From assembly GCA_040767085.1 (NCBI GenBank), contig JAXGPF010000011.1, positions 32,001 to 96,000 of the forward strand: a stretch of DNA of 64,000 bases. Direction: 5' to 3'. Made by a program: the position numbers and the translations under genes. Position 1 is the first letter of the stretch. Each line of letters starts with the position of its first letter. Below, in pieces: positions 1 through 64,000 of this stretch. Below the pieces are notes generated by a model. The model did no database searches. It saw only the letters and a list, made by a program, of their open reading frames with translations, and had not been told where the DNA came from. The DNA is from Kiritimatiellia bacterium (GTDB lineage: Bacteria; Verrucomicrobiota; Kiritimatiellia; JAAZAB01).

Positions 1-2
1 GC

Positions 3-926
3 ATCATGAACTCGCAACAGGCCCTCGAGCCCCAGGCCGTCCCCGGGCGGCTGCTCGTGGTGGGCGGGGGCTACATCGGTTTGGAGCTGGGACAAGTTTA
101 TGCGGCGCTCGGATCGAAAGTGACCGTGGTGGAGATGATGCCCGAAGTCCTGCCGGGCGCGGATCGCGACTTGATGCAATTCCTGTCCAAGCGCCTCAAC
201 AACCAATTCGAGAGCATCAAGACCAATACGCGGGTTGTGCAAATGGAACAAACGGACGGCGGAATGCGCGTAGTGCTGGACGGCGAACACGGCGGCAAGC
301 ACCTTTTTGACAAGGTCATGGTCTCCGTGGGCCGTAAACCGTTCAGCCAGGATGTTGGGCTGGAGCATACCCGCGTAAGCGTGACGGCGCAGGGATTCAT
401 CGAGGTGGACGGGCAGCGCCGTACAAATGAGCCGTCAATCTTCGCGGTGGGCGATGTAGCTGGCAAACCCATGCTGGCGCACAAGGCCACGCATGAAGGC
501 GTGGTTGCCGCTGAAGCTGCCGCGGGGAAAAAGACGGCATTTGAACCACGGGCCATTCCCTTCGTCGTGTTTTCCGATCCGGAGATCGCCTGGTGCGGGC
601 TATCGGAGACGGAGGCCCGGAAGCGGTCAAGCAAAGTGAAAATCACGACCTTCCCCTGGGCCGCTTCCGGCCGCGCCGCGACGATTTCCCGTCCGGACGG
701 CGTTACTAAACTGCTGTGCGATCCCGAGAACGGCCGCATCCTGGGCGTCGGCATCGCGGGCCCCGGCGCCGGTGAACTGCTGGCTGAAGCCGTTTTGGCC
801 GTGGAAATGGGAGCAACGGCCGCCGATTTGGCGTTAACAATTCACACCCACCCAACGTTGTCTGAAACCTTGATGGAAACAGCCCAGATGTTCTCGGGCT
901 GCAGCACGCATTTTATACGGAAGTAA
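3..926 (+). CDS. lpdA: Dihydrolipoamide dehydrogenase (E3), 5'-truncated by window edge
   Basis: NAD-binding [25 protein letters not shown] and C-terminal HTHPTLSE catalytic His motif; frame is open back to the window start. Confidence 0.95.
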
Positions 927-972
927 AGATCATGGTCCGATGGGTTCGGGATTTGGGAAGGGATTGGTTGTC

Positions 973-3243
973 ATGTGCGCAAAAGAATGGACATCCTCTG
1001 CATTTGAGCAAACCGCCGGGAACCCGTCCCGGGGGGAGCCAACGACTTTCATTCCGGCGGATTCGGGCAACACTTCGAATTCGACCGCAAGCCTTCCGCC
1101 GAATCGCCTGATTCACGAAAAGAGCCCCTATCTTCAGCAGCATGCGCACAATCCCGTGGACTGGTATCCCTGGGGCGAAGAAGCTTTCGCAAAGGCGCGG
1201 AAGGAGGGAAAACCTATCTTTCTCTCGGTCGGGTACTCAACCTGCCATTGGTGCCACGTCATGGAACGGCAGTCGTTCGAAAATGCGGAGACCGCGGCGA
1301 TCCTTAACCGGCATTTCGTGTCCATCAAGGTGGATCGGGAGGAACGGCCGGACATCGACAAGGTCTATATGACCTACGTTCAGGCCGCAACCGGCCAGGG
1401 CGGCTGGCCCATGAGTGTATGGTTGACGCCCGATTTGAAACCATTCCTGGGCGGCACCTATTATCCGCCCGAAAGCCGCTGGGGGCGGCCGGGATTCAAG
1501 GACATGCTGCTCCGTGTCGCCGAAGCGTGGCAACACGACCGGGATCGCCTCATCGCCGCCGCCGGCGAGGCGGTTGGACAGCTTCGCCAGGCGGCCGCCG
1601 CGGCGCCAGCCGCCGCGGCCGGCTTGAATGCCGCGCTGCTGGACCGGACATATGCAGCGCTGAAGGCATCCTACGATCCGCAATACGGAGGGTTCGGCGG
1701 CGTTCCGAAATTCCCCAGGCCGGCAGCGCCGGCTTTCATGCTGCGTTACTACGCGCGCAGCCTCCGCTCCGCCTCGACGGGGCCGGCGCGCAAAACAGCG
1801 CAAGACGCGCTCGACCTGACCTTGTTCACGCTCCGCAAGATGGCCGATGGCGGCATGCACGATCATGTCGGCGGCGGCTTTCACCGCTATTCCGTGGATG
1901 AGCGCTGGCACCTGCCGCATTTCGAGAAGATGCTCTACGATCAGGGTCAACTTGCGTGCGTCTACCTGGACGCATGGCAGATCACCCACGACGACTTCTT
2001 CGCGGATGTCGCCGGGGACATCCTGGACTATGTGCGGCGCGACATGACCGATCCCCAGGGCGGATTCTATTCGGCGGAAGATGCCGACAGCCCGCTGCCG
2101 GCGAATCCCCGGGAGCGCGCCGAAGGCGCGTTCTATGTGTGGACCGCGCGCGCGATCGCCGAGGTTCTTGGCGGAAAGGCGAATGCGGCCTTCAACTTTT
2201 ACTACGGCGTCGATGACTCCGGGAATGTTGCCACCGATCCTCTCGGGGAACTGCGCGGCCAGAATATCCTGATCGTATCGCACTCCGTCGAAGAAACCGC
2301 CGCGCTCTTCGGGATGACGCCTGACGGCGTCCGCCGCGCACTGGCCGACGCGCGCGCCAAGTTATTCGCGGCCCGGGAAAAGCGCCCGCGACCGCATCTG
2401 GACGATAAAATCATTGCCGCCTGGAACGGCCTGATGATCTCCGCCTTCGCCCGGGCGTACCAGGTGATGCGCGACAAGCGGAACCTGGCGGCAGCCGAAG
2501 CCGCGGCGCAATTCATTCGCCGGCGCCTATACCGGGAAGAGGATGGCATCCTGCTGCGGCGCTACCGGGATGGCGACGCCGCCATCGAAGGATACGCGGA
2601 CGATTACGCCTTCCTGGCACAGGGCCTCCTCGACCTTTATGAGGCTTCCTTCAAGGTGGAGTTCCTGACGTGGGCGCTGGCGCTCCAGCAGAAGCAGGAT
2701 GAATTGTTCTGGGATAACGGCGCCGGAGGCTACTTCAACACCTCGGGCAAAGACGCGACAATTTTCCTGCGCATGAAGGAAAGCTATGACGGCGCGGAGC
2801 CTTCGCCGAATTCCGTGGCCGTCCTCAACCTTTTACGGATGTCCTGGATGACGGATGACGACGGGCTCCGCGACAAGGCGGAACGGACGCTGTCGGCATG
2901 CGGCGGCGCGCTGCAAGATGTGCCGCACGCCATGCCCCAGATGATGGCCGGTTTCGGCTTCTTCCTGGATCAGCCCATGCAGGTCGTCATTGCCGGCAAG
3001 CCCCGCGCCCAGGACACGATCGCGATGCTCCGCGAGGTCCATGCGCGTTTCATGCCCAACAAGATCGTCATGCTTGCCGACGGCGGCAAGGGCCAGCAAG
3101 CGCTGGCGGAACATCTTGAATTCATCAAGAACTTCTGCATGCGCGACGGCAAAGCCACCGCTTATGTCTGCGAAAACTATGTCTGCCGAAGTCCGACGAC
3201 TGACGTCACAACGCTGGCGCGGATCATCAGGGAGGGCCATTAG
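973..3243 (+). CDS. Thioredoxin-domain protein, YyaL/SSP411 (DUF255) family
   Basis: [63 protein letters not shown]. Start could be 940 or 973. Confidence 0.93.
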
Positions 3244-3347
3244 CCATTGCCCTTGGCGGGCCCGCCGGGCGGGCTGCAAGGAAGGGCATGCGTCATTGGC
3301 GCATGCGTTGGCAGGAGCGTCTGAAAAATACGGGGAGAATGAAACAC

Positions 3348-3926
3348 ATGAAGTTCAACGGCATCAATCATCTGGCAATGGCGACGGGCGACATGGACAT
3401 GACGATCCGGTTCTGGCGTGATTTGCTCGGCATGCGCCTGGTGGCGGGGCTGGGCGAACCGGGTTACCGCCACTACTTCTTCGAGATATCCGACACCGAT
3501 CTGCTCGCGTTCTTCGAATGGCCCGGCGTCAAACCGGTGCGTAAGAAGGAACATGGCCAACCGGTCGAGGGACCGTTTGTGTTCGACCACATCTCCTTCG
3601 GCGTGGACACTGAAGACGATCTCTGGACGCTGAAAGATACGCTGGCCTCGGCCGGCTGCGAAGTGTCGGACATGATCGATCACGGATTCATCCATTCGAT
3701 CTACGCCCACGACCCGAACGGCATTCCGATCGAGTTCAGTTGGAGTGTCGCGGGCATCGACGTGCGCGCCCATCCGGTCATGGGCGATACCCAACCGACG
3801 CCCGCCGCCCGCGAAGGCTCGGATCCTCAGCCGGGCCGATGGCCCGGCGCAACCGCGTCCCTGCCAAAGTGCCAGCGTATCACGTATCAGGGCGCCGGGA
3901 CCGAGCTGTTTCACGGGAAAAAGTAA
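3348..3926 (+). CDS. VOC (glyoxalase/bleomycin resistance) family protein
   Basis: GINHLAMATGDM..T.RFW, DHISFGV, SIYAHDPNGIPIEF; GGGGAG RBS about 10 nt upstream of the ATG at 3348. Confidence 0.88.
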   Translation: MKFNGINHLAMATGDMDMTIRFWRDLLGMRLVAGLGEPGYRHYFFEISDTDLLAFFEWPGVKPVRKKEHGQPVEGPFVFDHISFGVDTEDDLWTLKDTLASAGCEVSDMIDHGFIHSIYAHDPNGIPIEFSWSVAGIDVRAHPVMGDTQPTPAAREGSDPQPGRWPGATASLPKCQRITYQGAGTELFHGKK

Positions 3927-3985
3927 GCGTCCGCCACCGCCGGCGTGAAAGTGTCCGATTGCGCCGGTTGCGAACCGCCGCAACC

Positions 3986-4069
3986 GAACCGTAGAAGATC
4001 GAATCCCGAACTCCCAAGTCGAAATCCACCCTCCGGTATTCCGGCCTTGCCTTCGACATTCTACGGTTC
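3986..4069. repeat. Imperfect inverted repeat within short-period GAACCGC-like repeats
   Basis: GAACCGTAGAAGATCGAA (3986-4003) matches the reverse complement of TTCGACATTCTACGGTTC (4052-4069) at 16 of 18 positions. Confidence 0.6.
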
Positions 4070-4526
4070 TTCAATCTGCGGTTCTGCGGTTCGCCGGAAA
4101 AAGGATGAAGCAAAGGTCATTTTTTAACCGGCGGAAGAAGCGTCATTTCAGACCGGCGTTGACACCTGGACGAGGGCGTGCCGGCTCCATGAGAGGCTGG
4201 TGTGGCGCCGATATCCTGTAAGATGCCCCTGCCCCGCCAAAATCCGCGTTGCTCCCGAACATGTCCAACCGGCCCTCCGGCTTGTCCTAACCGCCCGCGA
4301 CATGATCGCCATCTAAAAATGACCATACCTATAACAAAAACGACAAAAATGGCTCTGGCGGCAACCGGCGCCCTTTCTGTCTCCACGGTCAATCGTGTTA
4401 AATCTCACAGCCAATTGTGTCCCTCCCCCCCCTGATTCGGCACGATATAAACCTGTTACAGGTTTTTTAAATAAGACGGCCAGTCGCGCAATCATATTTT
4501 GGTTTATAGCTATTTTGTAAAATAAG

Positions 4527-4763
4527 CTGGACTACCTGTTTGAGCATCCGCTGACATCGGTAAAAATGGTGGAGCAGCACATTGACTGCTCCTACGTCAA
4601 GGCGAACAAACTTGTCCTGCAATTCGAGAAACTCGGCTTGCTCCAGGAGACTACCGGCTGGCGCCGCAACCGCCGATATCGTTTCAAGCCTTACATTGAC
4701 CTGTTCCACTCTGAGCCGCTTGGAGGCAAGGCATCCTGCTGCCACAAAGGGGTATGCCTTTGA
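4527..4763 (+). pseudogene. C-terminal winged-helix remnant of a Fic-family protein
   Basis: LDYLFEHPLTSVKMVEQHIDCSYVKANKLVLQFEKLGLLQETTGWRRNRRYRFKPYIDLF resembles the C-terminus of Fic/wHTH proteins; no Fic domain is encoded upstream. Confidence 0.7.
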
Positions 4764-4859
4764 TTTCCCGGCGAACCCGATGACGACCTCCAGTTTCTAC
4801 GGTGGAATTTGGAGGTATGCGGCGATTGGCCGGAATTGTGCTCGGGAAATCATCGATTG

Positions 4860-5063
4860 GCGTCTTCGGTCAGGCCTTAACCTAAGCCTCTCCTGTGCTT
4901 TGACTAACGGTAGTTATTCGTCACGCTCCCGTGACATCACTTCCAATCTCTGCCGTTCCTTACTGCTCAACATTACGTCTTCCATGCCCCTCCCCCAAAA
5001 GGGGCATTATGAGGACATTTTAATCGAGTCCATAAGGGGACATTGTTAAAGAGTCACGACACA
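4860..5063 (-). mobile_element. IS1202/ISNCY-like left end with a decayed transposase N-terminus
   Basis: Minus strand starts TGT, then two AATGTCC boxes, a GGAGG RBS and ATG at 4985 reading MEDVMLSSKERQRLEVMSRERDE*LPLVKAQERL (internal stop). Confidence 0.6.
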
Positions 5064-5067
5064 TCCC

Positions 5068-6647
5068 TTAACGCACCAAAAACATGGTCAGTTGTCGAAT
5101 ATATTCATAGGCGCCAATGTCAACCATGCCTTCGCGAATTCTAATCCGGGCGTCGAGATCGCTTGCGTTTTGCATCCAGTCCCGGTAGTCGCCGGCATTG
5201 ATACACTGCGAATTTTTGCTCAAACGCCAATTGCCTGCCTCCAGGTCGGCAAATTGCGGAGCTTCCGTTATATTGTTCGTCGAAAGCGCGATGGATCCCA
5301 CGCCGCTAAGCGCGGGCGCAAAGCAGCAATTCGAATAACTCCCATTGCCGCCTCCGGCGCCTACGTTGTAGTAGTTGCTGTGCATGCCACCTGTCGGCAC
5401 GCTGTTATAATAAATAATGCAGTTTGCAAGATAGGCGATGGTATAACCCAAATAGACTCCGCCGCCTTCCGCCCCGTTAATAAGCTGATTGCTCACAATC
5501 GTGCAGTTGTCCACCGTGCTGACATCCGGAAGCGCAAGTCCGCCGCCTGTATTAGTGGCGGTGTTCCCGACGACCAGGCAATTACACATGAGCGATCCCC
5601 CTGACAAATAGGCGCCGCCACCGCTATTCGCGCCATAATTATCCCGTATTTCGCTGTTCACTAACATGGCGCCAGCGCTTTCGCCTCGCATATAAACTCC
5701 GCCGCCGCTGGCTGAATCGGACAATCCGTTTACTTTATTGCCGATGATTTGGGAATTGGCGACAACGATGCCATACCGGGCATAAATTCCGCCCCCAAAA
5801 CTACTGCATTCATTGCTGCGCACCAAACAATTTGTAACCAGCCCGGCCGTATGCAGCCAAATTCCGCCGCCGCCTGTCGCCGCCAGATTATTGGAGATAA
5901 AACAGTCTTTTATTACCGGACTAGTGGTGGGCTGTCCGGCTACTCCACCGCCGCCGCCATTTACGGCTTCATTTTGATAAACATGACAGTGCTCGAGGAT
6001 CGTGTTGCTGTCGTTCATATAAACCCCGCCACCGCCACCGTATGCGCCGGAATAATTCGCGGTATTGTTCCTGATAATGCAATTTCTTACCGTCCCCTTG
6101 CTCGTATTATAAAAATAAATTCCGCCGCCTTGCGTGGCCGCGATATTATGCGCTACAACACAGTCCTCCACCAGGCAACCCGAGCGTCGCAGATATATCC
6201 CCCCCCGGCCCCTGCTGACACATTGCTGATAACGATACAATTGCGCAATGTGCCTCCATCCCAGATTTGAACACCGACCGCACCGTTAATAATCGTAAAC
6301 CCCTCAACCACGGCGCCGGTATGGCTTATATAAAACCCTTTAACACTCGCATTCCCGTTAATAATTGTGTTAGTCGGATCCACAATCCCATTATTCCAAC
6401 TCCGCACGGTTATCGGTTTTAACACATCAATTTGTGCCGACACCCCATATTTTCCGTTCGACACCAACACCAGGTCGTTCTCCGCGGTTGCCTTCGCCAC
6501 GCCGTTGCTGATCGTGAGCACCGCGTTGGTCCAATCCGTCTGGCCGGTCCGGGCATCATCCCCATCCGTGGCCACGTAAATCGTCTTCGCCCCCGCCATC
6601 AACACAGCCGCCAGCCAGATTACCGCGCTATACCGATATTTTTTCAC
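5068..6647 (-). pseudogene. Secreted right-handed beta-helix (GGGIY repeat) protein with choice-of-anchor-Q-like C-terminus, frameshifted in a G8 tract
   Basis: AAGGAGG RBS then GTG at 6647, signal peptide, IYVATDGDD. ORFs 6153-6692 and 5068-6240 join if one G is added at 6199-6206. Ends WRL..NS.CINAG...DLD...RI....VDIGAYEY. Confidence 0.82.
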
Positions 6648-6775
6648 AGTAGGCCTCCTTATCATTTCTGCCATTGCTTGAAAAGCCGACAATCATATCT
6701 TTGCGCTTTGCATCACGATCACCGGAACGAGGCAGCATACCAGAACATTTTAAATATTACATTATTTGTTCCATT

Positions 6776-6985
6776 TTATTTAATCTGTAGTTCAATGCAA
6801 TCCAAATCTTTACCTTCTTCCGATGCGCCTTTCAAAATGGCGGTTTGATTGCCGGCATGGTCAACGCCGCGGACGCGCAGATTGCGCACCCCGGCCTTTT
6901 TCTGGTCGCGCTCGCCCGTGCCCAGCATAAACGGTCCCGTATATTGTATATAGTGTTCGCCATCGATGGAATATTCAATTTGTTT
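6776..6985 (-). pseudogene. Separated true 3' end of the GH2-like gene at 8391-12125
   Basis: KQIEYSIDGEHYIQYTGPF...VRGVDHAGNQT...DCIELQIK* aligns with the C-terminus of paralogue 15509-19447 (KQVEIAINSSEYKPYAGPF...RVTDNAGNQT...DCIQIQVH*). Confidence 0.85.
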
Positions 6986-8550
6986 CCTCACCAGAATTTG
7001 TGGGTGATTACCGGTTCGGGCAATTGATTTTTGCGTATGATATAGCGCCATTTCCGCGCCATGAAAAGTTCTGAAGCCATAAGATCGTTTGGTAACCACT
7101 CGAGCTTTATTGTTCAAGCCCTCGGGCGCCAGTAAAAACCTCGTTTCTGGCTCTGATCCAGTTCAAAAGCAGGTCCTCGTGTTTAGCAATGGTTTTAGCC
7201 GCCTTAATGATTGGCGCAATGCGGCTACGACAGGCGCGCTTGACCCATGCCTGGAGATAATTACGCGCCCAGGTTGGGCTGTGATAGCTCCAAAAATGCT
7301 GAAAGCTTTCCTTGAACAAATAGGCGCGGCCGGTTTGCAGTCTTGTGCCCAATATCCGATCAAGCATTTCGCGAGCTTTCGCCGCGCATATAAACTTTGC
7401 GGCGCAGCTGAAGGACAAGCGCTTTTTTCGAGTTTTTGAATTGGCCGCCGGACGCGCTGTCATCGCCGCCATATCCCGGCGCCGGCAAACCTCGTCCACG
7501 GCGGCATTGGTTTGCACGACATGGAAGCGGTCAATCATGTGGCAACCGTGGCTGAGGTCGCAGCAATGACTATTCAGATAAGGTCGCCACATATCGCTAC
7601 ATATATGTCGAATGCCGGCCAGCACGGGTTTTCCCAAAGATTGCAACCCTTTACGCAGCGCTCGCCCGGCGGGTTTGGCCGACCCAGAGCAATCGGCGCC
7701 ATTGCGCATCAATCTGATAGATCATTGTCAGATAATGCTTGCTCTTTTTACCGTTGCCTACGTGGAGTTTATAAACACCAATCGCCGTTATATTGGCCGC
7801 GATATTATGCGCCAAGCCCCATTCCACCATCAACTCGACCGACCGATAAACCGCCTGCCAACTGACACATTTGAAAATCAGCGCCGTCTCTTTCCAGGAC
7901 ACCGACCTCCGCCGTTAAGTTCCCCAAAAAAAGCATCAGCGCCTTATATAAAAACCGTTTAACATCGCTCCCGTTAATAATTGCGCTTCCACCACCACGC
8001 CATGTTCGGGGCAATTTACCCGGCGCGGACTATAATGCAAAAAACACATTCAAAATGTGCACACACGCCCATATCCGTTCAGGCACCAGGTCGTTCTCCG
8101 CGTTATGTCGCCAGCGGTGCCCGCAACGCGTTGGCAGCATGCCGCGCGTTGGCCGGTCCGGGCATCGAATCCCCATCCGTGGCCACTTTCCATTGGCCGC
8201 GACCATCAAAAACCATACAAGATTACCTGATACCGAATTTTTTAAAACGTTTCAAATTTCTGCCATTGCTTGAAAAACGATTCGCTTTGCATCAAAATTG
8301 TTTTAAGTTTCACAGAACATTTTGGTATTACATTTTTTGTTCCATTTTATTTAATCAATGGATTCAATGCAATCCATTTTTTTGCCGCCCTTATCTCCGT
8401 TCCGCCATTTCAAAATGGCGGTTTGAATCCGGCATGGTCTGCGCGGACGCCAAACGCCCAAAGCGGCCTTTAATAACGGTCGCACCATCCCGTGCCCATT
8501 GCATAAACTTCTTATATTGTATATAGTTTTTTCCCACAAATTCGATGGAA
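6986..8550 (-). mobile_element. ISL3-family IS, heavily frameshifted or garbled
   Basis: Fragments ICSDMWRPY, DRFHVV, RAYLFKESFQHFW, NNKARVVTKRSYGFRT, LPEPVITHKFW*. Inverted repeat GAATTTGTGGG (6994-7004) / CCCACAAATTC (8533-8543). Confidence 0.82.
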
Positions 8551-11500
8551 TATTCAATTTGTTTTACGCCCGAATCCTTGTCCGCGGCCTTGATCTCGAA
8601 CACCGTGTTGCGCGTACCGATGTTCTCGTGGCCGCGCTGCTCAAGCGGCGGGTTGGATATCAATTTCATCACCGGCGGTTCGCGGTCATTCTTAACCGCC
8701 GCGCCGGAAGGGCGCGCGGCGCCTTCCCGGACATAGCTGTCGTCTGCCTTTAAGGTAATCCTGGCGATCGCAAACCATTGATTGACGCTTGCCGAGCTTT
8801 CCAGATTCCGGAACTCAAGGGTGTTGGGGCCGGCCACGAGCAACTCTTTGGCAAACGGGATCTTCCAGAAGGACCAGCCCATCTTGACGAATTGATTGGT
8901 CCCCTTAAAAATTGAGTGGCCATTCAGGCATAGTTCCACGTGGGTTATCCCCGGCTTGTCAAAATCCTGCCCCTCCAAGGCAAGCACCAGTTGTTGCTCG
9001 AAAGTTTCGGGAACCTGGGAAGCCTTCAATACAAAGGCGGCCCGCGCCCGTTGTCCGGCGGAGATTGAAAGCGCATTCTTGGGCGCGATGCCGAAAATCT
9101 TGTAATTCGGCACAAAATCACCGCCGTCAAAGTTCTGGAGTTTAATGCCGGCCGTGTTATGCGCGATCAGCGGCCCGGCGTCTTCCAGGAAGCCCCGCAA
9201 CGTCCGGGTGCTGATCTCTCCGGCAGGATTGAATTGGGGGCCGGAAACATATTCCAGGATGGAATCGAAAAGGGTCGCACACACGGGATTTTCCATATCC
9301 ATGGCGCAGGTGGTCACAAAAAGACGCCCTTTGCCGGCCATCAGCTCGAAAATGGAGGCCTGGTCTGCTTGCCGGCGAAGATGAATAATTTCAAGGATGG
9401 GGTTAAAAGGCACATCCTTCATCAATTTCTGATTTGGATTGAAAACAAGTTTGGAAGCATAGGCATCGCTGGTTCGATCATTCCGGAAAATCACGGGCGC
9501 AGCGCCGTTCAACAGCGGATAAAATTGCCAGTCGCCCCAGCCGTCATTCGGTATGTCCTTGAAAACGGGATGCTTATACACGATAGTGCCATGGTTATGA
9601 TGATTTCTATGCCCCTGCTCAAATTTCGCCCACTGGGTGTAAAGCGGCAGCGGCTTACCGCCCACCAGCACAACGTCGCCGCCTTCCTCCAAATGCCGGA
9701 TGGCCAGATCATCAAGCAGGTCCACGATCCACAACTTCGTCCCGGCCGTCTCATCCTTCAGATAGCGCATTGCCGGACACTTGCTTTTTAACAATGAATG
9801 CATATTGTGCGAGCAGGCCGCCTCAACGTTCGGCGCCGGCCGCTTTTTGAACACCCAGAAGTCCCAGTCATTCCGAATCGTCCGGCCGCTCCCGGACAGC
9901 GTCAGGGCAAGATTGAGCTTGCTGTTTCGGGCAACAGCCGGCCAGTTGAACTTGATGGGGGCGAGGTGTGTCACCTTGCCGGGCGGCATATCGCCGGCTT
10001 GCGCGGCGCCATGGAGAAGAATTTTATCGCCATCTTTAAGTTCCCAGACGAATTTTCCCTGCGCAAGGCTCTCGGCCCCGTAAAGCGACGCCATGGTCAG
10101 CGCTTCAAACGGCTCGCCTTCCCACCAGCAATATTTCAGGCCCATGCCGGCGTCCCAATCCAGCAGCAGCACGTCGTCATTATTAAACCGGCGGAATCCT
10201 TCCGCGGTGAAGCCGGGCGAATCTTCCGCTAAAAAAAGCGTCAGCCCGCCATGCCCGCATATATCCTGGTATCCGGAAAGATTGCCGCACTTGCGCATCT
10301 TTTCGCCCACATATTTAAATAGAATGGCGCTCAGCCGGGACATATTCTCGTAACACAAGCGGGACCGCTCATCCGGGGAGTAATCGGCAACCTGCTTATC
10401 GATCTCCGATTTTTGCGCCGGCCACCTGCCCCACCGGTAAATCATGTTTTCGACGCCTTTTTTACCGTATCGTAAAGTGGTGGTTTTCCCATCCTTGGGA
10501 AACGCATAGCGCGGCCGATTGCTCTGCATAACTTCATGGGCAATCAGCGGGCGTTTATAAACCGTAAACCATTCATTGATCTCCCGCCAGTTTCCCGCCA
10601 GCGGATAGTAACTGAAACAGCCGAGGGGATTATATTGTCCGAAGATATCGGAAAATTCCGTAATCTTCATTAAGCGCTGCGCATGGTGAGGAAATGGCTG
10701 GGGGGTCAGGGAGCGTTTGTCTTCCGGGGAAAACGAATATTCAATGCCGCGCATGGCCTGGTTGGGCATCAGCAAGGATTCCGGGTTGAGCGCCTTGATG
10801 GCATGATTGCACCTGGCCACATCATCAATGAAACCGTCATAATAATTCATCTCTCCGCCGAGAACGTAGATTGACATGCTGGGATAGCGGCGCGTCCAGC
10901 GGGCAATATCCGCCCATAAAAAAGGCGCCTGCAGCGAGCCATTGCTTACGTTCAGCGCCTTGCCCAGGTATCCGTTATCCTTCGCATCCAGCATATACCC
11001 GCTCTGGACAACAATCCCTGCCTCGTCGGCCGCCGCCAGGGCCTCCGGGGACGCAATGCTCAGCCAATCCACGCCGTTATAGCCGCGGTCTTTGATCAGC
11101 CGAAAATATTTGAGCCAATAATCCTTGTCCTGGGGATAGCGCCAGTGGGCCGCGTGTTCGGGGTTGGCGTAGATTTGTCTCAAGAAAATCGGCTGGCCGT
11201 TGAGCTTTAGGGTTCTTTCCTCGGTGCTCCAGCGCCTTAATCCGAATCTCCGCTTCAAGGTGTCGATCACCTTGCCCTGCTCTTCCCAGGACAGCTCGGC
11301 AATATAAAGAACGGGATGATCCGGATGCCAGGGCTTGATTCCGGGATGTTCCGAGCGCCAGCTTACCGTTTGCAGATTGCTGAAAGCACCCGCCGCCGCT
11401 ACCCCCCGACCAACCACCTGCTCCGTTTTCCATTCCTTGATCACCCATTTCAGCGACGAATTATTGATCATCTGTTCGTTGAACGGCGCTTTTAAATCCG

Positions 11501-12125
11501 CCTCCCAGAGAATTTCGTTTAAATCAAGCCCGGGCCTGAGATAGAGGTCATCAATCCGTCCCGGGCCATTTGAGACTTTCAGGGAGACTGCAGACACAAT
11601 GCCGCCCAGCATTGAAAACTTGTATGTCAGCGGTGTCTTGTTATCCACCGCGATAATAATCTCGTTGCGGGCTCCCGGCATCAGGATTGCGGACAAGTCG
11701 ACGGCGAGCGGATTAAAAGCAATGTAGGGGTAAAAAACAATGTGCCGGCCGTTAACCCAGACATTGATTCGATCGTAGGCCCGGCCGATACTGAGCTGAA
11801 TCGATTTGCCGGCCCAGTCCGCGGGAACATCAACGGACCTCCGGTAAAAAGCCGTGCCGCGCATCCCGACAAAGTTTGCGTCCTGCCATTCCGGCTTGGC
11901 CCACTTGGCCCTGGAAAAGCGGTCGGTCTGAAAATTCATATAGTCCGGCACGCGTAATTGCACATCGAAGGCCGCCGCATCGGGCAATTCCGGCGTATCG
12001 TTGGTTAGGCCGGCATTGAACGCAAAATCCCAATCGCCGTCCAACGACACTGCTTGATATGCCGCGCGGGCGGAAACCAGACAGAACATCATCAGACCCG
12101 CTGTAATTAAAGTGTTTTTCAACAT
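8391..12125 (-). CDS. Large secreted GH2-like glycoside hydrolase; 3' end displaced by ISL3
   Basis: Signal peptide, SLDGDWDF, GH2 sugar-binding domain (VWVNG, NEIIIAVDN), WHPDHPVLY, FGLRRW...LKLNGQPIFLR, AADEAGIVVQ. Sequence below about 8550 is not the genuine C-terminus. Confidence 0.8.
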   Translation of the reverse strand: MLKNTLITAGLMMFCLVSARAAYQAVSLDGDWDFAFNAGLTNDTPELPDAAAFDVQLRVPDYMNFQTDRFSRAKWAKPEWQDANFVGMRGTAFYRRSVDVPADWAGKSIQLSIGRAYDRINVWVNGRHIVFYPYIAFNPLAVDLSAILMPGARNEIIIAVDNKTPLTYKFSMLGGIVSAVSLKVSNGPGRIDDLYLRPGLDLNEILWEADLKAPFNEQMINNSSLKWVIKEWKTEQVVGRGVAAAGAFSNLQTVSWRSEHPGIKPWHPDHPVLYIAELSWEEQGKVIDTLKRRFGLRRWSTEERTLKLNGQPIFLRQIYANPEHAAHWRYPQDKDYWLKYFRLIKDRGYNGVDWLSIASPEALAAADEAGIVVQSGYMLDAKDNGYLGKALNVSNGSLQAPFLWADIARWTRRYPSMSIYVLGGEMNYYDGFIDDVARCNHAIKALNPESLLMPNQAMRGIEYSFSPEDKRSLTPQPFPHHAQRLMKITEFSDIFGQYNPLGCFSYYPLAGNWREINEWFTVYKRPLIAHEVMQSNRPRYAFPKDGKTTTLRYGKKGVENMIYRWGRWPAQKSEIDKQVADYSPDERSRLCYENMSRLSAILFKYVGEKMRKCGNLSGYQDICGHGGLTLFLAEDSPGFTAEGFRRFNNDDVLLLDWDAGMGLKYCWWEGEPFEALTMASLYGAESLAQGKFVWELKDGDKILLHGAAQAGDMPPGKVTHLAPIKFNWPAVARNSKLNLALTLSGSGRTIRNDWDFWVFKKRPAPNVEAACSHNMHSLLKSKCPAMRYLKDETAGTKLWIVDLLDDLAIRHLEEGGDVVLVGGKPLPLYTQWAKFEQGHRNHHNHGTIVYKHPVFKDIPNDGWGDWQFYPLLNGAAPVIFRNDRTSDAYASKLVFNPNQKLMKDVPFNPILEIIHLRRQADQASIFELMAGKGRLFVTTCAMDMENPVCATLFDSILEYVSGPQFNPAGEISTRTLRGFLEDAGPLIAHNTAGIKLQNFDGGDFVPNYKIFGIAPKNALSISAGQRARAAFVLKASQVPETFEQQLVLALEGQDFDKPGITHVELCLNGHSIFKGTNQFVKMGWSFWKIPFAKELLVAGPNTLEFRNLESSASVNQWFAIARITLKADDSYVREGAARPSGAAVKNDREPPVMKLISNPPLEQRGHENIGTRNTVFEIKAADKDSGVKQIEYSIEFVGKNYIQYKKFMQWARDGATVIKGRFGRLASAQTMPDSNRHFEMAERR

Positions 12126-12190
12126 TCTCCGCTCCCTTTTATGCCGTGGTTATAGACTTTTGCAAAACATGCCGCGCCCGATTTGCGGCC

Positions 12191-13411
12191 TTAATCGTGC
12201 CAGTGTATTCGCGCCAGTAGCAGATTCCCTATGTATTGGATGTAGTTGATCGTCTTGGTTTCAACATAGAATCTTTTGCCTTGCACCGAGTGCTGGAACC
12301 TTCCTTCCAGCCACTCGCCGACGGCAATCCAGGATTCATTTGCCGCCACATCGGTGACGCAGAAGTTGCCCATGCGGGCGCCCTTCTCGGGGAAAACGAT
12401 CCTTTCCGTGCCGCGGCGCACCCGCAGTTGATCCGGATCAACCTCCGCCATAAACAACGGCGCCCGGCTGCGGAAAACACCGTTGTTCAGCTCGCTTTTG
12501 CGATTATAAATCAGGTAGAGCCTGTCATGGTGTTTCAACCAGTGCTGCTGGGTGTTGTAGTTGCCCAAATCGCGGCCATCGTCAAATTTCCAGGTCTCCA
12601 AATCCTTGAAATGAAGCCCGTCTTTGCTGGTTGTCACATAACTTCTAAGCTTGTGGCGGATCGTCATAAAAAACCGGCCTTGAAAGCATATCATGGATGG
12701 CTCGTGAAGGCCGCGATCTTCTTCAAACCCATGCATGCTGCCGTGCTCGATATACTGCAATTCCGAGCCATCAAAGCCGCAGCGCATAACGGTCACCTTG
12801 GAATATCGGCGGTTGTCAAGCTCGTCGCAAATGGCAGGAATCAAGATCGTCCCGTCATCGCATTCATGTATTTGATTGCACCCCTGCGGCCAGATGTTTA
12901 CGCCGCTGAGTTGTGCCGGGAATGCAACTTTTGTCCATGGTTGAAAATCTTTCTGCCGGGCATTCCAGACAGCGTAGGCCATGACCCTTTTGAGATTGGG
13001 CGCGGTAATATATTGTTCGGATTTAAACCCGGTCTCACCGCCTCTGTCCCTGAGAAATATCGTCAGACCGATCCCCAGCAACGTTCCGCTATGCCGGTGA
13101 TAAAAAAGCCCCAGTCCGCCACCGGCGCCGCCAAAGGACTCAAACACATCGTCCGCCATGGGGATTTTGAACAGATTCTGGCTTTCCATTGGCGGCGTCC
13201 AGGTCCGGCCCAGGTCGCTCGTCAGCAGAAAATGGCATGGCCCTATATCATTGCCGGTTAATTGCGTGACGGACAACACGATTTCAGGATGTTTGCCCGC
13301 GTTCCCGGACGGAATAACTCCCACCGTCGGCGCAAACCAAGCCTGGTTATTCCGGCGGCCATGCAGGACAATCTCGTTTTCGATTCCGGCAATATTATCC
13401 ATAATTTCCAT
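12191..13411 (-). CDS. Sialidase/BNR-fold beta-propeller protein, no signal peptide
   Basis: Asp-box-like TSDLGRTW and TSKDGLHF; GLHEPS; LGNYNTQQHW...RSRAPLFMAEVDP motif set. Confidence 0.8.
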   Translation of the reverse strand: MEIMDNIAGIENEIVLHGRRNNQAWFAPTVGVIPSGNAGKHPEIVLSVTQLTGNDIGPCHFLLTSDLGRTWTPPMESQNLFKIPMADDVFESFGGAGGGLGLFYHRHSGTLLGIGLTIFLRDRGGETGFKSEQYITAPNLKRVMAYAVWNARQKDFQPWTKVAFPAQLSGVNIWPQGCNQIHECDDGTILIPAICDELDNRRYSKVTVMRCGFDGSELQYIEHGSMHGFEEDRGLHEPSMICFQGRFFMTIRHKLRSYVTTSKDGLHFKDLETWKFDDGRDLGNYNTQQHWLKHHDRLYLIYNRKSELNNGVFRSRAPLFMAEVDPDQLRVRRGTERIVFPEKGARMGNFCVTDVAANESWIAVGEWLEGRFQHSVQGKRFYVETKTINYIQYIGNLLLARIHWHD

Positions 13412-13414
13412 GCA

Positions 13415-15508
13415 TTATTGAAGAATATTACTGTTGGTTAACGGCCTTGGCGTCACAAGCGTTGCTTGAATTTCACGGACGGTGTTGCGCGTCGCCATGA
13501 TCGCATCGTTAACCCGTGGATGCCATGGCTCCGGTCCCAGGTGGGCGCGCCAGTCCATGATGGCCGCGGCGTTTTCTTCAGCCGCTTCGTTGAGGGCCTG
13601 CAACCCCGCGACCACCCCGGGTTGTTCACCGCGCCGGTTCGACAAGGCAATTCGATAAACGCTTCGCGCCAGTTTGGCGTACGACATGACCACGCGGGTT
13701 TCCAGCGCATAGCGGGGGTCTTTCAGAGTCCCGGCGATTTTCAGAGCCCTTTCGCAAGCGCGTATTTTGTCGTCGAATGCCGCCGGAGACGCATAGTATC
13801 GGAACATGCCTTCGCCCAGTTCGGGATACAATTTATTCCGGATCATTTCGACGGCCTTGCTGCGGGTGTAACATTCAGGCAGGTCGGAGTCGTAAACGTC
13901 GAACTCGACAGGCCCCATGCAGGCTGCCCATTCGGCGAAGGCATCCGGGTCAAGCCCCGCGCGCGTCGCCCAAGCGAGCGCAAATTCGCGCGGCGAGCGG
14001 CCTTTGACATTCCAGCTCCATTCCGCCAGGGCCGCAATATTGTATCCGCAGATTTCCAGGTCAAAGTTCCGCCAGGCCATCATGCCATACACCGCCTTGT
14101 AACCGCGGTGATAAAGCTGTTCGACAAAATCCCGGACGCGCTCCGCCGAGCATTCGGGCAACTTGAATTCCGGAGTTTCCACCGCGCCGTTCACGTTGAT
14201 CGGCGCATCATAGGACGCCATCCATACCCCGGCGCTTGCATAGCCGTCGAACAGGGCATTGCGGAACAAATCCCGCGGCGAGTGTCGCACGCGCCCCATT
14301 TCCGCGGCGCAGGCCCGCTCAACACGGACTTCCTGCGGTAGGGTGGCCAACAGCCTGTAATATCCCACGCTATCGGTAGTGGTGGAAATAAACAGGCGGA
14401 TTTTTAAATTCGGATACTGCCGGCGCGCATTTTCCCAGGCCTGAACGCATGCCGCGGCTTCGAGCACGAACTGCCCGCTTGCCAGGCAATTGTCGCACTG
14501 ACACTGGGCGGGGCGCTCGCTCAGCCAGCAACTGATTTCGTTGGCGCCTTGCCGGGCTAAATCCGCCATCCAGTCTGCAATAATTTTCGCCAAGAGAGGA
14601 TTGGAGGCGCAGGGAACCGGATGGGAGTATCGCCCCTTGCCGTGGGCAAAATAACTGCCGGCGTCGGCTTCTTTACCTTGCCCTTTCAATTCGGGATACG
14701 CGTCAAATAAACCATAGCGATGCAGGAAATTCAGATGCTCTATTTTAGGAATGATGTTGAACGCCCGGCTTCGCGCGCGCTCAAGCAATGCCCCATCAAT
14801 TTGACAAGACGCGGACTGCCCCCGGATAATGGGCGATACTTTTGAACTCGTGTTCGCAAAATTCAACTTGATGTCGGCCCACCTTTCGAAATGCCGGGCG
14901 CTTTGGCCATTCCATATTCCGCGCTCCTCGAAATCAGGCCAGTCAAGAATATCCGCCAGCGGGATAACTATTGCTTCCGGCGTCGCGGCAGTCCCCAGAA
15001 GTTGCCGCAGCGTCCGGACGGCGTAAAAGATTCCACGGTCGTCGACGGCGGTAACGTCCAGCGCCTGCCGCCCATCCGCCGCGATCCGGTACGCCTGGGC
15101 GGCGTTGGGAAGTTTTTTCAATTCCGGGTCAGTCGGTACAAGTAGGAATCGGAAAACAAATTCCGTGCCACTGATATCCGCCCCGGTTTTCGCCTTCAGC
15201 ATATCTTTGAATTCCTGCACCGCGGTGTTGCCGGCGGCACCCAGACTGCCTGCGACGGCCATGCCGACGGACGCTGGCCGCAACGTGATCGTTTCGCCAA
15301 TTGCAAGCCGTTGGGGCATGGGCAGCAGCAGTCGGGCAAAGAGCATTTCGTCGCAGGGCGTCATTTTTGTTATTTCCATTCCGGCGTGCGTGTTTGATAA
15401 CGCGATGATGACGCCCGCCATAAGGCTGGCTACAGTTTTATTCATACTAGCGATCCCTTTCATCCATGCTGCTTTGTTTGCGGTTTCCTTGACCGGCTCC
15501 GGATTCAT
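13415..15508 (-). CDS. Secreted protein with GH20 zincin-like N-terminal domain and uncharacterised TIM barrel
   Basis: LLPMPQ, QAYRI, DDRGIFYAVRTLRQL, DILDWPDFEERGIW; CASNP and CQCDNC motifs. Confidence 0.72.
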   Translation of the reverse strand: MNPEPVKETANKAAWMKGIASMNKTVASLMAGVIIALSNTHAGMEITKMTPCDEMLFARLLLPMPQRLAIGETITLRPASVGMAVAGSLGAAGNTAVQEFKDMLKAKTGADISGTEFVFRFLLVPTDPELKKLPNAAQAYRIAADGRQALDVTAVDDRGIFYAVRTLRQLLGTAATPEAIVIPLADILDWPDFEERGIWNGQSARHFERWADIKLNFANTSSKVSPIIRGQSASCQIDGALLERARSRAFNIIPKIEHLNFLHRYGLFDAYPELKGQGKEADAGSYFAHGKGRYSHPVPCASNPLLAKIIADWMADLARQGANEISCWLSERPAQCQCDNCLASGQFVLEAAACVQAWENARRQYPNLKIRLFISTTTDSVGYYRLLATLPQEVRVERACAAEMGRVRHSPRDLFRNALFDGYASAGVWMASYDAPINVNGAVETPEFKLPECSAERVRDFVEQLYHRGYKAVYGMMAWRNFDLEICGYNIAALAEWSWNVKGRSPREFALAWATRAGLDPDAFAEWAACMGPVEFDVYDSDLPECYTRSKAVEMIRNKLYPELGEGMFRYYASPAAFDDKIRACERALKIAGTLKDPRYALETRVVMSYAKLARSVYRIALSNRRGEQPGVVAGLQALNEAAEENAAAIMDWRAHLGPEPWHPRVNDAIMATRNTVREIQATLVTPRPLTNSNILQ

Positions 15509-18500
15509 TCAATGGACCTGGATTTGGATGCAATCCGTAGCGCCCCCGCCCTCCAGGCCGCTGGTAAACGTAACGGTCTGATTCCCCGCATTATCCGTCA
15601 CCCGCGCCCGGATGGAATGCCGTCCGGCCGGCAAGGAAAACGGACCCGCATACGGCTTGTATTCACTGGAGTTAATGGCGATCTCCACCTGTTTCACGCC
15701 CGACAGGCTGTCCTTGCTTTCCAGCGTAAATTCCGTTTTCGGCGAGGCAAAATATTCGCCGGCAATCTGTTCCACCGGAGGGCGGGAGAGCAGACTTAAG
15801 CTTGGCGGCGTCAGATCCAAGCCAACTTCCCGCATCTCCGCTTCGGCATCCGCCCGACTCTGTTTGACGGTAATGCGTTGAAGGCCGGCCTGGTCAATGG
15901 AAACTTTATCCGTTTCCTTCCACTCGCCATCATTAATCCGGCACCATCGCTTTGCTTGCCATGCCAGCGCAAACGGCTTGTTATGCCATTCCACGGGGAC
16001 GGAAGGTTTAACTGCCGTTTGCGCCGGCGCACCGGCCCCCTTGCCGGAAATAATGGCTTCCGCCAGCATGAACCAGCTCTCGCTGTTGGCCGGGTCCTCC
16101 GTATTGCGGAAAACCAGGACGTTCTGCCCCGCACGGATAATCTCCCGGCGGACCGGCAGCTTCCAGATGGACCAGCCTTTTTTAACGCAACGGTTTGTGC
16201 CGGCATACACTAACTGGCCGTTCAAAAGAATTTGCAGGCCGGTCGGGCCGGGCTTGTCGCAGTCTTGTCCATCAATCGCCAGAGTTAAATGGCCGCCGCT
16301 GGCTGTTGGAATCTGAGCGTCCTGCAGGTCAAAGACCGCCTTCATTTCGTCGCCGGGATTAACGGCAATCCCATCCCTGGGCTTGATATTAAAGTTTGAA
16401 TATTTTTTCCACAATGTGCCGCCAGTGAAGACCTGCGTCGAAAACCGCAGCGCATTTTTCTCGACCGTCGGCCATGTTCCCGGCAACAGCCGGCGCAACA
16501 CATCCGGGGAGACGGATTTCTCCGGATTAAATTTTTCACCCGCCATATAGTTAACCAGCGCGGCGAACAGCACGGCGCAAACCGGTTTGTCAGGATCGGC
16601 CACGCAGGTTGAAACCAGAAGGCGGCCTTTTCCGGCCTTGAGTTCAAAGATACAGGCTTGATCCCTTGACCCGAGTCTGTCAAGCACTTCCAGGATCGGC
16701 GCAAAAGGAATCTCCGCCATGATAGGCAGGCGGGGGTCGGCATCCGGTTGTTTACCCCAATCCTTCTGCCACCGGGCGGCAAAGATAACCGGCGCCGCGC
16801 CTTGCAACAGCGGATAGAACTGCCAATCGCCCCAGCCCGCATGCGGGATATGGGACCAGATCGGATGCGCATGCACAATCGTGGCGTGATTATGCCAGTT
16901 GCGATGCCCCTGCTGGAACGTGGTCCATTGAGTATACAAGGGAAAAGGGCGGCCTCCCGTCAAAAGCACATCGCCGCCCTGTTCCAAGTGGGCAATCGCC
17001 TCCTCATTCAGTAAATCCACGACCCAGAGACGGTCGGCACGGTTGGTGTCGGTCTGCGTCCAGAGCGGAAACTCGCGCGCCCAAGTTCTTCCCAAAGCCG
17101 GCGAGCATTTCGCTTTTACACCAGAAGCCACCAGGCGCCGGAATACCCAAAAATCCCAATCATTGGTCTGCGCCGCCGGGCGGTCATATGCCCGAAACGA
17201 TACCGCCAGATTTAGCCGCTTGTTTTCCGGCAGTTCCGGCCAGTTAAACACGATCTCCACCAGCGAGGTTACACTGCCGGCCGCAATCGCAACGGCCTGG
17301 GTAGAACCTTGTTTAAGCGTTTGCGAGCCGTCTTTTAACACCCAGCTCAGATTGCCGGACGGCGCCGGCGCGCCGTCGTATAATGAAACCATCACCCGCC
17401 CATTGAATTCATCGCCCATCCAATAGCAGCGGTTACGGCAATTACCGCCGTCAAAATCAAGCAGCACCACGTTGTCGTCGTTATACCTGAGCATCGAACC
17501 GGCTGCATAGCCCGGGCTGTCATCCAGAAACAAGTTTAAGCCCGCCTGCCCGCTGATATCCTGAAAGCCGGCTAGATTCCCGCATTTCCTGATCTTCTCA
17601 AACACATACTTACACATAATGGCGTTAAGCCGGCTGATGTTTTCATACGCAACCGCGGTTTTGGGATGATTATTAGCGATACTGTCAAGGACCGCTTTTT
17701 TTGAGCGGGGATATCCATACGTCCTGCACAAGTACTCGATGCCCTGTGGTCCGTACCGTAAACTGTTGAATTGGTCGCCCCACAAAAAAGGGGTCGAGCG
17801 CCCGCACATCAAAATTTCATGCGCAATCAAGGGCCGCTGATAAATCGTCAGCCAGGAATCCACCGTATGCCATGGCACGTCAAGTTTTACATAGCTGAAA
17901 TTCTTTTTGACCGTTCCGAAAATATCAGATACGACTGTGATTTGGCGCAGACGTTCGGCATGATACGGAAACGGCTTCTCGGTTAATTTTTCCTTTTTAT
18001 CCTCCGCGCTGAAACTGTATTCGATGCCGCGCATCGCCTGGTTCGGCAACAAAAGTGCTTCGGGATGCAGGGCGCGCATTAGCTGGTAAATCTTGGCACA
18101 GTCATCAATAAATCCATCGTAATACTTTATTTCGCCGCCTATGTAATAAATGCACATGCTAGGATAGGCCCGCGTCCAGCGGATGACATCCTCCCAAAGG
18201 TCGGGCATTTGGGCAATTTTTCTGCCGGTGGTCTGCTCCACCGTAACATGCTCCGTCGCGGCGCATTGGACCACAATGCCGGCCTCATCGGCCGCAGCCA
18301 GCCATTCGCCGGACATGGCCACATTGTAGGCATCAAATGAGTTATAGCCCCGGTCCTTGATGAGGCGGAAAAACCGCAGCCACCAGGCCTTGTCCTGGGG
18401 ATGGCGGGCATGGGTTATATCCGTGGTCCCGTAATATTGCCGCAGATAAATGGGCTGGCCGTTCAATTTCAGCGTGCGCCCCTCCGAACTCCAGCGCCGC

Positions 18501-19447
18501 AATCCGAACCGCTGTTCCAGACGATCAATCGTCACGTCGCCGTCTTTCCAACTCAAATCCACTAGATAAAGCTGCGGCGCGTTCGGATGCCACGGCCGGA
18601 AGTCATCCTGACGCACGCTCCAGGATAATGGCCGCTTCAGATCCTCCGGGTTAACGGGGACCGTCCCCCGCCCGAGCAGCGTCCCGGAAGATGCGGCGCG
18701 AATGCGCCACTCAATACCCGTTTTACCGGAAATTTGCGCCGAATCCAAGGCCGCCAGCTCCACCTGAAACACTGCTTCCTTCAAATCAGCGCCGGGTTTA
18801 ACATAAACGCTTTTGATGCAAGCCGGACCACCGGCAACGAGCAGGCGCACCGGTTCGACAATCCCCCCGTATCGCCAATATTGTTTTTCCATGGCTTGCG
18901 TGTTATCCACGGAAAGGACGATTTCATTCGTCGCGCCCAGCTTTAAATACCCGGAAATTTCAAGCTCCAGCGGCGTTATGCCGCTGTACGGATAAAAGGC
19001 CGCATGCTGACCGTTAATCCAAACATTGATCCGGTCGTAGGCCCGGCCGACATAAAGCCGGACCGAGCGCCCTTTCCAGACATCGGGCGCCAATACCGTC
19101 TTCCGGAAAAAACCGATACCGCTCAGCAGCTGGAAAACCTCATCAGCACTCGGCGGAAAATTCCACCAAGCGGCCGTTTTCAACCGATCGACCTGAAACC
19201 CAAGATAATCGGGAACAGCGACCTTGACATCGTACTGCGGCGCCGACGGAAGCTCAGGGGTGTCGGCCGCGCCCTCCGCCTTAAACGTAAAGTCCCAGTC
19301 GCCGTCAAGCGACATTTCCTGCGAGGCAGCGCCGGCAAATTCAGCCATCATTGACAACGCCGCAATGACCGCAAGAAATATTATTGTCAGATATTTCCGC
19401 ATACCGGTGTTCTCCTTGTGTTTGCTTGCGCTTTGATTTGTCTTCAA
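15509..19447 (-). CDS. Large secreted GH2-like glycoside hydrolase, paralogue of 8391-12125
   Basis: Same motif order: SLDGDWDF, GRAYDRINVWING, FGLRRWS.E.RTLKLNGQPIYLRQ, PNQAMRGIEYSFS, GWGDWQFYPLL. Start may be internal (MRKYL). Confidence 0.82.
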   Translation of the reverse strand: MKTNQSASKHKENTGMRKYLTIIFLAVIAALSMMAEFAGAASQEMSLDGDWDFTFKAEGAADTPELPSAPQYDVKVAVPDYLGFQVDRLKTAAWWNFPPSADEVFQLLSGIGFFRKTVLAPDVWKGRSVRLYVGRAYDRINVWINGQHAAFYPYSGITPLELEISGYLKLGATNEIVLSVDNTQAMEKQYWRYGGIVEPVRLLVAGGPACIKSVYVKPGADLKEAVFQVELAALDSAQISGKTGIEWRIRAASSGTLLGRGTVPVNPEDLKRPLSWSVRQDDFRPWHPNAPQLYLVDLSWKDGDVTIDRLEQRFGLRRWSSEGRTLKLNGQPIYLRQYYGTTDITHARHPQDKAWWLRFFRLIKDRGYNSFDAYNVAMSGEWLAAADEAGIVVQCAATEHVTVEQTTGRKIAQMPDLWEDVIRWTRAYPSMCIYYIGGEIKYYDGFIDDCAKIYQLMRALHPEALLLPNQAMRGIEYSFSAEDKKEKLTEKPFPYHAERLRQITVVSDIFGTVKKNFSYVKLDVPWHTVDSWLTIYQRPLIAHEILMCGRSTPFLWGDQFNSLRYGPQGIEYLCRTYGYPRSKKAVLDSIANNHPKTAVAYENISRLNAIMCKYVFEKIRKCGNLAGFQDISGQAGLNLFLDDSPGYAAGSMLRYNDDNVVLLDFDGGNCRNRCYWMGDEFNGRVMVSLYDGAPAPSGNLSWVLKDGSQTLKQGSTQAVAIAAGSVTSLVEIVFNWPELPENKRLNLAVSFRAYDRPAAQTNDWDFWVFRRLVASGVKAKCSPALGRTWAREFPLWTQTDTNRADRLWVVDLLNEEAIAHLEQGGDVLLTGGRPFPLYTQWTTFQQGHRNWHNHATIVHAHPIWSHIPHAGWGDWQFYPLLQGAAPVIFAARWQKDWGKQPDADPRLPIMAEIPFAPILEVLDRLGSRDQACIFELKAGKGRLLVSTCVADPDKPVCAVLFAALVNYMAGEKFNPEKSVSPDVLRRLLPGTWPTVEKNALRFSTQVFTGGTLWKKYSNFNIKPRDGIAVNPGDEMKAVFDLQDAQIPTASGGHLTLAIDGQDCDKPGPTGLQILLNGQLVYAGTNRCVKKGWSIWKLPVRREIIRAGQNVLVFRNTEDPANSESWFMLAEAIISGKGAGAPAQTAVKPSVPVEWHNKPFALAWQAKRWCRINDGEWKETDKVSIDQAGLQRITVKQSRADAEAEMREVGLDLTPPSLSLLSRPPVEQIAGEYFASPKTEFTLESKDSLSGVKQVEIAINSSEYKPYAGPFSLPAGRHSIRARVTDNAGNQTVTFTSGLEGGGATDCIQIQVH

Positions 19448-19468
19448 CTTCTGCTAACATTGCGTTTG

Positions 19469-20689
19469 TCATTCATCCTGCCAATGTAGTCTGGCCAGCA
19501 GCAGGTCGCCTATAAATTGAATATAATTAAAACTTGCGCAATCCGTCCAAAAGCGCTTTCCCTTTTTATGGTCAGAACGATCGAACGTCCCTTGCAGCCA
19601 TTCACCCGTTATGACCCACGATTCCGCGGGGCTTGCATCCGCGATGCAGAAGCATCCCATTCTCGCGCCTTTTTCAGGAAAGACAATCCGCTCCGTGTTT
19701 CTGATAACGCAAAGCTTGTCCGGGTCAACTTCGGCCATATATAATGGCGCCCGGCTTCTGACCACGCCATGATTCAGCTCGCTCCTGCGATTATAAACCA
19801 GATAGAGCCTGTCCTTGTGTTTCAGCCAGTGCTGTTGGGTGTTGTAGTTGCCCAAATCCAGCCCATCGTCAAATTTCCAGGTCGCTAATTCTTTGAAATT
19901 AAGCCCGTCCTCACTGGTCGTCACATAACCCCTGAAATCGTGGCGAATCGTCATTAAATACTTCTTCCGGAAATAAACCAATGACGGCTCGGCCAACCCC
20001 CGCGCTTCATTAACCGCGTGAACGCTGCCGTGCTCCAGGTATTCCAAGTTCAATCCATCATACTTGCATCGCAGCACCGTAATATTGGAATACGCGCCAT
20101 TGCCGATCCGCGCCGGGCCGGAATAGTAATAACCTGGAATGAGCACGGTGCCGTCATCACATTCGTGCTTCTGGCCCGCATAATAAACGCCCAGCCTGGA
20201 ATCGTCTGGCGTTTTCAATCGCTTCCACGGCTCGAAATCCTGCGTGAGGGGGTTCCATGCCGAATAGACGATGCTGGAGTAAAAACCGGGCACCCGGACA
20301 TGCTGTTCTTTTTTACACCGGTAAACGACGTCGCTGCCGGCATCCTCGACGCAATGTGTCCCGCCAATGGCGACCAGCTTGCCCGTTTTCTTATGATAAA
20401 GCGGCCCGAACCAAGGCTCCTCGAACACATCGTCTTCCATGGGAATTTTGTGCCATTGCTGGCTCAATACCGGCGGCGTCCATGTTTTACCCAAATCGGC
20501 GGTTCTGATAAACAGTTGAGGGCCGATGTCTGTGCCGGTCAGCAGGGTTGCCACCACAAATATTTCAGGGGCGCCGTTTGCTTCCCGTGCCGGCATTACA
20601 TCCATGCGCGGCTCAAACCATGCCTGGTTGTTTTTCCGGCCGTGCAGGATAACTTCATTTTCGATTCGGGCAATACGATCCATGTTCAC
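19469..20689 (-). CDS. Sialidase/BNR-fold beta-propeller protein, paralogue of 12191-13411
   Basis: Both are 406 aa; TADLGKTW, GLAEPS, LGNYNTQQHWLKH.DRLYL.YNR.SELN.GV.RSRAPL. Confidence 0.8.
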   Translation of the reverse strand: MNMDRIARIENEVILHGRKNNQAWFEPRMDVMPAREANGAPEIFVVATLLTGTDIGPQLFIRTADLGKTWTPPVLSQQWHKIPMEDDVFEEPWFGPLYHKKTGKLVAIGGTHCVEDAGSDVVYRCKKEQHVRVPGFYSSIVYSAWNPLTQDFEPWKRLKTPDDSRLGVYYAGQKHECDDGTVLIPGYYYSGPARIGNGAYSNITVLRCKYDGLNLEYLEHGSVHAVNEARGLAEPSLVYFRKKYLMTIRHDFRGYVTTSEDGLNFKELATWKFDDGLDLGNYNTQQHWLKHKDRLYLVYNRRSELNHGVVRSRAPLYMAEVDPDKLCVIRNTERIVFPEKGARMGCFCIADASPAESWVITGEWLQGTFDRSDHKKGKRFWTDCASFNYIQFIGDLLLARLHWQDE

Positions 20690-20775
20690 TCCATACCGCG
20701 GGCCATTGATTCAGGCTGCCGTTCCACGTCAATCCGGCCGGCAGCCGGAGCGCTGACGCATTGCCGGCGCCGCCA

Positions 20776-21873
20776 TCATCCGATACGCCGGCAGGTATCG
20801 CCGGCAATAATACGCAACGGCATCTTGATGTTGACCGGCGGGCTGATGTTCCCTTCGATCAGGCCCAGGAGGGCCAGAGCCGCTGTTTTGCCGTATTGTT
20901 CCGGAATTACGCCCCCCACGGTCGTGATCCGCATCCCGTTGCTTTCGACCTGCCTGTTCCCCGCCGTCAACAACGACACATCTTCTGGAACCCGGATGCG
21001 GTTGGCCTTAAATGCATGGAGAAGTTGGCCCAGAAATTTTTGATGAAACGAAAAAACCGCCGTCGGAGGATTGCCTTGCCGGAATAATTCCCGGACCGTG
21101 CGCGCCATAGCCTCCGGCGCATAGTCGTCGGTCCGGAACTCCCGTTGCGGATCATAAAGTTCGCGGGCCACCATGGCTTTGCGATACCCATCAAAAAAGT
21201 TCCGGTAAATCAACTCGTCCGATCCTCGCCCGATTACCGCAATCCGCCGGTGCCCCAGCTTGAGCAAATAGTTCGTTGCCTTGAAAATCTCGCCGGCGCT
21301 GTATTCTTCCACATAATTGAGATCTTCGCGCAGGGAGGCTCTACCCATCATCACATAAGGAATATTTTCATCCCGCAGGCGAACGACAAACCGGTCAACC
21401 TTTGAGCCAAAATGCGCCCCGCTGATAATCAACCCGTCCACCCCGGCTTCCATGACCTTGTTCGTTTTCATTTTAATGGTCTGATTGTCCATCAACAAGG
21501 TATGCCACCCGCGCGCGGAAGCTACCCCGTTAATCCCATGCACGATCGCATAATGCGTCGGGGCCTCCGTTGCCGTTAATTTAACGGCCAGCGACATTAA
21601 ATAGAGCCCGATGGTCCCGCAGCGGTTGCGTCGGATTTTGCTTCGGTCGCTTACATACGTTCCCTTCCCGGCTTCGCGGTAAAGGATGCCCGCGTTCACC
21701 AAATCAGCCATGGCGCGGCCCACCGTTATCCGGCTGATCCCGTATTTTGCGCATAATTGCGGTTCGGAGGGAACCAGCGCGCCCGGCTTCAAGCGGCGGG
21801 TTTTGATTTCACGTAAAAGCAGCTGCTTTAATTGCAGATACCTTGGGATATGATTGGTTTTGATGATTTGCAT
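20776..21873 (-). CDS. GntR-HTH plus LacI-type sensor domain regulator (AraR-like architecture)
   Basis: PRYLQLK...PSEPQLCAKYGISRITV..A..DLV..G.L.R..GKGTYV; LGHRRIA; IRVPEDVSL. Confidence 0.9.
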   Translation of the reverse strand: MQIIKTNHIPRYLQLKQLLLREIKTRRLKPGALVPSEPQLCAKYGISRITVGRAMADLVNAGILYREAGKGTYVSDRSKIRRNRCGTIGLYLMSLAVKLTATEAPTHYAIVHGINGVASARGWHTLLMDNQTIKMKTNKVMEAGVDGLIISGAHFGSKVDRFVVRLRDENIPYVMMGRASLREDLNYVEEYSAGEIFKATNYLLKLGHRRIAVIGRGSDELIYRNFFDGYRKAMVARELYDPQREFRTDDYAPEAMARTVRELFRQGNPPTAVFSFHQKFLGQLLHAFKANRIRVPEDVSLLTAGNRQVESNGMRITTVGGVIPEQYGKTAALALLGLIEGNISPPVNIKMPLRIIAGDTCRRIG

Positions 21874-21993
21874 CGCCGGGATATTGTCATGCTGTCATTA
21901 CAAGTAATTCATTGCATAATTATCGGCGGTTGTCAAGGAATAGCACGAAAAATAATTCAACCGGGGATGGCCCTGGCTCACCGGTGACAAGGG

Positions 21994-22032
21994 ACACGTC
22001 TCGACATGACAGTGGGGTCACGTCTCGACATG
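21994..22032 (+). repeat. Short direct repeat CACGTCTCGACATG x2
   Basis: Two identical 14-mers in GACACGTCTCGACATGACAGTGGGGTCACGTCTCGACATG. Confidence 0.75.
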
Positions 22033-22124
22033 CGGTTCCGCTGAAAAAGTCTTGTCGCCGCCGTGGGTTTGGCGCCGTATTAAGCGCGTGGAAATTTGGG
22101 TCTGTCAGGTAGGAATTGGTGTCT

Positions 22125-22246
22125 GGAATTGGGGTCAGTCAGTAGTTTTATCACTCTTTATTAATCTGTCCCTTCCCGCACGCAGGGAATTAGGGTCAGT
22201 CAGTAGTATTATCACTCTTTATTAATCTGTCCCTTCCCGCACGCAG
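22125..22246 (+). repeat. 61-bp tandem duplication
   Basis: GGAATT(G/A)GGGTCAGTCAGTAGT(T/A)TTATCACTCTTTATTAATCTGTCCCTTCCCGCACGCAG at 22125-22185 and 22186-22246, two mismatches. Confidence 0.92.
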
Positions 22247-22744
22247 TCCCGGAGGATTTTTAAACGACTTTTGTGCCCTGTAATAAATTGATGATCCATG
22301 CTTCACCTGGCATCAGATGTCGAGCGCCCGCCTACGCCTGACTTCGGTGCAGGGAAAAGGCGGCCAAGGCGCGGGCCGTGCTGGCGGCACTACCCGCCCT
22401 ACCGAAGCCGGGGTACGAATTCCGGGGGTGTGGTGCTTGCTCCGTGAGCGCCGTTCCGGTTTCCGCCTTGGCGTCCTTAGCGTTCTTGGCGGTTAATCCG
22501 GATGTCCGGCTGTGGTGGCGCCATCGGATACCGAACACAGTTCGGCCGCTACGGTCAGAATTTCAGAGGCATAACGATGGGAGAGCGCGCTGGCGTCACT
22601 GTGGGATATCGCGGTCAAGCCGATGTAACTCGCTGCAAAGATATTGCGTATTCCGGGATAAATCGGCCGGGCAAACCGGGATTAAACCGGCCGCATTTTG
22701 GTGTGGCCCGAAACGGTGGATGCAAGGCCTGCGATGAGCAAGCC

Positions 22745-22763
22745 TGGTGGAGCGGAGGAGATT
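22745..22763 (-). repeat. Duplicate of the tRNA-Ala 3' end including CCA (att-like or tRNA-associated repeat)
   Basis: 22746-22763 is identical to 22885-22902 (GGTGGAGCGGAGGAGATT); minus strand reads AATCTCCTCCGCTCCACCA. Confidence 0.85.
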
Positions 22764-22886
22764 GCGGCGCCGTGCTCCCGCACGGCTGGGCCCTTGCGGG
22801 CGCGATGCCGGGAGGCATCGCCTCTGCGCGCCGCGCCCTTCGCGGCTCGCAGTCGAACCCCCCGGGAGTTCTCATCTCCAAAGGGG

Positions 22887-22959
22887 TGGAGCGGAGGAGA
22901 TTCGAACTCCCGACCCCCACGTTGCGAACGTGATGCTCTACCAACTGAGCTACCGCCCC
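22887..22959 (-). tRNA. tRNA-Ala(CGC)
   Basis: GGGGCGGTAGCTCAGTTGGTAGAGCATCACGTT-CGC-AACGTGGGGGTCGGGAGTTCGAATCTCCTCCGCTCCA. Cloverleaf, G3:U70 pair, discriminator A; CCA not encoded. Confidence 0.96.
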
Positions 22960-23220
22960 TCGGTGCGACCAAACCAATCCAGCAACGTCAAACACTCTGA
23001 ACGGCCGCGCTGGACTGCTGCTTGGCCAGTTTCTTCTCTTTGCGCTTCTGGAGTTTTTCTTTCAGACTTAATTTCGGCTTATTGCTGTGCCCGACATTGC
23101 CCCGGTCCATGCCTTTTGCCATATACGCCTCCCATGGTCAGACGGAAACAAATACACCGGCTTGCAAAAAAGCAGGGCGTATTATCGCCATCCGCCCGGC
23201 AGTGTCAAATAAAAACGCCA

Positions 23221-24108
23221 TCACAGCCCCAGCAAATGGACGGCGTTTTCACGGGCGACTTTGCGGAAGACGGCATCGCTGATGCGTTTTTCATCCCGCA
23301 TTTTAGGCAGGAAGTCCGCCAGCGGCGTCGGGGTTTCGGGATAGCTGATATCGGTGCCGAAAAACAGCCGGTCCTGGAATTCGACCAAGAATCCCGCGGC
23401 ATAATCCGGATCGCGCTGCAAGGCGTTGCAGCCGCTGCCGGCGGATAAATCGCCCAGGAGGTTGGGATATTTCCGCATCAGCTTGGGCACCACGCCCTCT
23501 TCCCGGACGGGGTAGTCCGGATAGCCGTATCGGTCGCGGGGAATCTCCAGGCGCGCCATTTCCGCCCAGAACGTCTGGGAATGGCCGAGGAACTTTAATT
23601 TCGGGAAACGCTGCAGGCTGTATTCCAGTCCGGGCAGTCCGGGCTCGTCATACAGCCCGTACATCCCCCCAAGCTGCGCGGCCAGGTGGAAGGTCAGCGG
23701 CAGGCCGGCCGCCTCGGCGTGCTTGAAAAGATTCTGCACCATGGGGTGCCGGATGGGCATGTTGGCGCAGACTTCGCCGATACCCTTGCAGCCGCGGTCG
23801 CGGTAATATTCCATCAACTCGTTGAGCGGCGCGTCAGGGGAATTGCTCATGGCGCGCGGATCGATATTGCAGAAAGGAACAAACCGGCCGGGATATTTCC
23901 GGCAGACATCCAGAACTTCCTCGTTGGACTGCGGCATGTGCGCGCATTCCGGGTTGACGCCGGGGAGCAGGACGGCGCACTCGATGTCGAGTTGATCATA
24001 GCGGGCGATCAACTGCTCCGGCAGCGCATAGGCATGCGCGCCGCGCTTGCGGTGCGGCGGGCTTTCATGCATCCTGGTATGACCATGGATGTCAATAAAG
24101 GTTTTCAC
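23221..24108 (-). CDS. Amidohydrolase family protein (Amidohydro_2-like)
   Basis: GTG at 24108 overlaps the upstream TGA. IDIHGH metal motif, GIGE, PLTFH, FLGHS, DLSAGSG.NAL, DRLFFGTD. Confidence 0.87.
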   Translation of the reverse strand: MKTFIDIHGHTRMHESPPHRKRGAHAYALPEQLIARYDQLDIECAVLLPGVNPECAHMPQSNEEVLDVCRKYPGRFVPFCNIDPRAMSNSPDAPLNELMEYYRDRGCKGIGEVCANMPIRHPMVQNLFKHAEAAGLPLTFHLAAQLGGMYGLYDEPGLPGLEYSLQRFPKLKFLGHSQTFWAEMARLEIPRDRYGYPDYPVREEGVVPKLMRKYPNLLGDLSAGSGCNALQRDPDYAAGFLVEFQDRLFFGTDISYPETPTPLADFLPKMRDEKRISDAVFRKVARENAVHLLGL

Positions 24109-24977
24109 AGCGGCGCGAGTTTCAAGGCATTGCCGGCGTAGATTTTGTCCAGGACGTTCTGCGGCAGGTTCAAGCTGTTGATGAGTTCCTGATGGCCGTT
24201 GTCGAAATAATCGCGGGCATAGAGCACGCGGTCCTGGAATTCCAGCAGGAACTCGCGGGTAAATTCCGGGTCGCGGGACAACGCCCCGCAGCCTGAGCCC
24301 GCGGAGATGTCGCAATACAGGTTGGGATACTTGCGCAGGTATTCCACCACCTTGCCACCGGGCACAACCTTGCCCTTGGGATAGGAAACCGTCAAGTGCT
24401 GGCCGTCGCCGGAGATATTGCCCCAGAAGCCGGGCGCATGTCCGAGGAAGATGGTTTCCGGGCAGGCCTGCAGAGCGCGTTCCAGGGGCTCGATGCCGCC
24501 GCCATACCAGTAGCCCGGGCGCGGATATTTCGGGGCATTGGGAGCCGCTTTATCATAATCCAGGTGGACGGTCACCGGCAGTTGCTTTTGCCCGCAGAAC
24601 CGGAACATGCGCAGGGCGTCGGGGTTGTCATACATCATCCGCAGCTTCAATTCGCCGCAAACCTTGACGCCGTGAATGGCGATGGCGGCCTCCAGCCGGT
24701 CAATCGCATCCGGCCGCCGCGGATCGGGGGCGTAGCCCAGGATGAATTTGCCCGGCGCGCGCTGCATATACGAGACGCCGAGGCTTAAAGGAATGGGGCC
24801 GGTAAAATCATCGTGCAGGGGAGAAACCACGCGGTTGTTGCCAGGCGCATACTCGTCCCGCGGCGATTCCCATGTCAGCAGCCAGGTGACGTCAATGTTG
24901 TACTGGCGCATGTTGGCCAGAAACTTGTCCAAATCGTGCCCGTGCCAGTCGGGATGGTTATGTGCGTCTATGATCAT
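24105..24977 (-). CDS. Amidohydrolase family protein, paralogue of the downstream gene
   Basis: IIDAHNH, GELK, LPVTVH, FLGHAPGFW, DISAGSG..AL.RD, DRVLYARD. Confidence 0.87.
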   Translation of the reverse strand: MIIDAHNHPDWHGHDLDKFLANMRQYNIDVTWLLTWESPRDEYAPGNNRVVSPLHDDFTGPIPLSLGVSYMQRAPGKFILGYAPDPRRPDAIDRLEAAIAIHGVKVCGELKLRMMYDNPDALRMFRFCGQKQLPVTVHLDYDKAAPNAPKYPRPGYWYGGGIEPLERALQACPETIFLGHAPGFWGNISGDGQHLTVSYPKGKVVPGGKVVEYLRKYPNLYCDISAGSGCGALSRDPEFTREFLLEFQDRVLYARDYFDNGHQELINSLNLPQNVLDKIYAGNALKLAPL

Positions 24978-24981
24978 GGTA

Positions 24982-26259
24982 TTATTTCCTGTATGCGGCG
25001 GATACCTTGGCGATGGCCTTGACGATGTCGGCGGCTTCCGCCGCGCCCCAGCTTTCCCGGATCACCAGGTCGAAATGCGCGTCCAGCGCCGCCATGACAT
25101 TGGGGCACGGGAATTGGCGGTCGGGATCGCCCTGGTAAGCCGGCGAACTCCAGGGCAGGCGGCTGCTGCCGAACACCTGCTTGTTTTTGAACCAATCGTA
25201 GTGAGTCGGCGGATTGACGTAGCGCACGCGCACCAGGACGCCTTCCGCCGCCAGCGCGGCGCAGAAAGTTGCCTTATCGCAACCCGCCTGCTCGGCCTGA
25301 AAACGCATCCGCAGGAACCAGTAACTCGGCTCGGCGCCTTTTAACTGCGGCGGCAACACCGCCAGGCTGTCCGGCGGCAAGCCTTCCTGAATGCGCTTAA
25401 CCAGGTCGCGGCGGCGCTGGACGATGCCGGGCAGCTTCTTTAACTGCACGCTGCCGATCACCGACGCCAGATCGTTCAGGTTGAAATTCAAGGTGGCCTG
25501 GCAGCAGGAAGCGCTCTCCGGCAGGCCAAACGGCTTGCCGCGGTCGGACGCACGCCGGACCTTTTTGTACAATTCCTCGTCCGCGGTCCAAACGAATCCG
25601 CCCTGGCCGCCGGCGCAGTGGTGCTTGCCGAACATGGTGGAAAAGGCGGCGATATCGCCGAAAGTGCCGAGCAATTTGCCGTTGAGCTTGGCATAATGCG
25701 CCTGGGCGCAATCTTCCACCACGGGGATTTTATGCTTGCGCGCCACCCGCATGATGCCTTCCATATCGGCCGGCTCGCCGAAAATATGGGCCACGACAAT
25801 GGCGCTGGTGCGCGGGGAGATCAGTTCCTCGATCTGTTCCGGGCCGGGCATGTAAGAGCCCGGGGCGGCGTCGGCAATCATGGGGATGCAATTCAGCAGC
25901 GGGATGGGCATGACGCCGCCGGGATCGGTGATGGGGCCGACGATGATTTCGGTGAATGGTTCGGGATCGAGCGCATGCAGCGCAACGTAGACCGCGCTGG
26001 TGCCGGAGTTGACGGCATCGGCGTAGCCGCCGCCCATGAACTCGGCGAATGCACGGCAATAGTCCTGCTCGTCCGGGCCGCCGTAGCCGAACGCCTTGCC
26101 GCTGGCGATGGCGCGGTCGAACAACGCGTCCACCGCGGCCTTCTCCTCCTGCCCGATCAGGCTGCGCTCGGGCCAGGGAGCGGTGCGGACCTTGGGGCCG
26201 CCGTTGATAGCAAGCTGATCAGGGGCTGCTTTTGAATTTTTGCCGGTCATGTTTTTCAC
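24982..26259 (-). CDS. DegT/DnrJ/EryC1/StrS family PLP aminotransferase
   Basis: LAINGG, AVNSGTSA, AIVVAHIFG.PADM, VVEDCAQAH, GTFGDIAAFS..FGK. Confidence 0.9.
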   Translation of the reverse strand: MKNMTGKNSKAAPDQLAINGGPKVRTAPWPERSLIGQEEKAAVDALFDRAIASGKAFGYGGPDEQDYCRAFAEFMGGGYADAVNSGTSAVYVALHALDPEPFTEIIVGPITDPGGVMPIPLLNCIPMIADAAPGSYMPGPEQIEELISPRTSAIVVAHIFGEPADMEGIMRVARKHKIPVVEDCAQAHYAKLNGKLLGTFGDIAAFSTMFGKHHCAGGQGGFVWTADEELYKKVRRASDRGKPFGLPESASCCQATLNFNLNDLASVIGSVQLKKLPGIVQRRRDLVKRIQEGLPPDSLAVLPPQLKGAEPSYWFLRMRFQAEQAGCDKATFCAALAAEGVLVRVRYVNPPTHYDWFKNKQVFGSSRLPWSSPAYQGDPDRQFPCPNVMAALDAHFDLVIRESWGAAEAADIVKAIAKVSAAYRK

Positions 26260-26352
26260 CTTCCGTGGTTATTACGCGGTTTGTTCGCCAATTGCCGTGA
26301 AGACTAGCGCGCCGGCCCGCAAACGGCAATATCAATTTCTGTCCGATACCTG

Positions 26353-27174
26353 TCAAATCCCGCCATGCGCGCTGGGCGGCACCCCGGTGAATTTTTTGAA
26401 TGCGCGATGAAACAGCGAATATTGACTGAACCCCACCGCTTCGGAAACCGCCTCCAGCTTGATCGCCGAATTGGCGCTGATCGTGCGTTGCGCCTGCAAG
26501 ACCCGGCGTTGCAGCACATAATGCTTGATGGGCAAGCCGATGTCTTTCTCGAACAGGCGGAATAAATGCCGTTCGGAGATACGCAGGAATGACGCCATCT
26601 CGCTGACGTTGAAGGCAGCGGCGTAATGCTGTTCGATGTAATCCAACGCCCGGCGGACCACCGGATGCATAACGTGTTCGGAAACATTAGCTTCCGCGCG
26701 CTTGACCCGGCACATCAACTCCATCAGCATAGCCTGGTTGATCAATTGCCATCCCGGCCGGCAATCTTTGCTTTCCCGGATGATCTTGCAGATGATCTGC
26801 TCGATCACCGCCGCTTCGCCGCCCGTCAGGCTGACATGCCGCTGCATGGACAATACATCGTTCAAGACCGCCCTGGGCCAGGCCATTGTTTTGACATCAA
26901 ATACCAGGCAGAATTTCTCCACCCGGCTGCCGGGCGATGACAACAGCCGGTGAATCTCGCGCGGCTGAATCACGATGACGGAATTTTTGCCGTAGGGAAT
27001 GTTTTTCCCTTCCACAAAATAACAGCCGGCCCCGTCCTTGACGAAATTTATCTCCATTTCGGCATGCCAGTCCAACCGGCAGGCATGGGAAATTTGACGG
27101 CGGCCCCATGCCGTGACAATGGGGTGATCCCGCGAAGTGAGGCGCCGGCAAGCTGGTTTGGCCATGATTTTCAC
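26353..27174 (-). CDS. AraC family transcriptional regulator (cupin plus HTH)
   Basis: WHAEMEI cupin; ALDYIEQHY, SERHLFRLF, VGFSQYSLFHRAFKKFTG.PP. Confidence 0.92.
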   Translation of the reverse strand: MKIMAKPACRRLTSRDHPIVTAWGRRQISHACRLDWHAEMEINFVKDGAGCYFVEGKNIPYGKNSVIVIQPREIHRLLSSPGSRVEKFCLVFDVKTMAWPRAVLNDVLSMQRHVSLTGGEAAVIEQIICKIIRESKDCRPGWQLINQAMLMELMCRVKRAEANVSEHVMHPVVRRALDYIEQHYAAAFNVSEMASFLRISERHLFRLFEKDIGLPIKHYVLQRRVLQAQRTISANSAIKLEAVSEAVGFSQYSLFHRAFKKFTGVPPSAHGGI

Positions 27175-28343
27175 CGGCGGTGCGCCACCGTGCCGGCGAC
27201 GATGGTGTAAAGGATTTCCAGGTTCCCATCGAGAATCAGCACATCGCCGTCGCGGCCGGGCGCCAGGACACCTTTGTTCAGACCCAGCAATTCCGCCGGG
27301 TTGGCGGAACAGACCCGGCTGGCCTGGGCCATGGTTTTGCCAAACAGCCGGATGGCATTGCGGAAGCCGTCAATCGGCGTGAGCGCGCTGCCGCAGAGCG
27401 CGTTATCGCGTTCGGGATTGCCGGGTTCGATCAACCGCACCCCGTTGTTCGCGCCGGCAATGCGCACCCGGCCCCAGCGGCGCGGCAATTCGTATTCGCC
27501 CGGGGGCAGTCCGGCGCCATTATTGCTGTCGGTGACGAAAACCAGGCGGTTGTCCGGCTTGCAGCGGAAGGTTTTTTCCACGAGCAGGGGGTGCACGTGC
27601 GTACCGTCGGGAATGATCTCGCAAACCAACCGGTCTTCCGTCAGCAGATAATCGGTCAAGGCGGCCGGATACACGCCGAGCTCGCCGAAAACCGGCAGCA
27701 GGAAGGTGTCGAAGAGGTGGGTCACCAGGCGCGCTCCGGCCGCCACGGCCGCCCGCGCCTGCTCGATCGTCGCGGCGGTGTGCGCCAGGCTGCAGACAAT
27801 GCCGGCCCGGCTGAGCCGGCGGATCAGAGCGGGCGCATGTTCAATTTCCGGGGAAATGTCCCAGATTTTCAGGTGCCCGCCGGCCGCCTGCAGCAAATGT
27901 TCCGTCGTCGCGTCGGCAATCGGCGCGATATCCCGGGTCAGACCGCCGCCCGTCTGCGCCAGGTAAGGCGATTCGAGCCGGAAGCCGACAACTTGCGGCG
28001 CCTGGCGCAATTCATCCGATTCGCGGCGGTGCCGCCGCATCAAGAGGGCGGAATGTTCCGGCGGACCGAAAAAAGTCGGCAAAAAAGCCGTGGCGCCGCA
28101 CCGGGCCTCCTCCGCGGCGAAGGCCTCCAGCGCGGTTTCGGTGGAATCGCGGCCGATGCCGTGGGTATGGAGGTCGATCAATCCCGGCAACACGTAACCG
28201 CCGGCCGCGTCTATCTCCGGCGCGGCGCGATGCAAGCGCGCGTCGATCGCGGCTATCCGGCCGTTTTCTATCGAAACTTCCGCCGCCTCCAGGCGGCCGT
28301 CCGGAAAAAGCACTTTCCCGTTGCGAATCCATAGTGATTGCAT
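27171..28343 (-). CDS. nagA: N-acetylglucosamine-6-phosphate deacetylase-like amidohydrolase
   Basis: VLPGLIDLHTHG, G.TAFLPT, LESPYL, AHTAAT, THLF, IPDGTHVHP, VTDS, LCGSALT, S.NPA.LLG. Confidence 0.78.
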   Translation of the reverse strand: MQSLWIRNGKVLFPDGRLEAAEVSIENGRIAAIDARLHRAAPEIDAAGGYVLPGLIDLHTHGIGRDSTETALEAFAAEEARCGATAFLPTFFGPPEHSALLMRRHRRESDELRQAPQVVGFRLESPYLAQTGGGLTRDIAPIADATTEHLLQAAGGHLKIWDISPEIEHAPALIRRLSRAGIVCSLAHTAATIEQARAAVAAGARLVTHLFDTFLLPVFGELGVYPAALTDYLLTEDRLVCEIIPDGTHVHPLLVEKTFRCKPDNRLVFVTDSNNGAGLPPGEYELPRRWGRVRIAGANNGVRLIEPGNPERDNALCGSALTPIDGFRNAIRLFGKTMAQASRVCSANPAELLGLNKGVLAPGRDGDVLILDGNLEILYTIVAGTVAHRR

Positions 28344-28430
28344 AACGCAAATATTCTCACACGAAACCGCGAAGACACCAAGAAAAAACCACCGGGCAAC
28401 AATATGTTTCCATTCAAATCTGCAAATCCA

Positions 28431-29291
28431 TTATCCCTTTGCGGCTGGGCGAGTTATCCTCCTTCTTACGCCTTCCCGCCGCGGCCGGTCCGGCCGGACC
28501 GGCCGGTCCGGCGCCGGGGCAGTGGCGGCCAGCAGTTGATCGCAGTACTGGGTCAAGGCTATCACATCCGCGCCGATATTGATGAACTGATAACCCATGC
28601 CGGCCAATTTCTGGAAATTGGCCGGATGGCCCACCGTGCCGGCGAATTTTCCGCCGGCGCGCGCCGCCGCCGCCACCCGCCGCTGGGCTTCCAGCAGGCG
28701 CGGATGGTTGAAATCGCCCGGCGCGCCGATCCCCTGGCTGAAATCGCCCGGGCCGAAAAACAGCATGTCAATCCCCGGCACACCGGCAATGGCTTCCAAC
28801 TCGTCCATGGGCTCGGGATCTTCGATTTGCACGACGATGAACCGCTGTTCATTGGCCTGGCGGATGTATTCCGTGAACGGAATGCGGCAATAGGCGCCGT
28901 CGGCATTGCCGCCGTCGGCCGGCCGGCGCCCGACGGGATGAAAGCGCGTGATCCGCGCCACCTGGCGGGCATCGGCCAGGCTCATGATATGCGGCACCAT
29001 GATCCCGGCGGCATCCAATTCCAGCGGCCGGATGTAATCGCTGTAGCCGCCGCGCGCCACCCGCACCATCACGTCCATGTCATACCCGCGCGCCGCCCAG
29101 ACGCCGGCCTCGATCGCCGACCAGTCGTTGGGCACGTGTTCCATGTCAACCCACAGGCAATCGAATCCCGATTGCGCCACAATTTCCGCCACCCGGGCAT
29201 CGGCCAGGTTGGACTTGAAACAACGCACCTGTTCTCCCGCCCGCAATTTCCGCAATACCCGGCTGGGCCGCATCTGCATGTTAACCTCCAT
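28431..29291 (-). CDS. HpcH/HpaI family class II pyruvate aldolase
   Basis: GFDCLWVDMEH, MVRV, GIMVPH, F.P.GRR, VQIED, LFFGPGDFS. Confidence 0.9.
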   Translation of the reverse strand: MEVNMQMRPSRVLRKLRAGEQVRCFKSNLADARVAEIVAQSGFDCLWVDMEHVPNDWSAIEAGVWAARGYDMDVMVRVARGGYSDYIRPLELDAAGIMVPHIMSLADARQVARITRFHPVGRRPADGGNADGAYCRIPFTEYIRQANEQRFIVVQIEDPEPMDELEAIAGVPGIDMLFFGPGDFSQGIGAPGDFNHPRLLEAQRRVAAAARAGGKFAGTVGHPANFQKLAGMGYQFINIGADVIALTQYCDQLLAATAPAPDRPVRPDRPRREGVRRRITRPAAKG

Positions 29292-29421
29292 TCTGGCTTA
29301 TGTTTCAGGATTCGGTGTTCCGGCGTAAAACCTTAAAACCGTAAACTTAAAACTTCCAATTCCTTATAGCAATTCCTTGCGTTCCTTCGCGGTAAATTAA
29401 TTCCGCTTCTACCCGCCGGTT

Positions 29422-31593
29422 TTAAACCGGCAATACCAACTCGCCGCTCCCGGCGCCCTCCACCCGTAACCGGCGGACCGCCGCCGCATCGCCGCTGGCG
29501 GCTTTGGCGCGGCGGAATTTCTCCGGCAGATAGACGAACAGGTGTCCGGGCCGCCGCACGCGGAGTCCGCGGCAGACCATGGCCTGCCGCCGCGGATCGT
29601 ATTCCACGGCCTCGAATTCCACCCCGCCCTGGGTAATGTGCCAGTCCGTTCCCACCAGTTGGGGCACATCCCGGACCGCCCGGACACCGATGACGCGGCA
29701 ATGCCCCGCCGGCAGGCCGGACACCCGGTACCCGCCGGAATGGATGCCCAGGTAGGCGCCGGCCCAGAAGTCAAACAGGTGGTAATCCCGGACGGCGTCC
29801 AGGCCGAATGCGGCGAAATCAATAATATAATCGCGCGGCCGCGCCAGGGGATGGGCGTTAATCACTCCCGCTACCCGCCAGGACTCGCCGGCATTCGCCA
29901 CGGGCAAATCCAGCAGCGCCGGATATTCCTGCTCGAAAAAATCCACCGTGCGCGCACCCGCGGAATACGGCGGCAATACCTTGCTCAATATTTCCACCTG
30001 CGCCGGCGGCAGCCCCGGCAGACGATCGCCCAGGATCGCCAGGCCGTTGGTCAATCCCACCAGGGAAGCCCAGGTGACGGCCTCCGCCGGACTGAGTTCG
30101 GAACGGTCGCCGGCCGGACGCACCGACAGGTAATCCGGGTCATTCGCCCACCAGCGCCGGTGAAGGAAGGCGAAATTCATGGCGGAATTCACGCCGCGCC
30201 GGATGTAGCCCGGCCCGGGATAGCGGTCGCGCTCGCCGTGATGCTTGTCAATCCGCTTGACATCCCACCGCGCGCCGATATCGCCGCCGATGCGCATGGC
30301 GTCGCTCAGACCGGTGAAAGCCCCGAAGAGGCAGGCATTCAGCAGATAGACCTCATCGCCCAGGCCGGCGCGGAAAGCTTCCATCCCCAGGCGCATGGCC
30401 TGGATTTTCGTCACGCCCGGGTCCGCCAGCACCCCGGCGGCGGACATTGGCTGCACATTGGCCCCGTCCAGCTTGACGTATTCAAAGCCGTACTCCCGGA
30501 CAGATGCGCCCAACTGCCACACCCACTCCCGCGCCGCCGGGATGCTGCAATCCAGGATGAACACCTGCTTGACCGCGTAACCGCTGACCGCCACCGGCCG
30601 GTTGTCGCGGTCCCGGATGACCCAGTCCGGGTGTTCCCGGTAAAGGCGGCTGGACTCGGCCGCCAGAAACGGGCAGAGCCAGAGCCCCGGCTTGAATCCC
30701 AGTTTTTTGATTTCACCGGCCAGCCAGCGCAAGCCGTGCGGAAACTTTTCGTTGGTTTCCAGCCAATCGCCTTCGCACTGCTGGAACCCGTGGTCAAGTT
30801 GGATGTATTCCACCGGAATCTGCTCGCGGTGCGCCGCCAGCCAGCGCGTGTTTTCCAGCACATCGTCCTCGGTAATTTTGGCGAGGTAATAATCCCACGA
30901 ACCCCAGCCGGCGGCCACGCACGTTGTCCGGCGCGGCGCGATTTGCTGATTCTGCGCCACGAGGCCGGTGTATTCTTCCAGGGCGCACGCCGGGGTATCG
31001 GCCACGTTGACATACAGCGGCACGGTTTCCACTTCCGCGCCCGGCGCCAGCGGCAGCCGGTCAAACCCGCAGGCGGCGCGCAGGTAATCCAGGCTGTAAA
31101 CCGCCTCGTCGAAATGCAGCCGGAACACGCCATGCTGCCGGCCGAACCGCAGGAACCCCAGTGTCAGGTATTTCCGGTTCCGGCGGTCGCCCGCCACCAT
31201 GTAATCGGCCATGTAAAAATCATTTTTGATCGCGTCGACACGCCAGACGCCCAGGTCATAAACTCCGCACCCATCAGTTACAGTATCGGCCATGCCGAAT
31301 ACCGTCCAGGCTGCCGGCATGCTGCCGAATTCCAGCCGCCCGCCCCATTCCGCGTCGATGGAGAGCGGCACGATTTCACGCAGCGTCAGCGGCCGGCCGC
31401 TGACATTCCGCACCGCCGCGCGGATCAGCCAACAGCCAGGACGCACCTGCTCCACCCGGGATGCCACTTCCACCGGCGCGCCGGGCGCGCCGGCCCCCAC
31501 CCGCGTGATTACTCCATCGGCATCCTGCACCACGGCTTCCGCCGCCGCGCGTTGAATGATATCCGTCGCCAGTTCCAGGTGCTTGATTTTCAT
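29422..31593 (-). CDS. Alpha-galactosidase-like enzyme, GH36 (clan D)
   Basis: GWGSWDYY, IQLDHGFQ..EGDW...EKFPHG, PGLWLCPF, YVKLDG, MRIGGD, WANDPD. Confidence 0.85.
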   Translation of the reverse strand: MKIKHLELATDIIQRAAAEAVVQDADGVITRVGAGAPGAPVEVASRVEQVRPGCWLIRAAVRNVSGRPLTLREIVPLSIDAEWGGRLEFGSMPAAWTVFGMADTVTDGCGVYDLGVWRVDAIKNDFYMADYMVAGDRRNRKYLTLGFLRFGRQHGVFRLHFDEAVYSLDYLRAACGFDRLPLAPGAEVETVPLYVNVADTPACALEEYTGLVAQNQQIAPRRTTCVAAGWGSWDYYLAKITEDDVLENTRWLAAHREQIPVEYIQLDHGFQQCEGDWLETNEKFPHGLRWLAGEIKKLGFKPGLWLCPFLAAESSRLYREHPDWVIRDRDNRPVAVSGYAVKQVFILDCSIPAAREWVWQLGASVREYGFEYVKLDGANVQPMSAAGVLADPGVTKIQAMRLGMEAFRAGLGDEVYLLNACLFGAFTGLSDAMRIGGDIGARWDVKRIDKHHGERDRYPGPGYIRRGVNSAMNFAFLHRRWWANDPDYLSVRPAGDRSELSPAEAVTWASLVGLTNGLAILGDRLPGLPPAQVEILSKVLPPYSAGARTVDFFEQEYPALLDLPVANAGESWRVAGVINAHPLARPRDYIIDFAAFGLDAVRDYHLFDFWAGAYLGIHSGGYRVSGLPAGHCRVIGVRAVRDVPQLVGTDWHITQGGVEFEAVEYDPRRQAMVCRGLRVRRPGHLFVYLPEKFRRAKAASGDAAAVRRLRVEGAGSGELVLPV

Positions 31594-32065
31594 ATTTAAA
31601 ATTTAGCGGCTTCCAATGAAATTATAACCTATTGGGCGTTGATTATAGCAGGCTGCGCCGGCAATGCGAATTGATTTTTCCGGCGCCTTCCAGTGGCGTG
31701 CAATTTCCGACAATTTCGGCCAGGTTAAACCATCCTGGCCGAAATTGGGCCACCGCGTTGTGAATTCCGCTCCCCGAGCCTGTCGAGGGGTTCGAAAAGA
31801 CAAGGCAAGTTTGGGGTGGATGCGTGGTCGCAGGGTCCGCGCAGCGGACAGACGCCCCAAAGAACGCCTGTGCGGCTCGCACTGGCCGCCGTCCTTTTCG
31901 AACGGAATTCGCTACGCATCCCTGCTGCCGCACTACCCCAACTAATTTGTCTTACACCCCCAGCGACGTGCAGGCATGCCGGGATTGCGCCTCATGGCAT
32001 GGCGCCGGGGCGTTTGAAGATGCATGGGTGCTGTCGGCGGGCGTCGTATCGTCCCCGATCCGGCG

Positions 32066-33388
32066 TCACTGCGGCATTACTTTAACCGCCACGCTCGCCG
32101 GGCCGCGCCATGGATAATAACCAATGCTTTCCGCCGTCTGATATCCAGCGGCCTGCACGCGGATGTCATATTGGAAATCCACCGCCTCCGGCACAGATGA
32201 ACCTTCCACTGCTTTTTCCAGGCGGGCGGTCAACAGGATGCCAGACCGACCGGCATTGACGCCGGCAACTCCGGCGGCATCCGTTTGAAACATCATCCGC
32301 TCCCCATCCATGCCGCCGGAAATCGCCACCGCCGCATTGGGCACCGGCCGGCCGGCCTGGTCTTGCACGATGAACTGCACGCGCCGCTTGATCAAGACCT
32401 GCGGCTGCCAGTTTTTCCCCGAGGCGTAGGCAGTGCGCCCGTACAGATCGGCCTCCAGCGGCGGCTGGATTTCGCAGCCAACCAGGATGAATTCACGGCA
32501 ATTGTCAACCGTCCAGTTGCGCCGGTTGCGTTCAAACCTGCAATCGGTAATGACCAGGAACGTATGCGGGGACTGCACGACCGTTTCGCAATCGCGGAAG
32601 ACGCACCCGGTAATCAGGTTGTGTTTATGTGGTGTTTCCTTGTAGCCGCACAAGGCTGATTTGGCATGCGCCAGCACGGAATTTTCGATGCGGGTGTCCA
32701 GGTGCATGACCAGGCCGGCGGTAAGGCAGCCCTTGCACCAGGAAATTTCGCTGTTTTGGATCCGGATGCTGTCGCCCGCCAGGTAAACATTTCCATATCC
32801 GAACGGCGCGCCCAGTGCATGTTCCGCATCCTGAACCAACGCGGTGATTCTGCTGTTGAACATATGCAGTTGGCCGGAGTATAGGCCCCGGGCGCGCTTG
32901 CCTTCCGGCCGGACGCCAATATAGACGCTGTGTTCATTATTCGTTGCGCAATCCACTTGGATGACGGCGTTGATATTGGAATCCACGGCGCTGCCCAGAG
33001 TCAACCGGTTAATTCCGACCCGGCCGGTGGCGGAATTCGTACCGCAGGGGCAGACAAACAGGTTGCCGTTGAGAACAAGGCATGGGCGCGGTTCATCCGG
33101 CGAGCCGATATCAAAATAAGTTTCCGTACCGTCATCGGCGCCGACGCATAAATCGGCGTTAACCTGATAAATGCCGTTGCTTGCATCATAATGGACCTTG
33201 TGCCATCCGCATATCCGGTCAATCCGCGCCAGCAGGGAGAGATTGCAGGGCGCCGCCGCCGGATAATCCGTGACCCATATCCGGTTGTTACCCGCATCAT
33301 AATGAATTCCAGCCAGGGCCAAGCCGGCCCAACATATAATAATCAACGCATATTGCCATCGCCAACGCAATCGTTTCATGGATACCAC
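32066..33388 (-). CDS. Secreted hypothetical protein with beta-helix-like middle and Ig/carboxypeptidase-regulatory-like C-terminus
   Basis: Signal peptide; ITGCVFRDC/ITDCRFERN repeats; VQDQAGRPVPNAAV...TDAAG. Confidence 0.55.
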   Translation of the reverse strand: MVSMKRLRWRWQYALIIICWAGLALAGIHYDAGNNRIWVTDYPAAAPCNLSLLARIDRICGWHKVHYDASNGIYQVNADLCVGADDGTETYFDIGSPDEPRPCLVLNGNLFVCPCGTNSATGRVGINRLTLGSAVDSNINAVIQVDCATNNEHSVYIGVRPEGKRARGLYSGQLHMFNSRITALVQDAEHALGAPFGYGNVYLAGDSIRIQNSEISWCKGCLTAGLVMHLDTRIENSVLAHAKSALCGYKETPHKHNLITGCVFRDCETVVQSPHTFLVITDCRFERNRRNWTVDNCREFILVGCEIQPPLEADLYGRTAYASGKNWQPQVLIKRRVQFIVQDQAGRPVPNAAVAISGGMDGERMMFQTDAAGVAGVNAGRSGILLTARLEKAVEGSSVPEAVDFQYDIRVQAAGYQTAESIGYYPWRGPASVAVKVMPQ

Positions 33389-33524
33389 CCCTTCCCTCTC
33401 TCACCGGACATCAGAGATCGGGCCACACGGCCGATCTTTTTGACCGCGGCCGTTAAGCCAGCGTCCAACCGGGCACCTGCCCTGCGGACTTCAACGATTG
33501 GAATCACCCGAGACAATCGTGCAA

Positions 33525-33595
33525 CTATTTCCTGCAAGGCGGACGCGCCTGTCGGGCGGTCTTCTCCGACTGAATCATCCCGCCAACCTGTTTTA
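33525..33595 (-). pseudogene. Separated 3' end of the GH29 gene
   Basis: Removing the IS and one TSD copy gives ...RDRDIQILKQVGGMIQSEKTARQARPPCRK* with the stop at 33525. Confidence 0.85.
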
Positions 33596-33603
33596 ATATT
33601 TGA

Positions 33604-34964
33604 GGGGCTTCAGACTTTTGAATGGGCACCCCCTACAGGTTGTGGTAATAGTGGTGAATGAATGCAAATACATTATACGCGAAATTGTTGGGATTGCGAG
33701 GGCCTTGGTTGGTTAGTCGGGTTGAGGTGAACGAGAGTGCCCGTCGTGTGGACGTATGGGTTAAGCATGAACCGGGAGTGCAAGTGGCCTGTCCGGAATG
33801 TGGGCAATTTGGGCCAGTGTACGACCACACGGCGGAACGCGAATATCGGCATCTTAACAGTTGTGAAATGGCGACGTATGTGCATGTGCGACTGCCGCGT
33901 GCGCAGTGCGCTCGGCACGGGGTTAAGCAGATTCTTTCGGAGTTTGGCGAGAATGGTTCGCCGATGACATATGCCTTTGAACGACAGATTATTACAGTGC
34001 TTGAGGAATGCAGCTTGAGTGGAGCTAGTCGATTGACGGGGATTAGCTGGGAGCAGGCGTGGGCGGTGGTGGAACGTGGTGTAGCGCGCGGCTGGGATCG
34101 CAAGGAACATAAGTTGCCGGCACGGATCGGGGTGGACGAGAAATCGTTTGCAAAAGGCCACAAGTACGAGACGCTGGTCTATGATTTGGAGCAAGCGACG
34201 GTGGAATATGTGGCCGACAATCGGGAGCAGGGAAGCTTGGAAGGATATTACAAACAGTTCACGCTGGAAGAGCGCGCGGCGGTGGAAGCCGTGGCCATGG
34301 ACATGTGGGATCCGTACATCGCGGCGACACGCGCTTGGATTTCCGCTGCCCACCAGAAGATCGTCTTTGATCGATACCATGTGACAGCCTATGTTTCCAA
34401 GGCAGTCGACGAGGTTCGCAAGATCGAACACCGGCAATTGATGCAAGTGGGCCGAGAGGATTTGAAACACACGAAGTATCTTTGGCTTTGGAATGAAGAA
34501 AATATTCCCGATTGGCGTCGTGTGGAGTTCGAACAACTCAAATCCCAAGATTTGAAGGTTTGCCGGGCGTGGGCGATCAAGGAGAATCTGCGGCATCTGT
34601 GGTCGTATCGTTCGGTGGCCTGGGCGCGGAAGTTCTTTAAGCGGTGGTATCACTGGGCAACACACTCCCGGTTGCCTGCTATGGTCAAGGCGGCGAAGAC
34701 CTTGATGGCACATATGGCTAACATCGTCACCTTTGCCAAACTCCGCGTTACCAACGCCATGGGCGAAAGCCTTAATAGCAAGATAGAAAAGGTCAAACGG
34801 ATGGCCTGCGGTTTCCGCAACCGGGATCACTATAAAAAAGCCATTTATTTTCATTGTGGAGGACTCGATCTCATGCCGAAAGCGCCCGCGTCTCCAATGA
34901 TCCGCCTTTTCGCATGCTGACACCACTACATATGGGGGCTACCCACACAAAACCCGGAAGCGGC
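33604..34964 (+). mobile_element. Intact ISL3-family insertion sequence with 8-bp TSD
   Basis: ATATTTGA at 33596-33603 and 34965-34972. Imperfect terminal IRs GCTTCAGACTTTTGAATGGG / CCCACACAAAACCCGGAAGC. Confidence 0.95.
33658..34920 (+). CDS. ISL3 family transposase
   Basis: CPECG zinc finger, IGVDEK, VAMDMW.PY, VFDRYHV, TNA..ESLNSKI..VKRMACGFRN. Confidence 0.96.
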   Translation: MNANTLYAKLLGLRGPWLVSRVEVNESARRVDVWVKHEPGVQVACPECGQFGPVYDHTAEREYRHLNSCEMATYVHVRLPRAQCARHGVKQILSEFGENGSPMTYAFERQIITVLEECSLSGASRLTGISWEQAWAVVERGVARGWDRKEHKLPARIGVDEKSFAKGHKYETLVYDLEQATVEYVADNREQGSLEGYYKQFTLEERAAVEAVAMDMWDPYIAATRAWISAAHQKIVFDRYHVTAYVSKAVDEVRKIEHRQLMQVGREDLKHTKYLWLWNEENIPDWRRVEFEQLKSQDLKVCRAWAIKENLRHLWSYRSVAWARKFFKRWYHWATHSRLPAMVKAAKTLMAHMANIVTFAKLRVTNAMGESLNSKIEKVKRMACGFRNRDHYKKAIYFHCGGLDLMPKAPASPMIRLFAC

Positions 34965-34972
34965 ATATTTGA

Positions 34973-35937
34973 ATATCTCTATCCCGCAGTTTGCCTTCCG
35001 GACTGGGGCCGATGTCCAGCGAGAAGATATTGCCGAATTTCACTGCGCCCAAGTAGTCCCGATATATTTTGTCGGCAGAGTGATAAGACTCCGGTTTGAT
35101 GGCGGGATTATCAAACCAATGTGTACTGGATATAGGATAGGTGAATTCGGCGACGAGGTATCCCTTGTAGGTTCCTTCGGCCTCCTTGTTGTGCCCGGAT
35201 GTCTTGGTATCCCCGATCTTGCCAAACGTTCCTTGCTCACGAAGGCAAAGCCGGCCGGCTGGTTGACCATGATTGAACCCCACAAAACAGTTCGGCTGGA
35301 GCTTATTAACCCACGCCACAGTTTCTTCGTGGGACAGACCTCCATCACTACATGCGGCATGATCCATCCAGAAAAACTCGATTGGACCGTAAAGGGTGCA
35401 GAGTTCCTTTAGCAGAGCCATTTTGTTCTCGGCCGCTTGTTTCTTTTCCCGCAGGGTTTCGCGGGGGTGCCTCCAGTCCCCTTCGGAAAAGTAGAGAGCG
35501 AGCTTGATGCCGTGCTTGTCACACGACTGTCGAAGCTTCGCCAGCGCATCCATTTTTAATGGACTATTGGTTACCTTCAAATCCGTCGTTTTAGTGTCCC
35601 ACAAACAGAAGCCGTCATGATGCTTGGTCAGGAATAGGATATACTTCATTCCCGCGGCCTTTGCCGTCTCGCACCACTGATCTGTGTCACATCCCGTTAC
35701 CTTGAAGAACTCCGGACCGTGCGGTTCTTTGGTCCACTCGCTGCCAGATACCGAACTGAAGGACCAAGAGATGAACATGCCAAATCGCAAATCCTTGATC
35801 TGTTGAGCTCTTACTCCGTCAGGAATTTTGTTTGGGTTGATCACAGATTCGTCCGGAATTGCCGTTTCAGTCATTGCGGGAGCTGGCGCCGTGGTGAACT
35901 TTTTGGTTTGGCGCGTGAATATATCCGGTTTAATCAT
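34973..35937 (-). pseudogene. Alpha-L-fucosidase (GH29), interrupted near its 3' end by ISL3
   Basis: LRFGMFISW, DQWCETAKAAGMKY..FLTKHHDGFCLWDT, LYFS, YGPIEFFWMDH, FSLDIGP..EG.L. Confidence 0.88.
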
Positions 35938-38900
35938 CGGTAAATTCCGTCGGCTCGGATCCGACCTCAAGTTGCATGGCATCCAGCCAGATTGTTGTGC
36001 CGTTCCCGGTTGGCGCAATCAGGACGCCGCGGTCGCGATAACGCTCGGGCGGGAAAACGCCCTTGACGGAATACCGCCGCCACTCGCCAGTTAAGTTGAA
36101 CGTGGTATCCTGGTCCAGCACCCGCACGAAGGCCCGATCGCCATCCTTTTCACCCCGCATGTAAATGGAAAACACGTATGGCGCGGGCTGATCGAGTTCC
36201 GGGGGATACCCGATGCCGAACATCCCCCAGCACATGTCCGCGCTTGCGACTGCCCGGGTCATGCGCAGGGAGTGCCGGCCATGGAACGGCCGCGCCTGGT
36301 CCAATCCCCAAAGCGCCCGCGGATCTCCCACCGGCGGAAAGCCGAGTACCCGGTATGGCACAACATGTTTCGGCCAGAGCGGCAGGGATGGTTCCTCGAA
36401 CGACGGGTTGGCCATGACATTCCGGCAGCCGCGGCGCATGGCCTGGGCATTGACCCGCTCTTCCGGCACAAATCCGTCCTTTTGCGGCTCGGCTTTAACA
36501 GTAATCGCGATGGCGGCGGGGCTATTTCCCGCCTGGGCCAATCCGCCCGGAAGGTATAGGCGCGCACGCCAAATCCTTCCAGACGGTCCTGCCATACGCC
36601 GTCTTTCACCGGATACACCTCCTCCGCAAATAACCGCCCGGCCTGCGCCGTTCCCGCCAGCGCGGGAATGGAATACTCCACCGTAACCGGATATTCCCGG
36701 CTGTTGGCCGCCAATAGCACATAGCCGCCCGCCGGGTTCCGGCGCAAGGCGACCTGCACGTCCGGGAACCGCATGTTTTCCGGATCGAACACGCCCGGCT
36801 CGTACTTGATATCCTGTTCGTTGTCCGGCGTCAGGGCGATGGGGCCCAGTTGCTTCATCCGCCGGCCCAACTCGCGGAAGGCGGCATAAGTTTCTCCGTG
36901 CGAAAACGAGGTTGACACAAAGTAACAAAAACCCTTGGCGCCATGAATGATGGCCAGGTAGGTCTGGCAAATCTGTTCCGCCGGCAGCAGCGGCCGCGGC
37001 GTCCGCCGCGGGTCCAGAAACTCGGCCAGCGGCACCACCCAGGCCGGCTGATGCACGCTGTCGGCCCGGCGCTTCAACAGGGCGGTTTCCCGGGCAACGT
37101 AGTTGGGCGAGGCGTAGACTTCCTGGTTATGCCCGGCCATCAGGTAAACGTCATAGCCCAGGATATCGCTGCAGGCCGTGGCGATCGGCACATGGGGAAT
37201 GGACCGGGCATACAGCAGCATCACCGGATGGTAACCGTCCTGGCGGTGCGCCTGCTCGTAGATCATCCGCGCGCCCTCGATTTTCAGATCGAAATCGCCC
37301 AGGTTCGGCTCGTCCACGTTGTAATATGTCAGCAGGCTGGGATGATCCATGCCGGCGGCAATGGCGCCCTCGATCGCCTGCATCTGTTCGGCCATGTGCG
37401 CCTGGTACGCGCGCATGGCCTCCGCCGGTGATTTGCCGGGAATGGCATGCGGCGCCCGCGGGCCGTAGCCCGGCAGGTTCTCAATCACCATCAGGTTGTG
37501 CTTTTGCGCCAGGTCCAGGTAGGGCTTGGTCACCGTAGGCTTCATGCCGACATTCCAATGCCCCAGCGTATTGAAACCCAGCTCCGCCATGCGCTTGAAC
37601 ATCTCATCCTCGTAAGGCTGGATGTCTTCCACCCCGCCGCCGCTCAGGTAAATGCCGAACGGAAAAAACGGTTCGCCGTTTTTCAGAACGATCCGGTTAA
37701 ACCGGTCAATCTTGATTTCACACCCCGGTTTGGGCGGTTTTTTGTCGAGCCGCACCGGTCGGCTCATCAGGCGCCGGCCGTCCGCGCCCAGCAGCTCCAC
37801 CGCCAAATCCCGGCCGCCCGTCGGCAGGCTCGCGATCTTGAGGCTATAATCCGCCGTGCCGGCGCGGAGATCATGCCGGCCCAACTCTCCGGCCTCCGCG
37901 TCGCTGATCACTATAACCATACCCTTGACCATGTCCGGCGGAAATCCCACCCGGCATCGGATTTGCGCTTCCGTCTCCGTGGTGTAATAATTCCGATCCA
38001 AAACCGGCGCCGCCATCGGCGTCAGCCGGCCGGCGCCGGAAGCCGCCATTTCCTGCAGGAGTTCCCCGGTCCGGCTATCCACCAGCGCCGCGCTGACCTC
38101 GCGCTGCCCCATGGCCGCCACCGGCACACGCAATTCGAATTCCGCCTGCTGCATCCCCGCCAGCCCGACGATATTGGTCACACTGCGGCCGGCGCCTTCC
38201 AAAGGGCGGTCGCGGACGACCACCGCCACCTGCCCGGTCTCCGGCGTGAAGGTATGCGCCGTGACGCGGACAGTATAACGGCAAGCCTCCGCGGCGCCTT
38301 CATAATCGCCGATAACCGCCTGTTTCAGCGCCGGCAAAAACGGCGATTTGACCGCAATTTCGTCCAATCCGCGCAAATAGCCAAACGCCCGCGGTTCATG
38401 GAAGTCGCGGCTCACCCGCGCCAGCGAACTGTGGACGGTCTTGACGGCCGTCATCTCGCCCACTCCGTCCAGGGTCATCTGAATCATGTTGCGGCATAGA
38501 TTCATCCGCGCCTGTTCCGGACGGCCATGCGCCGCTGCCAGGAACATCGGGATGGCGATTTCCGCCGTCCAGCCGTCTTCCCGCCGGATCGTGGCCGACC
38601 GCCAGGGGGTATCCCAGCCGGCATCCCGGCCGGTGGGCGTCACCCGGCGTTCCGCGCGCAGGTTGGCGAAGGAAAGCAGGTAATGGTAATAGTCCTGGCC
38701 ATCCGTACCCGGATCGAGAAATAACTCCACGCTGTCGTCCAGGTGGATGGCGCCTTCCTTCTCAAATATCTTCTGCTCCAATTGCTTCATTTCCGGGTTA
38801 CGGCAGTCCATCCCCAGGTAAAGCCAGCGCTCATCGCAGCAGATTTTAACGGCCGTGGCATTGGTCTGCCGCACCGGTTCGCCGCCAAAGATATAAAATT

Positions 38901-39087
38901 GATCCAGCGATTCAGCGGCCCGCCAACAGGGATCATCCAGCCGGCCGTCTATGGCCGGCGCCGCCGCGCAGCGCGCCACGTTGATTTCCGGCGGCGCCGG
39001 CGCCTGCGCCGATGTCATCCCCACGGCCAGCAAAAACATCATTACCCCTGCCCATCCATTTGTACGATGCATGCAAGACCCCTTCAT
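35930..39087 (-). pseudogene. Secreted modular protein (CBM9-like, Ig, putative GH TIM barrel, C-terminal CBM-like) with a frameshift near 36540
   Basis: APAIDGRLDD..W and DDSVELFLDP (CBM9-like), NGEPFFPFGIY, YYNVDEPN. ORF 36259-39087 continues in the frame of 35930-36970 (NPSFE...WLDAMQLEVG), as in paralogue 41114-44611. Confidence 0.75.
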
Positions 39088-39211
39088 ATGTGTTGGTTTA
39101 AAAGTGTTCGGTGTTGAAAGTTGAGTTCCTGGAAACGTTCACGCGGATAGGGCAAGCTTGACGCCGCTTGCACGCTTGCGCCAGCCGGCCGCGGATATTC
39201 CGCCTCCGCGG

Positions 39212-40993
39212 TCACCTGAAATTAAAAAGCGCGCCCTGCGGCAGGTATTCGTAACAGCCCATGTCCGCCCGGCCGGAAAACCGGTCAATGCGAGCGTGCC
39301 CGTCCAAGTCCCTGGCTCCAACCATCCACGCCAAGTTCGTGCCGGCATTGACCCCGGGCGACTGGCCGGCCAGCCGGTAATTCCCCGCGCTGTAACCGGC
39401 GAACACCGGCGTATTGGCGATGTTGCCCTGCTCTGTATTGGTCAACTCCGGGCTGCAGGAATAATAAAACGCATCCTGGTCGGCTGGATTTAAATCCGGA
39501 TAATTCCAGGTCGCCCCGCAGCGGTTGGACGCAATCACGCAATTCAGGATTTCCGTGTGTTCAGGCATCACATTCAGCCCGCCGTAATCCCGTTGGGTTT
39601 GGTTGTCGGCGATCGTGCAGGACTCCACCCGCAAATCCAGCGGATTCGGCCCGCTCCATCTGCACGTAATGTCACCGAAAAGATAAATTCCTCCTCCCAT
39701 CGCATAGGAAATGGTCGAGCGGTTGCTGGCAACCAGGCAGTTCTGCGCCACGACACAAGCGCTGCCGGTGGCGACCAGCATGCCTCCGCCATACATGCTG
39801 ACTTCATTGGATACAATCTCGCAATTGCTGACGATTGCCGTGCCATGGGTCCAGATCCAGACTCCCCCGCCGTAACGGCCGCCATGATTGCCGAAAATCC
39901 GGCAATCGACCACCGTCAGCATGCCGGAGGATGTGTTGGGGGTACCAAAAGGATACCCATCCGCGATCCCGGCGCCATAGCCCGAGTCCGCACTACCGGT
40001 GTTGTGACTGAAGACGCAATTGCTGACCAGGGTGCTGCACTCCGGGAGGGAACGCATTACATTCAATCCTCCTCCGGTGCTTAGCGCGTAATTGTGGGTG
40101 ACAATGCTGTCGCGCAGGATCAGCGATCCGGCGGAATACACATAAATGCCGCCGCCACGCAACGCGGATGTGTTATTGCTGATTACACATCCCGTCAACA
40201 ACGCATTTGTGCCGGATACAAAAACGCCGCCACCATCGGCATAGCTTGCTTTCGTTACCGCATTGTTGGCAATCAGACAGTTGGAAATAATCGTATTGGC
40301 TTCAGCATATATGCCGCCGCCGTCTTCCAGCGCCGCATTGCTGCAAACCGTTGAATCCAAAACTTTATTGCCTGCCCGCAAAAAGATTCCGCCGCCGTAT
40401 GTGTCTAAAATAGTATTGGTCAGCCAGTTGTTGCTGATTATGCAATCCACAATCAACGCGTTGGCGCCATATTCCACGGCTACCCCGCCGCCCCGCCGGT
40501 CGCCATAATTTTTCGTCACCACGCAGTTGGAAACAGCTCCACGCGTCATATAAACTCCGCCGCCATGACCATTCTGATCTTCCCGCACGCCATTGCCCCC
40601 GGTGATGGTGAACCCGGAGACGATGGCGTTGGAATGGGTGATATACAGCGGCGAGCAAGTCTCTTTCCCGTCTATGATCGTGTTCTCCCGGTCTTCGCCG
40701 CCGCCGGCGGCTTCATTCCAACTGCGCAAACGCACCGCCTTGTCCAGCAAAATTCGCGTAGTGACGTCATAGGTTCCGGTGGCCACCATGACTGTCCCGT
40801 CCACGGGCGCTTGATACACGTCGTTGCTGATCGTCAGGTACGGCTTCCCGGCCTTGCCGTCGCCCTCCGTATCATTGCCGGTGGCCGCCACGTAAACGGT
40901 TTGCGCCCCGATGACCGCCGCGCCGGCCAGCCACAATGCCGCCCAGGCCGCCCGGCGGCCGCTAATTCCGCATGATTGTTGCCGTGTCTTCAT
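39212..40993 (-). CDS. Secreted right-handed beta-helix protein with choice-of-anchor-Q-like C-terminus
   Basis: Signal peptide, VYVAATGND, many GGG(I/V)(Y/F) and SNC.I..N repeats; ends YRL...SPGVNAG...DLDG..RI....ADMGCYEY. Confidence 0.85.
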   Translation of the reverse strand: MKTRQQSCGISGRRAAWAALWLAGAAVIGAQTVYVAATGNDTEGDGKAGKPYLTISNDVYQAPVDGTVMVATGTYDVTTRILLDKAVRLRSWNEAAGGGEDRENTIIDGKETCSPLYITHSNAIVSGFTITGGNGVREDQNGHGGGVYMTRGAVSNCVVTKNYGDRRGGGVAVEYGANALIVDCIISNNWLTNTILDTYGGGIFLRAGNKVLDSTVCSNAALEDGGGIYAEANTIISNCLIANNAVTKASYADGGGVFVSGTNALLTGCVISNNTSALRGGGIYVYSAGSLILRDSIVTHNYALSTGGGLNVMRSLPECSTLVSNCVFSHNTGSADSGYGAGIADGYPFGTPNTSSGMLTVVDCRIFGNHGGRYGGGVWIWTHGTAIVSNCEIVSNEVSMYGGGMLVATGSACVVAQNCLVASNRSTISYAMGGGIYLFGDITCRWSGPNPLDLRVESCTIADNQTQRDYGGLNVMPEHTEILNCVIASNRCGATWNYPDLNPADQDAFYYSCSPELTNTEQGNIANTPVFAGYSAGNYRLAGQSPGVNAGTNLAWMVGARDLDGHARIDRFSGRADMGCYEYLPQGALFNFR

Positions 40994-41113
40994 TCCTGAA
41001 ACAACCCTTTCACAATTATACCGTCACGAACAGTAAATATAGCATAAACACCAGCAATCCGCATCATAAATTAAATGTAATATTTTGGAAAGTAACCAGA
41101 ACTAAACCGGACA

Positions 41114-44100
41114 TTATGGCAAAATGGAATCGTCCTGAAACGCCGTGGCCGTGGAACCCAATTCCAACTGCAACCCGCTGACCCATATTTCATCTCCGCG
41201 GGATGGACGCATCAGTATCTCGCGGCCATTTTTCACAAAACTTTCCGATCGAGCCTCCACGTACAGATTGGTTTGGAAACGCTGCCAGTTGGTTGTGACA
41301 TTCACCGTAAACGATTGATAATCAAAACCCGTCCAGGAATCTCCTCCGACGTTCAACCGCACCCAGAGTTGATCGCCATTCTTACCCCCGCGCGCGTAAA
41401 ACGAGAAGGTCATTTCAGCGCTCACCGGAGGATACATCACGCCAAAGGTTCCCCATGTCTCTGGCTCCGGGTATTCATCGGTCGTGCAACGGTAAACCCG
41501 CAGCGCCGGGCGCATGCCATCCCAGCAATTTTCATGATCCACATACCATGTGGAACCCGTCTCCCCAGCCAGCACATCCACGCTATTGTTAAAATAAGGC
41601 CGGTAGAAATCCGGTATGTTCGCATTGAACTGACGCTCGAAACACGGGTTCGGACAGTAATTCTTGCCCGCCTGCATCTGGGCGATGATCTCGTCTATCG
41701 CCACATGCGCCGCCGGTAAATCCGGTCTTTCGGTCATTGACACCGCCGCCTGCACTGGCTCGGAATTGGACGCCAGGGTCAGGCGGTAGGCGTGCGTGCC
41801 GTAGCCTTCGATCAGATCACTGAACGATTCGCCGTTCAACGTCAACGCGCCGCATGTATTGAACAAGTCCGCGCCGGCAAGCAAGCCCGCCACCGTAAAC
41901 GTGGTTGCCACGGCGTTGGAATTGACGTTGACCGCCAGCAGCAGGTGATCGCTCGCCGGGTATTTGTAGACCGCGGCGTTGACCATGGGGAACTGCTGCG
42001 CCGCCGGATTCAAGGGCCCGGGCGTATAGGTGATATTCTGGGCGATGTCGCCATTGAGCAGCGCCGGCGCCAATTCATTCATCTGGCAGGCGACTTCCTG
42101 CAAAGCCTCCCAGGCATGCGTGCCGACCACGTTTGGATAGCTAAAATATAACAAACCGCGCGCGCCATAGAGCACCGCCGCATACGCCTGGCATAGCATG
42201 TGGGTCTGGTTCATACCAACCGGCGAGCGCAAGGGATCCAACGTATTCCCCACCGGCACAAACCACATGACTTTTCCATCGGCCCGGCAGCGTTCCCGTA
42301 ATTGCCAGGCGTAATACGCCGTGCCGCGGCCGGGATCGTTGTAGAGCCCGCCCATGAACACCCCGGGATATACGTCATACCCCAGCACGTCGCCCCAGCG
42401 CGTCCAGTTGCCGCCCGCCGGGATTGAGCGGGCATACAGCAACCACTTTGGTCGGTACGGGTCAACGGGGTGCACGGTGTTCCAATACCATTCCGCCACG
42501 GCAATTCTCTCGTCGGGATTGTTCAGGTTGGGTTCATCTACACTATAATAGGCCAACAGGTTGGAATGGGCGCTCATAATCGTCGTCTCGTTTGTGATTG
42601 CCGGCAGCATATTGGTATACCAGGCCCCATGTACGGCCAGCCGCTCCGCCAGGGTTGGATAAAGATTCGTGTCCAGCACCGGCGGACAGATTGCTGAATT
42701 CCAATTAATGACTGCCATGCCATATTGATCCGCCAGATTCATGAATTGATCAGTATTGGTATAGCTCGATTGCACCCGGATCAGAGTGTTGAAGCCCACC
42801 TGGCTGAATAAGGCAAACATATCCTCCTCTCCATCCGGAAGGTTGCGTTTACCCAGACTGTTGCAATACAACCCGATCGGGAAGAACGGCGCCCCGTCGC
42901 GCAGGATGATCCCCTTGCGCAAATCAACCTTGACCTCACCGCCGCCTGAACGGGGACTTCGCACAAGGATGTCCATCTGGCAGGAGCGCAGCAATTCGCC
43001 GGAATTCCGGCGCAACTCCACCGTGATTGTGTTCGTCCCGGCCGGCAGCGCGGCCGTGGTAAACACCAGGCTGGTTTCCACGCCCGGCGCGGAGTTGGTT
43101 CCCAGCGTGATACCCTGCGCATCCTTGGCGACCAGGTAATAATTTCCCCCAAAACCAGAAGTGGAGGCAATATCCAGCGTACAAATTGCCACGGCATCCT
43201 CCCCTGTATAATAATTCCGATCCGGCTGAGCCGAGAGGATCTGCACCATTTGTGCGATTTCGCTTGCGTTAAAGGCGCGATCATACAAGCGTACATCATC
43301 AACCGCACCATTATAATAGTAACCTGAGCTGGAACGTCCGATTTTCAGCGATGCCGCGTTCGATGCCAATGTCAGCGCACGGGACTGGGCGCCCTTTTCC
43401 ATGCCATTGTAATATCCTCTCAACACCTGCCCGTCATATGTTGCGGCGACATGACACCATTCGCCAACGGCAAAATTAGTCGCCGGAATGTAGATATCCG
43501 CCAGGTTTGTCCCGCCTCCGCCGATACACATGCGCAGCCACCCATTCGGGTAAAACATCCATTGATACGGCGCGGACGCCCACCCGCCAGAATATTTCCC
43601 GATTACACATTGATTTATATCGAGCCTGTTCGGCCTTAACCAGCAAGCTATTGTAAACGCGTTATTGTCGTTGAAGTTGAAGATGTTATCTTTCCCGCAG
43701 TCTAGATAATCATCGACCCCATCAAAATACAGGGATGTGCAATTTCCATCGGCATCGAGTTGCCCGGCAACCCATGCGGACTCGTCCATATTGCATAGAA
43801 CGGCATGATTTGTGAACACGGAGCAATCAGACGCGTTTGTTCCGATGCCTTCATTCATTTGCCAATGGCCAATTTTATTTTCGTATATATCTCTGATATC
43901 ATTCGCCTCCAATTTGTAATTGCAAATTACTGTGTCATCTATATCGCCATGATAAAAATAGCCGCCGGCGCTGGATCTCCCAATTCTAAGCGACGCCGTG
44001 TTTGAGGCTAATGTCAACGCCCTGACCTTGACAACCTGTTCAACACCGTTAAGATAACCTCTCAATACCTGACCGTCATATGTCGCGGCGGCATGACACC

Positions 44101-44611
44101 ATTCACCAACTGTAAAAATTGTCGCCGGAATGCAGACATCGGCCCAGTTTGTCCCGCCGCCACCGATACACATGCGCAACCGGCCATCAGCATAAAACGC
44201 CCATTGGAATGGCGCGGATGCCCACCCGCCGGGATATTTCCCAATGACAAACTGATTCATACCGAAGCTGAGCGGCCGCAGCCAACAAGCCACCGTAAAT
44301 GCGTTGTTGTCCTGAAAATTAAAAATGTTGTCCGTCCCGCAATTCACATAGTTGCTGCCAATCGGTCCATAAAAACGTAAAGCCGTCCGGCCGACGCCCG
44401 GAGTCCAATTATCCGCGGCATTGGTCGTATACAGCGCGCCATGATGTCCATAACCCGAAATGTCGGCGATATTGGTGCCGGCGCCTTCATTGAACCGCCA
44501 ATACCCCACGATGTTGCTGCTCGCTGCAGCGTTCATCAACATGGCGCTAATCCATATTGCGCAACAACTCAACCGGGGCATCAACCATCCCGCATGATGA
44601 CATTCTCTCAT
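41114..44611 (-). CDS. Secreted protein: two LamG-like jellyroll domains, putative GH TIM barrel, CBM-like domain
   Basis: GYWRFNEG.G...D.SG; W.H.AATYDG..LRGY.NG twice; DRNYYT, DGAPFFPIGLY, YYSVDEPN, NPCFE, QLELGS.AT.F. Start 44611 follows a GGAAGGA RBS. Confidence 0.8.
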   Translation of the reverse strand: MRECHHAGWLMPRLSCCAIWISAMLMNAAASSNIVGYWRFNEGAGTNIADISGYGHHGALYTTNAADNWTPGVGRTALRFYGPIGSNYVNCGTDNIFNFQDNNAFTVACWLRPLSFGMNQFVIGKYPGGWASAPFQWAFYADGRLRMCIGGGGTNWADVCIPATIFTVGEWCHAAATYDGQVLRGYLNGVEQVVKVRALTLASNTASLRIGRSSAGGYFYHGDIDDTVICNYKLEANDIRDIYENKIGHWQMNEGIGTNASDCSVFTNHAVLCNMDESAWVAGQLDADGNCTSLYFDGVDDYLDCGKDNIFNFNDNNAFTIACWLRPNRLDINQCVIGKYSGGWASAPYQWMFYPNGWLRMCIGGGGTNLADIYIPATNFAVGEWCHVAATYDGQVLRGYYNGMEKGAQSRALTLASNAASLKIGRSSSGYYYNGAVDDVRLYDRAFNASEIAQMVQILSAQPDRNYYTGEDAVAICTLDIASTSGFGGNYYLVAKDAQGITLGTNSAPGVETSLVFTTAALPAGTNTITVELRRNSGELLRSCQMDILVRSPRSGGGEVKVDLRKGIILRDGAPFFPIGLYCNSLGKRNLPDGEEDMFALFSQVGFNTLIRVQSSYTNTDQFMNLADQYGMAVINWNSAICPPVLDTNLYPTLAERLAVHGAWYTNMLPAITNETTIMSAHSNLLAYYSVDEPNLNNPDERIAVAEWYWNTVHPVDPYRPKWLLYARSIPAGGNWTRWGDVLGYDVYPGVFMGGLYNDPGRGTAYYAWQLRERCRADGKVMWFVPVGNTLDPLRSPVGMNQTHMLCQAYAAVLYGARGLLYFSYPNVVGTHAWEALQEVACQMNELAPALLNGDIAQNITYTPGPLNPAAQQFPMVNAAVYKYPASDHLLLAVNVNSNAVATTFTVAGLLAGADLFNTCGALTLNGESFSDLIEGYGTHAYRLTLASNSEPVQAAVSMTERPDLPAAHVAIDEIIAQMQAGKNYCPNPCFERQFNANIPDFYRPYFNNSVDVLAGETGSTWYVDHENCWDGMRPALRVYRCTTDEYPEPETWGTFGVMYPPVSAEMTFSFYARGGKNGDQLWVRLNVGGDSWTGFDYQSFTVNVTTNWQRFQTNLYVEARSESFVKNGREILMRPSRGDEIWVSGLQLELGSTATAFQDDSILP
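43290..44350 (-). repeat. Tandem intragenic duplication of the LamG domain
   Basis: CG.DNIFNF.DNNAFT.ACWLRP...IGKY.GGWASAP.QW.FY..G.LRMCIGGGGTN.AD..IPAT.F.VGEWCH occurs twice with visibly high DNA similarity. Confidence 0.85.
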
Positions 44612-44724
44612 CGCTGGTTCCTTCCCGTTTGTTTCCGCGGATGCCGGCGTAATAACCAGCCGGGCTTCCCGCAGCGAGTTTCGGCTCCGACGTTTTTCCC
44701 AAGTATTATCATAATATATTAGGA

Positions 44725-44742
44725 GCGCAATATTGCGCAATA
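44725..44742. promoter_or_regulatory. Overlapping perfect palindromes, candidate operator
   Basis: GCGCAATATTGCGC (44725-44738) and TATTGCGCAATA (44731-44742) in the AT-rich region upstream of 44611. Confidence 0.45.
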
Positions 44743-45062
44743 ATGAAAATACTAAATATTTGAATTCTGTCAAACATTTTTTACCATGGATGCGGCAATT
44801 CTTGCATGCGGGTCCCTTGTGGCTAAATTGAAAATATTCCTGCAATCCCATAAAAATGGGGCGACAAGGGCGACATGGTGATAAGTTGCAAGGGAACGGC
44901 ATCGGCTAGAAATGATCGCTGGAGCGCGCCGGCATGGAACCAACATTAAGTCAAGGCGCGGGAAAGTCTCAGCCGGAAGGCCGCGGATTTTCAGCGATTT
45001 AGCGAAAGTAACGGCGCTTTGCCGTTTTAAACTTTACGGCCACGCGCCAATGCTTTCGCCAA

Positions 45063-46184
45063 TCAGATTTTCGCCGATGATTTCCGGAAAAACAGCGGAC
45101 ATGGAACCAAAGCCTTGATTCCCGGCTCGATTATGCCATCCAGTTGGCTCAACAACAGGTGCATGGCTGCCACACCCATCGCAGTATAGCCTTGATCCGC
45201 CGAGGTGATTGCCGGATTAAACTGCTCAGCCATGGCGGTGTTATCGAATCCGGTCACGGCCATGTCTTCCGGAACGCGCAAGCCCCTTTCGCGCAACCGT
45301 GAAACCAGTCCTATGGCCAGGTAATCCGTGCAGCACACCATTGCGTCGGGAAGGATTTTGCGATCGCGCAAAATATTTTCGGCCAGCTCAGCGCCGTTGT
45401 TTAAAACCAATCCGTCCAAGTCCATGTGAACCAGCCGCGGGTCAAGCTCGCTTCCCCTGGTTTTCAGCGCATCGCAATAACCCCGGTATCGCTCGGTAAT
45501 AAATAAGCGCCCGGTGTGGTCCCCGGCAAACCCGATCCGCCGGCGGCCGGAATCAAGCAAATGCGCGGTCAGGTCAAATACTGCCGAGTAATTATTCCGC
45601 AAAACGCAGGTTAATTCAGGGTGATTCAAATACGAATTGATAAAAATGGTTTTACGGGATATTGCGGCCAGCTTTGCCGGCGCGGCCGGATAAAAATTAG
45701 TGAATGAATCTATCCATATTACGCCGTCGTAATTTCGGGCCGCATCGCTGATCACAGCCCCGGCATTCTTGCCGTCTATTATTTCACTGCGGTCAATTTC
45801 GCGCACATCCAGGGCGTGGCCTTCATTTGACGAACGGCTGATAATCGCCTGCGCCGCTTCGCTATGCGGCAGGGATCTACCGATCGGCCAGAACAACAAT
45901 ATTTTGTATGATTGCCGTGCCTGCTTCTTGACCGGCCGGTGGGACGCCACATACGTCCCTCTTGAAACCACCCGGTTAAGGTATCCTTCCCGCGCCAGCT
46001 TTTGCAAGGCCGCGCGCGCGACAATCAACCCGAGATTGTATTCCGCCGCGATCTGGCGTTCCGGCGCGAATTTTTCGCCAACCGGAATTTTTTTTATTTC
46101 CGGAATCAACAAATCGGCCAGTTGTAAATAAAGCGGCTTGGCGGAATTTTTATTGAGATTTTTCATGATCGGCGGCAGGTTCAC
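45063..46184 (-). CDS. GntR-HTH plus LacI-type sensor domain regulator
   Basis: PLYLQL, PERQIAAEY, L..EGYL.R..SRGTYV, SGRRRIGF, ERYRGY, GLRVPEDMAVTGFDN. Confidence 0.9.
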   Translation of the reverse strand: MNLPPIMKNLNKNSAKPLYLQLADLLIPEIKKIPVGEKFAPERQIAAEYNLGLIVARAALQKLAREGYLNRVVSRGTYVASHRPVKKQARQSYKILLFWPIGRSLPHSEAAQAIISRSSNEGHALDVREIDRSEIIDGKNAGAVISDAARNYDGVIWIDSFTNFYPAAPAKLAAISRKTIFINSYLNHPELTCVLRNNYSAVFDLTAHLLDSGRRRIGFAGDHTGRLFITERYRGYCDALKTRGSELDPRLVHMDLDGLVLNNGAELAENILRDRKILPDAMVCCTDYLAIGLVSRLRERGLRVPEDMAVTGFDNTAMAEQFNPAITSADQGYTAMGVAAMHLLLSQLDGIIEPGIKALVPCPLFFRKSSAKI

Positions 46185-46406
46185 CTGAAATTAAAAAAGC
46201 GCGCCCGGCGACAGATATGCGTAACAGCCCATGTCCGCCCGGCCGGAAAACCGGTCAATGCGAGCGTGCCCGTCCAAGTCCCTGGCTCCAGCCATCCGCG
46301 CCAGGTTCGTGCCGGCATTGACCCCGGGCGGCACGCCCGCCAGCCACAATGCCGCCCAGGCCATCCGGCCGGCTTTAGTCCAGCAGTTTGATTTGCAACT
46401 TTTCAT
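46181..46406 (-). pseudogene. Internally deleted mini-copy of the 39212-40993 beta-helix gene (signal peptide fused to C-terminal tail)
   Basis: 46181-46330 is near-identical to 39212-39360; 46335-46362 matches 40922-40949 (AWAALWLAG). Confidence 0.88.
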
Positions 46407-46626
46407 TGCCGAAACAATTTTTTCGCCATGAGCCGTATTGCCTGTGGAAAAACCAAAGCCCGTTTAACACCTGAATTTTGCACGAATATTGGCGTTGAAA
46501 TGATTTAAATTAATTTCAGGTAATAGCAAATTTAACTCGATTAATACGCCAGGGCAAGCCGTAAAATATTTCCCGCATGCATTGTTTATCCGCCGGCGCT
46601 GATTTATGCGCTGCTCAAGCAAAAGA

Positions 46627-48561
46627 TCAGCCGCTTGCGCCGCTGGCGGATAACGGACAGGCAACGCTGCCGCTCTCCGGCATATCCGGCCGCGTGGCAC
46701 GAAATCTTTGCCACCAGCGCGGCAGGCCGGCCTGCCACACGGATGCCAGGTCCAACGGCTGCGGCAGCCAGACCCGGTAGAGCGATTGCTCGCTCCACAA
46801 ATTGCCGGCGGACGCGAAATCGCAAAATGTAATCTTGCGCTGGCCGCCGCCTGGCTCCCGGAGCATCGCGTCAAACGCCAGCCAGACTCCATGCCGGCGC
46901 GCCGCGTCCGGATTGAAGGTCAATGCCACCGACCCATCCGCGGCCGCGTCCGGCTTCAGCAGCGCCGCCGCATCGGCCGCCGCCGGGCAGAGCCGGTTGT
47001 CCAAGGCCAGGACCAGCGGCCCGCGCATCAGCGCGAAACAATCATTGGGACTGCCGGCCGGCGCGTCCATAAGCCGGCCGCGCAGGTCAAGCTGCAATGC
47101 CACCGTATCCCCGGTACGCCATTTCCGCCGGAGGACGGCATAAGTCCCGGCGCGGACTGCGCCTTCGTATGTTTGGCCGTTAACGGCCAGCGCATTCCGG
47201 ACGCTCCAGCCGGGAATCCGCAAGGAAATGGAAAATTCCGCCGGCCGCGCCGGCTGCACTGTTAACTTTATTGCTCCGGATGCCGGGTAGTCCGTTTCCT
47301 GGATCAGGCGGACTTTCACGCCGTCCGGCAGCCGGACCTCCGCTGTTAACGGGTTGTACAGGTTGACTACCGGCCCGCCAGCGCCGGACATCACCCCCCA
47401 GCGCGGCGTCAGCAGCATTCCGCGCGGCCCGCTGAGGACGCAACAGCTCGTGCCCGCATCCGCATGCTGGGCGTGGCTGGGCACGCGGTCGCCCGCCAGC
47501 CCGGAAAGATACCCCCACCATTGCCCCGCCGGCGCCAATGCTCCCAGCAACGCGTTATAAAGGCTGGTTTCCAGGGCATCGGCATACCGGGATGCCCCGG
47601 TGAGCCGCAGCAGTTGGAAACAAAATTTCATCCAGGTGGCGGTCACGCAGGTCTCGATGGCCACCGGCTCCGCCCCGCATTGCCGGCCGCGCGCGCCGCA
47701 CCAGACCTCGTGGTTGGAGCCGGAGCCGACAATGGTCAGCTCTTCTTCAAAAATGCCTTGCGCAAGTTTTACCGCCGCATCCAGATAGCGCCGGTTGCCA
47801 TCGGCGCGGTACAATTCGCACAAGCCTTCGTAACAGGACATCATTTCGTAGGCTTTCGGCGCCCCGCCAATCTGCGCGGGCGGCTTGCCGGCCAGGGCAT
47901 CCTCCACCAGCCGCAATCCTGCCGGCGACCAGTGATTTGCCCGGCTCCACTGGCTGACAATATGCCGGGCAAACTCCAGGTATTTCTTTTCCCTGGTGCG
48001 TTGATAAAGCAATGCTATCGGTTCCAGCACGGAACTGGGCGGCAAACCCTTCCAGTGCGGATAGCCGATGGCGGCAATATTCTCGCCGGCCGGCCCGCAC
48101 TCGGATATCAGGCTGTCAGCCTGCCGGCGGGCGGCGGCCAGGATGAAATCGTCGCCGGTAACATCGTAAATGCCGAGCAATCCCAGTAAAACATATTTGC
48201 GGCCCCAGACATCCCATCCTTGCAGATGATGTTCCTGCCGGCGTGTGCCGATGTAGCCGTCGGCGTCCTGCGTGGCTATCAAATCCCGGGCCGCCTGGCG
48301 CAGCAGATCAATATGTTTTTGAGCCGGCCAGTCGCCGCCGGCCAGCGCCGCGCCGGATGCCCATTTGCCCCAGTATTCGCAACGCCAGTCGCCATTGCCG
48401 ACTTCGTCTTTATCGCGGTATGGACGCAACAGGCGTTCCTGTTCCTGGCGCCATACGCTGTTATCTGCCATGGCGTCAAGCCGGCCGCCCAGGACGCCGC
48501 CCAGCCTTACCGCTCCGGGGCGGGCGGACTGCAAAATATCTGCCTGTTCCATCGCTTCCAT
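46627..48561 (-). CDS. GH127/GH146-like beta-L-arabinofuranosidase family protein
   Basis: W.CEYWGKW, TQD.DGYIG, WDVWGRKY, KAYEMMSC, ETC.T.TW, YADALE..LYN, SCC..SGPRG, TDYP.SG, RIP.WS, RGPLVLA. Confidence 0.88.
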   Translation of the reverse strand: MEAMEQADILQSARPGAVRLGGVLGGRLDAMADNSVWRQEQERLLRPYRDKDEVGNGDWRCEYWGKWASGAALAGGDWPAQKHIDLLRQAARDLIATQDADGYIGTRRQEHHLQGWDVWGRKYVLLGLLGIYDVTGDDFILAAARRQADSLISECGPAGENIAAIGYPHWKGLPPSSVLEPIALLYQRTREKKYLEFARHIVSQWSRANHWSPAGLRLVEDALAGKPPAQIGGAPKAYEMMSCYEGLCELYRADGNRRYLDAAVKLAQGIFEEELTIVGSGSNHEVWCGARGRQCGAEPVAIETCVTATWMKFCFQLLRLTGASRYADALETSLYNALLGALAPAGQWWGYLSGLAGDRVPSHAQHADAGTSCCVLSGPRGMLLTPRWGVMSGAGGPVVNLYNPLTAEVRLPDGVKVRLIQETDYPASGAIKLTVQPARPAEFSISLRIPGWSVRNALAVNGQTYEGAVRAGTYAVLRRKWRTGDTVALQLDLRGRLMDAPAGSPNDCFALMRGPLVLALDNRLCPAAADAAALLKPDAAADGSVALTFNPDAARRHGVWLAFDAMLREPGGGQRKITFCDFASAGNLWSEQSLYRVWLPQPLDLASVWQAGLPRWWQRFRATRPDMPESGSVACPLSASGASG

Positions 48562-48735
48562 AACGGATGGTCAATTTAACTCGATTCATCCGTCCAGGCA
48601 AGCGGCAAATGGATTTCGTAAATGGATTTTTGCCCGCGCCGGCAGTGCTTGTTTACCCGTCGCAGCCGCAAAGTCAGCCGACGGCGCCCGCCATGCGCCG
48701 ATTTCCAATCAGGGCTGCGTCATTCTCAGAACAGA

Positions 48736-48811
48736 CGGCTCGGTACGGAGACCTCGCCCTACCGTTTCATAAGCATTTGTCGTGGGTAGGGCGAGACCTC
48801 TGGGCGAGCCG
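48736..48811. repeat. REP-like inverted pair, flanked by a GCCGATTTCCAAT direct repeat
   Basis: CGGCTCG...CTCGCCCTACC / GGTAGGGCGAG...CGAGCCG; GCCGATTTCCAAT at about 48697 and 48829. Confidence 0.6.
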
Positions 48812-48925
48812 CCGAGAATGACACAGCCGCCGATTTCCAATGCAAAACATCAACTGGCGGATTGCATCCCGGGCAAGGATGTGTTATTTTCCCAAAGGAT
48901 TGGAGATATCCGCGGATCAACAGAC

Positions 48926-50923
48926 ATGGAACAACAAAATCACAACGACAAGCCGGGAAAAAACGCCGGGGACGCCCCCCGCAACAATCTGCGCACGCTG
49001 GGCCTGTGGATGGCCCTGTTGGCGGCTTTTTTCCTGATGTTCAACCTGTTCCAGAATGGCAAGGAACAGGCGGAGGACCTGGCTTATAATCCCGATTTCG
49101 TTCAATTGGTGGAAAACAACAAAATCCGCAAATGCGAAATCGTGACCGAGGTGTCCGGCGGCCAGTTTATCCGGGGCGAAATGACGGAGTTGGACGATAA
49201 AACCGGCCGGCCGCGCCGGTTCCGCGTGGACATCGTGGTCACCGACGGCCTGCCGGAGTGGCTGAAGGGGCACGGCGTCCCCTTCGCTTTCACCCGCCAG
49301 CGGATAGATTTCTGGCAAATCGCCCAAAGCGCGCTGCCGTTTCTGTTCGTGCTGGGGCTGCTGTATTTCCTGTTCGTGCGCCAGATGCGCGCCATGGGCC
49401 ACGGCGCCATGAGCTTTGGCAAAAGCCGCGCCCGCTTGCTCTCGCGCGAACAAAACAAGATCACCTTCCAGGATGTGGCCGGCGTGATCGAAGCCAAGGA
49501 AGAAGTCCAGGAAATCGTGGAATTCCTGAAGGACCCCAAAAGGTTTCAAAACCTCGGCGGACGCATGCCCAAGGGCGTGCTGCTGATGGGCCCTCCGGGC
49601 ACGGGCAAGACGCTCCTCGCCAAGGCCATCGCCGGCGAGGCGGATGTGCCGTTTTTCAGCATCAGCGGTTCGGATTTCGTCGAGATGTTCGTCGGGGTCG
49701 GCGCCTCGCGTGTGCGCGACATGTTCGAGCAGGGCAAGAAAAACGCGCCGTGCATCATTTTTATTGATGAAATCGACGCCGTCGGCCGCAGCCGGTTCAG
49801 CGGCATCGGCGGCGGGCACGATGAGCGCGAACAGACCCTCAACGCCCTGCTGGTGGAAATGGACGGCTTTGAAACCCAGGACGGCGTGATCATCATCGCC
49901 GCCACCAACCGCTCCGATGTGCTCGATCCCGCCCTGCTGCGGCCCGGCCGGTTCGACCGCCAGATCGTGATTGACCTGCCCGCGCTGGACGGCCGCGAGG
50001 AAATTCTGCGCCTGCATGCTAAAAAAATCGCGCTGGCCGAAGGGCTGGACCTGAAACGCCTGGCGCGCGGCACCTCGGGCTTTTCCGGGGCGGACCTGGC
50101 CAACCTGATCAACGAAGCCGCCCTGCTGGCCTCCCGCGAAGGTAAAAAATCCGTGGAAATGCGCGATCTGGAAGAAGCGCGCGACAAGGTCCGCTGGGGC
50201 CGCGAACGCCGCAGCCGCGTCATGGACGACGAGGAGAAACGCCTGACCGCCTACCACGAGGCCGGCCATGCGCTGGTATTGAAGATGGTGGAAAAAAGCG
50301 AGCCGGTGCATAAAATCACCATCATCCCCCGCGGCAATGCCTACCTGGGCGCCACCATGCAACTGCCGGAGAAAGACCGGTACACGGAAAGCCTGCTGAA
50401 ACTCCGCTGCACCCTGACCGGCATGATGGGCGGACGGGCCGCGGAAAAACTGGCGCTGGGCGACATCACCACCGGCGCCGGCAACGACCTGAAACAAGCC
50501 ACGCACCTGGCCCGAATGATGGTCTGCAATTGGGGCATGAGCGAAGAACTCGGTCCGCAGACTTTCGGCAGCAACGAGGAACTCCTGTTCTTCGGCCGGG
50601 AAGTCTCGCGCTCCCAGGATTTCAGCGAAGAGACCGCCCGGCGCATTGACATGGAAGTCAACCGCCTCCTGCGCGCGGCTTTCGACGAAGCCACCGCCAT
50701 CCTGCAAAAGCATCGCGATAAACTTGACTTGATCGCCCAGACCCTGCTGGAACGCGAAACCCTGGACGAACAGGAAGTCAACGACTTGATTAAACTCGGC
50801 CGGATTGACACTCCGCCCCCGCCCCCGGCCGCGGCCTCGCCGGCGACGCCGGCAACACCCGCCGCGGCCGACACGCCGCCTCCTATGCCCGCGGCTGAGG
50901 CTACCGGCACCGCCCCGGCATAA
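48926..50923 (+). CDS. ftsH: ATP-dependent zinc metalloprotease FtsH
   Basis: Two TM segments, [54 protein letters not shown]. Confidence 0.98.
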
Positions 50924-50997
50924 AGCCTGGCGCGGATCCGGACGGCGGAGGGGAAGATGCAGGTCATTGCGGAAAGACATAACGGACGGAATCGGAC

Positions 50998-51897
50998 ATG
51001 CCGGATCAGAAAAATTTCGGGCTCCCAGTTCCAGCCGACACGCTTGTCTGGCGCTGCCGCGGCCGGATACTGCGCCTCGACGGCCGGCCGTTGATCATGG
51101 GCGTCCTCAACGCCACGCCGGACTCGTTTTCCGATGGCGGCCGGTTCGCCGATCCGGAAACTGCCATCGCCCACGGCCTGCAAATGGTCCGGGATGGCGC
51201 CGATATCATTGACGTCGGCGGCGAATCCACCCGCCCGGGCGCCGCGCCCGTGCCGGCCGAAATCGAAAGCGCGCGCATTCTGCCGGTGCTCCGCGGGCTG
51301 GCGCGCCAGACCGCCTGCCTGCTTTCAGTGGATACTACCAAGGCCGCCGTGGCCGCCCCGGCGCTCGATGCCGGCGCCCATATTATCAACGACATCTCCG
51401 CCCTGACCGCCGACCCGGACATGGCGGAACTGGCACGCCGGCACGGCGCGGGCGTGGTCCTGATGCACCGCCAGGGATTGCCCCCTGCCATGCAGGATAA
51501 CCCGCGCTACGAAGACGTCGTGTGCGAGGTGGCCGCCTGGCTGGCCGAGCGCGCCGCGGCCGCCGGCGCCGCCGGGCTGGACCCGCAGACCCTGGCGCTG
51601 GATCCCGGCATCGGTTTCGGCAAAACCACGCGGCATAACCTGCAATTGCTGGCCAACCTCCCCGCCCTGGCCCGCGGCGCCGGGGAGCGCCCGTTGGTGG
51701 TCGGCCTGTCGCGCAAACGTTTCCTCGGGGAAATCACCGGCCGCGATGATCCGGCGGACCGGCTGCCGGCGACGGTGGCAGGGCTGGCATGGGCGGCGCT
51801 GGCGGGCGCGCAGGTGCTGCGGGTGCATGACGTGAGCGCCGCCCGCGACGCCCTGCTGGTGCTGCAGGCTATGCAAAAGGAGCGCCGGACGCCATGA
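50998..51897 (+). CDS. folP: Dihydropteroate synthase
   Basis: IMGVLNATPDSFSDGG, IDVGGESTRPG, DPGIGFGK, SRKRF, RVHDV. Confidence 0.97.
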   Translation: MPDQKNFGLPVPADTLVWRCRGRILRLDGRPLIMGVLNATPDSFSDGGRFADPETAIAHGLQMVRDGADIIDVGGESTRPGAAPVPAEIESARILPVLRGLARQTACLLSVDTTKAAVAAPALDAGAHIINDISALTADPDMAELARRHGAGVVLMHRQGLPPAMQDNPRYEDVVCEVAAWLAERAAAAGAAGLDPQTLALDPGIGFGKTTRHNLQLLANLPALARGAGERPLVVGLSRKRFLGEITGRDDPADRLPATVAGLAWAALAGAQVLRVHDVSAARDALLVLQAMQKERRTP

Positions 51898-52769
51898 CCT
51901 GGATGCACCGCCTCAGTTTCCCGGATGTGAACGGCTGGGTGGAAATCATCTGCCTGGCGGTAATTTTCTACTACGTGCTGTTTTTCTTCCGCGGCACCCG
52001 CGGCGCGCCGGCCCTGATGGGTTTCATTACCCTGTTTATTATCATGCTGGTCGGCACCAGCCTGTTTCACCTCGACGCCCTGAACTGGCTGCTGGGCCGT
52101 TTTTCCGTCTATCTGGCCGTGGCCTTCCTGGTTATTTTCCAGCCGGAAATCCGGCGCGTGCTCGCGGAAATCGGCAAGCAGCACATCTTCGCCGGGCCGG
52201 CGGCCGAGCAGCAGGTGATTGACAGCATTGTCGAGGCGGCGGCCATCCTCGCCCGCCGCAAAATCGGGGCCTTGATCGCCGTGGAACGGGGGATCGGCAT
52301 CCGCAATATCCAGGAAACCGGCGTGCCGATAGACGCCGCCGTCACACCGGAACTGCTGGCCAGCATTTTTTTCCCTTACACCCCCCTGCATGACGGCGGG
52401 GTCGTCATCAGCGGCGACCGGCTGGCGGCCGCCAGCTGCGTTTTCCCGCTCTCCATGCGCGAGGAATTCAGCCGCATGCTCGGCACACGCCACCGCGCGG
52501 CCGTGGGCCTGACCGAAGAAACCGACGCGCTGGTGGTGGTGGTCTCCGAAGAAACCGGCGGCGTTTCGCTGAGCCAGGAAGGCCGCCTGCTTCAGCACCT
52601 GGAAATGGAACAATTGCGCCGGCTGCTGACCGGCAGCCTGCAAAAACATCTGCCGGCGCGCCGGCGCTGGTCGGCGGCGCGCCAATGGCTGCTGCGCGCG
52701 TTCGGCGCGCCGGCCAAGCCGGATGCCGAAAAACGCCGGCCGGCCGCCACGGGGGCAAACCAGGCATGA
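51894..52769 (+). CDS. cdaA: Diadenylate cyclase CdaA/DacA
   Basis: Three TM segments, VIFQPEIRR.L, PLHDGGV, GTRHRAAVG.TEETD. Confidence 0.93.
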   Translation: MTWMHRLSFPDVNGWVEIICLAVIFYYVLFFFRGTRGAPALMGFITLFIIMLVGTSLFHLDALNWLLGRFSVYLAVAFLVIFQPEIRRVLAEIGKQHIFAGPAAEQQVIDSIVEAAAILARRKIGALIAVERGIGIRNIQETGVPIDAAVTPELLASIFFPYTPLHDGGVVISGDRLAAASCVFPLSMREEFSRMLGTRHRAAVGLTEETDALVVVVSEETGGVSLSQEGRLLQHLEMEQLRRLLTGSLQKHLPARRRWSAARQWLLRAFGAPAKPDAEKRRPAATGANQA

Positions 52770-53749
52770 ACTTGAAAAAAATCATCCTGCCCAACCTCAG
52801 GCTGAAATTGCTGGCCCTGGCCCTGGCCCTGGTCTCCTGGTACGCCATCCGCGAAACGATCAGCTTTGAAATCACGGTCTCGGATATTCCGCTGGATATC
52901 CAGGCGGATGAAGGCTGGTCGGTGCTGCGGCAGTCCGCCGACAGCGTCACGGCCACGTTCCGCGGCTCGCAGGAAGATATCCGCCTGATGGATCAGAAAC
53001 AATTGCGCGCTACCCTGAAAATCAATGCCGGCGCCGCGCGCCGGGAGGAGGAAATCACCCTCACCCCCGATCATATCGCCGGCACCCGCGGCGTGCGCGC
53101 AGTGCGGGTGCATCCCGAACGCGTCTCCGTCAGCCTGGACCGCGAATCGGAACGCAAGGTCCCGGTCAAGGCCCGCACCGCCGGGCGCCCGTTTGCCGGC
53201 GAAATCGAAACCCTGCTCTGCGAGCCGGCCATCGTTTCGCTGCGCGGCCCGGCCACCCACCTGGAACAGACGGAATGGGTCTTCACCGAGCCGGTGGATG
53301 TGGATGGACGCACCAGTTCGTTCCGCAAACGCTGCCGGGTGCTCCCCCCCAGCAATCTCTGGACGCCCCGCATCGACCCGCCCGAGGTGCAGGTCAGCGT
53401 GATGATCGTCCAGCAGACCGCCAGCCAGACCTGGAGCGAGGTGGAGGTCGCAGCGCTCGTGCCTCCCGGCCAGGCTTCCCGGATTTCCATCGTGCCATCC
53501 AAGGTCCAGGTCATCGCCAGCGGCACACCCGAGTCCGTGGCCGCGCTCCGGCAAGCCATACCGCGCGTGTTCGTGGATTGCCGGGAACTGGACCCGTCGC
53601 TGACCTACGACCTGCCGGTCAGTATCCATCTGCCTGCCGGCGCCGGGGCCACGGCAGTGGCGGAGCCGCCCGTGGCGCATATTGTTTTCGAACGGGCCTT
53701 GCCCGGCCATCCGCTGGTATTGCCGGGGGAAAACGGCATGCCGCCATGA
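52766..53749 (+). CDS. cdaR: CdaR/YbbR-like protein
   Basis: N-terminal KLLAL.LAL..W TM anchor and repeated P..V.V.G YbbR-like segments; start overlaps the cdaA stop. Confidence 0.78.
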   Translation: MNLKKIILPNLRLKLLALALALVSWYAIRETISFEITVSDIPLDIQADEGWSVLRQSADSVTATFRGSQEDIRLMDQKQLRATLKINAGAARREEEITLTPDHIAGTRGVRAVRVHPERVSVSLDRESERKVPVKARTAGRPFAGEIETLLCEPAIVSLRGPATHLEQTEWVFTEPVDVDGRTSSFRKRCRVLPPSNLWTPRIDPPEVQVSVMIVQQTASQTWSEVEVAALVPPGQASRISIVPSKVQVIASGTPESVAALRQAIPRVFVDCRELDPSLTYDLPVSIHLPAGAGATAVAEPPVAHIVFERALPGHPLVLPGENGMPP

Positions 53750-53914
53750 TTCTCATAGTTTCAAAAGTCCCCCGGCGGGTTCAGACAAAGGTTATGCATC
53801 ACGAACCATCTTACATCGGTAGGGCGCCCAGTGCCGCCAGCGCGGCCCGCGCCTTGGGCGCCAGTGCAAAACGCGGTTTTTGATATTGGCTCAGTTGACA
53901 GGAATTATTTCGAT

Positions 53915-56344
53915 ATGGCGGAAAAAACACCAACCCGCTCCACCGGTATCCGGGAAATGTGGGGCATCATTCTGCTGACTTTTGCCGTGTTGACCGCCTT
54001 GGCGCTGTCTTCCTATGACTGGGCCGATATCGCCCTGCTGCGCAATCCGCCGAACGATCCGCCCCTGAATTTTATCGGGCCGGTCGGCGCCTGGACGGCG
54101 TTTCTCTTCCTGATGACGCTGGGCTTGGGCGCTTTCCTGGTGCCGCTGCTGGCAGTTGCGCTCGGGTTGATCCTGCTGCTTTATCCCCGTACGCCGTTCC
54201 TGCCGCGCTGCTGCTGGAGCCTCCTGGCGGTACTGCTGTCCGCCGCGTTTCTCCCGCTGTTTCCCGGCTGGTGCGACAACTTCTGCCTGCGTTTGAATAT
54301 CCAGGGCTTAAGCGGAGGCATGTTCGGTTGGCTGTTGACTGACAGCTTTTTACGCGAATTGCTGGGGCACACCGGCGCCGCCATCCTGCTCGGCGGATTT
54401 CTTTGCGCCAGCCTGGTTATGTTCATCGGCCGCACAGCCCTGGCTCGCCTGGCGCACGCCATCCAGGCCGGCTGCTCCCTGCTGCTGGCCCGGTACCGCG
54501 CCGCCCAGGCCGCCCGCCGCAGCCGCCTCGAATTGCTGGAACGCGAAGCCCGCACCCTGGCCCGCCAGCGAGAAGTGCTCGAAAAGGAATTGCGCCGCAA
54601 TCCGCCGCAACGCCCCCCGGCCCCGAAAGTTCCGCCCCCAGCGCCACCAGCGACCCCTACGCCACTGCCTACGCCTCCATCGCCCCCCACGCCAACGCCT
54701 CTACCCGCTCCGGCCAAACCGGCAGCACGCCCGCCCGCCAAGCCCCCGACCCACGCTGTCCCACCCAGCGCGCCGGCGCCGGCCGCGCCTGGCGCCCCCT
54801 TGCCGTATCAACTGCCGCCGCTCAACCTGCTGCACCAGACGCCCGAGGGCCAAGACCGCCAGATTGACGGCGACATGCATACCACGGCCAAGGTGCTCAA
54901 GGATACCCTGGCTGAATTCGGCATTGAATGCGAAGTGACCAATATCGAGCAAGGCCCGGTGGTGACCCGCTATGAACTGCTGCCGGCGCCGGGTATTCGC
55001 GTGGAAAATATCGCCAAACTGAGCAACAATCTCCAACTCACCCTCAAGGCCACCAGTATCCGCGTCCAGGCCCCGATTCCCGGCAAGGGCGTAGTCGGCA
55101 TTGAAGTCCCCAACGCCATCGCCACCAAGGTGTACTTGCGCGATATCCTGGAAAGCGAGCAGTGGCAGAATACGCGCGCGGCCATTCCGCTGGTCCTGGG
55201 CAAAGACGTCGGCGGCAGCGTGCTGGTGTCCGACCTGGCCAGCATGCCCCACCTGCTGATTGCCGGCGCCACCGGGTCGGGAAAAACGGTCTGCATGAAT
55301 TCCATCCTGGCGGGCATGCTGATGTCGCGCTCGCCCGAAGATCTGCGCCTGATCCTGGTGGACCCGAAAATCGTGGAGTTTTCGGTGTATAACGATCTGC
55401 CGCACCTCGCCACGCCGGTGATCACCGACCATAAGAAAGTCATCTTCGGGCTGCGCTGGGCCATCAATGAAATGAACAAGCGCTACAAGCTTTTCGCCCG
55501 CGCCGGCGTCCGCAATATCGCTTCCTACAACGAGCGCATGCGCGCCCATCCGCCCGCGCCCGGGGGCGATGAAGAGGCGGCGTTCCCGCCGCATGTGCCG
55601 TATATTGTGATCGTGATTGACGAACTGGCCGACCTGATGATGATGGCCCGGGCGGAAGTCGAAAATGCCATCGCCCGCCTGGCGCAATTGTCGCGCGCCG
55701 TCGGCATACACATGATCCTCGCCACCCAGCGGCCGTCCGTGAACGTCATCACCGGCACCATCAAAGCCAACTTCCCGGCGCGCATCTCGTTCCAGGTGGC
55801 CCAGAAAGTGGATAGCCGCACGATTCTCGACACCGGCGGGGCCGACAAGCTGCTGGGCCGCGGCGATATGCTGCTGCTGCCGCCCGGCAGCAGTAAGCTG
55901 ATCCGGGCCCAGGGAGCGATGACTTCCGATGAAGACATCCATGCCTTGGTCGAATTCATCAAGCAGCAGGCGCTCCCCGCCAAATTCGAAATTCCCAACC
56001 CGGACGAAGTGGATGCCAAGTCCGCCGCCATGCCCGGGCTGCCCGGCGCGGAAGAAGAGGATGACACGGACAATGAATTACTGGACGCCGCCACCAACAT
56101 CATCCGCGAAACACGGCGCGCATCTGTTTCGCTGCTGCAACGCCGGTTGAAGATCGGCTACAACCGCGCCGGCCGCCTGATGGATGTCCTGGAAGAGCGC
56201 GGCATTGTCGGCCCGGCCCGCGGCTCCGACCCGCGTGAGATTTTGATTGATCTTGAAGCCCAAACCGCGGATAATCTAGTGCCTGAAACCGAAAACGCCG
56301 GGACCAGCGAAAACACGGAATGGAATCAATCGGACAAATCCTGA
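53915..56344 (+). CDS. ftsK: DNA translocase FtsK
   Basis: 4TM N-terminus, Pro-rich linker, MPHLLIAGATGSGKT, IDELADLMM, ATQRPSV.VITG.IKAN, gamma domain SVSLLQRRLKIGYNRAGRL. Confidence 0.97.
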   Translation: MAEKTPTRSTGIREMWGIILLTFAVLTALALSSYDWADIALLRNPPNDPPLNFIGPVGAWTAFLFLMTLGLGAFLVPLLAVALGLILLLYPRTPFLPRCCWSLLAVLLSAAFLPLFPGWCDNFCLRLNIQGLSGGMFGWLLTDSFLRELLGHTGAAILLGGFLCASLVMFIGRTALARLAHAIQAGCSLLLARYRAAQAARRSRLELLEREARTLARQREVLEKELRRNPPQRPPAPKVPPPAPPATPTPLPTPPSPPTPTPLPAPAKPAARPPAKPPTHAVPPSAPAPAAPGAPLPYQLPPLNLLHQTPEGQDRQIDGDMHTTAKVLKDTLAEFGIECEVTNIEQGPVVTRYELLPAPGIRVENIAKLSNNLQLTLKATSIRVQAPIPGKGVVGIEVPNAIATKVYLRDILESEQWQNTRAAIPLVLGKDVGGSVLVSDLASMPHLLIAGATGSGKTVCMNSILAGMLMSRSPEDLRLILVDPKIVEFSVYNDLPHLATPVITDHKKVIFGLRWAINEMNKRYKLFARAGVRNIASYNERMRAHPPAPGGDEEAAFPPHVPYIVIVIDELADLMMMARAEVENAIARLAQLSRAVGIHMILATQRPSVNVITGTIKANFPARISFQVAQKVDSRTILDTGGADKLLGRGDMLLLPPGSSKLIRAQGAMTSDEDIHALVEFIKQQALPAKFEIPNPDEVDAKSAAMPGLPGAEEEDDTDNELLDAATNIIRETRRASVSLLQRRLKIGYNRAGRLMDVLEERGIVGPARGSDPREILIDLEAQTADNLVPETENAGTSENTEWNQSDKS

Positions 56345-57150
56345 AAGCCGCCCGCGAGCAGCAAGGCCATACCATCGCCGAGGCCGCCGATGCCATCAAG
56401 GCCAAGCAGATGATCATCCAGGCGATCGAAACCAACGATTTCGAGGAATTGATCGCGCCGGTTTACGCGCGGGGCTTTATCAAGCTCTACGCCGAGTATC
56501 TCGGCCTGAACCCCCAGCCGCTGCTGAAAATCTACCGCCGGCAAAGCGAACAACCCGCCGCCGGCAAGACTTATTCCTTCACACCGCAACGCACCAGGCC
56601 GCCCACTCCCTCCACCGCCGCCGCCCCGGCGCCGGCGCCCTTGATTGCGCCGGTTCCCGCCCCGGCGCCGGCATCCGCGCCCGCCGTAACGGCGTCGGCC
56701 GCGGCGCCGGTCAGGCCCGCCTTTCAGCCCGGTTCAGCCACCCGCCCTTCCACTCCGGCCCCGGCCAGGCCGCCAGCCGATTTGGGCCGGCGGTTCAATC
56801 CGCCGCTGCAGGCGCGCAAACCGCTGCGCGAGCGGCTGCGTTGGCGGGTGGATTTTGCCGGACTGTCTCAGCGTCTGCGCGCATTATGCCGGCCCTGGTT
56901 AACATCCGTGCAGCGTAATGCCCGCACGCTCGCCGGCCGGCTGTGGTCCGCCGCCAGCGCGGGTGGACGCGTATTGGCCACCTGGCTGCGCGCGCCGCGC
57001 GGACGGCAAGCCAGCCTGGCGGTGGCGGCCGTGCTCCTGGTCGCGATCCTCAGCACGGCGCTGCGGCAGGCCTGGATCGACCGGCGGGCGCAATACACCC
57101 CCCCGCCGCAATACGGCTGGCTGCAGCCGCCGCCCGCTCCCTATCCGTAA
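56320..57150 (+). CDS. RodZ-like HTH membrane protein
   Basis: SIGQILK.ARE.QG.TI...AIE..DF......VYARGFIKLYAEYLGL, Pro/Ala linker, one TM near the C-terminus. Confidence 0.8.
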   Translation: MESIGQILKAAREQQGHTIAEAADAIKAKQMIIQAIETNDFEELIAPVYARGFIKLYAEYLGLNPQPLLKIYRRQSEQPAAGKTYSFTPQRTRPPTPSTAAAPAPAPLIAPVPAPAPASAPAVTASAAAPVRPAFQPGSATRPSTPAPARPPADLGRRFNPPLQARKPLRERLRWRVDFAGLSQRLRALCRPWLTSVQRNARTLAGRLWSAASAGGRVLATWLRAPRGRQASLAVAAVLLVAILSTALRQAWIDRRAQYTPPPQYGWLQPPPAPYP

Positions 57151-57251
57151 CATAAAGCGCAGTCATGCGTGCCGGGATTTCGCATGCCAGCCCTGGCGGA
57201 ATTATTAATTTATGGGACTGACTCCTGGCGCACTTTTTCCTACTGGTGAAC

Positions 57252-57835
57252 TCATTTGCCGAGCAGCGTGTGCATCGCGCGCCAGCCGGCCGCCCGGACG
57301 CCGGGACACAACGGCATCGGTTCCGCATGTTCCGCCGTGCCGGCATGCACGACCGCCGCTTGCGACGCGCGCCGCTTCATCGCTGCCGCCAGCCGGAGCA
57401 GGGAGCGCGCATCGTCCGGCATGGGCGTGCGGGTGGCCTTGGCCTCGATCAGCAGCAGCCGGCGATCGCCTTCGTCCACCACGAAATCAACCTCCAATCC
57501 CTGGCGGTCGCGGAAGCAGTACAACCCCCGTTCGCGCCCCCGATTCAGGCGGTGCTTGACAATTTCGGCGGCGACCAGCCCCTCAAACAGCGGCCCGCGG
57601 AAAGGCGAGGTTGCCAGGGACGCTTCGTCCCGGATGCCCAGCAGCGCGGCCGCCAGCCCGGAATCCGCGAAATAGAGCTTTGGCGTCTTGACAATCCGTT
57701 TGCCGAAATTCTCGTAGTAGGGCGGCACCAGGATGATCTGCATGGTGACTTCCAGGATGCCCAGCCATTGGGTGATGGTTGGGACACTGACTCCCAGCGG
57801 CGCGGCCAGATCGGTCTTGTTGAGCATCTGCCCGC
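57252..57835 (-). pseudogene. 3' half of an AAA_14/DUF4143 ATP-binding protein, cut by an insertion
   Basis: GQMLNKTDLA..LGVS.PT...W...LE, N.GKRIVKTPKLYF.DSGL, G.LFE..V..E, RD..GLEVDF, IEAK. The N-terminal ATPase is missing, replaced by AT-rich DNA. Confidence 0.88.
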
Positions 57836-57895
57836 TGTAACGCGAGAAAATAAACGAAAAGGGTAGAAGTATAATAATGAAAAGGGTAAAATCAA

Positions 57896-58606
57896 CTATT
57901 TTCGACCCAATTTCAGGCGGCGGCCGATAGCTAATGCCAGGCGTGCTTGATATGAGTCCCAAAGCGCGTCCGGATCGCCACTCGACTCAACCGCCAGGAG
58001 CATCGCTTGACGTTCGCGCCAGAGGACAGTCCCAGGCGCCGGCACCAGGCGGTTGCCGTGCACATCAAAATAATCAATCTGCCGGGTGTACCGTAATTCC
58101 CATCGGCGCATTAACTCGAGGAATTGGGCATCATCTATCTGGATGATTTCACCCTCCACCACTGGCACGACAATGCCCATTGCACGCAGAACGTCGGGCT
58201 GTAGGGTGATTATATCCAGCGAGGAAAATCCCAGGCCCCGAATTTTAATTGCTGGCACAACCTCTACCACGGCAATCTCAAACGGAGCCACATCACATAA
58301 TTCCGGGGGCAACGGCGCAGCCTTATCGGCCAACAGACGGTATTTAGTGGCCATCTCTCGGCGCAACGCCCACGCTTCCGGATGCGTCGGCACGGCCTGG
58401 GCGGCCGCGCGGATCGTCGCCGCCGCATCCCCTTTGCGCAAATCAATCTCCCGCCACGCGGCGGCCGCGCCGATCCAATCGTTCGACGCCGCACGGGCGG
58501 ATATTTCACCGATCGCGGCGGCATGGGCGGGCGGGCGGCGGTCAGAGACCGGCGCGCCCCATGCCGCGCCGGTCAAAAAAACCACGGCCAAAACCATCCG
58601 GATCAT
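57896..58606 (-). CDS. Hypothetical exported protein (element-encoded)
   Basis: MIRMVLAVVFLTGAAWG signal peptide; start overlaps the upstream stop. Confidence 0.6.
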   Translation of the reverse strand: MIRMVLAVVFLTGAAWGAPVSDRRPPAHAAAIGEISARAASNDWIGAAAAWREIDLRKGDAAATIRAAAQAVPTHPEAWALRREMATKYRLLADKAAPLPPELCDVAPFEIAVVEVVPAIKIRGLGFSSLDIITLQPDVLRAMGIVVPVVEGEIIQIDDAQFLELMRRWELRYTRQIDYFDVHGNRLVPAPGTVLWRERQAMLLAVESSGDPDALWDSYQARLALAIGRRLKLGRK

Positions 58607-59325
58607 TTCTTTTTCTCCAATTCCGACTGTACCCGGCCCAAAAATCTCGTGTTCTCTTCAATGGCTTTCACCACCTTGATCGTGTCCATTAAAAACGCAC
58701 GGTATATCTCGGCGTCCACTGTATTTGGGTTGATCGCATCGAACGCTTTCCAGATGATATGCTTCTCATCCGGGATGGTGAAATTCCAGGCATAATCCCG
58801 GATGAGTTGCATTCTCACTGCGTTAGCCTCTGACGTTTTACCCTGGCCGACAAGCAAATTGGACAATTTTTGGGCTGTCTGCGCCAAAACACCAGGGTCG
58901 GCAGTGGGGTAATCCCGCAGAATGCGCTCATATGTGGCCTGGGCAGCAGCCTGGTCACCCAGCATCTGTTGACAATACCCGGCATACATAGATGCGTTTG
59001 CCAGCATCCTGGCCGGGGCGTCAGGGTAATCTCGGACCAGCGCGTTCAGTTCAATCAGGCCGGCCGCATAGTCTCCCATCCGGTAAATACTGAATGCGCG
59101 GCCGTTTTGAATCTGCGCGCGGATAGCCGCATCCGCATCCGGGAATGCCGCCCGCAACTCATCATACCGCGCCAGCGCGGCGGCCGCATTTGTGAAGCCG
59201 CATTCGCGCGCATAAACCCGAGCCTTTACCAGTTCGGCGGCGGCATCCCTGGGCGGCTTCCCGTCCTGCGCGTATGCCGCGATCCCAATCAATCCCGCTG
59301 CGATCACGATCCTGACTGTTTTCAT
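58603..59325 (-). CDS. Exported TPR-like protein (element-encoded)
   Basis: MKTVRIVIAAGLIGIAAYA-Q signal peptide; helical repeats MGD..A....Y..LV/IL RDYP.A. Confidence 0.7.
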   Translation of the reverse strand: MKTVRIVIAAGLIGIAAYAQDGKPPRDAAAELVKARVYARECGFTNAAAALARYDELRAAFPDADAAIRAQIQNGRAFSIYRMGDYAAGLIELNALVRDYPDAPARMLANASMYAGYCQQMLGDQAAAQATYERILRDYPTADPGVLAQTAQKLSNLLVGQGKTSEANAVRMQLIRDYAWNFTIPDEKHIIWKAFDAINPNTVDAEIYRAFLMDTIKVVKAIEENTRFLGRVQSELEKKK

Positions 59326-59342
59326 ACTACTACTCCTTGCTA

Positions 59343-60611
59343 TTACGGCGTTGTTCTTTCGATTTCCCAGGAATCCGGCCGTATCGGATTCCATCGTTGC
59401 TTTGTGCCGGACACATTCATCTCAAATCCAAGATCATCTACGCGCACCCATGACCAGACCAGCGCAGTGTTGGTGCTGCTCATCCAGTCCCCCCATGGGA
59501 TTGTGCAATCGTGGGACGGGTAAAAATAGATCCACTGGGTGACGCTGTTGCTGGAGATCAGCATCTCGCTCACCGCGTTGGTCTGCGGCTTCAGATTCCA
59601 GACGCGCACATCCTCCGCGTGATCATCGGTGAAATACACCAGCGCATTCGTGTCCCCGCGAGTGGCGTCCTGCACGTTTGTCCAGCTTTTGTAGTAATAG
59701 CAGAGCGATGCAAAGTTGTTCGTGCTAGCCTTGATTTCAAAATCCGTCCAATTGCCATCCACCGTTCCCACATCCAGATGGAAGACAGGGAAAGTCCCCG
59801 CCGCGCCGCCGCCCGTGGCGAGTTCGGTAAACTCACCGCTATTGAAATCCGGCCTGGTGTAGATTTTCGTGCCGCCGTCGAGGTAGAGGTTGCCCCGGAC
59901 GCGGGTGGTGCTGGGGATGGGGTTGGTTACGTATGAGCCGAGGGCGACAGCGTTGTTTGTGGACCAGGAGTATGTACCGAGCGCAACCGCATAATTAGGG
60001 GCATACGCATAGCACCCGAGAGCGGCACCGTATACCCATCCTTTTGATCGCTGCCCAACGGCTGTGCCGTGGTTGTAGCCAATCGTGCTCTCCCCGATCC
60101 CGACCCCTTGACTATATCCGCTTGCCTCACCCCCAATCGCCACGCCTTGGTTACCACCTCTGGCAAGCTGGCCGATGGACTGCCCATAAGGGCCATCGCT
60201 CCCGTTGGCGTTAAAACCCATCGAACACCCCTTATACGATCCGCTTGCTCCTGCGCCCAGAACCACATTTTCGCTATTCGTCATCAAGGGATCAATTACC
60301 CGCACCTGTGATTCGGTTAGTCCCGTGGCCTGCGCTACGAAGCAGGCGGTCGTGGTGGCCGGGTCGAAAACCAGCACATCCCCGGCGCTCGCGGGCGTGT
60401 TGGTAATCACGAATACCTGGCCGTCTATGGTGATAACCTGGTTGGTCGGTGTCGGGATCCCGCTATCCGCGAGATTCAGATTCGAGATTGAGAAGCCGGC
60501 GGCATCTAAGGGCGTCTGCAAGACCCCATTGCGGATCGGGAAGCTGCTTTGCGCGGTAGCCGCGCGCGCCAGGCCGAGGGCAATTGCTATAATAGCCAGG
60601 TTTTTTGACAT
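59343..60611 (-). CDS. Signal-peptide-bearing fibre/adhesin-like protein with YadA-head-like repeats
   Basis: MSKNLAIIAIALGLARAATA-Q; about 13-residue (G/A)VA(I/L)G repeats: GVAIG, GVGIG, GTAVG, GAALG, AVALG, AVALG. Confidence 0.65.
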   Translation of the reverse strand: MSKNLAIIAIALGLARAATAQSSFPIRNGVLQTPLDAAGFSISNLNLADSGIPTPTNQVITIDGQVFVITNTPASAGDVLVFDPATTTACFVAQATGLTESQVRVIDPLMTNSENVVLGAGASGSYKGCSMGFNANGSDGPYGQSIGQLARGGNQGVAIGGEASGYSQGVGIGESTIGYNHGTAVGQRSKGWVYGAALGCYAYAPNYAVALGTYSWSTNNAVALGSYVTNPIPSTTRVRGNLYLDGGTKIYTRPDFNSGEFTELATGGGAAGTFPVFHLDVGTVDGNWTDFEIKASTNNFASLCYYYKSWTNVQDATRGDTNALVYFTDDHAEDVRVWNLKPQTNAVSEMLISSNSVTQWIYFYPSHDCTIPWGDWMSSTNTALVWSWVRVDDLGFEMNVSGTKQRWNPIRPDSWEIERTTP

Positions 60612-60619
60612 GGTGCGTC

Positions 60620-61396
60620 CTATTTGATGATCAGGGCCGAAACATAATACCCCGCCGTAGGCACGGCGGCGCTGAAGCCCACCGTGACCTGGCTGGCGGT
60701 GGCGCCATAAAAATCCACGGCAACAATGCGCGGGGCCCCGGCGGACGGTCTGCGGATGATTGGCAGGACGGCCGCGGGGGGTGCGTCGAGTTCAAACCCG
60801 GACAAATCCAGGGTGATTTCCGTGGCGTCCTGGGAAATCTCCGCGGTGATGAGGTGATCTGTAGTCAGGACCGCGGCGGATGCTGGGTAAGGGGGTTCCG
60901 CGGGCGTCGGGAGCGTGCCGCCTTCATACATCTGCTTCAGAATAGTAGGCAGGAAGCGCCAGGTAGTCGGCTCGCCGCCGCCGGCATCGGCCAGTTCGAT
61001 ATCCGTCCGGGCAATCAAACTATGGAGGGTGGCAAGATCGGTGGCCAGTTCATTGGTGTGTAAACTCACCAGCAGATCGTATGCCCATACGGGTTCCTCG
61101 ACGGTGCCGATGTTCACTTCTGTGTGGCCGGTAGCCTCAAAGAGCTTGGCGGTGGGGTTCACGTTGTTCTTGGCGCAGATGACGACCTGCAGCCCAGCCG
61201 TCAGCCGGACGTTCTGGCTCAGGCTGGAAGACCAGAAGAATATCCGGAAGCGCACCAGGTCGCCGGCGACCAGGACGGCGCGGAGACTGCCGGCAATCGC
61301 GCTGGGTGCGCCATCGCCCTTATGCGGCCGGATGGCGTTGTCGGCCGCAATGGCGTCCACGTCTATGACCAAATTCAGTTGTCGGTTCCAGGACAT
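60620..61396 (-). CDS. Putative baseplate-upper (BppU-like) or fibre-associated protein
   Basis: Beta-rich N-terminal domain (LVAGD...RIFF...LHTNEL...DIEL), Pro-rich linker, short C-terminal beta domain; position in the tail module. Confidence 0.45.
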   Translation of the reverse strand: MSWNRQLNLVIDVDAIAADNAIRPHKGDGAPSAIAGSLRAVLVAGDLVRFRIFFWSSSLSQNVRLTAGLQVVICAKNNVNPTAKLFEATGHTEVNIGTVEEPVWAYDLLVSLHTNELATDLATLHSLIARTDIELADAGGGEPTTWRFLPTILKQMYEGGTLPTPAEPPYPASAAVLTTDHLITAEISQDATEITLDLSGFELDAPPAAVLPIIRRPSAGAPRIVAVDFYGATASQVTVGFSAAVPTAGYYVSALIIK

Positions 61397-61399
61397 ATG

Positions 61400-62473
61400 T
61401 TATCCATAAGTCAACGCCGGCTCCACCAGGTAATAATATTGCCTCAAATATGCGGTTTCATTGTCGCCATCCCATGCCATTGGGATAGAAAACCCATGAG
61501 CCATGGCGTCGGGCCACACCGGCGTCCCGGCCGGCCAGGGCGGCGACGTAGTCATCAACACCGGGAATCCATAAGTTGCACCGTATTCAGAAAAGCCCAA
61601 ATCCGTAATTTCGCCCGACGGGAAAGTGATGGTTTTAGCCAACCGGATCACGTCAGGATTTACCCCCTCCACAACAAAAGCATAACCAAACCCGTTGAAA
61701 ATACCCTCTGCAACCGCGTCGCCCTGGATATAAACTCGATACACCGTCCCGTCGGGATAAGCATCTGGATTAACTGCGGCGCACACCGTATTTAAAATCA
61801 ATTCGGCCCAATAATAATTACTCCACTGATGCACGGAAGCCGTTGCCTCCATTGGCGTTTTCCCTTCCCACGATGCAGCGTTCCAAGCATCCAGCGTCCG
61901 ACTTTTTGCTTGCGATAAATCGCCATCGTAATCAGACCACTTGCGCTCATCTTTTCCAAACGGCCACACACTACAACCGACATGTTCGATGTTATAACGA
62001 CCCCGGCGAACCCAACGGGTTAAAGCGCTAAGGGCTTTCTGTAAATCCTCAATCACCCATGGGCCAAGAATATCCCCAGCCTGCATCCGGCCATAAAGGA
62101 AATCACCGTCCATTGTGGTCTTGCGCCGCCACAAGTCCGGATATTGCAGCCCAGCCGCCGCCGCAAACGTCTCCAGCGTCCAACAATCAAAATCTGTTTG
62201 GGTGGGATTCAAAATCGCGCTGTTATTGACAAATCTTAAATATGAATGCAAAGCGTTGTTAAAGACGCCGGTTACCGCCGCCTCAATCCGGCGTTGATAC
62301 CCATGATTCAAAGGCTGACGACCGCCATCACGAGTAAAAAGAGCGGCCGACTGTATATTTGTCCCTGTGGAAACTCCATAGTAATAAGAGCCAAGATCGC
62401 GCTCGACGAATGCCGCGTCAATCTCCCGTAGCAGCACATCCAACCGCGTATCAATTATTGAACTCCAACTCAT
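61400..62473 (-). CDS. Hypothetical protein, phage tail module
   Basis: Long ORF translationally coupled to its neighbours; contains MQAGDILGPWVIEDLQKAL. Confidence 0.55.
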   Translation of the reverse strand: MSWSSIIDTRLDVLLREIDAAFVERDLGSYYYGVSTGTNIQSAALFTRDGGRQPLNHGYQRRIEAAVTGVFNNALHSYLRFVNNSAILNPTQTDFDCWTLETFAAAAGLQYPDLWRRKTTMDGDFLYGRMQAGDILGPWVIEDLQKALSALTRWVRRGRYNIEHVGCSVWPFGKDERKWSDYDGDLSQAKSRTLDAWNAASWEGKTPMEATASVHQWSNYYWAELILNTVCAAVNPDAYPDGTVYRVYIQGDAVAEGIFNGFGYAFVVEGVNPDVIRLAKTITFPSGEITDLGFSEYGATYGFPVLMTTSPPWPAGTPVWPDAMAHGFSIPMAWDGDNETAYLRQYYYLVEPALTYG

Positions 62474-63066
62474 GGCCCAGCCCTCAACCAATCAACCGTT
62501 ACCGCGCCTTCCGCGTCAATTTGGAGTACCTGGTACTGCAAACCAGTCTTATCCACCTGCATTTTATCCCGCGCCAGCGGCCGAATCACCGTCTTAATAC
62601 CCGCCACCCCAGCCTCCACTTCAAACTGGTGCAGTATATAATACGCATACGTTGCGTCATCATCCGGCCAGTCCGCACCGCTCATCACGCTCGTGCTATC
62701 ATTTGACTTCGCCCGGCGCACATACACATAATAATCTCCATCCGCACCAGGCAAAACCACGTCAGCTTGAGCTACTACGATTGACGCAATCCGGCCGGCA
62801 TAAATGCGCACTTCTAAGGGATTATCGCCATCTGGATTGACCTTATATCCAAACATAATCTTCGACCAATCCACCCCTTCGCCGCCCGGGCTTTCCGGCT
62901 CGGGCCGGCGCACGGGCTGGAACGTCGTCCCCCCGCTTGTGGTCGAGACCCGGCAAAAAGCGCTGCTGCGCGGCGTAATCGCCCGGCAATATTCGATCAA
63001 GCTCTTAATATGTTCCGCCCGGACCGGCTCGCCCGGCCGCGGCGGATTCGGCAAAATCATGCTCAT
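62470..63066 (-). CDS. Hypothetical phage tail-region protein
   Basis: P.PP.PGEPVRAE....L....R.ITP......VSTTSGGT N-terminus, recalled from PVC-phage tail genes; ATGA overlap with the upstream gene. Confidence 0.55.
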   Translation of the reverse strand: MSMILPNPPRPGEPVRAEHIKSLIEYCRAITPRSSAFCRVSTTSGGTTFQPVRRPEPESPGGEGVDWSKIMFGYKVNPDGDNPLEVRIYAGRIASIVVAQADVVLPGADGDYYVYVRRAKSNDSTSVMSGADWPDDDATYAYYILHQFEVEAGVAGIKTVIRPLARDKMQVDKTGLQYQVLQIDAEGAVTVDWLRAGP

Positions 63067-63809
63067 TGGTACAAGTCCGTATCCCACTCTTCCGCGCCCG
63101 TCCATTCCTCAATCCGCTTCCAGCCCCCGCTGGATCCGTCCCGCGCCGCCCGATCGGCCGTCTTCAAAAACACATACCCGGAAATACTGACCGGCGGCGT
63201 GGATATCTTACCGCAACGCGTTGTGGCCGGATAGGACGAGAGCACCCGCGTCTGCCGGATAACCGGCGCCGGCATGGACCAGCTTTCCACGCCTTTGAGC
63301 TTCAGCCGCGCAAATTTCACCCCCAGCCCCGTCATCGTCGCCCAATGGGCATCGTTATCCGGATCCGGATCATTGATCTCGGGCCGGGGCGCCTGGCCCG
63401 CCTGCCGCCGCTTATTGTATTTGATGCCCAGTTTCATCCAGGCATCCATCATCGCGCGATCGGCTTCCGTGACATCCTTAAACAGCGGATGGGTTTCCAG
63501 CGCCTTTTCCAGCAAGCCCCACTCAACCTCCAGCGAGTAATTATTCTCGCTCCCGCCGAGCTTATTCGAGAGCGAGACGGTCATCTCCCCCGTGCCGCCA
63601 GGCTGCCCCTCGAGCACGACGTTGACGACGCACAGATCATCCACCGGCAAATCCTCATACTTCCCCCCGCGCTTCGGCACAACCTCCAGCAGGTCCTCGA
63701 ACAAGCCCCGGAACGTGCGCGTGCCGGCAATCTCATCCACCCCGAACGTCAATTTCGGGCTCCCCACCACCTCCCGCACGCTCACATCGCCTCTATATAA
63801 AACCGTCAC
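63063..63809 (-). CDS. Hypothetical phage tail (distal-tail/hub-like) protein
   Basis: Directly follows the tape-measure-like gene; EKALETHP.F, LKGVESW, W...EEW...EEWDTDLY. Confidence 0.55.
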   Translation of the reverse strand: MTVLYRGDVSVREVVGSPKLTFGVDEIAGTRTFRGLFEDLLEVVPKRGGKYEDLPVDDLCVVNVVLEGQPGGTGEMTVSLSNKLGGSENNYSLEVEWGLLEKALETHPLFKDVTEADRAMMDAWMKLGIKYNKRRQAGQAPRPEINDPDPDNDAHWATMTGLGVKFARLKLKGVESWSMPAPVIRQTRVLSSYPATTRCGKISTPPVSISGYVFLKTADRAARDGSSGGWKRIEEWTGAEEWDTDLYQ

Positions 63810-63815
63810 ATTGCC

Positions 63816-64000
63816 TCACGTATAATACGCGCCCACGGTATGCCTGCTCTGTACCCGCAAAATCTGCTGCAGCAGCGACACCTGCTTCTCCGCCGCCGTC
63901 GCCGAGCGCCGCGCCGGATCGTTCACCACTCCCCCGATAAACCCGCCCATACGCGCCAGGCGGTCGGTAAAAATCTTCGGCGCCCCATCCTTCCCCGCCC
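63816..64000 (-). CDS. 3' end of a probable tail tape-measure protein (partial)
   Basis: Open frame from the window edge: ...TDRLARMGGFIGG...AAEKQVSLLQQIL...GAYYT*. Confidence 0.5.
   Translation of the reverse strand, partial: AGKDGAPKIFTDRLARMGGFIGGVVNDPARRSATAAEKQVSLLQQILRVQSRHTVGAYYT

Follow-up and report, generated by a model that had tools for sequence, protein, structure and literature searches.

A conserved cassette of predicted Sec-exported phage proteins closes a defective Mu-like prophage

Tailed phages build their heads and tails in the cytoplasm. What, then, are three consecutive genes with predicted Sec signal peptides doing at the end of a prophage, in the place where a tail fiber is expected? 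We addressed this question for the genes P1, P2, and P3, which end a Mu-like prophage in the window (the whole stretch of 64,000 nucleotides that was analyzed), behind a tape-measure gene and four further genes, T1 to T4 (Table 1). A sequence-only reading had described the trio as closely packed minus-strand open reading frames (ORFs), and all three are indeed present at the positions it gave, with 8 nt between the T4 stop and the P1 start, 17 nt between the P1 stop and the P2 start, and a 4-nt overlap of P2 and P3. Each trio start is preceded by a Shine-Dalgarno-like motif 7 to 8 nt 5′ of it; that of P2, before position 59325, reads AAGGAG, and the 240-residue P2 of the earlier reading is therefore favored over a 263-residue ORF. 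No σ70-like or terminator-like site was seen between T4, P1, P2, and P3, with the proviso that the host promoter type may differ from σ70. In contigs from RNA libraries, bits of P3 and of the structural genes are covered alike.

Table 1. Positions, in the window, of the trio, its neighbors, and the parts of P1
Feature	Coordinates	Strand	Description	Basis
P1	59343..60611	-	422 aa: signal peptide, small β domain, YadA-like β-roll head, neck, conserved C-terminal domain (CTD)	ORF, AF2 model
P1 signal peptide	60552..60611	-	residues ~1-20 (predicted): Lys at position 3, hydrophobic run, small residues at -3/-1, then Gln
P1 YadA-like head	59892..60290	-	residues ~108-240, left-handed β-roll, ~14-residue repeats	structure comparison with PDB
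P1 CTD	59346..59804	-	residues ~270-422, all-β sandwich rich in invariant Trp, defines family	alignment A1, AF2
P2	58603..59325	-	240 aa: signal peptide, CpoB/YbgF-like TPR repeats, conserved C-terminal motif; family A2
P3	57896..58606	-	236 aa: signal peptide, mostly helical orphan, basic C-terminal tail; family A3
T4	60620..61396	-	258 aa, directly upstream of P1	ORF; no family match
T3	61400..62491	-	363 aa	ORF; no family match
T2	62470..63105	-	211 aa	ORF; no family match
T1	63063..63809	-	248 aa, first gene after tape measure	ORF; no family match
Tape-measure gene, 3′ end	63816..64000	-	whole gene 63816-65459, extends past window
AT-rich stretch	57845..57895	.	directly after P3 stop; twice-repeated CCCTTTTC(A/G)TT word	read from sequence
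Truncated host DUF4143 ATPase gene	57252..57836	-	C-terminal part, abuts element	DUF4143 E 2.2e-38

By its Mu-type head and early genes, the whole element is classed as Mu-like. The early genes include a MuB-like gene (phrog_296, E 1.1e-16) and Gam (E 6.4e-29), and the head and structural genes include Mu F (E 4.3e-17), G (Phage_tail_S, E 1.4e-8), protease I (E 1.6e-14), the capsid gene (phrog_1005, E 2.7e-46), and gp36 (E 2.1e-10). The gene previously called tape-measure-like, of which only the last 185 nt lie inside the window, matches phrog_8462 (E 2.7e-16) and phrog_9483 (E 3.6e-14). The genes behind it had been called tail-like, a description that T1 to T4 retain by position alone, as none of them matched Pfam, PHROG, NCBIfam, or PDB sequences; T1 has 14 unannotated relatives. 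A search past position 64000 for head, terminase, and lysis genes recovered the capsid gene and neither of the other two. Specifically, neither Terminase_6N nor Portal_Mu matched the genome (the portal control likewise matched nowhere), and tblastn of the genome with the relatives' portal, their terminase, and the 671-residue ORF beside MuB in locus L088 gave no match. The sole ORF upstream of MuB is one of 121 residues, the MuA transposase was not found anywhere in the 95.06%-complete genome, and the window's element has no holin or endolysin. Mu F abuts an HTH gene, and a DNA contig from another sample spans this MuF/HTH junction, where portal and terminase would be expected. The remaining ORFs of the element are intact, and Pfam and PHROG recognized no other fiber candidate among them.

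P1 had been read as YadA-head-like, and its AF2 model (pLDDT 73.5, rising to 80 to 93 over residues 116 to 225) bears this out. The head aligns with YadA (1p9h) at a Z score of 14.2 (129 aligned residues, rmsd 6.8, 20% identity), followed by BpaC (7o23, Z 13.6), BoaA (3s6l, Z 13.2), and EibD (2xqh, Z 11.2, 28% identity); CbpF, AtaA, and UspA1 likewise align, and the top eight matches are all heads of trimeric autotransporters. Pfam gave no match to P1 at E ≤ 1, YadA_head and the YadA-type anchor included. P1 has two type Vc features, a Sec signal (by a heuristic call) and the YadA-like head; as a full trimeric autotransporter it was rejected, as the C-terminal β-barrel anchor with coiled coil is absent both from the Pfam search at E ≤ 1 and from the CTD model. 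That model (pLDDT 85.7, pTM 0.82) is a compact nine-strand sandwich with no helix, and a fold search with it returned no known structure above noise.

Homologs of P1 resemble it only in the last ∼150 residues. The family so defined has at least 184 representatives (clusters at 50% identity), with lengths from <200 to >1500 residues. Among the 134 that start with Met, 69 are of 270 residues or less and therefore consist of signal peptide and CTD only, so that about half of the representatives have no fiber part. Long forms in loci L007 and L012 carry collagen repeats that match tail-fiber PHROGs (phrog_5073, E 2.1e-34, for L012). In the relative P0013, the YadA-like middle is kept, the C terminus is different, and a 230-residue N-terminal domain replaces the signal peptide. 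P1 is best explained as derived from fiber parts, with the signal peptide at what is usually the virion-docking end of a tail fiber. We rejected P1 as a cytoplasmic fiber with an N-terminal docking domain, since its N terminus is a signal peptide where P0013 has the 230-residue domain instead.

The description of P2 as TPR-like also held, with a match to TPR_6 above the cutoff (E 2.1e-8, 34.7 bits against 26.3). Like CpoB/YbgF and BamD, P2 combines a signal peptide with TPR_6-type repeats, but it has neither an N-terminal coiled coil nor a lipobox, possesses its own conserved C-terminal motif, and scores under their cutoffs: TIGR02795 (E 1.2e-8) reached 35.5 bits, far under the required 90.1, PRK10803 20.1 against 383, and the BamD/YfiO matches were weak. 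Having missed the NCBIfam cutoff, P2 was rejected as a CpoB/YbgF equivalog; we class it as a CpoB/BamD-like TPR protein, predicted to be periplasmic. P3 matched nothing in Pfam, PHROG, or NCBIfam. Its C-terminal 50 residues are common to family A5 (hhalign 91%), and its relatives have a basic C-terminal tail (alignment A3). Catalytic-looking invariant residues are absent from alignments A2 and A3, and inspection of P1, P2, and P3 showed that in none of them is the hydrophobic stretch followed by a lipobox Cys. Neither P2 nor P3 could be assigned to a known tail-fiber chaperone family; Pfam, PHROG, and NCBIfam gave only TPR for the one and nothing for the other.

Signal peptides were called by a crude in-house rule (n-region charge, h-region, small residues at −3/−1), used in place of a dedicated predictor. 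They are predicted to cover residues 1 to 19 of P2 and 1 to 17 of P3, and residues 2 to 19 of P1 form a helix in the AF2 model. The rule was positive for all three trio proteins and for one of the 23 others encoded in the element or the flanking DNA, a weak call for the 119-residue g119. Across the genome, it selected 115 of 881 picked ORFs (13.1%) and one run of three same-strand positives; the lone locus is therefore unusual, not extreme. Real support for the predicted export signals comes instead from their conservation in relatives. In 68 non-redundant loci, the rule was positive for 56 of 61 CTD proteins, 47 of 48 proteins in second position, and all 30 in third, versus none of 21 capsid, portal, and terminase ORFs from the same loci treated identically. 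When the N termini were those set by other groups' gene callers, 104 of the 134 Met-starting CTD-family representatives were positive. The signals are kept despite deep divergence, P2 relatives being 21 to 31% identical and P3 relatives 18 to 35%. The signal peptides that the sequence-only reading saw in the trio are thus also predicted in its homologs. We infer that P1, P2, and P3 are probably exported via Sec.

These homologs reveal that the trio is one copy of a conserved cassette, a three- to four-gene unit. Nearly all of the 68 CTD loci belong to Verrucomicrobiota, Kiritimatiellae, and other PVC-group bacteria. Where at least 700 nt are available downstream of the CTD gene, a partner gene lies 3′ of it in 43 of 51 loci (family A2 in 20, A4 in 23). 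A P3-like gene (A3/A5) comes next in 26 of 30. The surroundings are phage-like wherever the flank suffices to tell, and not, as had been considered, mainly outside phages; some of the elements retain terminase and portal, two viral contigs among them. A tblastn search of 50,697 phage records found no CTD in isolate phages.

The position of the cassette, by contrast with its signal peptides, is not kept. In L005, L041, and L053, the large terminase stands on one side of it and the Mu portal on the other, with gaps to these genes of only 3 to 17 nt in the first two; in L055, A3 is followed by the portal, and in L083, the terminase by CTD and A4. In 12 non-redundant loci, it comes 1 to 3 kb after a Mu-like capsid gene, and the interval contains no tail genes. 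Elsewhere its neighbors are HNH and MazG genes (L043) or a GtrB-like gene (L078), and in L024, which has a distant CTD relative, it follows a canonical tail fiber that has no signal peptide (phrog_327, E 5.7e-70). The fiber-like placement after tape measure and tip genes is true in the window and untrue in most relatives, and the window's tape measure and T1 to T4 matched nothing in any other CTD locus. The window and L004 share an order in which the capsid gene is followed by a distant relative of the fourth cassette member, and P1 to P3 come after further structural genes. Of 301 genomes sampled from the phylum, 4 carry the CTD and 38 a capsid of the Mu-like family. We regard the cassette as an accessory unit that can move.

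With moderate confidence, we read the trio as a mobile, Sec-exported phage envelope module and not as a tail fiber built in the cytoplasm. Starting from what is observed (the architecture, the conserved export signals and gene order, a link to phages, and a position that varies), this reading posits late coexpression, direct contact between P1, P2, and P3, and an effect on the envelope. The trio would be transcribed by read-through with the late genes, because intergenic room for signals is absent, and all three products would pass into the periplasm. In this compartment, P2 and P3 would fold, hold, or anchor the CTD of P1. The N-terminal passenger, which varies in the family and is an adhesin head in P1, would then act at the envelope of the cell that makes it, either inside it or on it; it might make cells adhere or aggregate, mask surface receptors, or condition the envelope when release takes place. 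The match of the P1 head to Sec-exported trimeric autotransporter adhesins and the likeness of P2 to the periplasmic CpoB and BamD support this reading. Against it, no cassette protein resembles an outer-membrane channel or anchor by which P1 would reach the surface, the long forms contain features usual in tail fibers such as collagen repeats, the gene order in the window and L004 mirrors virion build-up, and the cassette is retained in head-only elements (L041).

Known systems resemble the cassette in part. The eib genes of E. coli are prophage-borne, and P1 shares with Eib/YadA-type adhesins the N-terminal Sec signal, the beta-roll head, and prophage carriage; it differs in having a C terminus modeled as a compact β-sandwich in place of the YadA-type membrane anchor, two dedicated exported partner genes, and late-operon packing. 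Exported morons are found in late operons (λ Lom and Bor, φ80 Cor, T5 Llp). They too are signal-peptide proteins among or beside tail genes, nonessential for virion structure and sporadic in related phages, but they have no sequence or fold relation to the cassette, which is a multigene unit with a fiber-derived member and no detected promoter of its own. Of the possibilities raised earlier, lysogenic-conversion surface proteins come closest to the envelope reading. The conserved export signals and accessory spread agree with them, but packing in a late operon without promoter- or terminator-like sites fits poorly with classical, independently expressed conversion genes.

It is doubtful, if possible, that P1 is instead an exported receptor-binding fiber with the CTD as its distal tip and P2 and P3 as periplasmic chaperones, which would join the particle only after lysis has opened the inner membrane. 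Fiber genes followed by chaperone genes form known cassettes (P2 H/G, Mu S/U, λ stf/tfa), in which, as here, a modular fiber-like protein precedes small genes and the C-terminal domain travels with the downstream genes while the N terminus varies. P1 has the expected position in the window, two small genes follow it as chaperone genes usually do, no other fiber is recognized in the element, the long forms match tail-fiber PHROGs, and CTD and downstream genes move together between unrelated head types, like host-range cassettes. Extracellular head–tail joining, reported for cf-PICI satellites (10.1101/2025.02.11.637232), also speaks for this reading. However, cytoplasmic assembly is the norm, the signal peptide sits at the docking end, and a full-text literature search found no report of a Sec-exported tail fiber. 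Unlike the known cassettes, all members here carry predicted signal peptides, with no match to known chaperones or fibers except the collagen repeats of some relatives. The cassette is often away from tail genes, in the terminase–portal gap, in elements whose tail genes, if any, are not recognizable, or behind a canonical fiber, and many of its members have no fiber part. The earlier proposal of an exported fiber with a TPR chaperone keeps its support from the window and is weakened by these relatives.

A broader version, which we likewise hold only tentatively, is a two-compartment virion assembly. Here the outer, adhesive components of the particle would be made in the periplasm: the CTD fiber, the proteins encoded with it, and perhaps also the product of the signal-peptide gene that comes after the capsid gene. 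They would join the DNA-filled particle only at the inner-membrane breach. It is suggested because cassette members flank the tail genes in build-up order in the window and L004, long forms contain fiber parts, and no other fiber gene is recognizable in the window's element.

Somewhat less probable is a role in egress, in which the exported proteins would target the envelope as the lytic cycle ends, for instance by disturbing Tol-Pal/outer-membrane links via the CpoB-like P2, in the manner of a spanin or disruptin. Embedding in late operons, the CpoB/YbgF likeness, and the basic tail of P3 relatives are consistent with it, and lysis cassettes, as is known, are placed differently from one phage genome to another. 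L041 retains the cassette in a ∼15-kb head-only element with a Pam3-type holin (E 1.7e-12) and no recognized endolysin or spanin; that it is kept there may hint at a function in particle formation or release. Against egress, A2 and A3 have no catalytic-looking invariant residues, the trio sequences show no spanin-type lipobox or coiled coil, the wide length range and the adhesin and collagen passengers of the P1 family do not fit at all with a lysis factor that has to span the periplasm, and the phage in L004 has, besides the cassette, small genes for membrane proteins where Mu usually carries its lysis genes. A spanin or lysis cassette proper was rejected: P1 to P3 have no lipobox Cys, the window's element has no holin or endolysin, and the L041 holin is not adjacent to the cassette. 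Finally, a host-kept, domesticated tail apparatus with the trio as its adapted outer parts is very improbable: the element is defective (transposase, terminase, portal, and recognizable lysis genes missing from it and from the genome), its other ORFs are intact, and the MuF/HTH junction recurs in another sample, but it keeps head genes (capsid, protease, MuF) needless for a tail-only device, the cassette is common in phage-like elements with terminase and portal, the 4-of-301 distribution does not suggest vertical conservation, and the one other sampled genome of the genus does not have the element.

When a phage encodes an exported protein, it is usually the product of a single accessory gene. 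In contrast, a fiber-derived family of at least 184 clusters here keeps its signal peptide and travels in late operons with two or three partners that are equally predicted to be exported. As judged from sequence, the cassette is a widespread, previously undescribed set of predicted secreted phage proteins; the CTD and partner families A2, A3, A4, and A5 are likewise undescribed and now testable. Its hosts, the PVC-group bacteria, are poorly studied. Verrucomicrobiota and Kiritimatiellae inhabit guts, sludge, and sediments. If the cassette is an envelope module, it would be a new phage means of altering the surface of these bacteria; if its proteins belong to the virion, they would overturn the rule that assembly is cytoplasmic, and under two-compartment assembly even head-only elements would carry their own attachment organ.

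The AT-rich stretch behind P3 is probably the right end of the Mu-like element. On its other side, the N-terminal half of the truncated DUF4143 gene was not found in the genome, and the remaining part aligns only with residues 234 to 413 of its full-length paralog.

Each of P1, P2 and P3, the minus-strand genes that end a Mu-like prophage, encodes an N-terminus with a basic residue, then a hydrophobic run and small residues at −3/−1. The sequence-only reading had assigned all three a signal peptide, and a crude rule of our own agreed, being positive for 3/3 trio proteins and 1/23 other proteins of the element and flank (background, 115/881 ORFs genome-wide). The trio is separated from T4, the last of four genes (T1–T4) between the tape measure and P1, by 8 nt; the P1/P2 and P2/P3 gaps are 17 nt and −4 nt. 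An SD-like motif precedes each of the three starts, and a consensus scan of the T4-P1-P2-P3 gaps revealed no promoter-like or terminator-like site. Two metatranscriptome runs from one study yielded short contigs that match exactly to parts of P3 (L002 1254-1528), T3, T1/tape measure, the gp36 region and others; cassette and structural genes were covered alike, with no contrast, and DNA carry-over is possible. In DNA runs, short joints with matches on both sides at L002 807/6496 were disregarded, as these matches spanned only ~18 nt.

Whether homologues keep the signals had also been raised, and they do. Dereplication at 95% identity over the CTD, the ~150-aa C-terminal domain that defines the P1 family, left 68 loci. 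A partner gene followed the CTD gene in 43 of the 51 loci with at least 700 nt downstream, belonging to the P2 family (A2) in 20 and to an alternative family (A4) in 23; A2 and A4 were treated as unrelated because hhalign gave a probability of only 7%. The eight loci with no called partner include L009, which has a frame problem and where tblastn found a P2-like gene. A P3-like gene came next in 26/30, either of the P3 family (A3) or of A5, which shares its last 50 residues with A3 (hhalign 91%). Signal peptides were called at the first, second and third positions in 56/61 (seven more 5′-truncated ORFs left out), 47/48 and 30/30 cases; with starts chosen just as liberally, the count for capsid, portal and terminase genes from these loci was 0/21 ORFs. 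Across a 49-row CTD tree, the partner type switches at least 3–4 times (shuffled mean, 16.6); the unit appears to be mostly inherited together, a pattern that kinship alone could yield.

We regard as solid that the predicted export signals are a conserved, selected feature, that the P1–P3 genes form a unit and that phages carry this unit, which changes place within their genomes. On these grounds we rank first the reading that the trio is a predicted exported envelope module, to which we give about an even chance. Against it, there is no visible route across the outer membrane, no promoter of its own was seen and the genes are packed in late operons.

P1 relatives have only the last ~150 residues in common (50-70% identity), and their N-terminal parts differ entirely, with collagen, coiled-coil and YadA-like repeats among them. 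In one relative, P0013, the middle part of P1 is retained, preceded by a 230-aa N-terminal domain, and the C-terminus differs. When 1.84 billion representatives were searched exhaustively with HMMER, 184 contained the CTD at E ≤ 0.001 and 117 at E ≤ 1e-10; it lies at or near the C-terminus in nearly all among the 150 representatives listed. Signal peptides were called in 104 of the 134 representatives with a Met start from others' gene calls, and several of the 30 negatives have a visibly internal start or a hydrophobic stretch slightly downstream; 69 of the 134 are ≤270 aa long and 65 are longer. Collection scans placed CTD loci in viral (2), genome (19) and metagenome (56) sequences, and none was found in isolate phages. 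By record title, the genome loci are nearly all from Kiritimatiellae, Verrucomicrobiota, Lentisphaerales or the "PVC group"; the exceptions were one locus in an Armatimonadota MAG and, in a Gammaproteobacteria MAG, a 3-kb contig that matched only in part. Of 301 sampled genomes of the phylum, 38 had the capsid family; four of these 38, and none of the others, had the CTD. The idea of a receptor decoy, in which the binding domain of the virion would also be exported as a separate copy, was dropped because the genome has just one CTD copy.

In the P1 model (pLDDT 73.5), the N-terminal helix is followed by a small beta domain, then by a beta-roll spanning residues 116-225 and finally by the CTD. 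The beta-roll aligned with YadA (Z 14.2, 129 residues, rmsd 6.8, 20% identity) and the next seven rows were all trimeric-autotransporter heads, bearing out the YadA-like character first read from the sequence. Foldseek with the whole P1 model gave no match at E ≤ 0.001, and PDB sequence/profile searches with P1, the CTD alignment (A1), A3 and A4 gave nothing below E 0.06. The CTD, which has invariant Trp residues, was confidently modeled as an all-beta sandwich (pLDDT 85.7, pTM 0.82), for which Foldseek against the PDB found nothing at E ≤ 0.001, the wide VIA comparison peaked at a noise-level Z of 5.2 with FN3/Ig domains and the top BFVD match had an E of 0.028. Judged from this model, the CTD has no fold match above noise in the PDB or BFVD. 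P1 resembles a fibre in which a signal peptide has taken the place of the docking end. The trio might supply an exported virion fibre, as fibre-type parts recur in the P1 family, the gene order is like that of fibre and chaperone genes and the element has no other fibre candidate; however, conserved signals, unit and mobility are more in keeping with an accessory module that is exported than with the one tail fibre of a virion assembled in the cytoplasm, and we consider the exported fibre unlikely.

P2 matched TPR_6, as its earlier description as TPR-like had implied, and resembles the CpoB/YbgF TPR domain under the family cut-off. P3 is an orphan in family and structure searches. Against NCBIfam, P1, P3 and A4/A5 members gave nothing at E ≤ 0.01, with two A5 members at chance level (E 0.058 and 0.063); Pfam gave nothing consistent on nine A4 members, and ESM Atlas searches with P3 and with the CTD reached top scores of 0.80, under the meaningful level. 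A predicted complex of CTD, P2 and P3 had a median score of 0.25 (mark, 0.32), uninformative in either direction. The CpoB-like P2, late-operon packing and the keeping of the cassette in minimal elements would fit a role in egress. The adhesin passengers and huge length range of the P1 family speak against it, and we rate it slightly below the exported fibre. That the trio belongs to a domesticated tail apparatus, another reading put forward from the sequence, is highly improbable.

Exported proteins encoded in the late regions of phages are known, as are YadA-type adhesins carried by prophages. What is new is an exported unit of three to four genes in which one member derives from a fibre, the CTD matches no fold above noise and the partner families are unannotated; a full-text literature search found no description of signal-peptide tail fibres or of a P1–P3-type cassette.

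The window (G000:C3:32001-96000) belongs to a 4.08-Mb genome of 28 contigs, 95.06% complete. Its tight minus-strand gene row crosses the edge at 64000, and the next 40 kb were added to the analysis; Pfam and PHROGs matches over both revealed the Mu-like element.

Features of the Mu-like element in transcription order, followed by its flank and features of related loci (L002 coordinate + 56999 = window coordinate)
Feature	Position	Match or note
MuB-like ATPase		phrog_296, 1.1e-16
Gam		6.4e-29
Two HTH genes		
Mu F protein fused to ADP-ribosyltransferase exoenzyme domain	L002:15214-16638 (window-equivalent 72213-73637, beyond window)	Phage_Mu_F 4.3e-17; ADPrib_exo_Tox 3.1e-18
G		Phage_tail_S, 1.4e-8
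Protease I		1.6e-14
Two major head ORFs	L002:11145-12693 (window-equivalent 68144-69692)	phrog_1005, 1.7e-36 and 2.7e-46
gp36		2.1e-10
Three small ORFs		
Tape measure, 547 aa	63816-65459	phrog_8462, 2.7e-16
T1, T2, T3, T4		248, 211, 363, 258 aa
P1	59343-60611	minus strand
P2	58603-59325	minus strand
P3	57896-58606	minus strand; closes the row
Probable Mu-type right end	57845-57895	directly after P3 stop; AT-rich, repeated CCCTTTTC(A/G)TT word
DUF4143 ATPase gene	57252-57836	reduced to C-terminal part; adjoins candidate right end
g161	L002:10622-11107	after capsid gene, beyond window
L041 island	L041:2315-17727	~15 kb; host genes on both sides
L014 island	L014:3083-12604	host genes flank
Large proteins with lipoprotein-type signals	L011:3215-5476; L014:8275-9486	upstream of short CTD genes
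PBECR1 nuclease-domain gene	L004:11981-13285	after the trio, related viral contig
Three DNA methyltransferase genes in a row	L088:253-3819	two D12 class, one C-5

Gene content marks the element as defective: upstream of MuB there is just a 121-aa ORF, and Mu F abuts an HTH gene at the expected site of portal and terminase. This junction is spanned by a DNA contig of another sample, so the missing genes are more than an assembly fault. Genome-wide, there was no Terminase_6N match and no Portal_Mu match, the Portal_Mu control likewise having none in control genomes; tblastn with relatives' portals and terminases, the 671-aa ORF beside MuB in L088 and the L041 holin also gave none. The N-terminal half of the DUF4143 gene, sought at the prophage's far end, is absent from the whole assembly. 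T1–T4, probably tail-tip proteins by position, had no match in families, PHROG or NCBIfam (E ≤ 0.01); PDB sequence searches with T1 and T3 gave nothing below E 0.06, and the 14 T1 relatives found all lack annotation. The capsid gene is partly duplicated in tandem (214-aa and 306-aa ORFs, 95% identical over 203 aa), where duplication and assembly collapse are both possible.

A head or packaging gene was recognisable in 20/68 loci, 40/68 being contigs <5 kb. In L005, L041 and L053, the cassette is flanked by the large-terminase gene on one side and the Mu portal gene on the other, each just a few bases away; A3 is followed by the portal in L055, and terminase by the CTD gene and A4 in L083. In 12 non-redundant loci it lies 1-3 kb downstream of a Mu-like capsid gene, without an intervening tail gene, and in L007 and L012 it comes after a head of a different type and a group of small genes. 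Elsewhere it sits beside HNH and MazG genes (L043), adjoins a GtrB-like gene (L078) or, for a distant CTD relative (L024), follows an integrase, a P2-like baseplate gene and a canonical tail fibre without signal peptide. The window's tape measure and T1–T4 had no match in any other locus.

A fourth member, A0, is a signal-peptide protein of ~120 aa; in at least 18 non-redundant loci its gene immediately precedes a short CTD gene. The window element's g161 is a distant A0 relative via L004, and the family (loci L096-L115 too) combines a hydrophobic N-terminus with a ~100-aa beta domain. Such a gene follows the Mu-like capsid gene in 11/29 capsid loci, and 10 of these 11 come from genomes that lack the CTD, which ties A0 more widely to the head module than the trio. 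A signal-peptide gene at this core head-module position is odd in itself.

The L041 island encodes HTH, small-terminase-like and large terminase proteins, A0-A3, portal, protease, capsid, an adaptor-like protein and a Pam3-type holin. L014 is similarly compact (~10-15 kb), with terminase, Mu portal, protease, capsid, adaptor-like gene and exported cassette; no tail, integrase or transposase gene is recognisable in either. Such islands may represent satellites that form capsids, or elements of PVC bacteria that resemble gene-transfer agents. Head-only elements such as L041 recall the capsid-forming satellites that one account describes as releasing tail-less capsids, with tails joined outside the cell (10.1101/2025.02.11.637232). 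One of the large lipoprotein-signal proteins of L014 and L011 has BNR/Asp-box repeats (BNR_6 1.2e-9), and these proteins may be split-off "passengers" of the CTD protein. L088, with its methyltransferase row, is the viral contig closest to the window's head module.
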